Assembly (NCBI GenBank): GCA_030704615.1
Contig: CM060731.1
Span: 64,046,001 to 64,110,000, forward strand
Length of the DNA stretch: 64,000 nucleotides
From: Takakia lepidozioides
Taxonomy: Eukaryota > Plantae > Bryophyta
Reading direction: 5' to 3'
The notes under the pieces were generated by a model. It saw only the letters and a program-made list of their open reading frames with translations, searched no databases and was not told the DNA's origin. The position numbers were made by a program, and so were the translations under genes. How positions within the stretch are numbered: the first letter of the stretch is position 1; the number at the start of each line of letters is the position of its first letter. This document shows positions 1 to 64,000 of the stretch, piece after piece.

Positions 1-752
1 CGTGCTTTGGGTGTTAGGGTTGTAAAGACAGATGCTGTCTGCGAGATGCTCGAGTGAAGGATGGAGGGAGGGTGGGTGCTGTGTTCAGTGTCATAATGCT
101 TGCTGTTCCAGGTGCACCACGAATAGTTTTCCAATCATTCAATCATTGTTGCCATGACATCTTCAATCGTAATGGACTCATAATTTTGGCTGTGTTTGCA
201 AGAGGTATCAATTTCTCATGCGTTGATTCCACTTTGGATATGGAAACCAAATTGTACATTTCCTTCGAGTGAGGTGTAAGCCTCTGAACTTCACATAAAC
301 CATGTGTTACTCTTCTGTACTAAACCAAATGACCAACATAGCTACAAACCAGTGGCAGCAGTTTCGAGTCAAATAGACTGGGAAGTGCTGTCAAAAGATT
401 GCTCAAGTGCATATAATAATCTGTACCCTCAAGTTCACAAAACAATTTTCTACTTTTGGGGCCTGAAAACTGTTACATACATTTAAGATCGAGGTTCCTC
501 TATTGTGCCCGATCCCAAAGTGTGAGCACAACAGTAAACACTTAACCTTCTGCTACTGCACACAGAGCAAGTTTCTTGCTCACAAGTAGTCTTTCCGCTG
601 AGCGGTAGTATCACATGTGCAGCTGCTGGATGCCAATAAGGTTATAGACGTAGGCAGATTTTGTACAAAAGATTGATCAGCTATTCTGACCCAGAGAGGG
701 TAAGATGCAAAATAAAGGTCACTATTGGCAAGTTATGTTTGGACCCCAAAGA

Positions 753-3700
753 TCAATGTTTTGAGAGCTGAAACCTGAACAACAACCTTACACCAGCCAA
801 TTCATTACCCTTTTTGTCATGTAATTGCACACACCGGTACCCAGTTTTCAGCTCAGCAACAGGGATGCAGGTTTGGCCCCCAAAATCATCCTTGTCAGTC
901 TTGTCATATTCGTGGACTTCAATGCGCAGAAGAGCCAGTTCAGGCACTGTCAATGGGAACTCAAATTCGGACTCCCACCTGGGAATCCACTCGTCCTCCA
1001 TGGTTTTGGTCTTCTTCATAACTGTGTCAGCCGGCACTCCAGCAATCCCAACCTGCTCACCATGCCCCCACCACCTCCATCAAGGAACACGCCTGTTTCC
1101 GCAGCTCTCAAATCTCTCAATCAGCCATTAGTGCTCTGGAAACAGAAATTCACATGAAGAAATCGAGTAACACAACAAGCACTGAATATTACCCGAGTAT
1201 AGAAGTCAGGTGGAGAGTAGCGGTCAAAGTGATGTTTGCCAAACTTTTCCAACCAGCCAAGACCCATTAATACCTTTACCTGTAGCCAAAAACATGACAT
1301 CACCAATAAGGACCCCAAAGTGATCTTAAGAGAACACCTGAGCACTGCACTCTAAAGAGAAAGTAGTGGGATGGAGAAACTATTCTTTGAACCTGCAGAC
1401 AGTGGATAGGATGAATTAAACCTTCTTCAAACATTCACTTGGTGGACAAATTACCAAAATTACGAAGGCAACAAATTTCTGCTTGACTGCATGCATGGAT
1501 GTACCCTCCCTATCCTTGTACTGCATGATGTCCCCCATGCCCAAAACACTACATTCATTCATGATGTCAACCCACCAAGCCTAACGCCAAGTTCACAGAG
1601 TCTGAAGTGCGCTTACTGGATTGGTCTCAAGAGGTGTACTAGGCGGATCAAATGACTGGTCCTGAAAACTGGAAATTGGAATGAACAGAGCTATATTGCC
1701 AGGGCTGCTGAAAGTTTTGGTATAGGAGACTCCCTGCCCGGAGCCAAGCAAGTTTCAGCTGTGCTGGAACACATGTTACAGACAGATTTTACCTTCAAAG
1801 TTAGCTTTGTAGGCTGCACTTCCCGTGGATTGAATATATTGTTACCATCCCCACTCTCAAGCAGAAAATGAGGCTTCTTCACATATCCACACCCTCCATT
1901 AGCTCTGAAAAATCCCTGGACCAACCAAAGAGGCCTTCCATACCCCTGCCACACACCACTACAGCAGGTATAGAATCTACTTATAAGACGTTTGCCATAG
2001 CCTTGTGGCCTTAGACCCTACAGTAGGTATAGAAATGTACTGGTACCGGAACAGCAACCTTCCAAACTTCTGCAGATCTTGTGAAGTACTCTAGAGTGTT
2101 TACTGCAAATTTCTAGAAGGTAGTGACAAGCCTGATATCGAATGAGACTGTGAATGATAATTAACCACTGGCATTGCCTACACACAACTGATCTCATTCT
2201 AGGGGAAGCGCTCTGGTGCAGAGAAAGACAATGGACCTGGTTGCCATGCCTGCCCTCATCCTCTTCTCTCCATGGTTATGGTCTCAACTGCTGGCAAACA
2301 CTGTTCCCAAATTGTTCTCGCCATAGAAAACAGAAAGGAGAGAGAAGAATGGGGTACCTGCATATTGAATGCAACCATCTGAGCTCCATGTGTCCACGAC
2401 ACCAAAGGGTTGTAGTTGGAGGAGTCAAATCGCAGGCCATATGGATAGACTCGTACAATGTTCCTCTGTGTAAACCTGAAATCATACGGAGAGTTTAATT
2501 AATAACCGTCTCAAAGAGACATCTATATCATAGAGAAGGGAAAAACTTTGAGTGGTGAGTCCAGCTATTGTTATGCTGCCTCAGAAGGTTCTTGAGGTTC
2601 ATTACAGTTAGCCACAGGCCATTGGCATTTGCACTTATCCAGCTTAGCGAGAGAAACACTTGGTTTTGTGATTAGCCAGTAAGGAATAAAGGCACATGAA
2701 GACCTACAGAACAAGACTTTCGGGATGAGCCTTCGCCACTTTCTGCAGCTGTGGCTCACTGAAACTCACACGCTTCACCAAGTCCTCAACTGTCAGTGTC
2801 TCTTTCAGTGAGTTTCCCTTTGGCTTCCCAGCTCGGATAGTGATGAGACGGGCATAACTCGGATCAAACGAATGGTTAGGTTGTGCTTCCTCGATTGTGT
2901 CGTTGCAATCCCCTACACCCCCCTGTTCATGCTCAGCAGCTGATGATGCCCTTGGCAATGATAACCCCTGCCAATAATGAAATACTGATCACATCAGCAA
3001 TGTAGCACCCAATTCCTTCTCCCAAAGAGCTAATTGAAGCTATAATTTTGACGGATCCCACATGCTGGCTTTCCATAGAGTTGCAACCCCCTAGGGGACT
3101 TCCTTGTAAGACCTCACCTTGTCCTTGCACCACTATTGCCAACATGAATGAACTTCAGTTAGTTAGCGAGTCCAGGACAATGTTGTCGCGTGAGATGATG
3201 TTCCTTACACTCCAAAGCAGTTTTAGGAGCAATCCTGTACCACAGGAGCATCTCAGTGGGAACGAAATAGATATCTAGCTGTCACCTGTCATTTGATGGT
3301 GGAACTTTGGAAACTCACTGCCCTGATTGAGGCATGGGAATCAATGTGTCCTAGTCAACATGCTGCTGACATTTGTGTATAAGCTTTTGGATGACCAAAT
3401 CACCTGGTCGTCAAGAGCACTCTGGAATTCAGGAACCTCCTCGCCCCAACTCTCGTCTTTCACAGGTTCCTCCACGGTCTCCTCCACTTTGTCTTGCTCT
3501 TCGAGCTCCTTGATGGGTGGAAAGTTTCCAGCTGTAGCTTCCAGATACTCCTTTGGTGGTTTGGTGGACACCACAATCCTCCTCTTCAATGATTCCGGGG
3601 ATGGAAACTCTTTCAAACCCATGTCCGTATCTGGATAGAACAGATCACTCCCCAAGACTCGTCTCAAGACCTGCAACTCTACACACAGTTACTAACAAGA

Positions 3701-5931
3701 ACACAAGTGGCAGTGCCTCTCATGATCATCTCTGTTTGAAGTGAGAAGGCTATGGTAAACAATGTGTTATGAGGATATTCTGTTTTTGAAGTGAGGATTT
3801 GTCAAAATGTGCCAATGGATCTCCTGGCACACAAATGTGTCAAACACAATGCCACTTTCTTATTGTAAATCCCACCAAGCAGGAACGATCTGCTGTTAAG
3901 GTCTGGAAAGTAGTTTGAGACTCAGATGGTAAGTGCCACTTAACTCGAACTGATTTCAGACATAATTTGGCTATCTATGCTAGCAATTTATGACTCACAC
4001 CATAAGCAGTGCAACCGATGAAGACATGAATAGAAACCAACCCAAACAGAAGTCTTTTAAAGCAGATGGTGTAGAACTCCACTTCTGACCCAGAGTCACA
4101 ATGAGGAGAGAGAAACAGAGAGACAGAGGGAATTCTACCTCTGCAGCTTTAGCCTGCAACGGTGCTGGAAGATGGTCCTCCAAGGTTACAACAACGGGAT
4201 ACTCAGATGCGACAAAGGCATTTTCTTTGATCACCGCAATACACTTCTCAAAATCCACAGGTGCTGTCAAAGTCCTGCATTTTGCGAAGAATGAGTGTGA
4301 GGTTTGCAAATCACAAATTTCAATCAGATTCAGCAATACATAGGATAAGAGCAAAAGTCTATCATGTAAGAAGATTACTGTCTAGGGTAATAGATCCAAC
4401 AAATGCAGCCACTTGGTGTGTGGGGTGGCCGAAACCTATCTGTGAAGACCTTTGCACTGGTTAGGGCATAGATATGAGGGTAACCAAACAATGAAAAGTC
4501 AAGTACCACATCTCTGTGATGCAAATTGCCCAAATGCTTCACAACAATATTCCACGGGAAAGCCTGGCTTTTCTTCAGCCATTTCTTTGGCTGTTCCTGT
4601 GAGAGCAGGGTGAGTGAGTACCTTTCCTCAAGTAGCCTTCTGTTTTCTGCTTGCACAGGAGGATTAGTGGGTACAGAGCAGAGGAGTTCTTAGTAGTCCA
4701 TAGCATGTAGAGTTACTACTGCCCAAAGACACCCTGCCTGCTTGCTCCGACTTAAGAAATTGCTGTGCATCCAAACAGATTCCCAGGCAGGTGTTAGAAA
4801 AGAGAACGTACTTGCCATGAAGAACTTGGATTTTGTCCTTAGACGAGTTAGGCCACAAGTCCAGTTCAATGACGCGCACTCCTTTGCGCAGTGCGTTACA
4901 GAGGGGAACTGTGCTGCAGTCACTGCTCAGCTGGTTGCCGGTCAGATATGAGTTGTGGCCTGTGTATATGTAATAATGAGCAAGTGGATCCGTCATATCA
5001 TGGTGAATCTGGCAGACCAGCCAGCACAGGAGAGTCAGGATGAATCCACTGACACTACAGTTACGTACACAGCATTGCTTGATGGTTTGCAGAAGTAGAA
5101 AATAAAGACATACTCTGCCCTCACACAGGTGACAATGGCGACTTGGATCTGATAGATATGCTTGATATCAAATAACTCATGGAAGATGGTACACTGTCCT
5201 CTCCTCTCCCTTCGTATCGCTTTTCAGTCACCCACAACAAGCAACTACTTTGCTACTGCCTCCAGTGTAACTAGTAGTAGGATTGCTCCCTCGAGCACTC
5301 CTTGGCTCTCTCAGCAGTTGTCGCTGATAGAAACTCATATAGAGGAGGAATACCGTTGACTGCGTAGAAGAACTCAACAATTTTCAAGCAAAGCACTCGA
5401 CAAGACCCGCCACCAGCTGCAAGAATGTCTAGACTTATGGTTGCACGACTGTCTCTAATAATAAAATATTCTCTCTCTTTGGGGGTATTATAGGGTGTGA
5501 ACGTGTGAACTTCAAATCAAAATATTCGCACATGTCAGAACGTCAAAGGAGGCTGCTGGAATAAGTGAGAAAGGAGGGTGGTGGAGAGGACTTACAGCAG
5601 AATTGAGGGGCGCATTGAGGGAGGCATTCAGTAAAAACTGAAAGAAGGAGTCCAAGCTCAGGCCAGGGCGATTCGACTTAGACAGATTGAGGATGGTTCC
5701 CACAGTGCCCGTAGACTGCTGATGCTGCTGCTGCTCCAGAAGATTTTGAGCATACTCAAGTGTGACCTGCGACTCGCCCTGAACTTCTCGTAGAAACTGC
5801 TGCAGCCTCACCGCATCTAAGGTCCCATTCTCGGCATACCTGGCGAACACATCCTGCACCTCTGGTACTGGCTCTATGGCATTTGTTTTGTAATTCCGGC
5901 TGAAGCATCCAAATAATTTGAAGCTTGTCAT
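753..5931 (-). CDS. PLC: Phosphoinositide-specific phospholipase C (EF-hand-like, X, Y, C2 domains), 9 exons
   Basis: Exons approx. 5931-5596, 5008-4812, 4274-4139, 3670-3404, 2967-2708, 2475-2358, 1945-1793, 1279-1193, 1052-753, with GT-AG borders in phase. X-box [46 protein letters not shown]; Y-box [42 protein letters not shown]; C2 [41 protein letters not shown]. Confidence 0.95.
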
Positions 5932-6629
5932 TGCGTCTTCCCTCTCCCACCTCACTCCCGCACTCTTGTCTCCAGCTGAGGATCCGTGTCCTAATCCCGA
6001 TTTTCTACCAAGATCGAAGCTGTTCAATGCAAGTCATCACATACATGGACATACATTATTACCCACTAACCGACACCTACACAGGATCCTACCTAAGAGA
6101 GTGGGACCCAGTTGCACGGTTGGATAACATCCACTGGCCAGCCATTGCCCTGCACGCTGCACATGGGCGCTTGCTCAAGGATCTACCTCCTCCTAATCCG
6201 CCTCGTCTCTACAACGACTTTGGAGGAGAAAAATCTTGTGGGTATTTGCAGACACGACGATGGCATCTCCACGAGTGTCGGATTGGGCCCCTACTTCATT
6301 GAGCAGGTGGGTCTAAGAAGCAGCCGCCCGGCCCTTCCCAGGGTCCAGCACTGTCAGAAGCAGTCTCAGAAATTTTGGAGGTGTTTTGCTTGTGGCTCCA
6401 CATTTGGGGAGAGGATGGGCAGCCAAAGTTTCACTTGTTATTCTGCTTCCATTGGCTTACATACCTTTGCAACAGTATGATGTGGGACTTTCGGAATGAT
6501 TTTTACGAGTGAGATATCCACCGCCCGGGATCTTTCAAGAGTTCCCTCTCCAACAGCGGGGAATTACTTGGATCGTAAATGCCCTCTACCTCTAACCTAC
6601 CACTGTCCTGCTTGGTCGGCTGACCTAGT

Positions 6630-7035
6630 GGATCAAACCGATGGTTCCCGAAGTGATGCATCACATTTTCCTTCCTCCCGGTAAAGTTGTCCACCACAAT
6701 GACGTTGTCTCCCCTGCCATCAGCTTCTCTACAAGATGGCAGTCTCACCTCACCACCTCTCGCAACGGTTTCCTTTTCAAGCCAAGAGGGATTTTGGCCC
6801 CGGGGCTAATGACTTGCAGTTGTTGCTTCCGAATCAACAATCTTTCCGATGATTTCCGGTAGCTACAATCGATCTCAGTCGAAGCCTTAGGAGGTATCTT
6901 AGGAGACTTAGGATCTTCTACGAATTGTGGCGCAGGAAATAACAAGTGAGGCTGAAGAAGAAAGACGGCTGTTGCAATTGCCATCCCTAACAGGATAGAC
7001 ATGAGGCGCTGTTCTCTTACAAGGTGCCTTCCCCA
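6630..7035 (-). pseudogene. UXS: 5' fragment of membrane-anchored UDP-glucuronate decarboxylase (UDP-xylose synthase)
   Basis: TM segment SILLGMAIATAVFLL, then KIPLGLKRKPLR and RGDNVIVVDNFTGRKENVMHHFGNHRF. The TGGAGFVG loop is deleted with a frameshift and the remaining exons are absent. Confidence 0.85.
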
Positions 7036-7097
7036 TAGTGAAAACCTGACCTATTTTTTAACTGTCATCTTTTCTTTCATCCTTTCTTAACAGGATT

Positions 7098-7470
7098 TCT
7101 TTTTTCTTTTTTTTTCTTTTTTTGTTAAATAAGGCCCCAGGGAGGCCAATATATTGAAGGAGGAAAAAATAACCTCCATGACATGCCATGGAGGCTCGTG
7201 AAGGGATACTGCCCCGAACCCGGAGTGACAAGGGGTAGGTCATAACAGAAACTAGAGATTCAAGTGGGAGGTGGTGCAAAAGCTAAGGGTTGGCCCTTCT
7301 ACGTTTGGATGGCTCAAATGAGAGCTGAGCCTTGGATCTCCCTCTACGAAGACTGCGCCTGTGGCTCCAATTCACATCTGATTCTTACCCATCCGTAGGT
7401 GAAAGACAAGTGCTAATGGAACTGCTAGCAGGGAGGGGGTCGTTCCAATCAATAGCGGCATCTGAGGTTC
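7098..7470 (-). mobile_element. Poly(A)-tailed retroposon 3' end (possible LINE tail)
   Basis: T-run at 7098-7123 is a poly(A) tail on the minus strand. Just upstream lie GAGGTTATTTTTTCCTC and GGGGCCTTATTT, also present in the SINE tails. The 5' limit is uncertain. Confidence 0.5.
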
Positions 7471-7474
7471 TGTC

Positions 7475-8622
7475 CAGTGTTGGGAGGGTATATTGATTTT
7501 TCCTACCCTCAGGGTAAGGGTATATATGATTTTGGGGGTCAAACTTATCCTGGGGGTAAGGGTATAATATATTTTTTGAAAATATTTACCCTCCAGGTAA
7601 GGGTATATATAAATTTTTACCCTCGGGGTAAGGGTATTGGGTGCCACATATACAATGAGGGTAAGGGTAATTGCAGGATAATGGTACCATTTTTATATCC
7701 TATAGGTGAATTAATTTAATTAATTTATGAATTTTATTAAATATTCGGAATAAATCATTTTCAACTGTATAACATCCCCAATATATAGAATTTAACGGGC
7801 TATGCCTTTTATTTTGAAAATAAAACAAAATATTTACTTTTTTTGTGGCTGCAAAATTTTAGCCCTCATTTATGCTCTTCTAAGGGCCCTAGAATATAAT
7901 AACAAAACAACACATTTGATCATAATGAGGTCCTAAATCACCAACGCTTGAAAGAGACGATAGAGAAAACGGCAGGGACCGAGGAAGGAGAGAGCTCGGC
8001 AGTAGCACACGCTTTTTGCAAGAAGGAGAGAGTGGCAAGGACCGGTCTTGGAGCATAAGATGTGGAGAGGAAGACCAACGAAGGGAAAAAAAATAAAAAT
8101 AAATGCTAGTGTTTGTCTTCTCTACTAGCAAACACGACACCTACCAACATGTTAGCTCGGATGAAAGTGCACTTAGTGCCACCCAGATTGCTACCTTGAT
8201 GGCTGTGGTGTGTTCTAGGCGGCGTCCCATGCGTAAGCCTTCATGGCGAGGTTATTCTGAAAGAGGTTATTTTTTCCTCTCACTATAACTAAGGGGCCTG
8301 ATTTGTGAGCTGTCACTCCCAGGTGTTTCCCGTTCAAAAAAACAAAAAATTATACCACACCTAAACCTAAACCCTAGTAATCAAATTAGTATACCCTTCC
8401 CTATTACCCGGCCATTGAACAGATTTACCCTCAGTGTAAGGGTATCCTTCGAAATTTCAAACCCCAGGGTATAATCCATTAAGGGTAAAACAAAAATAAT
8501 TATCCCTGACAAGGGTAGAGTAAGGGTATTTTTGAATTTCCAGGGTAGGGTATATCCATATACCCTTATTGGGTTTTACCCTCAGGGTATAATGGCAGAA
8601 AAAAGGTATCCTCCCAACAGTA
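7475..8622. mobile_element. MITE-like non-autonomous DNA transposon with GGGTA/TACCC subterminal repeats
   Basis: Inverted termini TGTTGGGAGG (7478) and CCTCCCAACA (8610-8619). Dense AGGGTA/TACCCT motifs at 7485-7670 and 8390-8590; AT-rich interior; carries a SINE. Confidence 0.55.
8143..8349 (+). mobile_element. tRNA-derived SINE, internally deleted copy
   Basis: ACCAAC start, degenerate A box, body matching 20485-20738, A-rich tail. Confidence 0.75.
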
Positions 8623-8837
8623 GTTTTGTCGCAGGGGGTCGGTATCCTGTGAGCACAGCGTGAACATGCTCACGTGAGCACAACCCACGGTCATGGGAGT
8701 TATATATTTTCAAAACGGAATAAAATCATAAGCGAGTATAGTTTTTGGTGCATTTGTACGGTACATCTGCGCCAATTCAGCGAGGCGAAACCTTCAGTAG
8801 TGTAGCCAGAAACCCTAAACCTATAGCGGCAGCGGCG

Positions 8838-9572
8838 AATTTCGCATTGAGAAATGATATGTGCTATGGGCCCAAACTGAATTTTGCAGTTGGGAAATGA
8901 TAGTTTAGGTGAATTTCGCATTGAGAAATTATATGTGCTATGGGCACAACAACAAATTTTATAGAGAACTGCTGATCAAAACAATAAATTTCACAATGAG
9001 AAATTACATGTGCTATGGGCACAATGCGAAACCCACCAACAATTATGTGAAACTAACACATAGAGAACAAGTAGCCCCTATACCTGATGAACATGTTACC
9101 CTATAGGCGTGGCTTTTTCCCAAAGCGAAACCCACCGCTGCTTAGGTTTGTGCCCATAGCACATATAAATTCACATTGCAAAAATTCACCTAAACTATCA
9201 TTTCTCGCTGCGAAAGGGAAAAAACCACGCCTATACGGTAACATGTTCATCAGGTATAGGGGCTACTTGTTCTCTATGTGTTTTTTTTTTTTTTTTTTTT
9301 TCAGAATAAAGGAAACACCTGGGAGCGACAGCTTACAAATGAGGCCCTTGATAGAGAGAGAAGAAAATAACCTCTCAGAAATGACCTCGCCGTAAGGCTT
9401 TATGATGTGACACTACGCAGGGAAGGGGGAGAAGAGCGTACCACACCCGTCAAGTAGCAAGATTTGACCCCAGAGTCATCCGGATGGCACTCAGTGCACT
9501 TTACCAACTGAGCTACTGAGTGTTGGTCTATGTGTTAGTTTCGCATAATTGTTACTAGGGCTTCGCGTTGCT
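8838..9572. repeat. Foldback / inverted-repeat element
   Basis: GTGCTATGGGC(A/C)CAA repeated at ~8862, 8935, 9010 and inverted at ~9148. Arm ~9037-9121 is the near-exact reverse complement of 9216-9282 plus 9528-9553. Confidence 0.75.
9281..9527 (-). mobile_element. tRNA-derived SINE, full length, with target-site duplication
   Basis: Minus strand reads ACCAAC..TAGCTCAGTTGG (A box)..GGGGTCAAATC (B-box-like)..poly(A). CTATGTGTT lies on both sides. Confidence 0.85.
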
Positions 9573-9717
9573 CCGCACTACTAGCGACGAATTCTGAGAA
9601 CCAGTTGAATTGGTACAAAAAGGGGATGGGTCATCCCCACGGCACGGGGTGAGTTGTTAATTTGTTGATGGGGTCTATTAAGTCTTATGAAAAGATGGAC
9701 TACATTGTGTTCCGATA

Positions 9718-9985
9718 CATGATGCAATTTTGGATTGTGAATGTTCAAGTCTTATTAAAAGGTATATTAATGCCATACTAAAGCCATTGGAGGATGGGGG
9801 TGCATGTGAAAACATTAAGGCTACAAGATAGCATGTTTTACATGAAGGTGCAATGCAATTTTGGATTGTGAATGTTCAAGTCTTATTGAAAGGTATATTA
9901 ATGCCACACTAAAGCCATTGGAGGATGGCGGTGCATGTGAAAACATTAAGGCTGCAAGATAGCATGTTTTATATGAAGGTGCAAT
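9718..9985. repeat. Tandem duplication, ~133 bp x2
   Basis: ATGCAATTTTGGATTGTGAATGTTCAAGTCTTATT...GGTGCATGTGAAAACATTAAGGCT occurs at ~9722 and ~9853. Confidence 0.85.
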
Positions 9986-10754
9986 GCATAGCCCACATTC
10001 TTGTGCATTTGTTGGTAAGATTTGTTTTGACTCACACTGAGTATGTGATTTAGTGATGCACATACCTTGGAACCCGAGCCCTGGCCAAAAAGTAGTAGTT
10101 TCCCATCAGCTTCGAAGAAGCACATATTCTCCACTACTGCAACACACGGAACCTGGGCACAAAAAACGTTACCTATATGCGGGATGGATTCTTACTTCTG
10201 CAAAGGTTTCTGTCCCTTTGTGTAATTAACACATTCTATCTCTTCCTACGCTATCATTTGGCCTTCATTTCTGTTATATCCATGGGGCTAACAACCAAGC
10301 CGCTACAGCAAGAAACATCTATTCAGTTTGCAGCATGGCTGAGCACCTTAAGGATGATTTGAAGGGCCTAGCTACAGTCAGCACTAGACTGAAATCTAAA
10401 CTGAGGGCGGGAGTCTACCTTAGAACAATAAACAGATGCAGACACGAAAATGACATTGTCAATGCCGGCTGTGTGGTCAGCAATATTCATTTTCTGACCC
10501 TGCTGCCATGACCCATTTGGGAGCTAGAGGCTAACGTCAGTAAATATGTTGCGGTGGCATTCTACAACAGAAATCCTTCCACAGGGAATCATAGGTAATC
10601 TGGAGCTTGAAATCCGGCCTTCTTGGATGAATCTGGACCCACACTCTATCCCTGCTCCTTTAGCTATCCATGCCTCTGCACAAATCATGCATACATCCTT
10701 GTCTTGATGCTAGCAGCTGACAATGACAGCCTAGAATTGGTTAGCATCCCATAC

Positions 10755-12050
10755 AACAATTGCTCAGCCACATTTGGCATATATGGTATTGTTCAAAATC
10801 ACATCTGGTACAATTCCAGCTTTGGTGATGCAACCATGCACCTCTTTGCCCTTCTCCACGGCTGCCAGGCTTGCCCACGCACTGCACACGCACACAAATG
10901 TGATATGGTCGGGCTTCACCCCTCCCCCCATCATTTGCTCATAGGTCTCGAAAGCCTCTATCCCGCGCCCCTGTTGTGCCTGCAAGCATCGCGTTCCACG
11001 ACACCGCATCTCGTTCAGCCATAGTGTTGAAAACTTCCTTCGCATCCTTAATGCACCCACATTTTGCATACATGTCCACCAGGGCAGTGTTCAGGATGAC
11101 ATCTGGTATAATTCCAGCTTTGACGATGTTACCATGGACCTCTTTCCACTTTTCCAGAGCTCCCAGGCTTGCACACGCATTGCAAATAAAAACAAATGTG
11201 ATGTGGTTGGGCTTCACCCCTTCGCACATCATTTGCTCATAGTTCTCCAAAACCTCCATCTAGCACCCAGCTTGTTGTGCATATCCGGCAATCATTGCAC
11301 TCCATGACACCACATCTCGTTCAGCCATACTGTCGAGCACTCCCTTTGGATCCTCGATGCACGCATATACATTTTTACATTTTTGCAAGGCAGTGTTCAG
11401 AATGCCATCGGGTACAATTCCAGATTTGACGATGTCACCATGGACCTCTTTGCACTTTTCCAGGGCTGCCAGGCTTGCACACGCATTGCAAATGCAAACA
11501 AACGTTATGTGGTTGGGCTTCACCCCTTCCTGCATCATTTGCTCATAGGTCTCCAAAGCCTCCATCCCGCGCCGTTGTTATGCATATCCTGCAATCATCG
11601 CACTCCACGACATCTCGTCGCTTCATACATGTCCACGAGGGTATTGTTCAAAATGACATTTGGTATAACTGCAGCTCTGACAATGTCGCCATGCACCTCT
11701 TCACTTTTTTCTAGAGCTGCCAGGCTTGCACACGCATTGCAAATGCACATAAACGTGATGTGGTCGAGCTTCACCTCTTCCCCCATCATTTGATCATAGG
11801 TCGCCAAGGCCTCCATATCACACCCCTGCTGTGCATACCCTGCAAGCAGTGTGTTCCACGTGATCGAAGATGGTTGAGCCGTTATGTTGAACACTTGGTG
11901 AGCATCCATGATGTTCCTGCACTTAACATACATGTTGACAAGGGTGTTGAGTAGAAAAACATTTGGCGGGAATCCACTTTGGATAATGTGAGTGTGCATC
12001 TGCTTTCCAGCTTCCAGACCTTCCATCTTGATGCACTTAAGCAAGAGACA
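10755..12050 (-). pseudogene. PLS-class PPR protein pseudogene (about four P-L-S triplets)
   Basis: Repeated EALETYEQMMxEGVKPNHITFVCICNACASLAALEKxKEVHGxIVKAGIVPDVILNTALVDMYAKCG...RDVVSWSAMIAGYAQQ units, broken by stops and frameshifts. Confidence 0.92.
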
Positions 12051-12659
12051 GACATACGTATCTGAAATGTCTCCTTGGTTTAAAGTCTGTACAGAGCTTT
12101 GTCAGACTGCCTGCCACACAAAGCATCTTCACATGGCCAGAAGTGCCAGAAGAGGCATTGTGGACTCCCTCTCTTGATCCTCTTTCAGAAGTTGTGGTCG
12201 TGGTTGAGGTGTCTGATTTTAGCAAAGGCGCCGCTGCAGCTGCTGCCTTTAGGTGACCATTTACCCATGCAAGTTTCTTGTAGCTATTGATCCAAAGGGA
12301 ATCATAGGTAATCTGGAGCTTGAAGTTCTAGGAAACACCCAACTAAACTTATCACACTAGTTCCTATGCTCAATTGCATCTGCTACTCTCCGTAATCCAA
12401 TAGGCATTCACATTTTTGCCTCGATTGTCCTACCATTAACTGGGGTCAGAAAAGTATTCATTCCACAGCTTCTCCTCATCTCTATTATCTGTTTCTGGAT
12501 ACTTTCCTGTTGTCACATTGGCAATATCATGTCAGTCACTCCAAACTATCAAAGGTTCACTCACCCAGCTAACTTGCAGAATTCAACACGAAAACTTAGG
12601 GCCGATTATGATAAGAGGGGAAAACAGGGTGAAATGTGTTGAAGAAGGTGCCTTCATTA

Positions 12660-13600
12660 GCAGTGTCTGACTTTATCAATTGTGCCGCTACCGGGTCAAC
12701 TTCTTGATGATACGGAAGGGTGTTCCAGGGGCCGTGCTGATGAGCCCAAAAGCAATGGCCAGCTTCTCACTGTGAAGGCAAAGAAAATTCCTCTTGTTCC
12801 TCCTCCATATCATGCAGTACAAAGCGTGTATACCCAGAGTCCTTCATCTGTGCAGACAACCTCTTCAGCTCTCTATTGTACCCCAAATTTGTCATTGTAT
12901 GCACCTGCTTGGCCATTGCAATAGAGCTATGGTCTAGCTCCTTTCTGACCCCTCTTTTCTGCATCATTTTTTTCACTCTGGTTGTGCCGTCCCACCTGCC
13001 AGCCGCAACATCGATGTTTGATAACAGAACATAAGTTCCGGCGTGAGGCACCAAGCAAGGGCCCCCACGCTGCAGCATCTGGTTCAATTGGCATTCTTTT
13101 AATTAAGTCCTCTGCCTCAATCAAGTGGCCCGCACGGCCAAGGAGGTCTACCACGTAGCCAAACTGCTCCACTTTGGGAGTGAGCCCATGATCCCGACTC
13201 ATTGAATCAAAGTAATGGTAGCCTTTATCCACCAGGTCCACATGACTACGTGCAGAGAGAACATATGTAAAGGTGATACTGCTCGGCTTCATGCCTTCTT
13301 GTTGCATTTCTTCAAACAGTTGCAGAGCCTCTCCGCCACAACCCTGCTGAGCATATCCTGCAATAATCGCACTCCATGAGACCACATCTTGTTCAACCAT
13401 GTTGTCAAACACTTCACGGGCATCCTTAGTTCTCCTGCATTTGGCATATATGTCAATGAGGGTTGTCTCCAGAATGATATCTCGTGCAATTCCAGCTTTG
13501 ATAATGTCAGCACGAACCTCCTCGCCCTTTTCCAGGGCTGCCAAGTTGGCACATGCGGTGAGAAGGCAAACAAATGTAACCTTGTTGGGTGTCACACCTT
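12660..13600 (-). pseudogene. PLS-E/E+-DYW PPR pseudogene (C-terminal part)
   Basis: VDLLGRAGHLIEAEDLIKRMPIEPDAAAWGPLLGA, AGTYVLLSNI...[17 protein letters not shown]...VLHDMEEEQ and [14 protein letters not shown]; frameshifted, truncated 5' near a CACTA-like element. Confidence 0.9.
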
Positions 13601-13664
13601 TTTGAATAAAATAGATGAGCGTTGACCCTAGCAAGCCTGCAACAAAAACCTCTGGTACTGCAAT

Positions 13665-14753
13665 CACTAGAAGAAAAACGCGGAATAACCACTGCCCCCC
13701 TTAACCACTCTTGTCTTTTATCACTCTATAAATCACTCCAAGTAATGGTAACCACTGGTCAGTGGTTAATTCCGATGAAATGCCACGGTGGCATCATATG
13801 GAGTGGTTGGAAGTGGTTTCAACCACTGAGTAATCCACGTGTAATATTTAATTTCATATTTATTATTCGATATTTGATCAAATATTTATATTAATAATGA
13901 TAATATCCGACATGGACGGGTACAGTGATAAATTATGAGTGGTTAAAGACACCTCAGTGATGGGAAGTGGTTGAAACCACTTTCTACTCCACGTGTAATA
14001 AGTTTTTTTTTAAGATTTTTATCATTTCAAAATATATTATTCCACGTGGACGAGGATAATATACGTAGATCTGGAGTGGTTAAAGACCCCCCAGTGATTG
14101 GTACCACTTGCACAGTGGTGGAATGTGAGTGGTTAAGACCCTTTTGTAACTGGAACCACTCTTCATGTGCGCACTTGTGAGTGGTTACATACACGTGATT
14201 GATTGGTACTACTTCTGTGGTGGGTTGTGAGTGGTTGAACACACTTGAGTGATGGGAGGTGATTGAAACCACTTGCTACTCCACGTGTAATAATTCAATT
14301 TTTATTTAAGATTTATCATTTCAAAATATATTTAATTATGAACTATATTATTCCACGTGGACGGGGACAATATACGTAGATCTGGAGTGGTTAAAGACCC
14401 CCATTGATTGGTACCACTTTGAGAGTGGTGTAGAGTGAGTGGTTACAGACCATTTAGTAACTGGAACCACTCGGCAAATGGTTGGAACCACTCGGCTAGT
14501 GATTACGCGTTAGTGATTACATACACACCAGTGATTGGTATTACTTCTGTGGTGAAAAACTTTAGTGGTTTGTGTGTTGATGGAAAACCTAAAATCCATC
14601 CATCTATCGCTACATTCATCCATCCAGTCATGAGTGAGGGGACTTAGCGTTTTTTTTGTCTTCCCTGCCATTGTGGCATCTGTTTGTTTTCTTTGTGTCG
14701 AGTTTGATCGTGAAAGACAAACATGACAGAGCTATGTTTGTTTTCTTATAGTG
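13665..14753. mobile_element. Non-autonomous CACTA-like element
   Basis: Left end CACTAGAAGAAAA; right end TTTTCTTATAGTG (reverse complement CACTATAAGAAAA). Many AACCACT/AGTGGTT motifs and an internal ~300-bp duplication. The 3-bp flanks differ (AAT vs TCG). Confidence 0.6.
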
Positions 14754-14774
14754 TCGAGTCTGATCATGAGAGAC

Positions 14775-15117
14775 GACGAGCGGAGCTAGTGGGATAGGGA
14801 CAGACATGGACTCAAGACCTAGAATCGGGGCATGAAGGTGTGCACGATGGTAGGACAACCGCGATCGCAAGGTGTGGCTTTTTCTCAATGTACAATGACG
14901 AGCGAAGCTGGTGGGATAGGGGGCAGACAGGGACTCAAGACCTAGAATCGGGGCATGAAGGCGTGCACGATGATGGGACAACCGCGATCGCAAGGTGTGG
15001 CTTTTCTCAATGTACAATGACGAGCGGAGCTGGTGGGATAGGGGGCAGATAGGGACTCAAGCCCTAGAATCGGGGCATGAAGGCTTGCACGATGGTGGGA
15101 CAACCGCGATCGCGGGG
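14775..15117. repeat. Tandem repeat, ~122 bp x3
   Basis: GACTCAAGACCTAGAATCGGGGCATGAAGG...GGACAACCGCGATCGC repeated three times. Confidence 0.9.
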
Positions 15118-16384
15118 TTTGATACTCATGGGAGAAGGGACAGCATTCTGAATTACAGTAGGAGGTCATGAAAGTGCTTGAGTGCTATGGAATGGGTGTC
15201 TCTGCTGGTGAAGTGTTGCTGGTGTACTGCCTTTAGATGTTGCTCATGCCAGCGGTACAATCATTAAAGTAGGGGATGTCTTGTGTGAAGAGATGGTGAA
15301 AGGATTGTTGAACATCTGCTGAACTTAGTTGGAAGGAGGACACAAATGAAGAATAGTGGGGAAGAATGCCAATGACATATGAAGAGGGCAATGTACCTAC
15401 TATGGGGGTAGGCTGTAGCTTTTCTGAAAGAAGATATCAGGTGGCATGCATTTGTTCCCTACTGCTTGTATCAATCAGCTTAGGAACATTCATAGACTGA
15501 GATCTACAATCAGTGGGGCATTCAAGGGTCTTTCAAATAGTTAAAATGTAGTGTTAAGGAGGAGTTAAAAGTGGGGGCTCTGTGATATCATGCCCTCTTC
15601 ATGCAAAGGGAAAGAGAAGAGAAATCTGAAATAGAGAAGCTAGGGTTTTGCATTTTCATTTAAGTAGATGTGAATGATGTCAAAACACCATGCATCAGTG
15701 TACAATCCATGGGCAGGATATGAAGGGGTAGCAATGTCATGCCAAAGGGGATCTGTTTCTTAGATAGCTTTAGTATTAATAAAGAAGGAAAATAAGAGCT
15801 CATGTGTAGAAACTAGGGCCTTTGCATTCTGGTTTACAGTAGAGTAAGTGGCACACATATTTCTGCATCACTTACCTAGTCCACGTATGGGCCAGTGGGG
15901 TATCTCTGATATGTTTACACTGTGGATAGGATCTGAATCTGTATAAGGTTCAGAATGTACACCTTGTGATTTTCCAATAATGACATCTGTAGGGAAGAAG
16001 AACCCTGGCATATATGATGATCTATTCACTAAAGAGACCCAATAACAATTTAGATAACCTCAGCTCTGTCCATGTCTTCTCTTCCGCTGCGGCGTGGATA
16101 AGGGTATAAAGTCTCTGGTCAAAAATAGATTTATAATGAATTAAGTAGAGTCTGAGTCATTTTAGAAATAGCAAGTATGTTGATGTCATAGGGCAGGGCC
16201 ATGGATCACTGCTCAAGAAACATTTAACTATAGTTTACCAGAAGGGTTTCATGCCCCTTCTTTTTCACACTACAGTGTGGCTTTTCCTTAATGTAGGATG
16301 TGAAGAAGTTTGTCCATCCTGCAAATGTGGGCTTTTGGCTCCTGTTAGTACGGTATTCTTCCTGATGTTTACAAGGTTCTTGGG

Positions 16385-16945
16385 AGAATCAGCTTGGTCT
16401 TAGCAGCCCGCTGATTCATTTCTTGATTCAACCTATTTTCAGCTTGTTTTGCCCTCTTATCAGACTCGGGCCTGATATGCATATTGAATTCTGTAAGTTA
16501 TCTCGTTGGTGCAAGAGAGAGAGTCAGCTTGGTCTTAGCAGGCCGTGAGGGCACCTTCTTCTTCAACCTATTTCAGCCTGTTTTGCCCTCTTATCAAACT
16601 CAGGCCTAATATGCATATTGAATTCTGTTAAGTTAGCTCATTGGTGCAAGAGAGAGAGTCAGGTTGGTCTTAGCAGGTCGTGAGGGCACCTTCTTCTTCA
16701 ACCTATTTCAGCATGTTTTGTCCTCTTATCAGACTCGGGCCTGATATGCATATTGAATTCTGTAAGTTAGCTTGTTGGTGCTAGAGAGAGAGTCAAGTTG
16801 GTCTTAGCAGGCCGTGAGGGCACCTTCTTCTTCAACCTATTTCAGCCTGTTTTGCCCTCTTTTCAGACTCGGACCTGATATGCATTGAAATATGTAAGTT
16901 AGCTCGTTGGTGCAAGAGAGAGAGTCAGCTTGGTCTTAGCAGGCT
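16385..16945. repeat. Tandem repeat, ~133 bp x4
   Basis: TCAGCTTGGTCTTAGCAG...CAACCTATTTCAG...GCATATTGAATTCTGTAAGTTA...GGTGCAAGAGAGAGAG units. Confidence 0.9.
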
Positions 16946-16947
16946 GT

Positions 16948-17105
16948 GCCTTGTTCAAAGCTGGAATTGTACCTAATGTCATTATGAACACTGCCTAGCA
17001 GCTCTGGAAAAAGGGAAAGAGGTCGACATGTTTGCAAAATGAAGGCCTTGCTTGGTGCCTGCAGAATCCATGGCAATGTGGAGATGGCTGAACGTGCGGC
17101 ATGAA
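16948..17105 (+). pseudogene. Scrambled PPR fragments
   Basis: FKAGIVPNVIMNTA and ALLGACRIHGNVEMAERAA (E-domain start) on the + strand. Confidence 0.75.
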
Positions 17106-17950
17106 GGTGTATTCTTCAACATATTTCACCCTGTTTTTCCCTGGCCAGCAAGCGTAAGTAGTCCACCCAAAGACAGTCGACTGTGATCAATGCTCCCGTC
17201 TGCAAGGGTCTTAGGCTCTTCCCGTAGAGATCCAAATAATTGGTGTAGCATATGATTCTGCAATCCAATGGGAACATGAGCCTCATCTCACATCCTTTGA
17301 AGCTCCACAATACGACATGCGATGGCCTCTTGCAGTGTCAATGCTTGGGGTGCACTTGATATCGTTGCATTGTCATCAATAGGGGCAAGAATGGTTGATT
17401 GGCTGGGTGCCTCTTCTAGAAGATTAGAGGATCTAGGAGAGACTACCTCTTGCGTGTCTGAGTCCAAAGCAACATCCACACTGCTATGCAATGGATGTGG
17501 GTTCATTTAAGGAGTTGTCTACAACTTGCGCACCCAAATGTCTGTACACTGTACTTTTAGGCAACCATTTTGAACCTTGACAAATTGTGCAAAAACATTA
17601 CATTAAGCGTGTGGAACTTGATGAAGCTCCCTCTTGCACATTGCTACCTATTCCTTGCTCCATACCCCTGCACACCTCAAATAAGTACATCAATTTTGGT
17701 AATATGATTTACTAGTGCAAATAGGTCAGCAGCCAAACCAGGAATACTAGAGAGAGAGAGATTCACTAAGTCAGGCCCAAAGAAGCATGAGAGAGAGTGT
17801 GAGCTTCCAAAAGTTATAGACACACATAAAGAGCCTCCTTTACTCCTCCGCTACAGTTGAAACTATACCAAGTGACCAAGAATCTCAGGGCTGGTGCCCT
17901 TAGTGGAACAAATGAAACTTATTGGAGCTTCAACAAACTGTCGGGGGGTA

Positions 17951-18148
17951 CCTGCACTTGGTTTGGGCTGCGCACTTCAAATGATGTAGAGGTACTGAAT
18001 GAAGTCGTAGCCAAGGGCCCCTTAAAAGAAACTGAATTCTGCACTGTCAAGGCATGCGGACCTATTGTCTATGAAATCTCACCAACTTTCACTTGAGGCA
18101 AGTTACCAGTAGCCAGCAATAGGAACAACTCAGAAAATAATGTGTATC
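17951..18148 (-). pseudogene. Isolated plastid-lipid-associated protein (fibrillin/PAP) exon
   Basis: AG acceptor, then [64 protein letters not shown], then GT donor. Recognised as the FBN1-type TVQNSV.F.GP..TTS.ST...FEVRSP.RVQ segment; one in-frame stop. Confidence 0.8.
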
Positions 18149-19519
18149 TGCATAGCACCCCAAAAGCTCATTGCGAGGTTATGAGAACTTAATACATGAG
18201 CTTCCAGTGATCAGAACATAATACAAATGTACCAGATTCCCGTCTGCAAAAGCTTTCCTCCATCTCCAAAAGGGTTTTCTCCCTTCTGTCTCCTCTTTGT
18301 CTAACAGATAAGTACATCCCTGCCAATTAGTGTAACAAATCTCTCCAGGACTTCAGCCAATATTTTGTCTATATCGCTCCATTTCTTCAAAACAAGATTT
18401 GCCCCTAGCTTGAGCTGGATGTTAGTGGTTACTCTTGGGTCCAGTTTTACCAAGGTTTTGAGGTTGATATTGTACGCAGCGATTCTCAAAACGACTGCAG
18501 TGGAGGATCTCAAAACTCACAAAACTGAATGTGTGCATAATGATTTTCTCAGATATTAAAAAACAAAAACATGAAGTATGGTACTTACAAAGCAAAATCA
18601 GAGTTCGATGGTGCAGTCTTGCCCCCATCCAGGTTACCAGGCTCAGTCTTGTACTCCCTTTTCCCAACTGCAACCCCCAAAGCAACCCAACAACCTCAAA
18701 ATAAGAGGGAACAACCTTGAACAAACTACTACTCAGAAACTAAGTCCTCAAGTGAACGATGAGAACATTAGATGTTTTTTCCAGTGGAGAGGAAAATTCA
18801 CTAGATAGGTCATACCTAGATACCTAGATAGCCTCACCTTCTCAAGCAAGTTGTTGCACCATTGTGAAGGATCTGATTATGGGTTATTTTCACTGAGAGT
18901 GTTCCACACCAATTTGTGCTGCAACCTACCATCCCATCAGAATCCGGACTTCCGTCACAATACTTCATGAAAAACAAGGAGTTCAAATGTTAGAAGCAAA
19001 ATCAGAACCATAATCCGGTTAGAAATAGAGTTAGAAATTAGTTTCTTCATTCTTCCTCTCTCTCTCTCTTCAAGGTTCTTCAAAGTTTTCTTCTTCCTGT
19101 AAAGCTTCGTCAGACTTGCACTCAAGCTGACAAACTCGAACTGAGCCCCACATATCTTTTCAAGAAATTCAAGTTGTTTATATGATAAATCTATATATGG
19201 CAAGTTGATGACCATGCAAGCAACCCACTCTTCCAAAATCAAATTAGAAGCAAAGAAAGAAGCAAGATGGAAAGCAAATACAACCAACTGAATGAGCCCA
19301 AGGCTATAATCTGTATGAAAATCATGACGTACTTACCTATAAATGAGAGGAGCAGCACACAAGTGCAGACATCCAATAGAACAGTATGCCAATAATGAGC
19401 ACTAGCTGTAGGTCATGATTGATTGTTCTGAGCGGGCTGAGTGCTTAGAGATATCCAACTCTTCTATCTTGGAGTTTCCACCTCGGATAGCGAAGGGATG
19501 GGTGAGTAAAAGCCGCTCG

Positions 19520-19699
19520 ACATTGATCAGCACGACCCCTGGGACGCCTCTTTGCATCAAGAATCTTCGAGTGTGTGGTGACTGCCACACCTCCACCAAA
19601 TTCATCTCAAAGATTGTTGGCCGAGCAATTGTTGTACGGGACGCTAACCACTTTCACCACTTTGAAGATGAGATTTGTTCTTGTGGTGATTACTGGTGA
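19520..19699 (+). pseudogene. DYW deaminase domain C-terminal fragment
   Basis: [58 protein letters not shown]; the HSEKLA motif is missing upstream. Confidence 0.92.
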
Positions 19700-20484
19700 A
19701 AGGATGTTTTCTTGGAAAGATGCGAGTGTCTTGCTTCATTCATTGACCTCTGTAGCTACTCAGACCATCCACCATTTCCTGAGAGTATTGACCATCATGT
19801 ACTGTTGAGTGCATTTCTTGTGGCATATCCACATGAAATGATGATGGGGTCTACCCGACATAGCTTGGAAGTCAGCCCATAATTGTACTTGACTGAAGGG
19901 GTGATTTTTGACTGATTCTGGTGACAGTGGATGGAAATCAAGAGTGCTGTCCTACTTGTGGGTTTGGGTGGTGGAGCTTCTCCAAGGCTTGAAGATGGAA
20001 GTGAATATGAATTTTAATGAGCTTGATGAGAGGGGCAGCCCTGTGCACAAGTTTGTTCAACATCTTAAATTTGGACATGTTTGTTTGTTTCTCGTGATGT
20101 GGCTTCGGATGGAGCCCTTGACGAACTTGCATGAATATTGTCAAAAGCTAGCCTTAACCTACCAAGATCCAATCCCATGGTGGCTGCTTGAAAGTTCATA
20201 CAGTGATTTAAGGGTATTTGGGTATGTTGTTAATGATTGATGCGTCTTGACTCCCTCACACACTTTAACATCGGTTTGGGGTAACTACTCGAGCTGCCAA
20301 TCTCAAACAAGCCGAAAACTCTCCTGAAATCCCCTTCAAGAAAGTGAGGTCTTTTTCTCTTGCCTTCGGTAGCCGTCCAACATCCCAAAAACGAAGCTTT
20401 TTGGTCCGTCATGTTGGTTCAATTAATATCAATGAAATTACACCCGACTAAGGGATAACTCATGTGCACACTAAATACAAAACC

Positions 20485-20738
20485 ACCAACCTGTAGCTCA
20501 GTTGGATAGAGCACTGAGTGCCACCCAGGTGATTCTGGGTTCAAATCCTGCTACCTTGTCGGGTGTGGTATATTCTTCTCCACCTTCCCTTGGGCAGCGT
20601 CCCTAGAGCCTTACACTAGGCGCCTCATGGCGAGGTTACTATGAAAGAGGTTATTTTCTCCTCTCACCACAATTAAGGGGCCTGATTTGCGAGCTGTCGC
20701 TCCCGGGTGTTTCCTTTAATTTTAAATTTAAAAAAGAA
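20485..20738 (+). mobile_element. tRNA-derived SINE, full length
   Basis: A box TAGCTCAGTTGG, TGCCAC anticodon-like loop, B box GGGTTCAAATCC, ~170-bp tRNA-unrelated body, A/T-rich tail. No CCA-type acceptor end. Confidence 0.85.
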
Positions 20739-21276
20739 ATAGTGTAGTCTCAAAGATTGAACTTTCGTGGCTATCTAATTTACATCAAAGTCATTCCTCA
20801 ACTACATGCATATGCCATATGCCCCCCATATCCATGGTGAGCATGTTTCAGCACATAGTGAATACACAGGTCAATGGAACCACTCTTGATTGCTAGAAGA
20901 GCATTTCTCCCACGAACTTCACACTAATTCATAGCCCAACTCCCACAAGCCAAACAACACGGACATATCATGACTACCGCAAAGGAAAAAATGCTAATCT
21001 CTATCACGAACTTGACGTCTTCCAATGTGTTATTGTTAAGTTTCATGACTCTACATCTATTCTGGTAGTTGCATACCAACTTCTAGATGGATAAGTTTCC
21101 AGTATTTCTAATATTCTAGAGCTAACTTGTATGTTTCACACTCTGTAGACAAGGTCTCCGACTCTCAGAGATGGAGTCAAGGCTCAAATCCTAGACTTTG
21201 CATTTTACTATAACCACATTATTGATATAATGCATCTCATAACAATGGGTCTAGTTACACTGTTACTCGGAGGTGA

Positions 21277-22906
21277 TCATAGTGAATAGATCTGTTGCAG
21301 TAGTTGAACATCAACAATGGGTGATTTGAGCTCCGGGAAGATGGAATCTGGATGTCGATAGCGCTCTTCTACCAAATGCCAAAAGATATTGCCAGTCATC
21401 AACTGAAGTATACCTTGGAAGTATGAGCGCACAGCAGATTCGGCGGGTGTTGATTTCCATTTTGATAGTGATTGCTCTCCCAGCTCCATGGTAATTCTTG
21501 CGTAGTTGTTTACAATCTCGATGGCTCTCCACATAGCTTCCCGTAGAGATAGGTTCTCAGTTCGCATCAACACTTTGACTAGATTGCTATCATCATTTGT
21601 CTCGTGCATCTCCTTGGCGTAGGAAAAGATACAATTTATATATCCTATATGCAGGCCGGCGTTGTATATCAAGGATTCCATCAAAGGATGCCTGCGCATG
21701 TAAGCTGGAAGGAATTCACCGTGCCCAAACTCCACAAGCATCAAAGTATATCGGGCAGCAACATTCTTGAAGCGCATTGGTGTGAATGACTCCAATGTCT
21801 GCAAGTGAACTGGATTGCCTTGAGAGTCAAGGTTATGTGAAGCCATGTATAATGATGTGTTAAATTCCTTGTAGGCTCCTGCAAAAGCACTAAACCAATC
21901 TGGAGTGGACATACTTCTCAAATCACGACCTATTTCCCAAACTATCCTCTCAATCGGGATGGGATTGGGTGGGGGCTGTTCTTGTTGAAACAAAACATTC
22001 AAATGGTTTACAGTACCTTGGATAATCTGAGGGTTCTCCAAGATTCTGCGGTCTATGCCATATTCCTCGCAAGGGAAGATGTCTGGAATATCATAAAACA
22101 TGTCATCGGTAATGAAAGCAAGGATGAAGGCTATAGTAGCAAACGCTATTCGGTCAGCATTTGCTGCTCCATTGTAAAAGTACGTTGCAGAATAAAGTGA
22201 CATCTGCATATAGGATTTGAGAGCTGACTTGACCTGCCATTGTCCAACAATTTTCTTTAGCTTTTTCAGTGGTTCATTGACATATACACTTTGCTGAAGT
22301 GGTGGAAGGCCCTCGATGAGCAAGGAAGATATCGCAGGTGTTAGCCCTATCTCATCGCTCATCGGAGTGCACACAGCTGAATGCATGTTGAGTTGTCGTT
22401 TTGTCTTGATACCTGTGCACCACATGAAACCTCATAAGATGATTTGATGCAAATATCGAAGATGAGTGAGGTTGAATTCAACCAAAGCGAGCAAAAAATC
22501 CTTAGGACCACATAAACTTGATATCATGAAAACAATATGTCGTACTACTGAGTTAATCAAGCCACAAGGAAATCTCAAAAGTAGTAGGGAAAATTTGATC
22601 ATACAATGGCTAGCAAGTTAGTATCAAACAAAATATCTCCAAAAGAGAATCCTGGGCAAGTATGACGGCATATATGGTTTTGATATGAAAAATATGCACG
22701 AAATGAGATATAAGGTAACACACACCGTTATTGAATTTTGTGGGAAGCACATCATGAAATGGGCTTTGGATTGGAGGAGCGATGTTGTGGTGGTCCTCCG
22801 TGAAGCCAACATCGGAGCAGCGTGTGAATAGTAGGGGCAACTTGGTTTGGAACTTGATGGAGATTCCAATAGGGTTTAGATAGAGGCTCAGGAGTTGGAA
22901 AGCCAT
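21277..22906 (-). CDS. Microbial terpene synthase-like protein (MTPSL), 2 exons, ~438 aa
   Basis: Exon 22906-22726 joins exon 22412-21277 through a phase-1 GT-AG intron (FNNG|IKTK). Class I motifs DDMFYD, sensor R (PMRFKN), NSE-like INCIFSYAKE and WHLVEERY; alpha-domain only. Start codon uncertain (in-frame ATG also at ~23008). Confidence 0.88.
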
Positions 22907-25444
22907 TGCCCAATATCGATCCTTTGTAGTGACAACAACACAGTGGTGAAGGATTAGATAGACGAATTTGAAAGAAGACTGTACTGGGGACTCTTGGAAT
23001 ATGTACATGTCACTAACATCTATCGTAAGATTATTTCTTGGATTCAACAGTGAGGGAGGAAAATGAAATATGAGAGTTGACAACCAGTTCAGACAACTGA
23101 TCACCTAGAGGAGAAACTATGCAATACTGGACTAAGATTACTATGAACAGTCACAAGTGACACTTCTTCTAGTAGGACTTTGAAATAGGTAATTCTATAG
23201 GTGAGTTACGACTTTGTGTGTTGGAAAAGTTGTGGTAACTGTTACAACTGTTATAATTGTTATCCAAAGTTAGCAAAAGAAGTTAGTTTCATCTTCAAAT
23301 CACACATAGAAAAAAGTTAGAAGAGCTGTCTAAAACTATGGAGTTGCCACCCAAGGATCAGTCCAACAAAGACAAGCGACAATTCTAGAGCTCTTATATG
23401 AAATTCCAAGAACCATTAGGTAATCATACTTCAGAGCTCTAATGTTTATGCTACAAGATCTCCCAAGTGCATGGCAGTTTTCGCTACACATAGTGATGAA
23501 CAGTCGCTTCTTAGCTCAGTAAGTATTCAACCCCACTAGGCTGACGCAAGATATACGTTAAAATGCTATGTGTACAAACATCCAGAAGGTACCCGGATAC
23601 TTTCATATGGGAGCACATCAATCATCACTCGATCAGAGTTCAAGACTCGTTATTTCATCTCAAGTACCTAGTAGAATAAAAAACTTCCTGAATATTCTCG
23701 AACTTTCGGCAACAGTAAGGCTGGGAACCAAAGAGGTAGAGATTCGTGCATGCCACCCCACTCACAGTGGGAATCTTGAGATTCTATGAGGAGGACTCGG
23801 GAAGCTATCACAGATCCAGAGATTGTTAGCCCATTTCATGCAACTGTTATCTGATTGATAGGACACAATATAGTAGTCAGTTGGTGCTCGACTCTGCAAT
23901 TCATTGGAAATTTACTGTACTAATCATCAATGCTGAACTTGATTAAGATGCACAAATCAGTTAATGTTTGATGAGTACATCACCTTATCATCAAGGTGAT
24001 GATAAGGCACTGTGACATAAAGAAGGTGGCACTCTTGCTATCAGAATATGTACACATTACATGGTAGACTTAAATTACTACAAAATCATAGAAATTATCA
24101 ACATCACATTAATGCGTTTGAAATCACGTTCAACTTTAAGTTCAGGACAAACCTTATCAAAATCAGGTCGTTCTTCACGATCTACCTCTCACACATCATA
24201 CTCAAACATGATACCTGCATTAATCCACTGAAGCAGTATGTGACCAGCACTAGCTACTACAACAACAACTACAGGAGTTAGACAAGCTCCCTAATTGTGC
24301 TTGAATTAACTTCTAGGATCATACTGTTATTGTCTCATCGTTGATAGAGGTGCTACCTACCTCCCATGGTGTTCGACGATGTCCACTTAGTTACACTTTC
24401 AGACACTGGCCAATCCAACAACAAAGAATGTGATCGATGTATCAGCTTATGATTATAGCAGAAGAGAAAATCTTACTATACAGGAGCTGTATACATAATC
24501 TTTTTGCAGATAAGTATCTGAGCAGAGCAGAGCACAACTCGGTCTTGACCAATTCATTCTCACCTTGGCAAGGATCAAAGACTCAAACTAAGAAAGCTCT
24601 CCCGAATTACAGGCGAAATACAGATATGACGAATTGCACCTTGAATGTCGGAGCTTCTAATGATTGTCACAATGACTGCAAAGCATAAATCAAAGTTGTC
24701 AATGATTAATACTCACTGCGTCCATAAATGAACAAATTATGAAATTTAAGCAAACAAAAGAAGGCTGGATTTCAGATTTCGAACCGTACTAACTGATCCA
24801 CAAACAAGACATGAAGCTTTGACTTACTTGCAATCCGACCTACTCTCTCCCTATCCCGTCAGAGGGTAAGACCCAAGTGCGAGCCAAGAGCGAGCCAACA
24901 GGAGCGAGAAGAATGCACAAGAGCATCCAGAAGAATCCATAAGAAGCGGGATGATGGGGCGGGATGAGAAGAGGAAGAATTCAACTATCGAGGAACCAGG
25001 ACAAAACAGATGCTTCAGATGCAACAATCTCTGGATCTGTGATAGATTCCAGAGATTGTTCAGAACAGAGATTGTTCACAGATGCATCGAAAATAGTCTT
25101 TCAGGCTCGTGCCATCAGCTGGTGCGCTCAAATGGGGCACAACGGTGAATGCAGACTACGGTATGTCGGTTTGGCAAATCCAAATTCCCGGTGAGCTGTA
25201 AAGTTTTGACCCTTGTTGCTTTGCAGAGAGCAGCTATTTTTGAAACGCGGGGCCTACATACCCTCTGACACCCGGGTATGAGTGGTTTTAAACGGAACCC
25301 ACGTTTATGTTTCTTTATTGATTCTTGTGCGGCGTTCTAACTTATTGTTAGCTATGAAATAATATTTTGGAATCAGCGTCTTTGAATGAGTGTGTAAGAG
25401 AATCAGTGTGTAAGAGACAGGCTCCACGTGAATCAGGCTCCGCT

Positions 25445-26861
25445 GTCTATAACGTCCCTGTGAGATTGAACCTACGATAGGCTTGGCAAGGTGTTGAATG
25501 GTTCAGCAATCGTCGACGGCTGTCTTGCTGCAGTTCCCTGCCAAAGTACAAAATACATGGAGCTCCCTAAGCTCAACTTCGTGGTGTCTTGTCTGCTGGC
25601 ATCATCCCCAAATATGGAAGCTGCCCGCTGGTGCCTCTGGGGAGGTGAGAGGGATGTCACGTGGAACAGCAGGTGGTGGCAAGCTCCCCTTGATCAAGAC
25701 CAAAAGCTAGATATGAAGATGGCATAGAAGTGTACACGGAGGAGATTAGGGGATTCTCTTCTTATGGTTTTTCCCTAGATAAGAGAACATGTAGACGTTG
25801 GCTGTACAAAGTGTGGCAGACAGGACGGCCACGGTGAACAGCGTCTACTAGTAGGGAAGAGAGATGATACATAAGCTGATGCATGGTGTGGTGGTTGGGA
25901 GGACTGGGTGTATCCCAGTACCATGTGCAATTATAGGATTGGATCATTGGGACTTGAAGGATCTGTACATAAAGTAATTGTTGGTATTTGGCCATGTTGG
26001 AATAAGGGCCAGTGGCACGGAGTGATGATTGCAAGTGGCCTATGATGTGTGATCTCGCCTAATTGCCAAGGACTTAGTTTAGATTCGAGTCTGGTCATGC
26101 TAGAACCATTGGCAGGGGAGTGAGATCTGAATTTTCAGTCGACAAATAGGCAGGAAGAAAGACAAGGCGGAGAATTAGTAAAGAGGAATGTAAGATCTTG
26201 GTATTAGAGCAGATTTCGACCTTTTGGGATTTGTGGTTTATGAGCCAATTGACATTCGGCTCTGGAAGCTCGTTGCTTTAGTGGAATACAATATCTAAAT
26301 GTAGGTGTAGCACATCTCCAGAGTCGATGGAAGGAGAGACAAGATGCAGTTTAGAAAACACAAGAAATTATTGTGCCAGAAGAATTTATCACTATGAAAG
26401 CTAGAGATCTAGCTCAGGTCATTCGTGAGGCAGTAGCTAGTGGAGTGAAAGAGGGCATAACTGCTGTTGGCAGGAGACCTACAGCAAATCCAACTCCACT
26501 GGCGGTGCCACCCGACCAGCAAGCGGTAGACCAACCAGTAAGTGCTCCCCATAATGATCAGCATGCAAGAACTAGGACAAAAAAAAAAAAGGCTAGAGAT
26601 GGTTCTGCCTCTGGTGCATCCTCACAAGATAGCCATTCCATGATGACAATGGATTCTAAGAGAAGAACAGTTGACAAGGAAATTAGGAAGATGACGCATC
26701 TTCCTGAATTTCATGGTCGCCCAAATGTGTCTTGCACTGAGGTGCTGTCTTTTCTGGAGACTCTGGAGGAGTTCTTCAGTGGGGACTATACAAATGCAGA
26801 TAAGATCCGCACAGCCTCATTACAAATGAGAGTCAAATCTAAAGGAGGGAATGTACAATGA
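25445..26861 (+). mobile_element. Truncated Ty3/gypsy element (LTR, PBS, gag start)
   Basis: tRNA-iMet-type PBS TGGTATTAGAGC at ~26199, followed by gag-like LPEFHGRPNVSCTEVLSFLETLEEFFSGDYTNADKIRTASLQM. The LTR start is approximate. Confidence 0.6.
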
Positions 26862-26897
26862 CTTAGTATCTGGTTCTCATTCATGTGATACTGCTGT

Positions 26898-27850
26898 AGG
26901 TGTTTAGTACAGATCTCCAGACGGTATCCTTGCCTGCACCCGAGGGCAACAAGAATTATTCATGTGATACTGCTGCAGGTGTTTAGTATAAATCTCTTGT
27001 TCAATCTTGCCTGCACCCGAGGGCAACAAATTCTTGTTCGCTAACGTACTAATGCACAACACTTGGCACCCATTTGTGGCCAGGCTGCTTGGGAAAGACA
27101 GCTTGATGGTCAAAACCTGCGAAGATCACAAGTACATTCATACCCCATTCATATTGTAATGTCATGAAACTTCATCGTATAGAAATATGCACACTGCATA
27201 GTCTGTATAACAAAAAATGATGTGTAGTATTCGTGGTTTGCTTTCTTAATTTATTCATGGTGACAACAGACGGTTCCGACGACTCTTCATGATCGTCTCC
27301 AGTCCTGATGGCATCCAAGGCTTCGCACCTAGAATGGATGCCATTGTGAGGTCCCACATTGCCGAATTCTGGAATGGCAAGGATCAGATTCTGGGAGTTC
27401 CTGCGGTGAGAATGTACACCTTTGCAGTGGCAGCGGAAATATTTGTTAGTGTCAAACAAAGGGATCCCGAGTTCCTTCCAACGTATGAAACGCTCGAAAC
27501 GTTTTTCTGATCTGGCATGATGCAAATACCCATCGATCTCCCTGGAACTGTCTACCGCAAAACAAGGCTTGCGCGCGAATCGGTACTACGTATCTTCGAG
27601 AACATCATACTACGAAGGCAGCAGGTGCATTGCAATTTCTGTTGTAAAACAGGTCCCTCATTTTCAGGTTCTCTTTCACAAACAAAAGAAATATTATCCT
27701 CTAAATTTTGGATCAATTTTTTTGTGCAGGATTTGAAAGACGGAAAAACTTCAGCTAACCAGGATCTCCTCTCTTCGTGGCTAAGCACCCCGATTGAGAA
27801 CGGAAGATTCATGATTATGGAGGAAATGAAAGACAATATCTTAATTATGT
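26898..27850 (+). pseudogene. Cytochrome P450 pseudogene, CYP85 clan (CYP716/CYP725-like), internal exons only
   Basis: ILPAPEGNKFLFAN...TWHPFVARLLGKDSL, GFAPRMDAIVRSHIAEFWNGKDQI...MYTFAVAAEIF, IPIDLPGTVYRK...RESVLRIFENII and QDLLSSWL...EEMKDNIL. It has a frameshift and an 80-bp duplication, and lacks the N-terminus and heme motif. Confidence 0.85.
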
Positions 27851-28000
27851 TCGTACACAAGAGGCATATAATGCATTCCCAAATGGAAAAAGATGAGATT
27901 TTACATGCCTGGATGCATACTTTACTACACTTATCTGGGAAATCCCTCCATCCGTGAATAATGGGACTCTCCCTGACGGAATTCCTCAGCCACCTTCAAC

Positions 28001-28727
28001 ACGGTAAAAATGACCATTTTAAAATGTGAGAAACATCAAATGATTCAATCCTGGTAAAAACAACCATTTTAGAATGTGAGAAACTGCAAATGATTCAATC
28101 ATGGTAAAAGCAACCATTTTAGAATGTGAGAAACTGCAAATGATTCAATCTTGGTAAAAGCAACCATTTTAGAATGTGAAAAATTGCAAATGATTCAATC
28201 CTGGTAATAACAACCATTTTAGAATGTGAGAAACTGCAAATGATTCAATCCTGGTAAAAGCAACCATTTTAGAATGTGAGAAACCGCAAATGATTCAATC
28301 TTGGTAAAAGCAACCATTTTAGAATGTGAGAAACCGCAAATGATTCAATCCTGGTAATAACAACCATTTTAGAATTTGAGAAACCGCAAATGATTCAATC
28401 TTGGTAAAAGCAACCATTTTAGAATGTGAGAAACTGCAAATGATTCAATCATGGTAAAAGCAACCATTTTAGAATGTGAGAAACTGCAAATGATTCAATC
28501 ATGGTAAAAGCAACCATTTTAGAATGTGAGAAACTGCAAATGATTCAATCATGGTAAAAGCAACCATTTTAGAATGTGAGAAACTGCAAATGATTCAATC
28601 ATGGTAAAAGCAACCATTTTAGAATGTGAGAAACTGCAAATGATTCAATCCTGGTAAAAGCAACCATTTTAGAATGTGAGAAACTGCAAATGATTCAATC
28701 CTGGTAAAAGCAACCATTTTAGAATGT
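28001..28727. repeat. Minisatellite, 50 bp x ~14.5
   Basis: Unit (A/C/T)TGGTAAAAGCAACCATTTTAGAATGTGAGAAACTGCAAATGATTCAATC, highly homogeneous, no spacers. Confidence 0.97.
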
Positions 28728-28759
28728 CACATCAAATGTTTCACTCTTTTCATTTTCAC

Positions 28760-30815
28760 TTGTAATCAGGGAATGCACCCCATAGTGTCACATGGCAAAA
28801 TTGACAATCCAAAGGTAAATCCATAAGTATTGCCATGTGCAACCTGAGTTTCTAGTTCTACTTTTCATCAAGGAATATATCCCACATTGTGAGATTTTAA
28901 GTATCAATGTCGTGCTCCCTTCAGAACAATATATGCCTTCAAAGTAAACTGTACACTCCTAACAAGGCTCAAAGGATGATCAGAATTGGAGCTACTGGGC
29001 TCTAAAGCTACCACCGACTGCAGCTACATGGTTGTAATGCTCCCAAAGGATGTCCATCACTGAATCACATGCATCCTAACTTATGCCAACTTCTTGATGT
29101 TATCTAAGTACAAATGTTGCAGCCCGTTGCTAATAGGAGGAGGATTGATGATGCCAATCTTGAATTCTCTAAATGCCCATACTACCACCAAATCCAAATG
29201 CTTCAGCCTCCTCTTTGCATCAACCTCTCGTTTTTTGATGGGGATGCAAAGTTTTGGGAACTTCTTGGCAACATTGGCAAGCACATCATGTATATTATCC
29301 AGCCCCATGACCACCATGGCAATGGTCTTTTTGGCATTCTCTGTTAGTTTCTCAACCTGGACTCCATGCACAGTGACAAATGCATTGCTTCAAATCCCTC
29401 ATTTATGTCATACTACTCATCAAACTAACACTCTGGAAATATACTGCTACAAATGGTTAATACTAAGAGAGATGCATACCTGAAAAACTGCAATGAGGCT
29501 ACCATCAAGCGCTGCATCCACAAGACGATCATGGTCGACACCACCCTTTCCATTCGTTTTTTGCATAACCTTCAGATGCGTTGGGCTCGCGGACAAAGAA
29601 TTTATAGACAAGATTTTCTGGACTAGTACAACTTCAATCTGTCTATCCATCAACACCCTTCCCAAATATAGTACACCATTAACACAAATAAACTTCAAGA
29701 ACCAAACATGGTCACATGCATAATCAGCTTTACAACAAGATTCAGATATACAAATATTACTTACTTCTTTATAGGCTTTTTGAAAAGAGTCCGAAGGTCT
29801 GTACCACGAATTTTCCTCTTCCTCTTTAAGCTTGCTTGTACATGTGTGACGTCCTCATCCCTTTCCACATAAACCACTGACATGAGATGCAAGGCACATC
29901 ACTGTAAATTTCATATTTCATACTTCTATTGTTGTACTTTCATTCAGCTATACAACAAACTTTGAGCCCATCATATTTATATTCTTTACTACAAAAGAAC
30001 AAGTGAAAGTAATGTACAGAAAGTGTTTAGGTTGGAAGAAATACTTGTGAGGCTCCACGCTTTTAGAGAAGGTCGCTTGCACTGGATCAGGTTGCTCAGT
30101 ATGTTCCATGACATCATGTTCTGTTAGCTCCATCATTGGAGAGGGTGCTTGCACCTGTGTGTCGCCCCCATCCCTTTCCATATAAACCAATGACATGAGA
30201 TGCAAGGCACATCACTGTAAATTTCACATTTCATACTTCTATTGGTGTCATTCAGCTATACAACAAACTTTGAGCCCATCCTATTTATATTCTTTAAGCG
30301 ACCATATTATGACGGTCGCTGGTTGTTTTATATCATTTAAAAAAAATAGCGACCGCCATACGGTCCTCACATGTTTTTTATATTGGCGGTCGCTTAATTT
30401 TATATATTATTGAAATTAAGCGACTGCCAATTCTGGCGGTCGCTTGTTTTTTATATATTTTTAAAATTATGCAACCGCCAATACGGAGGTCGCTGTTTTT
30501 CTTTTTTAAATTACACGACCACCAATGCGACCGCCAATCTTGTTTTTTTTATAAAAAAATTTAAGCAAACGCCATGTTGGCGGTTGCTCTTATTTCTAAA
30601 ATCCCGAAATATAAAGCGACCGCCAGAATTGGTGGTCGCTTTCATTTTATTATTTTCCAAAATGTATTTGTCACCGCCACCGTGTCGGCGACGTGGCTGC
30701 TTAAGTAGCAATATTTTAGCTGGTTTTTTTTTAACTAGAATATTCCCAGAATCTGACGTGACGGAGGTCCCGTTAGTGTCAGGTCTGACGTGACCTGACG
30801 CTGACTAACGGACGT
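28760..30815 (-). mobile_element. Degenerate DNA-transposon-like segment with spliced ORF remnants and GCGACCGCCA repeats
   Basis: Unassigned ORFs 29081-29371 and 29447-29698, a ~120-bp duplication (~29856/~30168), and about a dozen GCGACCGCC/GGCGGTCGC motifs in AT-rich DNA at 30295-30700, resembling CACTA subterminal repeats. Confidence 0.4.
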
Positions 30816-30825
30816 GACACTGATA

Positions 30826-32505
30826 ACCGGGCAAAAGATCAGCATGCCCGAGAAATTTGATGGGACGAGATCAACATTTCGTGGTTTTGTTCAACAAGTA
30901 CGACTGTTTCTACGACTACATCCACAACGCTACCCCAATGAAGGTATTCAAGTGGGATTTGTGGGCACCCTTCTATCAGGCACTCTCTTATCTTGGTTTG
31001 CACCGCTATTATAGAAAAATTTGCATTTACTATACAATTTTGAAGCGTTCATGTCCGAATTCACTGTAACGTTTGGAGAGAATGATAGAGAGAGAGTTGC
31101 AGAGACAAAGATGTGAAATCTTCGACAAGGGGCACGTCCAGCTTCCGTTTATGCTGCCGAATTTCAACAACTTGCGTGCGACCTCGACTGGAATGAGAAG
31201 AGTCTCATTAGTCAGTTCCGATGTGGCCTAAAAGAGGATGTAAGAGATTTATTTTCTGACAATGCCAAAGGTGAGTACACTCAGCGAATTCATCACCCAA
31301 GTCATTGCATGTGATAATCGTTTGTTCGAAAGACGTCAACAGAAGCGATCTGGATGGTCGACAACCCATCATGCCGCTGCTATTACGACACCAAACACAA
31401 CGATCCATCAGACATCCGGTAGTGATCCTATGCAGATTGATGTTGTCCGATTCAAGCCATTGACGCCACAAAAAAAACAAAGACGGCGTTCGAATGGATT
31501 ATGCCTCTATTGCGGAGAAGAAGATCACATAACATTTAACTGCTCCAATAAGAGAAGATTCAAAGCTCGGGGCGCAACTCAAGTGTTCCATAGTATAGAG
31601 GCCACATGTTTCCTCCAGCACCAGCCAACTCTCTTTCTAAGCTGCAAAGAAAGAGACAAGAGTCCAGTCACAATAGGAACCATGCGGATGGACACCACAA
31701 ATTCCTCACCGAAAAGATGTCTTTTTCTACCTCCAGACCCTGCACCTTGCTTCACAGTTCCGGTAAAAATGAGAGTGCAAAATCGAGATATCTCTATAGA
31801 AACACTTTTGGACTCAGGGGCTTCAACATGTTTTATTGACAAAAACTTCGCGAAACAACACAATTTAACGCTCGTAAAGAAGAAATTCTCGGCCCCCGTT
31901 GAAGTCATCGATAGACCAGACGGATCAAGAAATATTGACCATGAAACTCGACCACTTAAAGTGAAGCTTAAATATCAAGCATCACATATTGTTTTCAACG
32001 TCATCCAGTTTTCAACGAATCATGTGATCCTTGGACTTCCCTGGTTCGTACTTCACAATCCTGACATCGACTGGCGATCGCGAAAAATTTCTGCAAGACA
32101 AAAATGTAGAAATATCAAAGGTATTCAATCCCTGTTCCTTGGAGCTAGAGCTTTCATGAGAGCTACAAAAAAAGATGCGACATTTGCACTTTATGCGACT
32201 CTGATCAAGACCACAACATACAAATGTACTTCCACATTATCCACTCAATATCAAGATTTCAATGATGTCTTCGAAAAGAAAAATGCAAACATATTGCCAG
32301 AACATCGACCTTGTGACTATGCAATTGAGTTACAAAAAAGAGCCCAACCACCATTCGGCCCAATCTATAACTTATCCCAGACGGAGTTGGTTGCATTACG
32401 TGAATACATTGATGAAAATTTGTCGAAGAACTTCATTCGACATTCAAAATCACCTGCGGGGGCGCCTATCTTGTTTGTGAAAAAGAAGGACGGATCATTA
32501 TGCAT
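30826..32505 (+). mobile_element. Ty3/gypsy fragment (gag-protease-RT start), same family as 32876-39359
   Basis: PEKFDGTRS..RGFVQQVRL, zinc knuckle CLYCGEEDHITFNC, protease LLDSGAS, RT start [19 protein letters not shown]. Confidence 0.93.
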
Positions 32506-32875
32506 ACTTCGTAATCGTTTCTGAAAGCATACCGTCGGACAACCTCTGTTGCATGTCTTAGGAAATGGGCAGTAGTGTTGCTAACCTGTTTTGTCTAAGT
32601 CATGAACCAGCGGTTAACACATGTAACTATTCCACGACACGTAGTCACGTGGAGAAGGATGCCATTGGCTGGGGGGATTTTTTTGCCGCGATTTCTGTGA
32701 AGTCGTTGCAAAATGCTCCCATAGCCCCTCCTCTGGCTTCCGAGAACATTTCATTTTACAAAATTTCCTTTTAATAACTATTATGGCACTTATTCAAACT
32801 CGTTTCGTGTTAAGGATTTAGGGTCAATTGTAATTTTTCGATCGAGATCGGAGTTCTTTAGTTCTTAGCCATTTC

Positions 32876-35800
32876 TGTCAATGACGAGAACATGACTGAA
32901 CACAAACAAGAAATCAAACTAGAGGTACAAGACTAGACAAGAAGTCAAGGTCAGCGTGGCCGTATGCACGATGAGTAAATAATAACAATAAACAAGAGTA
33001 CAAGATATTAGAACACGACTTGAATACTGGAATGCTGGAAACTAGACTGGAATATCAGATACTGGAAACTGGGCTAGAGTACTGGGAACTGGAAACAAGA
33101 GTAGCTTGAATTGGTGTTGGAGAGACTGAAGAGTGTCCAGTCTCACCTCCTATATATACTGGCTACTAAGAAGCTTCCCCTATGGAGGTTTCTTGGAAGT
33201 TTCTTGGAAGTTTCCAAGATTAAACAAATGTTTCTTCATGGCTAAGCTTCCTTAAACAAATGAGGTATCTTGATGGAGAAATTTCCTCCAAACGAAGCTT
33301 CCTGAGCATTTTCCCAAGTTACTCTTACTAATTTGGTAAACTCCCAGTAACTTGGTAAGTAATGGTAAATCATGGTAAATCATAATAACTTCCGATAACA
33401 TGGTAATTTGGTAACTTCTGGTATTTACCCCTGGTAAGTTCCTCTGGGCTATGTCCGTGACATCACCCCCTTCTCTAGCGCCGAGTTCCTCGAGGAGCGG
33501 TAAAATCCTGGACTTGCTTAGAGTTGGAGAAAATCCAAAATCCGACGAATGGTACTTGCCAAGTATTCGGCTCTTCGTTCTTGACTCAAATGATTTATAG
33601 TTTCCTGCAACCATTGATAGTCTCCAACACCTTGAACTTGGGACCACGCAGTGATTTGAGCATTCTGATTTTCGAAGTTGCTTTCAAACATGATTTCGTT
33701 GCCCTCTGGGTGCGAAGCCTCAACCTCTAACAGCTTGATCAGACTTCGAGTAGGCTCCACTTGCCGTCGTATGGGGTCCAGACAAGGAAGTACGCATCAC
33801 ATTTGTGGCCCATCGTCTCGAGAGCGTCGGCGTGATGTTGAAGGTCGTGAGAGTCGGAACGGCTGATCTGGTAGTTGGGTAAGCGACAGCTCCAATGTAT
33901 CTGGTTCATGTGACTCCATACTGCCAATACAAAATGCAAGAGTGCTGAAAGTGTAGCTATATATACTGATGTGTGATGCTCCTCCCTCCTTGGCATGTAT
34001 CAGATACATTGAATGTGGAGTCTTTACCTGACTCTAATAATGAAACATGAAAGACTGGATGGATGCGCATACTTCGTGGGAGTTCAAGCCGAAAACTGAC
34101 CGAATTTATTTGTCGAATAATTTTGAATGATCCCAGACGTTGATAATCCAACTTCCTTGATGGTCGTGAGGTTTGTATGTCCCGTCGAAGAAGCCACACA
34201 CGATCTCCGACCTTGAACTGGGGATGGAGTTGGCGACGTTGATCTGCGTACTCCTTGTATTGTTTTTGAGCTTCTGCGAGGTGGAATGTAAGCTCCTTGT
34301 GATCGTAGCAAGATGAGCAGCAAGGTTTTCTGCAGCATGGCTTCCAACAGTCTTCATGTGAAAAGGGTTTGCTCGAGGATGATGACTATAATTAGAGAAA
34401 AATGGAGTTTGTTTGGTCAAAGAATGTATAGTGTTGTTGTAGGCAAACTCAGCCAATGACAGAAGGTCCGTCCAATTATCTTGGTGATAATTTATCGTAC
34501 AGCGAAGATAATGCTCCAAAATCTGGTTTACACGTTCGGTTTGACCATCAGTCTATGGATGATTAGCTGTAGAGAGGTTGATCTTAGTATCCAATATGTG
34601 AGATAATCCCCTCCAGAAATTTGATATGAATTGTGGTCATCGATCAGATACGATGTCCTTCGGGAGTCCATGAATGCGGTAGATATTATTGAGGAAGAGT
34701 CTTGCAGTTTCCTCGCCGGTAACCGTCTTATTACATGGAATGAAATGTGTCATCTTCGTAAAACGATCTACAATAACAAGGAATGAATCAGTGGTCTTGG
34801 AAATTGGAAGGTCCGTAATAAAGTCCATAGACACGGACGACCATGGACCCTTGGGAATGGGTAATGGTTGAAGAAGACCGTAAGGTCGATGTCGTGGTCC
34901 CTTCGCTCTAGCACACGTATCGCAAGATTTTATAAATTCTTTCACGAGTTTCCACATCTGCGGCCACAAGTAGTCCCTGGATATCAATTCCATTGTTTTG
35001 TTGAAGCCGAAATGTCCTGCAGCCGGATGATCATGACATGTTTGAAGAATTCGAAGTCGTGTAGATCCTGGAGGTACATAGAGAAGTCCCTTGAAATAAA
35101 GTAAGCCATCTTTGAATTCGAAGTCGTTTGTAACATGTGGGTTGTCTCGAGGTCGATTTAGTTGACTTCGTAGTGTCGTAACAAATTGGTCGTTCTTCAG
35201 TGCTTCCTGAATCTCCTTTCTGATCTCTACATCGTCATAGGTGAACATGGATAGCATATTCACTTGGAGATTTGCTGGTTTCAAGATGATGGATTTCTGT
35301 TAGTCAAAAGATGCATCTCCTTCTTTTGGCGCAAAATACGATTGTCGAGAAATAGCATCTGGTTTTCCTTGAAGATGTCCGGGACGGTAGGTAATAACAA
35401 AATCAAACATTGATAGTGACATATTCCATCTCGCTTGACGTCGATTCAAAACACGAGCACTCATAAAATACTCGAGGTTTTTGTGATCGGTATAGACTGT
35501 GACTTGATGTTTAGCTCCCTCCAATAGATGACGTCACTCCTCAAAAGCATCAATAATTGCTAGAAGTTCTTTGTCAAGGATTTCATACTTGATTTCCGCA
35601 GCGGAAAATTTGCGAGAACAAAAACCAACAAGGTGAAGTTGGGCATCTGTACCATATTGAGAGAGTACCCCGCTGAGTGCAAAGTCCGATGCATGTGCTT
35701 CCAAAAAGAATGGTTTAGATGGGTCTGCATGTACCAGTATTGGAGCCGTTGTAAATGACTGCTTCAGCCTTTCAAATGATTGGTCAGCCTTCTCGTCCCA

Positions 35801-36935
35801 TACAAATTTGTCTTTCCCTGTGAGTCGTGTCGTGCAACAATTTTGGAGTAATCCTTGATGAAGATTCTATAGAAATTTGCAAATCCTAGAAAACATTGTA
35901 CATCTCGGACCGAAGTTGGTTTAATCCACTCGATGATGGTTTGTATTTTCTTCTGATCTATAAAGACTCATTTGTCGGAAATAATGTAGCCCAAAAATTC
36001 GACTTCAAATTGGTGGAAAATATATTTTTCCAACTTGGTATAGTCATTTTTCCCTCAATTTATTAAAGACAAGGCGTACATGGCGACCATGTTTTTCTTC
36101 ATTCTGTGAAAATATCAAAATGTCGTCTAAATAGATGACTACAAAGTCATCTAAAAATTCTCGAAAGATGTCATTCATCATGTGTTGAAAAATTGTTGAA
36201 GCATTTGTAAGACCGAAAGGCATAACATTGTATTCGAAATGTCCGTACCTTGTGCGAAAAGCAGTCTTTCATTCGTCTCCTTCTTTTATTCGTATAAGGT
36301 TGTAAGCTCATCTCAAGTCGATCTTTGTGAAAAAATTTGCTCATCCAAGTTGTTCGAGGAGTCCGGAAATCAGCGGTAGTGGGTAACGATTTTTTATAGT
36401 GACTTTGTTGAGCCCACGATAGTCCACACACATGCGTAACGATCCGTCATTCTTTTTCACAAATAAGATAGGTGCTCCCTCGGGTGATTTCGAATGTCGA
36501 ATGAAATTCTTTGACAAATTTTCATCAACGTATTCGCGTAAAGCAGCCAACTCTGTCTTAGATAAATTGTAAATCGGGCCGAATGGTGGTTGAGCTCATT
36601 CTTGCAACTCAATTGCACAATCATAAGGTCGATGTTCTGACAACATGTCTGCATTTTTCTTTTCGAAGACATCCTTGAAATCTTGATATTGAGTGGGTAA
36701 TGTCGAAGTACCTTGGTTTGTTGTGGTTTTGATCGGAGTCGTATAAAGTGCAAATGTCGCGTTTTTCTTCGTAGCTCTCATGAAGGCTTCAGCTCCAAGA
36801 AACAAGGGTTGAATACATTTGGTACTTTTGCATTTTTGTCTTGCCGAAATTTTTTGTGATCGCTAGTCGATGTCAGGATTATGAAGTACAAACCAGGGAA
36901 GTCCAATGATCACAGGATTTGTTGGAGACTGGATG
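32876..36935 (-). mobile_element. 3' half of Ty3/gypsy element: RT, RNase H, integrase, PPT, 3' LTR (32876-33462)
   Basis: [81 protein letters not shown]; PPT AGAGAAGGGGGTGA; LTR TGTCA..TGACA followed by GAAAT. Several stops. Confidence 0.96.
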
Positions 36936-37326
36936 TGCCATATGCTGGAAATGCAAGTTCATGCAAGACCTGGAATCCGCGCAATTGTTTTTGGTTTGCA
37001 CCACATGCCTAGGTCTAGGCCACAATCGATTGATGTGACACCATTTCATGAATTTTTTGCATCTCGTGCTCGGCCACCTGAACTCTTTCGGAAAATCCTC
37101 TCATCCCTCTTCTGCTAGTATGTTACGGTCATCATATACTTCCCAATTCAAATCATGCCTTGACCCTTTGATTTTCTTAGGGGGCGGTCCATGTTCATAG
37201 GGGTCATCTCTTCCATGACGTTCATCGACCTGGCCCTTTGTCATTTTGTAACAATCGGAGCAACCCTAAACGACGTTCACTAATAAGTAACGGAAAATTA
37301 AACATTACTGAAGCAAACGTGGAAAT

Positions 37327-39359
37327 TGTCACGGACATAGCTTAGAGAAACTTACCAGGAGTAAATACCAGAAGTTATCAAATTACCATGTTACCGGAAG
37401 TTACTATGATTTATCGTGATTTATCATGATCTACCATTACTTACCGAATTATCGGAAGTTTATCAAATTACCAAGAATAACTTGGGAAACTGCTCAGAAA
37501 GCTTCATTTGGAGGAAACTTCTCCATCAAGATACCTCATTTATTTAAGGAAGCTTATCCATGAAAAACCTTTGTTTAATCTTGAAAACTTCTCCAGCAAG
37601 AAACCTCTATAGGGGAAGCTTCATAGGAAAGCTTCTTAGTAGCCAGTATATATAGGAGGCGAGACTGGATACTCTTCAGTCTCGCCAACACCAGTTCAAG
37701 CAGTTCCCAGTACTCCAATCCAATTCCCAGTACTCGAGCCCAATTTCCAGTATCTGGTATTTCAGTCCAGTTTCCAACATTCCAGTATTCAAGTCGTGTT
37801 CCAATATTTTGTACTCTTGTTCATTGTTAGAAAGATCGTCTTGATTCTTATTTACTCATCGTACATACGGTCACGCCGACTTTGACTTCTTGTCTAGTCT
37901 TGTACCTCTAGTTTGATTTCTTGTTTGTGTCCAGTCATGTTCTCGTCTTTGACAGTTTAGCGAGACTAAAGTTTATTTCTTAGTTAGTTAAGATGGAAGA
38001 CACATTTGTGGAAATGGTCGCCACATTGCAGAGTCTTCAGCTCCAGATGCAAGAACTTTGTGTCTCTACTGCCCAATTACAAGCTGATCAGTCTCAAGAT
38101 CTTGACAACGCTCTCAACAATTTACAACAACAAATTTCAGAGTTGAAGGAGTCGAACAATGGATCTTCAACCTTACGAATCCCTACTACAACGAATTCTA
38201 CTGCAACGGTTCCTCCAAATCTTCAGCAGATTACAAGGAAACCAAAGGTCAGCATGCTCGAAAAAATTGATGGGACGAGATCAAGATTTCGCGGTTTTGT
38301 TCAACAAGTACGATTGTTCCTACGACTACATCCACAACGCTATCCTGATGAAGGTATTCAAGTGGGATTTGTGGGCACCCTTCTATCAGGCACTGTCTTA
38401 TCTTGGTTTGCACCGTTATTATAGAAAAATTGCATTTACTATACAATTTTGAAGCGTTCATGTCCGAGTTCACTGTAATGTTTGGAGAGAATGATAGAGA
38501 GAGAGTTGCAGAGACAAAGATGTGAAATCTTCGACAAGGGGCACGTCCAGCTTCCGTTTATGCTGCCGAATTTCAACAACTTGCGTGCGACCTCGACTGG
38601 AATGAGAAGAGTCTCATTAGTCAGTTTCGATGTGGCCTAAAAGATGATGTAAAAGATTTATTTTCTGACAATGCCAAAGATGAGTACACTCAGCGAATTC
38701 ATCACCCAAGTCATTGCATGCGATAATCGTTTGTTCGAAAGACGTCAAGAGAAGCGATCTGGATGGTCGACGATGCACCATGCCGCTGCTACTACGGCAT
38801 CAAACACAACGATCCATCAAACATCCGGTAGTGATCCTATGCAGATTGATGTTGTCCGATTCAAGCCATTGTCGCCACAAGAAAAACAAAGACGACGCTC
38901 AAATGGATTATGCCTTTATTACGGAGAAGATGATTACATAGCATTGAACTGTCCCAACAAGAGAAGATTCAAAGCTCGGGGCACAACTCAAGTATTCGAT
39001 ACGAGGAGGTCGGAAAACGAAGATGTACAGTCACAGTATGGACCATGTGGCTGGACATCCCAAATTCCTCACAAAAAAAAAATCTATTTGTATCTCCAGA
39101 CCCTGTACCTTGTTTCATAGTTCCAGTAAAGATCAAGATGCAAAATCGAGATATCTCCGTAGAAGCACTTTTGGACTTGGGCGCTTCAGCGTGTTTTATT
39201 AACAAAGACTTTGAGAAGCAGTACAATTTAACGCTCGTAAGAAATAAATTATCGGCCTCTGTTGAAGTCATCGATGGACGACTGTTAGCATCAGAAAATA
39301 TTGACCATGAAACTCAACCCCTTGAAGTGAAGCTTAAAAATCAAGCATCACAGATTGTT
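37327..39359 (+). mobile_element. 5' half of the same gypsy element: 5' LTR (37327-37954), gag, protease
   Basis: LTR TGTCACGGACATAG..TGACA homologous to the reverse complement of 32876-33462 and preceded by GAAAT; gag from ATG 37993; protease LLDLGAS. Confidence 0.96.
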
Positions 39360-40180
39360 GGTGCATTGCACATTGTGGGGTGAACCACTCTTAAAGGGTC
39401 AAATCCCATACACCTTGGCATCCATGTTGTACGTGGAGGTGATTCTGTTGCGTCCAATGAATTGGCAAATTGTTAGTAGAAGGAACGCAACGATGAAATA
39501 CCATTTTGTCGACATCTCAGACACATTTGGAACACCCCCGGCTACGATACTGGGCGTGCGCAAGGCACCGGTACCCCAGGCTATAATACCGGGTGTGCCC
39601 GAGGCACCGGTGCAACAAGTATCTGGAACGTTAGAGGATGAACTGATGGAAACAAAACAGCGGTCCGAACCTTGCATGACGACGTGGACGTGTCCGTGGA
39701 GTTTACAATCGCAGTATTGACCCCATCATTGCCGGAATTACGGACGTCTTTGACTCTAAGGCCGATGAAAGCATGGTTGAATAACGACGAATTGCGGATG
39801 AGAGAAGTAGAAAAGGAAAAGATTCAGTATTGAAAACTGGGGAATGCTTGAGGGTAGCCAGTCAATCCGATACCATGGATGATGTCGATCGCGTTACAAG
39901 GGAGCGAGACATTGTCATTGCAACTGCATGGCAGTTGTCAAAAGCATTGGAGATTCAGGCATAAGTCCCATTGGATGACGATTGGGAGAATTGGGTACAA
40001 TGGACGACCCACTTGACCTCCAGAGAAGCACGGGTAGAGTGGGCACTGTCGGCCTTGCAACGTGTCGCATGCATGTCAAACCGTAGCATTGATAGCATTT
40101 ATGACAACATGCAAAGGTATTAAGCAATCGTACTGGTACGGTTGAACAGATCCACTTACCGCTATTGGTACCGAATTGGC
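39360..40180 (+). pseudogene. Degenerate ORF of the host sequence (probably TE-derived) into which the gypsy inserted
   Basis: VHCTLWGEPLLKGQIPYTLASMLYVEVILLRPMNW continues in frame from the inverted segment 37321-36936. Function unassigned. Confidence 0.4.
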
Positions 40181-40429
40181 AGCCTAACATGCAGCTTCAT
40201 ACGGTCATTTTGATGCCAGAGTTTATCTAATTGGCCATCTTAGACTCTGACTAAATTTCTAAGTACTTTACCAGCGATTCCCAAATTACTAACAATTTGT
40301 CATGTTTTGGCAGTACAATGCCGAAACTGCCTGGCTAAAGATAAAAAACGATCAAAAAATAAAAATGTAGCATTTATGCATCTACAACAGTATTTTCTTT
40401 TGATCTCCTTAGCCATGTCACAAAAGTCT

Positions 40430-41080
40430 TGGAAGATATAAGGTCAGAGAGCCTTGTAAAATTCCGTAGGCATACCATCTATCCCTAAGGTTTTTCCACT
40501 GTTCATTTGATCTAGGGCGTCTTCGAGCTCCGGAGGAGTGAAAACCCTGGACACTGGCTTGGCCTCTTCATCATCCAGCCTGTTCCGGAATAGACTTCAG
40601 ACATGTTTGGAGCATGTGGGCATTGTCAATCCCCACAGGATCCGCATAGAAAAGCGAGCTGAAATGCGAGAAAGCCATGTCACAGAGTTCTTTGGGTTTG
40701 GAAGATTTGTTGCCAAGATTGTCCATGTAGAGCTCTGGGATGCTTTGCAAGGCCTTCTTGGGCTTGATTTTTTGGAAGAAGTATTTCGACGTTTTCCCCC
40801 CCTTGGTTGACCAGTTAACCCCAGCTTGCATTTTTCATTTTTTGCTCCTGCTGCGTTTGGAAGGCACCCAGGTTCGAGCGAGCCTCGAGGTAGGTCTAGA
40901 AGGTGTGGTCATCACACAATGAACTTTCTATTTTCCTTTTACATACTTCTTGAGGGCTATCATTTCGCTGTTATTACGCACGGTGGTAATGGGGCACATA
41001 CAGCCTCAGAAGTGGTTGTGGGTTCAATCCACCCTTGGTGTCACAAAGGTGTCCATCTTCCTAGCGGAAGGAAATAATCC
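40430..41080 (-). mobile_element. LINE ORF2 fragment (endonuclease-RT linker)
   Basis: AGVNWSTKGGKTSKYFFQKIK...ELCDMAFSHFSSLF...FTPPELEDALDQM..GKTLG.DG fits the L1/Tx1-type W..EGD..TKYFF and K.PG.DG region; degenerate. Confidence 0.75.
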
Positions 41081-42014
41081 TTCTGGGTGAAGAGACACCA
41101 TAGTTTATGGGCCTGGCTTAGTCTACTTGAAGCTGCCGGTATGAATGGGAATTTTTCAACTGGGCAAAACAAGTAGTTTCCTGACCCACTTATTAACCAT
41201 TTAAAGATCTTCTCAACTCAACCTCCTCTCTTGAGGTCAAGAAGGCCAAACTCAAACTCAAGTCTTTCATTGCAAATGGGCCACCGCTTGAGTTGGGTTG
41301 GGATCCAAAGGTTTTGGGTCCAAGAATACATGGAGGGACTCAAGCTCGGAGGAGGGTTGTTGGAGTAGACATGTAGAGATGCGCATGAGAATGAAGAGAG
41401 CAAGCAGTGCAGCTTCTTCTCATGCGACAAGGTAGTTGTATACCCGTCGGTTTGGTGCTGCATCGATCGATTCGCAGTCGCAGAAAGAAACCCATCTATG
41501 GAATATTTGACTCTCTCATATAATGTTATGCAATATAGACAGGAAGAAGGAAGAGAGACGAAGTAAACGTGCTATACATTGGAGAGATGGAAATACACTC
41601 AGGCAGCGTTTTCCAGGATGATACCCTCGAGGATACATTCCATTCATGAATAGAGTTTTAGCAGTTTAAACTTTGTTGGGGGTTGTAAGAAGAAGAGCCA
41701 TGCGAATGCGGGACGCGGATTCAATATCGTGTTCCTAGATCAGAAGCACGGAATTTGCGCAATTCCAGTGGTGTTATTTTATTTGTAGCGAGAAGGGGGC
41801 CGTCGAGCGATTTGAGGGCCCCTGGGTCATGAGAATGGCAAGCTAGTTGCAGAAACTCCGTGCCTCCTTCACCCTCTTTGTATTCGTGGCTTTTCTTCGG
41901 AAGGTGGGCACTCTGCGTCTAGATTCAAGCGTGCTCCATTGCAAAACCAAACAAAGATTTCGTACTGTATATTTGCAGGGGTATGCTCGTGTAGTAAGCG
42001 GGCAGGCTGCTTCG

Positions 42015-45000
42015 ATGGCTGCTTTGCATGTTGCACACTCTTCCAAGCATCTCTTTGCTGTCAACAATATCTGTTTGTCGCAGTCAGGAAGCTTACCTCG
42101 TTACTGGGGATCCGTCGCTTCCAATCCATCGTGTAGAATAGGATGTTTGAGCTCTAGGCCTGGCTCCAGCATCCCTTTCCACATGCTGCGGTACCAAATG
42201 GGCAACAGTTGTCCCTCATTTGACGACAGACATGCACGGGCAGGTAAACGAAATGCACAAAACTCAATCCCAAGATTTCGAGAGCCATTGGTAGCGACAG
42301 GCGAGGAATGCACCCCGGGCAATTCGAAAGTATGTTTTGGGACCATAAGGGGGGGAAGAGAGGAAAGAAGACGAGGAGGGTGGAAGAGTGTTCGAAAAGT
42401 ATGTTAGAATCCTATTTATATACAGTGGACAAGGGACGGGAGCTTTCCCAAGGACTTCGAGAAACTACAGAGACTAGAGCAAAGAGCGTCCGTGTAGAGT
42501 CAGCAATTACCAGGGTGGACTAATGTTCACAAGCCAATTGGACATAGAACACCTTTTAATCATAATAAATTACGCTTCTCTGAAGTAGAGCCCATGGAAG
42601 CACCAGAAGAGATACATTTGCTATGCCACATGTTATATTGTCTACTCGAGTGCTGAGCAATGACAAGACATTTCAGTCTTTCTCTCAACTTTGTTATTGG
42701 AGGAGGGGTAGAACGTCCAAGTTTGTTGGCTTTGGTGAATGTTCACATGCAGATTTGAGTCTGGCCTGAATTTTCTAGGACTATAATCAAATCCCATTCT
42801 GAATTCATCCTGAGGGCACAGGGCACACCGTAGAATCTCCTCAAGCCTGGCAATTACGAGCCTCTACTACCAGTGAGGACAAGTCAGCGGCGACCCCCAC
42901 AGAACACTTGAGGCCACCAACTGGTAGGGATCCATTGGAAGGAGTTGGAGTGATGCCAGTGGTGGTAATGCGGGATTCGAAGGTTCCGGAGAATTGGAAT
43001 GGACCTGGTGGCACAGTAGTGCTTATTGACAAGCCTAAAAGTAAGTGCAACTGTTTGTGTGGGCTGTTTGCAGTGTAAGCTGAATACTCCGGGTCATGCT
43101 AGTGCTCATACGTGTGCACCCATGAGGATGCAACAATCTTACGCAGGCATCTTTGTGCATCAGAACCAGCAGCAACCTGTAAGGTGGAATTGTGAAAGTA
43201 TCTGCATCAAATGCATACGCATTTTCATGTTTTCAAGACACTTTGGTCTGTGTGCAGAGAACGTGCTTAATTATCACATCTCATAAGCTTTATTGAGGAT
43301 GCGCCATGTACCCCAGCTCCCCTTCTCTTTAGTAGCAACAGTTGTTGTAGGCCTGACCCTGATGTGGGTTCCATATCTCGGGGTGTGGTGAGTTGCCTGC
43401 AGATTGGACATCCTTTGATGTGTGTGGCAAGCTCCGGTACTTGCTAAAAATTCAAAAGGTTGGTCCAGCTCTTTTCCTCAGGCTAATGATACCTGGTGCT
43501 TGCTTCTGTCCTGGTTTGTCTGTTTGATACCCAGTATGGTCTGGATGCACATTCCACTCCATTCCATTCCACTCGAGCAATAGTTTGTATTCTTGGCTCT
43601 GGTTTTGTTTCCTCTCTCATGTTTTCTTCCATTTTGTCCCATAAGCTCTATGAGCTTTCCGCGGACGATTCTTATGTCAGGTGCCCATCACGCATTTGGA
43701 GGAGCTCAATAACTTTAGGTTGAGATACATTCCCCTTGGTCTAAGGGTCCTACTTTAGCTAACTGCAAGTTAGCTAAAGTTCCTTTCGACAGTCAATATT
43801 TAGGGAGTTGGGGTCGCAGGTAGGGCATGCAGGCACACTTGACCCCATGGCCACAGGTTTGCTGGTTGTATGCGTCGGCAAGGCAACGAAGCTCGCCGAC
43901 AGGTATCAGAACTTAGAATCATTCTGGAGGATGTGCAGTTACTTGTTTGACATGCACTGAAAGAGCTGTGTGTGTTTGGGTTTTTCGCAGTTTGGCACCC
44001 GTTTGGGTTTCTGTGTTGTGCGAAGCAATTCATTGGAACATCACCACTCGCCAGCTTTGTTGACTGGAAATCTGAAAACTTCCTTTAACAGTAAGAACTG
44101 TAACTGGTCTGAAGGGGAGGATGGGGGCCAGCTATCAGGCATTGACCAAGGTCTACAGTGGGACGATGCGGCTGGGTGAATGCACACCTTCTTGTGATGC
44201 GGACACACCAGTGAGTTGTTTCCTTTCTCTTTCTGTGTGAGAGAGTAGGAGGCTCCATACACTTCTTGCCGTGGACCTTTCCGGCATGGATGGGGTTCGG
44301 GAGGGGGGTGGTGCATGATTCACTTCATGGGTTTTACAATGCGTTTAATAACCCGTGTGTACTTGCCCCCAGAGCCATGCTCCATATGAAAAGTTTGCAG
44401 TTTCTTGAATAGGATTAATAAATGTTATGGATTACTTCCCTTGAGACAATCTGAGGGTAAAACCGGCATTACAGGTCTCACAGATGCTGCCTTGGCAGCA
44501 TATAGAAGATGCCGACATTGAGAGAGCCAAGCAGGCCTTTATTGGACAGATCATGCAAGTGCCCCCAATGTTCTCTGCTATCAAGGTAGGCAATAATTCT
44601 CAAGTTGTCTATTTAGTTGATTTCACTTGTTGGTCCCTTGTTCTGGTTCAAATGTCTGATACAGAGCAACTTTCCTAAGTTCTCTCTTTGCAGCACGCCA
44701 ACTTCCTCCAGCATCCGAATGTTGAAACCGAATGTGTCAAAGGTTGCACTGTTTTATCATCTGCCATCCAAAGACTGTCAAAAGACCCCATTTGAGCAGA
44801 CATGGCCTTACAGAATTGCAAGTTGGGCAGGGATACTGTGTGCATGGTTTACTGATTTTGTGGGTGCATTTGTAGGTTCAAGGGGAAAGACTGTACAACA
44901 AAGCAAGGCGTGGGGAGGAAATTAAAGTTCCGCCACGGGCTGTAACAATCTATGATTTCCAACTCAAGCGTAGTCCTGAAACCAGGTCATTCTCTTTATC

Positions 45001-46245
45001 TAGAGGGACATAAGACCTCTCTCTTTCCATACTGGCTCTCTTTCAGTATCTGTGATGCAGTGCATGCAGTTGTGACATTCTGTGGTTTTGGTAAAAGCAA
45101 ACAAAATGTGCTGTTGAATTGCGGCCCCAAATCTTGTTTAGTTTTATCCTCTCCCTGGCCCATTCTCTTCCATCCAAACTAAGCTGAACATGACCTAGTG
45201 AGCACACTTCTCACATGCATCACTCCGTCTCTGAGCAGCGTTGGGGTTTTTGACACACTTTGGTTTTCTCTGAGTTTTACCGTGCCCCATATGCTCCTGT
45301 GCTCCTGTGTTGTTCTTTCTTTTTGCTCTCTCTTGGGCACACCTGTTGATTACTGAGAAACATATTTGTTTTGACTGTCCCAGACAAGAATTGGATTTTG
45401 TAGTGGTCTGCTCCAAGGGAACATACATTCGATCACTCTGTGCAGACCTAGGACAGTCCCTTGACAGGTTTGGCTTGCTACCTAATCCTAAGCTATCTGA
45501 AAATTGTTCTTGGATTTTGAAAGTTGTCCCCTGGATAAGTCCTTGTTGACTATAGCTGATGACATAAGGCCAGTGCTCCTGTAAAGTCGATATATTATCA
45601 TGCTGGATTTAGGTGTGAACTTTGGAACTCCTGCTGTAACTTAATTGTAGCGGAGATGATCTTCACAATGCCATAAATTTTGATTCGCATGTGCGGATGT
45701 TGGAAGTAGGACACAAAGAGTGGTTGGATTGGAGTGTCAGATTCAACACTGCTTGCATACTTTTGGTAAATGGTTTGTGTGTGGCAGAAAAATAGGCAAC
45801 AAAAATAGTATTGATGATTCAAATGCTGACTGATGACATGTGTCTGGAGAATGCAGTTTTGCACATCTCACAGCTCTAAGACGAGATAAAATAGGTCTCT
45901 CTCTCTCTGTAAACCCTGTTTTCAATTGATTTTATACTGATGCTTGTGTAGACTGTTAGAGAAAATGTATCCTAATCCAGCTCTTCAATGTCAAGCTCCT
46001 CCCATGAGATTCTTCCAAATGATATGGTTAGAGATCAGGGTTGTGGAAGTCAGGAAAAATTTATCTTGAAAAATGTCTGCACTGGAACTGTGATCAGCTC
46101 TGTTAGAACATTTTGACAATGGGTCTCTGATGGGTGTGCACATTTGGCAGGCAACTTAAGTGTGGAGGATGCATGGCCTGTTGCAGAGCTAGTTGAGCAC
46201 TACCAGGGACTAAAGAGTGTACAGATTCATCCAGCACAGAATTGA
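42015..46245 (+). CDS. truB: tRNA pseudouridine-55 synthase TruB, organelle-targeted, ~10 exons
   Basis: Exons approx. 42015-42243, 42822-43040 (VLIDKPK), 43403-43458 ([11 protein letters not shown]), ~43820-43901 ([23 protein letters not shown]), 44139-44210, 44475-44585 ([10 protein letters not shown]), 44876-44986 (GERLYNKAR), 45385-45467 ([15 protein letters not shown]), 45856-45893 ([12 protein letters not shown]), 46151-46245. Ser-rich N-terminus. Confidence 0.92.
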
Positions 46246-47338
46246 TGGAGCTATTTATCGACAGTGTCCTAACATCCGCTCTCATTGAGGCGGAAGAAAC
46301 TATTCTTGAAAGTAGGAATGAAGAGAGGGGAAAGATGTTGGAATGGTTTGAACTGCGGATAGTAGGCCACATGAGAGTCAGGAGTCTTTACTGATGGAAA
46401 AATAGAGCATCCTTCACCTGGATACCCAGTTATAATCAGGTACCAGGTATCCTGCTGGATAGACTGGTGCAAAATATGAGCTGACACGTTTGAACGGGTT
46501 TGATATTCCATCAGAGGCGCATTCCGGCAACTTTTCTGATTTTACCCCCATTATTTCTGCGTACAAGTAGCTCAGTCATTTGCCCGGTCAAATCGAAACC
46601 TCGAAAAAATTTGGCAGGAAAGAAAACACTCTTGAGGGATGGGGGTATGGCTTCCTGGTTACTGCGAGGTGGATAGTGTTGGACTTGGCATCCAATTCAC
46701 CACTCCAAGCCGGCTGAGATAAGTGGTTGCTTACACCACTTTAACATGGACCTGTCTTACACAATCCCCATTCCTAAAGTTGAGGCCCATATTTTCAGTT
46801 TTGGGAACCCATGTCTTTCGACCGACATCCTCTTGCACAATTCCATGCTACTGACTTTCTGTACCCAAGAACTGTACAGTCACGCAGTGTCCAGCGCTGA
46901 GGGGCCTCAGAATTTTGTGTGGCCTCGTCGTACTGAGGCCGCATGGTGCAGAAGGGAGAGGACCTGACAGATGTTGATACGGCTGAGGTTGTTGGTCTGG
47001 TGGTAGGTCGATGGCGATTTGGCAATGCAGGTCTTGGGTTCCATTCCTAGAACGTAGTTCCGGTGGCGGGCCGACTGCGCGTCGAAAGACTATCTATATA
47101 TACACATAATAAACTTTTCGAAGCTTTGCTGTTCGCTTTTGCTATGTCCGGGAAAAGATAGGTCTGCCCTCTCCACCTTTTCACCTCGTGGCAGTCTGGG
47201 CGAAGTTCACTGCGCACTATATATCTCAACTTGCCTCGCTCACCTGCACAGGCTCATATCTCTTTCATCTCCCTTGATTTGAAAACTGTTTGTCTCTCGA
47301 GCTTTTCTCAACTTAGCTTTACAGAATCCGAGTTACAA

Positions 47339-48479
47339 ATGGGCAAGAGTCGGAAAGTTGCAAAGAGAGAACCCATCAAAGGTGACGACAGGGATTGCGG
47401 GCGTCTACCCGAAGACATTGTAGAGATTGTTCTTGCGCATCTCCCGGTGCGCGATCTTCTTACCTGCCGAGCACTGTGCACTATATGGAGTCACTTCAAC
47501 CTCGTGGGACCTTCCTTTCTGCAGATGCGTGTGAAGATGGCCGTGGAATTGACAGATTGGTTCTTTCCCCTTTGTTTAGGTCTAGGCGTGATTTCTCGTC
47601 GTGACAGTGAATTGGGTTGGGGAATGCATCACGCATCAAAGGAATGGAGTCAAGATTACCGTACTTACTGCAGCTGGGGGCCTCATATTAGGTCGTCGAG
47701 GCTTTCACCCGAAAACCCAGCAATTGTATGTTTGTAATCCAGTGACCAGGAGATGGAAGCAGTTGCCTGATCGAGTGGTGGATGGAAGAGGCCGGGCAAC
47801 CACGATGTACGTTGATCACATGTCTGGGACATACAATATTTTTGTCTTTGGCCTGTGTTTCCTCCAAATTTACAATTCTGCAACACAAACGTGGATGCTA
47901 CATAGATATGCAGCTGAGTTGTGCGCACCTCATGACTCTGTGGTATGCAATGGGATCTTCTATTTCCTGCAGGAGCTAAGAAGAGACATAATCACGTTGA
48001 ACGCATTTGACATCGAAAGAGGACAGTTACTTGTAAGATTTTCCAAGAGCTATCGTGAAGAAAATATGAGGAACCCTCGACTTGTGGCGTGCAAGGATAC
48101 TCTCTACCTTATCGGAGTTTCATGGGCGGGCCTGCATCCTGACTTAAATTCAAAATTGGTTGTGAACTTTTACATCACCCGGATTCAGCTGCAAGGAGAC
48201 GGATATAAATCTTTTCCGGTAACCCAGCTGTCGCACGATGTCGGTAAGACGGATGCCGTTACCCGAGAAGCTTTCGAAGACAACTGGCAATGCGCAGCAA
48301 GAGATGAGTGTATCTGGATGACATGTGCAGATTGTTTCTTGTGGTACAACGTCAGGAATGATACTAAAGGGGAGCAGCTTATCATGCATAATATTGGCGT
48401 CTCTGATCCATCTCACTGGCTCAAGCTCCGTTACCTTCCCAACGCAAATTTTGCACCGAGTTTGACTGCTGCTCCTTGA
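47339..48479 (+). pseudogene. F-box protein with beta-propeller-type C-terminus, one frameshift
   Basis: F-box LPEDIVEIVLAHLPVRDLLTCRALCTIW; second frame has AAGGLILG, LYVCNPVTRRWKQLP, SVVCNGIFYFL, PRLVACKDTLYLIG. The frame changes near 47590-47620 with no evident intron. Confidence 0.8.
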
Positions 48480-50231
48480 CAGTATATATTCATATGTACA
48501 GCTTTCTGATCATGTTCAAGGAAGATTTGAGTTGTAACTTGCCATTTGCAGGTTTAGATGTCCGCTAGATCTCAAGAAGTAGGCACTACGCATGCTGTGA
48601 ATGTCTTGAGTCTCCCAAGTTGTCCGAAGTAGGGAAACATAGAACCCAGTCGCTGTACACCAGCTCAAATGACAACTGCATAGTTGGAGCTGATTGATCT
48701 TTCTTGCATGTGAAGTAAAGCTTCTCACTAAATGAAGAAATTTTGTTTGTTTCCTTGTCAGAGGAGCTGTCAGGACTCACACCCTTGATAACCAGCTGAA
48801 TGCTTCTAATAAGACATAACCTCCAAGTGCAGTTGTTTATATGCTAAATGTGTGCACAAAGGATCAAAGGATACACAGACCGTCTTTGAGGACGAGCGCT
48901 TGAGGACGAGCCTGTTTTTTGTGGGCCCCCTCCAAAACCAGATATACCCTCATGGTTCTTCCCCACAAAATTCCATTAGAAACAGCGAGCAGAGAAATTT
49001 CAAGAGTCTTTGCTCATCAACCTCAAGAGAGACTGACTGCAAAGAGGAAGATGACCCAGGGAAGACATATATTTTGAGAGAGAGAGAGATCAACTGTTAA
49101 TGTAGGAGCGGCCTGATCTATTAAACAGTAAATCAGAGCTCAAAATTTTGCAAACATCATGAGATAGACAACAACATGATGCACAAGGGCTTGCGCCAAG
49201 CTCTAGAACTTGCAAGCATCTTGAGTTTGAGCTCCAAGAGTAAGAAAGCTGTAGAAGAGATATCCCGCGATTGATGAAGAAGGCTGGTGGAGATACCTCT
49301 CTTCTTCAATATTCAAAACTGCGCAGGAAACCCATTCCTTGCATAGTTGTCGCCCCTTTCCTGTTTTCTCTTAGATGAGCTTGCTCCTCATCATCACTAA
49401 TCCACTTGAAACCTTCAACTCCTCGTGTTTTTCATAGTTTCCTACCTCTTCAGATCTAGAAAAGAAATTTGCATGCATTATCACTATGTTTTCACCCTCA
49501 AGACTCACGGCCGACATGAGAAATCCCATGGCTTCAATTCATGGCCAAGATGTATGATGTCCATCATGGGTACATAAAGGACAATTATCTGCTTGCAATC
49601 TGCATCCGGTGTCAATCATGCATCAAGTACCCTTCCCCTTCCCACTTTACTGATGCGTCCCAGACCCTGAGTAGTAAGAGTGAAACAATCTGGTCATGGA
49701 TGGCCAGTGGCAATGACAACTACACGTTGTATGATATCTTTCACAAGGGTTGAAAGGAAGTGACAAGAAAGACCAAATTAACATCATGAGAGGCCAAATG
49801 CTCTTAGGTGTCTCTCCATGTCACTTCAACCCTGAAAATGGGAGAAAGAATTACACCTGACCCCATTGCACAAGCCAAAAGTTCTTGGAACCGGTAGGTC
49901 AGTAGGAATACACAATTCCACTCCAGAGCAAAATATCCATCAGAGAGTTCCAAGGAAAGCTAGACCCATTTATTCAACCTGTAGCCCGCGCCTTTGTTGT
50001 CATCGTAACAAAAATAAAGATCTCAACGCCGAGAACTAAATCAATCAATCATCCAGAAAAGGAATATGTTGCCGAGCAAGAAATTAAACTCTGAGCCTAG
50101 AAATTGACTATAGCAATAGAAGAAGACTTATTGCCTCTAGCCTGAAGTCAGACAACTCTAAGATGAGAGGTGATGGGCTCTCATTGGCCGCCAAATCCCC
50201 CATACAGACATTCAGGTATGTCAGACACGCT

Positions 50232-53737
<3,506 letters not shown>

Positions 53738-54029
53738 CTTCGATACAATTCCTCTGCAGATCGGGCCCCGTGAAGAGGAATGAGAGAGAGGAAAAAAACA
53801 CTTTAATCGCAGGAGTGTGAAGAGAGAAAAAGAAGAGAAAGGTTTGTTCCACGGTGGCCCGCTTACCGTCGCGCCGCATCTTTCTTCTCGAACGGCCACG
53901 ATTCGCTGTGGGACAGCATCGTGCGGTGAAAGAGCGAGAAGTTCAAAGACGGTGGGCGATACTTCACATGTAAAACGGCAAATTTTCAGGGGAGTTCTCG
54001 AAGTATTTTACTTGTTCCCCATACGTTCC

Positions 54030-54355
54030 ATTGATTTCTTAATGTTCATCCTCTTAATGATTTTTTTGATGAATGTGGTAACACAATCCATTCGACGAGT
54101 CGCCGAATGATAACATATATAATCCATAGGTACCGGTATATTGATTTCTTAATGTTCATCCTCTATAGGATTTTTTTGATGAATGTGGTAAGACATTCGG
54201 CAAAGACCAGTCGCCGAATGATAAAATATATAATCTAGAGGTATATTGATTTTTTAGTGTTCATCCTCTATATGATTTTTTTGATGAATGTGGTAAGACA
54301 ATACATTCGGCGAAGACCAGTCGTTGAATGATAAAATATATAATCCAGAGGTATA
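54030..54355. repeat. Tandem repeat, ~105-110 bp x3
   Basis: TTGATTT(C/T)TTA.TGTTCATCCTCT...TTTTTTGATGAATGTGGTAA...GAATGATAA.ATATATAATC starts at ~54031, 54141 and 54246. Confidence 0.85.
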
Positions 54356-54829
54356 TTTGTGAAACCTCAAAACGAGCCTGAAGCATATACTCTTTTTGTC
54401 GCGCAGGAAGTTGTGAATCTAGCAGAGCCTACGGAGTGCCCAACATCATCCCAGCGTGGTCGGCAGGAGCCGTCGGATGTTTTTATCAATTGAATCTGAG
54501 ATGAAGTCCCTGTCGCTTCTTGGCAATGAGAGTGAAACAATGCGCAAACATCTGCTTGCCGACCTTCGTTGTGTTCGTGGGAGGCTGTCCACTTTACAAA
54601 TCAGAATCGACAAAGGTCTGTTGCACCCTCTTCAGGCAGTTCCATTCATAAAAAATGATGATGGAAACAACATGTCTCTTGCCAAGAAAATGGATTTTGT
54701 AGACCGGTTCCATAGTAAGTGACCATTGAGTCCATTGGCAATGACACTTATTTTGTGATCACCAGGTTTAATATGAAGTACATGTCTGTTCATAGGTTGT
54801 TATTCACTTTGCCATTCCATCCACATTCA

Positions 54830-56145
54830 ACCTATGTAACCCACTCAATGGGACACCCATGGGCCGGGGTGACACAACGCAGGGTTACACCCTTATGGGG
54901 TTTCATAACGTAACATAGCTCTACTTAGTGTAACTCGTATCTGTGGTACTCCACACAGTGTAACACAGACGAGTGTAACCCTCTTCAGTGTAACTCATTG
55001 TGGTGTAACTCCAAGTGTAACTCCAAGTGTAACTGCAATGTAACTCTCCACAGTGTAACCCAGTATGTAACCCCATCGAATATTGCTGTCAGTGGTGTAA
55101 CTCGATGACTACAGTGTGACTACACGGTCTGGGTTAGTCTGCCGGGGTTACATGACCCTTCAATACAGAGTGGGAAGACGCTAGAGTCGAGCACCTTTAG
55201 TCGCCAATACTAGCAACCCCTCTATGTGCAACCCCTCTATGTGTAACCCATATATGTGTAACCCCTCTATATGTAAGCAATTTAGGTGTATCCCACCCTG
55301 TATGTGTAACCCCTCTATGTGTAACCCAATTTGTGTGTAACCCACCCTGTATATGTAACCCATGGACGTGTAATCCATGAGATAGTTAATCATTCCGTTC
55401 AACCTATGTTATGGACCTGTGTAGCCCTCCGGAGTGTAACTTGTTGTTGTGTAACCCCAAGAAGTATGTATCCCGACCACATGTAACCCCCACTGTTGTC
55501 ACCCCATCGCATGTAACCCATTGTACAATTTGGGGTGCATGTTGTAAACCCGATGCTACATCACCCCATCTTATGTATCCCCACGACACGTAGCCCTTGT
55601 ATAGCCAACCCTGCCCACTGTCACTGTGCACAGTGTAACTCAGAGCTGTGTAACCCTCTTGAGTGAGTGTAACCCAGAGTGTTGTAACTCCAAGAAGCAT
55701 GTAGCCCGACCAGATGTTCCCCCATCGTATGTAACCCATTATATATAGCCCTCATGTATGTAACCCCATGTAGTATAACTCTAAGAACTTCAGTGCACAA
55801 AAACTTCAGTGCGAAAAGAAAAAAAAAAAAGAAAAAAAAAACAAGTGCACATAGTCGAGGTGGGGTTACATGCCACGAAACTATACCGTTTCAGCTACGT
55901 GACCCTGACATAGCCAGGAAGGCCCAACCATGTAACCCTGAGAGGCCCATTGCATGTAACCCATAAGTGTATCCCCACGTTGTGAGACCCGGCACGGTGT
56001 AACCCATCACTTATGTGTGAACCCACAGAGTGTAAGCCCATTGCCCCAGGGCCCCAAGGTGTACCCAAGTACTTGTCTATGACTCCACTTCATGTAACCC
56101 AATAAGGTGTAACCCCATGTAAGCCCATTGCATGAAACCCAAACT
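54830..56145. repeat. TGTAACCC motif field (GGGTTACA on the minus strand)
   Basis: Dozens of dispersed (G)TGTAAC(C/T)C motifs. Confidence 0.85.
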
Positions 56146-56200
56146 GTGAAGTGTTACGAACAAACCACATAGAAGCAAAAAATGCATCAAGAGACGCTAT

Positions 56201-58189
56201 TTATTTCTTTGGCCATTTGACCAAGTCTTTGTCCATCTCGTCACACAGCCAACTAATCATATGAGTACGGGAAGCTATCATGGTTGACTCGTCGAACCAA
56301 CTTACAGTAAACGCCCGCCTATGACGGGTTTGATCTTCTGTGGTTTTCACATTGAACTTCCACTCCAAGTAAAATTGCACAAAACAAAGTGCATAATAGC
56401 CGCACTCCCAACAGCTCCGTTGCTGGGGGACACTGGCCTCAAAACCATTCCATCCTCTCCATGACGTAACTGAAGTCATCAAATCCAGGCATGCAATCAA
56501 AGAACGCTATGGCAAAATTTCACAAAATTCCTTCAACGAGTTTGGGTCGGGCAATGGTTTTATGGGAGTCCAAATGTACTATCCGACCTCGGCACTCTAA
56601 AACAGCAACACTCCAGTGATCACTGCAACACAAACAAAGCCGTAACGTCAGAATAGAAAAAAAAACTCTCCAATGAAACCCATTGTGGTGTAACCCGGCT
56701 GTGGTATAACCCAGTAGTGTAACCCACCTCATGTGTAACCCAGTAGTGTAACCCTTTGTACTGTAACTCTAAACGGTGTAACACAACTAGTCAGCGGTGC
56801 AAATCCAAACTAGTGCAACTCAGTGTAGAACAGAGGAGTGTAACCCAACATGATCAGTCAACGCTCAAATATCTTACTCGAAGACAATAGGGATGACAAC
56901 CACGTCCACAAGATCTCGATTCTTTGTGAATACCATCCCTCGGGCATCCTGAGTGTACCATTCTTGCACCAACCCGAATAGCGTCTGCAGATCGTTACCA
57001 TTGGTACGCATGACATGCCACTGGAAATGAGCACAGATGACAGACTCAGGTGCGATAGCCTTAAACAATTTGGCCTCCAGAAGTCTGTTGTAACCCGAGA
57101 GCAATGCATCTGTGACAGTTGCTCTTATTTTATACATCGGCTCAAAATCTGTCTCTTCCAAGTAAAACTGTAACGGGGTAGAAGCCAGGAAGGCATCGCC
57201 ATAATAAACCTTTACTTCGGGCGCCCCATGAGGGTCCGACACCATTCTGAACTTTGTCAAGTACCGTTGTTTTAGTCTGCACAACAAACCGCACATTACG
57301 AACATTACGATGCATCATACAAGAGTTATAAGGATCAAAGTACAATGAGGTACCTCGAACGCTCCCGCAAGTGTTTGGCAAGGACCTCTTGCTGCTGGAC
57401 AACGTCAACCTCGGAGACCCCTGCACTTTTGCCTTTCGATTTGGTTCGCTGTTTTTTGGGTGCGACAAGAACAGATACTTCTTTGTTAGTGCCAGGGGGT
57501 TCAGCCAACCGCTTTCTTTGAGCAGGCGGCCGTTTTGACCTCCTGGGATTCTCTGCAACCTTGACAATGCCGCCCGTAGGGAGAATTTCTGAGCCAGAGA
57601 TGACAATGCCGCCCGTAGGGGGAATTTCTGGGCCAGAGGTGCCTTGTTCTGAGTTTGCTGCAAGTGCTGAAGACTACACCCCCTCATCTGAGACGTGCTG
57701 GGGAGGTGACTGACCAAGGGCAGAAGTGTCAGAGCTCACCTCCTCGGTGCTGCCCCTGTCAGTGTCACCCTTCTGTTCAGACCCCTTATCAGAGTCACGT
57801 TTCTCAGTATCACCCTTCTCTTCGGCTACCTCCTCAGTGTCACCCTTCTCTTCGGCTTTCTCCTCAGTGTCACTCTTCTCAGTGTCACCCTTCTCTTCGG
57901 CTACCTCCTCAGTGTCACGCATTTCAGTGTCACCCTTCTCTTCGGCTACCTTCTCAGTGTCACTGTTCTCAGTGTCACCCTTCTCTTTGGCCGCCTTATC
58001 AGTGTCACCCTGCTGAGTAACAATCTTATGTGTGTCACCCTTGGCAGTGTCACTCTTCTCAGTGTTACGATGCTCCGCAACATCCTTCTCTTCGTGACTC
58101 TCCACAGTGAAACGCTCAATGTGACCCTGCTCAGTGTCACCCTTCCAACTGACAACCAACTCGGTGACACCCTTCCCCATATCACCCAT
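56201..58189 (-). pseudogene. Spliced Ulp1/SENP (C48) SUMO-protease-like gene with acidic KGDTE repeat N-terminus, probably transposon-borne
   Basis: VVIPIVFE|DHWSVAVLE (His), VHLDSH (Asp), PQQRSCWECGYYAL (oxyanion Gln, catalytic Cys). Introns ~57353-57277 and ~56876-56623. In-frame TAG (57674) and TGA (56520) look like C>T changes; also one frameshift. Confidence 0.8.
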
Positions 58190-59027
58190 GTCGATGTCAC
58201 TCTTCTTTGCATCAACCTCCTCAATGCCTCCTCAAAGTGATGGGCGGCGCGACGACGCACTACAACATATCACGGTATTTATGACTGTATATATAACTAT
58301 TCTACAGTCATAAACGGTACATATGACTTCTATGATTGTAAGTCGTGCAAACCAAGTCAATACAATGAGTACAGGATGGTACGGTCCGGATGACTACAGT
58401 CATATGAACCAAGTGATATATCTCACTGCAGTCATATATACCATACTGCAACCGCGCCACGTGGCGAGGCGCAATTGATTTAAAAATTTTAATTTAAAAA
58501 TAAAATAAAAATATATATTAAACGCCGCATCGCATCGCTTGTGCCACCTGGCATAATGCATTTTATAATAATGAAAAAACCACGTGGCAGTCCATCTAGG
58601 GTACCACGTGCTATCCCTAGCTCGCCTACTAACCCTAGGGCCATCTTATCCATTTGATTGTACTTAGAGGAGTTTGAACTTGGTGTTTTAATTGTATTAT
58701 ACACACCAAATTACAAAATCCCCAGTAGTCATCATGACTACGTAACCTCATCCATGTACACTGTAGTCATGGAAATGACTATGAATGGTGAGCTAAATCT
58801 GATCAATTGCCGTTGACCAGCCTTCCGCCCATTCCGGAGCCATGTAGTCATACAGACGACTATTTAGGTAGTCGTTCGTATGACTACAGTCGTATGAACG
58901 ACTGCGGGAGGTCAATTTTATATAAAAACATGGTGCAGTCATGGTCAAAGTCATGAAAACCATGACTACCACGGTTTGGCAATCATAACTACCGCGATCT
59001 GTTGTAGTGACGGCTTGCCTTGCAAAA

Positions 59028-60358
59028 CTATATAGCTCCGTTGATCTTAACTGACTTGTCACCCCACTCTTCTGTACTCAAACTCGATTTTAAATCCTCG
59101 AGCTCAGAATCCAAGGTCGCAATTCCGTCACCAAGTTGTGCAAAGTACATCAGACTAAAGCCGTAATACTCATCGACCAGGTCCTTCACCTTTGAGGCCG
59201 TAAGAGCACTTTCCAGAAGGTCAGTCATGAACCCCAACCTGGGATGCGTTTGGGAAACTGACCTACCATGATTTCTTACATCGTTGTGGGCCAGAATTCT
59301 CAAAAAGAGTGGTGGCAGTCCAATGTGTGGTTTGGTGAGATTCTCCATTTGATTGATCAATCCTTCCGCAAAACCGCGAGTGAATTCCAACGGATCTGAA
59401 ACAACCAAACCTTCGATTCCATCTACAGTAATAGTGATGACAAGAGGATTTGAAATTCTGGCATCGTCAAGGTCGGTATTGCCAACAGCTGGTTTGTCCA
59501 TCGTGTCATCATCATGCGAGGCTTGGCTCTCTCGATGGACTCGTGTAAGTCTCTCACCTTTTTTCTTTTTCTGCTTTGGCATGTCAGGATGCCCAATGCT
59601 CTCCAAATACTCCTTCACCCGATTCAATTCCTCTATCATTAACGGACCATGATCCGTCTGGGTTGTAAACGCCTTGTGGGCAGCAACAACACTATCCATA
59701 TCATCACTTCTAAGATGATGTCGAGCTCCCTGCGCAATACAGCGTGAGGGGTTACACCAGAGAAAAGGGTTATAACACGAGGGGTTACACATGAAAAATG
59801 GGTTACAAGGAAGGTGGGCTACACGGGGTTACACACCATAGGGATTTTTAACAGGGGTCCTCTGTAGGTGGGTTACACTTTGGGTTACACGCCACAGGAG
59901 AGACAGGGGGGGTAACACAAAGGGTTACACGGATAGACAACAGCCCGAAATTTGAAAAACAGAAAAATGGCAGGGAATCCAACTTGATTGTCCGTCGATA
60001 GAACCCAACTTGATTTTGCAGCTGTCACATGGACATTTTCAACAGCCATGGCATGCTTGAGCTCCGCATCAGGAAACAGTTTTGTTCCTTTCGGTCAGGC
60101 CATACATGCGGCCGTTCCATCGACAATATGCCGATTCAGTCTGCTCTTATCTACCTTTACTTCCCCACAGTAAGGACATTTGAACTTAGGCCAGCCCTTT
60201 GCTCCCTCCACCTTGGCCTCTCTACACCTGGTGTGGCAATACGCGATCATTGTAGCATGCTCATGCTCAGTGTACCAGAAGCGAACTCGTTCACCATCCC
60301 TCTTTAAGTGATCAAATGGAATAGTAGCCTCTCCAGGGAACAGATAACAATCAGCCAT
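59028..60358 (-). pseudogene. Two-exon gene of unknown function with a zinc-finger-like motif
   Basis: Exon 1 from ATG 60358 has FKCPYCGEVKVDKSRLNRHIVDGTAAC and one TGA at 60095. The intron ~59982-59730 is rich in GGGTTACA. Exon 2 is open for ~230 aa with a basic PKQKKKK patch. Confidence 0.6.
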
Positions 60359-61664
60359 GGCAAAAGAAAAAGCTGACAGAAGAGAAGAGAAGAGCAAGAG
60401 CAAGACAAGACAAGACAAGACCAAGAGAATTCTGAAGAACGCACAGCAGGGAGCACGCACAGCAAGGAGTGCAGGAAGAATAGGAAAGGGCTGCGAGAAG
60501 GGAAAAACTGAACAATGATCAAAGAACGAAGAACGCAGCTAGCTAGATGTCACCCGTAAGGCACGTCGGTTAAGCGAAAGACGGCGGTTCATTAAAATAT
60601 GGCGGCTTGCAATCAATTATATCCGCACTGACTCACACGTGTATGAGTTACAATCCCGATGTCACCCGGAATAGCGGAGTGTAACCCGTAACCCTACACT
60701 TGTGAGCGTGACAAACCGGCCGTTACCCGCATGCGAGACACGTCGAGTGTTACCCTCCGTCATGTACCCACATATGATGTAACCCTTCGTCACAATCTCA
60801 TGTACCCCTAGTGTATGTGACTCCCAAACACAACATCGATGTAAACCTGTCATATCAAACCATTAGTATGCAACCTCCAGGTAAACATGGTCGATGTAAC
60901 GCCCCACCCATGTAACCCTAGCCTATGTGGCTCCGCGAGCGCAACATCCATGTAACCCATCAAACATGTCAACCCCATCTAAACCTCCATTACTAAACCG
61001 TCTACCAAGCCACCATGTATTGAGAAAGAAAATACCGTGTAACCCCCTGTGTGTAACCATAGCACACGTGACGCAGTCATATAAACCATTAAACATGTAA
61101 CCGGTTGACAGTGCTTGCAGAACACGCATGATTCGATACATATTGCATCCAGAATAGCGATGAGTAGGCTGCCCCGGCTGGTGTGTGAACAAAAGATACA
61201 CGAGAGGAGAGTGAATGGGCATCCCGTCAAATGAGCGGCTGCTTGCATGGCTAGACCGAAAGAAACAAAACCCTTTCCTAATGTGGATCTCAGGAATACC
61301 ATAGCCAACGGGGACGGTGACAAAACAACAAGAATGACATTGAGAAAGAAAAAGGATAGAGACAACCGTATCAATCGTAGAGAAAACCGTAGTAATAGAT
61401 TTGCCGGATCGCTGCACGGAAAGTGTTGTCTTGCATGTTGTTGGGAGGACGATACTGAATTCAATGAACTACAAATATTTCGCATTGATGTGTGAAGCCG
61501 ATTGGGCGCCACGGGAATTGCAGAAAGCTGATGCCCCAAAGCAAAAAAACGAGTGAGCTAGGAATCTGAAAAACGGATGGAGAGAGCAAATTAGGGTTTC
61601 GGCCTCCATTCAACCTCCATTCGGCCGTCGGATAGTTTACACGTGTATGATGTACACGAGGCGG

Positions 61665-63402
61665 AGTTACAAAGGGTTACATGGGTTACAAAGGGTCACA
61701 GAGGGTTACATGGAGTGAGGTTACATAGGGGTGAGGGTGACACTCTACGGTGCTACAGACGGTTACATGGGTTACAGAGGGTTACATGGTGGTGAGGGTT
61801 ACAGAGGGTCACAGAGGGTTACATGGAGTGAGGGTTAGATAGGGATGAGGGTGACACTCTGCGGTGTTACAGAGGGTTACATGGGTTACAGAGGGTCACA
61901 TAGGGTTACATGGGGGTGAGGGTGACACTCTGCGGTGTTACAGAGGGTTACATGGTGGTGAGGGTTACACCTGGTGAGGGTTATAGAGGGTCACAGGGTT
62001 ACATGGGGGTGAAGGTGACACTCTGTAGTGTTACAGAGGGTTACATGGGTTACAGAGGGTTACATGGTGGTAAGGGTTACATGGATTACAAAGGGTCACA
62101 GAGGAATACATGGAGTGAGGGTTACATGGGAGTGAGGGAGACACTCTGCAGTGTTACAGAGGGTTACAAGGTGGTGAGGGTTACATGGGTTACAGAGGGT
62201 TACATGGTGGTGAGGGTTACACCTGGTAAGGGTCACAGAGGGTTACATGGGTTACAGAGGGTCACATAGGGTTACATAGGGTTACATGGATTACAGAGGG
62301 TTACATGGGTTACAGAGGGTTACATGGGTTACAAAGGGTTACATGGAGTGAGGGTTACATAGGGGTGAGAGTGACACTCTGCGGTGTTATAGAGGGTTAT
62401 GGGTTACATAGGGTTACATGGTGGTGAGGGTTACACCTGGTGAGGGTTATAGAGGGTCACAGAGGGTCACAGAGGGTTACATGGGTTACAAAGGGTTACA
62501 GAAGGTTACATGGAGTGAGGGTTACATAGGGGTGGGGGTGACACTCTGCGGTGTTACAAAGGGTTACATGGGTTGCAAAGTGTTATAGAGGGTTACACGG
62601 AGTGAGGGTTACATAGGGGTGGGGGTGACACTCTGCGGTGTTACAGAGGGTTACATGGGTTACAGAGGGTTAGATGGTGGTGAGGGTTACACAGGGTCAC
62701 ACAGGGTTACATGGGTTACAAAGGGTTACATGGAGTGAGGGTTACATAGGGGTGAGGGTGACACACAGCGGTGTTACAGAGGGATACACGGGTGTTACAG
62801 AGGGATACACGGGTGTTACATGGGTTGCAGAGGGTTACAGAGGGTCACAGAGGGTTACATGGAGTGAGGGTTACATAGGGGTGAGGGTGACACTCAGCGG
62901 TGTTATAGAGGGATACACGGGTTATAGAGGGTTACATGGTGGTGAGGGTTACACCTGGTGAGGATTACAGAGGGTCACAGAGGGTTAGATGGAGTGAGGA
63001 TTACATGGGGGTGAGGGTGACACTCTGCGGTGTTACATAGGGTTACATGGGTTACAGAGGGTCACAGACGGTTACATGGGTTACAAAGGGTTACAGAGGG
63101 TTACATGGAGTGAGGGTTACATAGGGGTGATGGTGACACTCAACGGTGTTACAGAGGGTTACATGGTGGTGAGGGTTACACTTGGTGGGGTTACAGAGGG
63201 TCACATAGGGTTATATGGAATTAGGGTTACATGGGGGTGAGGGTGACACTCTGCGGTGTTACAGAGGGTTACATGAGGGTTACACCTGGTGAGGGTTACA
63301 GAGGGTCATGGGGTTACATGGGTTGCAGAGGGTTGCAGAGGGTTACATGGTGGTGTAGGTTACACTCGGCGGAGTTACAGAGGGTTACATGGGGGTGAGG
63401 GT
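61665..63402 (+). repeat. Degenerate G-rich satellite of GGGTTACA / GAGGGTTACAT / GGGTGACAC blocks
   Basis: About 1.7 kb built almost entirely from these blocks, with irregular higher-order units and strong strand asymmetry. Confidence 0.95.
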
Positions 63403-64000
63403 TAAACTGACGGACTGGTGTCGCAAAACGACGACGCAGGCGGCGACGACGCGCCGGGGGCGACGACGCCGATGGGATGAGAGCGGGTGTGGGGAGGGAT
63501 TGACTGAGCCCAACCGGCTGCCTTTCGATGGCTGCCGGAGGCGGAGAACCGGCGGTACGGGGTGTCAGGGCTGGACCGTCCTGACGCGCTCGTATTAAGT
63601 TCTTACATTATTCCTATTATCTTCCATATTCAACAATGCTTGCAATATTTGCAAAATAACCTAGGGATAACCTAGCTACATAACACAAGTTTGCGAGCTC
63701 CAAAAAAGTAATAATTGTTGACGAGCACAATCTACTTTCGACCCAACGGCTGCCACAAATGATGGGCCTTGGCCAAAGCTTGAATAGGCATCAGTAGGCC
63801 TAGCAGGGTGGTGCCAATCAATTACCTCCCAGGTCTCGAGTGAGGTGGCCTAATGGGTTGGCCAGGTAATTATCCGTCACCCTTCGATTATTATTATTAT
63901 TATTCCAGAACAGGTGGGTAAGCAAAAATGTCGGTAGTTAAATGATTATACAATTACACCATGATGTCCAGGTATATGATATATCCGCACAACACTAAAC

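Follow-up and report, generated by a model that had tools for sequence, protein, structure and literature searches.

The locus raises the question of why one 8-letter word, GGGTTACA/TGTAACCC, crowds the non-coding DNA of a single mobile element. In the 64-kb window (the whole stretch of DNA that we analyzed), the word occurred 114 times exactly on both strands, the first copy at 54835 and the last at 63389, against a chance level of 1.9 on average and six at most in shuffles. All copies lay within the element, and an exact count of the window's other 54 kb found none; the nested miniature transposon (MITE), the Ty3 pieces and the window's host genes likewise had none. The exons, 2.8 kb in total, held one copy (at 57089, in Ulp1 exon N) where 40 were expected (binomial P = 2e-20). 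The original prediction, that the word saturates five non-coding stretches, largely avoids exons and is not noticeable elsewhere, was therefore borne out. The absence outside the element and the avoidance of exons count in favor of what we tentatively propose by analogy with known systems, at somewhat below even chances: that the arrays are putative landing pads for an element-encoded DNA-binding protein bringing a protease to the element.

The word was arrayed in five non-coding compartments, as follows.

54830..56145, minus strand: left word array, probably internal; 25 exact words (22 minus, three plus), irregularly spaced
56623..56877, minus strand: Ulp1 intron array; GT-AG intron with five words, all minus
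59730..59983, minus strand: zinc-finger intron array; GT-AG intron, phase 0, with seven words, all plus
60660..61100, minus strand: short word array upstream of the zinc-finger gene; five exact and seven one-mismatch words, all minus
61661..63402, plus strand: right word array; 71 exact and 60 one-mismatch words, all plus, in higher-order tandem repeats

Word orientation was minus over 54835-57096 and plus over 61674-63389, and it flipped four times along the element. A one-letter variant, GGGTGACA, was found 22 times, always within the element and with the polarity of GGGTTACA; eight of these copies lay in minus orientation in coding repeats (57763-58142). The 12-bp word flanks were 33% alike in the left array, compared with 25% at random positions, which supports landing pads. 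Words made up 60% of the bases of the right array, most commonly spaced by 9, 10, 17 or 42 bp, with tandem periods of 9-10, 17, 42 and ∼110-226 bp and word flanks 46% alike. This array is a plain product of tandem duplication, which counts against landing pads. The left and right arrays showed no mirror-image likeness beyond the word itself.

Two spliced genes with GT-AG introns lie among the arrays on the minus strand, the zinc-finger gene first, separated by 83 bp once the nested MITE is removed. The predicted introns of both proved real, with GT-AG borders and matching phases. The protease gene comprises three exons.

56201..56622, minus strand: Ulp1 exon C, the catalytic half; His at 56616-56618, Asp of LDS, Gln and Cys of QQRSCWECG
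56878..57270, minus strand: Ulp1 exon N, the N-terminal half of the protease domain; C48 fit from a ...VVIPIV / DHWS pattern spanning the intron
57354..58189, minus strand: Ulp1 exon A; acidic KGDTE-type tandem peptide repeats, then a basic stretch

Judged by its sequence, the family's protease is a Ulp1/C48 enzyme of the SUMO type, which counts for the proposal and agrees with the original prediction. The domain was assessed on one exon of a sister copy (L001, described below): the intact equivalent of exon C (L001:1123-1551) scored 22.9 bits against Pfam Peptidase_C48 (cut-off 20.7), matching profile positions 94-190 of 217. Its best PDB matches were 6dg4 (a Ulp1-like protease) and 1xt9 (SENP8), with H, D, Q and C aligned. 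The catalytic order is DHW, LDS, PQQ, WECG, and all of these codons are present in the window but run out of frame beyond a TGA at 56520-56522. Taken one by one, the window's own protease pieces gave no Pfam C48 score, since an intron, a stop and a frameshift interrupt the domain. Exon N by itself had no Pfam match, and this N-terminal half had no detectable relatives among 1.84 billion representatives beyond one ORF, 96% identical (P0001); the intact C48 exon had no matches in a word-indexed protein search. Compared with the sister copy, exon A carries TAG instead of CAG at 57674-57676, and exon C carries the TGA together with an extra T in the run 56441-56444 (from the alignment). With two premature stops and a frameshift, the protease gene of the window copy is a pseudogene. 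Exon A also holds an in-frame 39-bp duplication (57562-57638). The tandem peptide repeats of this gene are built by GGGTGACA, a further point for the proposal.

The second gene encodes one C2H2-like finger and a 238-aa part, and an old duplicate of its first exon lies upstream.

59984..60358, minus strand: zinc-finger exon 1; C2H2-like finger CxxC-x12-H, then a Cys at +8, encoded at 60095-60187
59028..59729, minus strand: zinc-finger exon 2; 238 aa in an open frame, with its AG acceptor at 59730-59731
61192..61305, plus strand: decayed partial duplicate of zinc-finger exon 1 in inverted orientation, sharing 75% identity with 60045-60158

By sequence, the CPYC..H finger resembles DNA-binding C2H2 fingers, as had been suggested; phmmer matched it to fingers of CTCF, TFIIIA and ZFP57 (E = 7e-4 to 3e-3 overall, 7e-4 to 2e-3 for CTCF and TFIIIA), in favor of a DNA-binding reader. 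Several features count against such a reader. The finger has CPYC-x12-H but lacks the second His, the next possible ligand being the Cys at +8; its Pfam scores fall below the cut-offs (zf-C2H2_4, 19.6 bits against 27, and zf-Di19 too); and a single C2H2 finger usually reads 3-4 bp, not 8. An Atlas search with the finger piece gave generic C2H2 leads only, and a word-indexed protein search with exon 1 gave no matches. For exon 2, we found no relatives in Pfam, PDB, the Atlas or the protein search. When both exons were compared with PMD and other Pfam families at E up to 1, only weak C2H2 matches appeared. The original prediction had looked to structure models of the proteins; AF2 on the two zinc-finger exon pieces, run without an alignment, reached pLDDT values of 44 and 40 (40 for exon 2). 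Exon 1 is interrupted by a TGA at 60095-60097, where the old inverted duplicate has CGA, and with this one premature stop the zinc-finger gene of the window copy is also a pseudogene. The two predicted genes are thus both present, but both are dead in this copy.

The stretch ∼54830-63597 is a decayed copy of a DNA transposon that occurs in multiple copies in its non-seed plant host. Two further features were mapped.

58258..59009, no strand assigned: nested CACTA MITE of 752 bp between the two genes; 30-nt terminal inverted repeats starting CACTACAACA
63403..63597, no strand assigned: segment after the right array; GC-rich (67%) and CpG-rich

The originally proposed span (54030-63600) held for the part that the words cover, 54835-63389; the 110-bp tandem repeat at 54030-54357 contains no words and is probably outside the element. 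The segment that follows the right array may be the outer terminal region; the window offered no inverted partner for it (blastn; local alignment score 24, with shuffles reaching 25), and a search of the window for a left terminal repeat found none. No MuDR-type DDE or SWIM transposase ORF was found in the 64 kb, whose large ORFs encode a terpene synthase, Ty3 protease and integrase, PPR and MDH. The window has neither transposase ORF nor terminal repeat pair by which to assign a class, as the original prediction had noted. The MITE is flanked on both sides by a 3-bp target duplication (ACG) and has its own subterminal word, CTACAGTCATA; it is a later insertion from outside the word-bearing family. 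Rfam detected no RNA family in 53000-64000. The CpG observed/expected ratio was 0.59 in the element against 0.54 in the rest of the window, and this closeness makes it uninformative on methylation history.

That the locus is a copy of a mobile element is supported by the sister copy, which comes from an independent assembly and is 90%-97% identical; exact-product look-ups for further copies found only this one. Its equivalent of the left array also adjoins the 3' end of the Ulp1 gene. Its Ulp1 intron lacks 45 + 9 bp, a gain or loss of whole words, which speaks for landing pads. Between the two copies, word columns differed at two of 145 positions (1.4%) and other non-coding columns at 41 of 781 (5.2%; one-sided Fisher P = 0.024), again in favor of the proposal. 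This apparent conservation of the word is borderline, however, as the test draws on one sister copy and has a two-sided P of 0.05, which weighs on the other side. The stop-making changes are all C-to-T: CAG to TAG once and CGA to TGA twice, one of them deduced from the old duplicate. Two of them, at CpG sites, fit deamination of methylated cytosine. Since such changes killed both genes, the window copy did not escape decay, which counts against the proposal; with both genes broken, it can only be a passive target.

If the proposal is right, the family would make a protein that binds DNA in a sequence-specific manner and has the arrays as its multivalent landing pads; the zinc-finger helper is the most likely candidate reader of GGGTTACA. 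The reader would gather the Ulp1 protease on the chromatin of the element itself, where the protease would act against SUMO-dependent silencing, so that the genes of the element would stay expressed. Such a system would correspond in function to VANC/KIU of the Arabidopsis VANDALs and to TnpA of Spm. Counting against this assignment, the family's transposase, absent from the window, is an equally good candidate reader.

How far does the comparison with these systems carry? The word bound by VANC is 9 bp long and forms arrays of uniform orientation in introns and spacers (PMC5735166), which favors landing pads here. The moss element shares with VANDALs a family-private word of 8-9 bp and dense single-orientation arrays in introns and intergenic DNA, with exons spared (PMC5735166, PMC10398659, PMC13317346), and in both the arrays expand and contract between copies as tandem repeats. 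To this extent the VANDAL-like analogy originally drawn holds, as single-orientation arrays and gain or loss of whole words match published VANC targets (PMC5735166). Tandem peptide repeats have been reported in VANC proteins (PMC5735166); the accessory protein that has them in the moss element is the protease, whose repeats derive from GGGTGACA. A Ulp1 domain linked to an accessory gene is common to the moss element and KIU. According to a review, it is the VANC gene that carries this domain in KIU-type VANDALs (PMC13317346), which supports the proposal but not the original equation of the Ulp1 gene with VANB; our literature search found no source linking Ulp1 to VANB. The analogy breaks down at the candidate binder. 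The fold of VANC is MAIN/PMD-like and the protein is confined to dicots (PMC13547354), whereas the moss element combines a candidate reader with a single C2H2-like finger and a 238-aa tail, a non-seed host, and a word polarity that flips between blocks. By sequence, this candidate is C2H2-like and not PMD/MAIN-like, and hence not a member of the VANC family; any likeness of the moss element to VANDALs is convergent, not by descent.

The En/Spm (CACTA) system offers a second parallel, a DNA-binding protein encoded by the element (TnpA there, a candidate here) that recognizes a short word where it is clustered. Both TnpA and a Mutator transposase work by way of densely clustered words, which counts for landing pads; for TnpA, clusters rather than single words give specificity, and binding leads to hypomethylation (bioRxiv 10.64898/2026.08.24.746577). 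TnpA sites, however, lie within the subterminal few hundred base pairs, whereas the moss arrays span kilobases and fill introns; the moss element also has no TnpA-like gene, and CACTA ends occur only in the unrelated nested MITE. As a DNA-transposon accessory gene, C48/Ulp1 is also known from Kaonashi/KI-MULEs and other MULEs of melon, rice and grapevine (PMC13317346, PMC2528002), captures dated in seed plants to near the monocot-eudicot split (PMC13317346). The C48 of the moss element differs from these in being very divergent and linked to a zinc-finger gene and word arrays.

Other readings of the arrays have to be set against landing pads. The word may be the binding site of the family transposase, the arrays being over-grown subterminal repeats for transpososome assembly or transposase-driven self-activation, and the zinc-finger and Ulp1 genes being passengers or independent of the word; we consider this rather unlikely. 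Subterminal transposase sites of Spm and Ac have opposite polarity at the two sides, and the same holds for the word on the two sides of the moss element. A Mutator transposase alone hypomethylated the termini of its own family in a sequence-specific manner (bioRxiv 10.64898/2026.08.24.746577), and MULEs have repeatedly captured Ulp1 domains with no known role (PMC13317346, PMC2528002). On the other hand, the words fill deep introns and flip orientation four times, neither of which terminal synapsis needs; the window has no transposase ORF, and the two outer arrays are not mirror images apart from the word.

Readings that dispense with an element-encoded protein fare less well. It is improbable that the arrays are neutral minisatellites, a slippage-prone unit that expanded and reached other parts of the element through unequal exchange and gene conversion, with no protein reader. 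The higher-order tandem repeats and similar word flanks of the right array would suit this, and so would the plain (GGGTTACAY)n repeats that a scan for three adjacent words found in more than 120 unrelated metagenomic contigs; the word therefore expands easily. These contigs, 9-bp tandem repeats without similarity to the element, were rejected as relatives. Against slippage stand the sharing of one word by five separate compartments, the irregular spacing and unrelated flanks of the left array, the lower divergence of words than of spacers, and the near-absence of the word from exons and its absence from the window's other transposons and host DNA. Very improbable, finally, is that the word recruits a host factor (a Myb/TRB-type protein at a telomere-box-like site) or forms G-quadruplexes on its G-rich strand, in either case shaping the element's chromatin. 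AGGGTT is common to the word and the plant telomere unit, but where the telomere box requires an A after CCCT, the word mostly has another base (word logo), and we rejected the telomere box on this ground. The right array, with a GC skew of 0.40, holds nine of the window's 10 canonical G-quadruplex motifs, all on the plus strand; the same scan found none in the left array or either intron, so G-quadruplexes were rejected as a general explanation.

To our knowledge, sequence-specific transposon anti-silencing is known experimentally only from Arabidopsis (VANC, TnpA and one Mutator transposase). The window copy, being dead, adds anatomy and not function: gene models with splice sites, the kinds of decay, array turnover and low word divergence. 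The moss element would also give a direct handle on why DNA transposons have captured Ulp1 repeatedly. A VANC-type cis-architecture with a different candidate reader in a moss element would make self-coating with a private word a recurrent transposon strategy across land plants. It is doubtful, in our estimate, that a bryophyte transposon family independently evolved putative self-targeting in which a zinc-finger protein would recognize an 8-bp word, private to the family and scattered by the element across its introns, spacers and arms, and would deliver a SUMO protease to the element's chromatin against host silencing. If true, this would be a convergent counterpart of VANC/KIU made from different protein parts, and such systems would be ancient and recurrent in land plants.

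We counted the 8-letter word GGGTTACA on both strands and found 114 occurrences in the window, every one within 54835-63389, compared with a mean of 1.9 and a maximum of 6 in dinucleotide-preserving shuffles. The word was absent from the remaining 54 kb, including the Ty3/Gypsy pieces and the PPR, terpene-synthase and malate-dehydrogenase genes. Within the element, a decayed transposon copy carrying a protease gene and a zinc-finger gene, the words were distributed as follows:

54830-56145, left array: 25 words, 22 of them minus
Protease intron: 5 words, all minus
Zinc-finger intron: 7 words, all plus
60660-61100, short array: 5 words, minus
61661-63402, right array: 71 exact and 60 one-mismatch words, all plus

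Words covered 60% of the bases of the right array, and the exons (2.8 kb) held a single word versus the 40 expected under an even spread (P = 2e-20). The original prediction had described this placement in five blocks largely outside the exons, and it was correct in every particular that could be checked. The one-letter variant GGGTGACA occurred 22 times in the window, always within the element and with the same polarity as GGGTTACA; eight of these copies make up tandem peptide repeats in the first protease exon. Plain 9-bp tandem repeats of GGGTTACAY were also seen in unrelated metagenomic contigs, more than 120 of them and varying in GC content, which had no similarity to the element's genes; some of these repeats clearly code for three-residue repeats.

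Both genes lie on the minus strand, with GT-AG introns and matching phases, and a MITE is nested between them:

60358-59984, minus: zinc-finger exon 1, encoding a single finger
59729-59028, minus: zinc-finger exon 2, 238 aa
58258-59009: CACTA-type MITE, 752 bp
58189-57354, minus: protease exon A, acidic KGDTE-type repeats followed by a basic stretch
57270-56878, minus: protease exon N
56622-56201, minus: protease exon C

The window's own protease pieces had no Pfam or PDB match. Searching 1.84 billion representatives by phmmer with exon N as the query gave a single protein, a 96% identical ORF on a 2414-bp contig (L001) from the Logan assembly of run SRR15431198. This contig is a sister copy of the element, with 90%-97% identity to window 57835-55312, and its exon C has an unbroken frame of 143 aa. 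The sister exon C matched Pfam Peptidase_C48 at 22.9 bits (curated cut-off 20.7), and in its best PDB matches, to a Ulp1-like SUMO protease and to SENP8, the catalytic residues (His, Asp, Gln and Cys) line up. These matches bear out the Ulp1 protease that had been proposed from the sequence, and on this homology we assign the predicted product to the C48 family. Relative to the sister copy, the window's protease gene carries four changes:

57674-57676: TAG for CAG
56520-56522: TGA for CGA
56441-56444: extra T in a run
57562-57638: 39-bp in-frame tandem duplication in exon A (13 residues, frame kept), missing from the sister copy

The finger encoded by zinc-finger exon 1 reads CPYC-x12-H, and the next residue that could act as a ligand is a Cys 8 positions further on. 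Its matches to the Pfam C2H2 and Di19 models fell under the cut-offs; phmmer aligned it with single DNA-binding fingers of CTCF, TFIIIA and ZFP57 (E = 7e-4 to 3e-3), and Atlas leads for the finger piece were C2H2 clusters only. Exon 2 had no relatives in any searched library, and for both pieces AF2 modeling from a single sequence gave results of too low quality for use. A TGA at 60095-60097 cuts exon 1. An old degenerate inverted duplicate of part of this exon (61192-61305, 75% identical to 60045-60158) has CGA in place of the TGA, which makes a further C-to-T change at a CpG the probable origin of the stop. This duplicate and the array of minus-oriented words at 60660-61100 are together a sign of old local rearrangement upstream of the zinc-finger gene.

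The nested MITE has 30-nt terminal repeats starting CACTACAACA and a 3-bp target duplication, ACG. It contains no GGGTTACA between 58258 and 59009. A subterminal word of its own, CTACAGTCATA, is present in both orientations, and the MITE is another, unrelated case of a transposon that carries a private short word. With the MITE removed, only 83 bp separate the zinc-finger stop from the protease ATG, and the two reading frames are offset by one. This distance is too short for a separate promoter, and the two genes therefore probably form one transcription unit.

To the left of the element lies a mitochondrial-type malate dehydrogenase gene (minus strand, 51700-53900), whose start is ∼0.9 kb from the first word, so that the element occupies its upstream region. 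Between the 5' end of this gene and the element are three copies of a 110-bp tandem repeat (54030-54357; 83% matches) without GGGTTACA. The 470 bp of unassigned sequence immediately left of the first word (54360-54829) contain a plus-strand ORF of 88 aa (54456-54722) without a Pfam match; they may be host DNA or else the last part of a convergent transposase gene that has been lost. Directly after the right array comes a GC- and CpG-rich segment of 195 bp (63403-63597), for which a search across the window found no inverted partner; AT-rich unique DNA lies beyond it. There is no transposase ORF in the whole 64 kb. Because the window offers neither a transposase nor terminal repeats, its own tests do not file the element as a MULE, in agreement with the original prediction, which had left the class open. 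This copy of the element is dead and one-ended.

Elsewhere in the window, a single-exon ORF of 382 aa (21277-22425, minus) falls in the family of microbial-type terpene synthases (Terpene_syn_C_2, E = 8e-26); genes of this type are characteristic of non-seed plants, in keeping with the presumed host. A retroviral protease and an integrase of Ty3/Gypsy type are encoded by ORFs on opposite strands (31262-32524, plus, and 34637-35284, minus); neither ORF contains GGGTTACA, and the two are fragments of either one rearranged LTR retrotransposon or two.

Short-word arrays of this kind have precedents. In Arabidopsis, the anti-silencing protein VANC21 binds a 9-bp word that forms one-orientation arrays in the introns and spacers of the VANDAL family to which it belongs; specificity comes from high word density rather than from a single word, and the target arrays show tandem-repeat evolution (PMC5735166). 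A Ulp1 domain is present in some VANC genes (review, PMC13317346). Clusters of a short word also underlie the sequence-specific hypomethylation caused by Spm TnpA and by a Mutator transposase (bioRxiv 10.64898/2026.08.24.746577). By analogy, our leading but tentative reading is that the arrays could be landing pads for a DNA-binding protein encoded by the element, most likely the zinc-finger helper, which would bring the Ulp1 protease onto the element. We infer every step beyond the existence of the arrays and the identities of the genes.

The main rival is that a transposase reads the word; this reading is favored by the fact that the word runs in opposite orientations to either side of the element's middle, and we nonetheless consider it rather unlikely. 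Less likely still, and improbable overall, is a neutral minisatellite. The right array was clearly made through tandem duplication, with higher-order periods of 9-10, 17, 42 and about 110-226 bp and word flanks that are 46% alike, as a minisatellite would have. The left array does not fit so well: its words are irregularly spaced (12 to 137 bp), and the 12 bp on either side of its 25 exact words are 33% alike, versus 25% at random positions. Comparison with the sister copy also speaks against neutrality. Columns belonging to a word in either copy differed at two of 145 sites (1.4%), versus 41 of 781 (5.2%) for other non-coding columns in the same array and intron (Fisher P = 0.024 one-sided, 0.05 two-sided); exons diverged by 2.3%-2.6%. 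In the protease intron, indels of 45 bp and 9 bp between the two copies correspond to whole words gained or lost. This comparison, made with one sister copy, modestly supports maintenance of the word itself.

A role for a host factor or a G-quadruplex, also less likely than reading by a transposase, seems very improbable. The right array does hold nine of the window's 10 canonical G-quadruplex motifs, all on the plus strand, but the motifs are absent from the left array and the introns, and the base adjoining the word is mostly not the one that a telomere box calls for.

We found no description in the literature of an element of this type in a bryophyte. Its anatomy fits the class of VANC- and TnpA-type systems. 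VANC proteins, which are restricted to dicots, adopt a MAIN/PMD-like fold (PMC13547354); the candidate reader encoded by this element does not belong to the VANC family. Any likeness to VANC would be functional and convergent at most.
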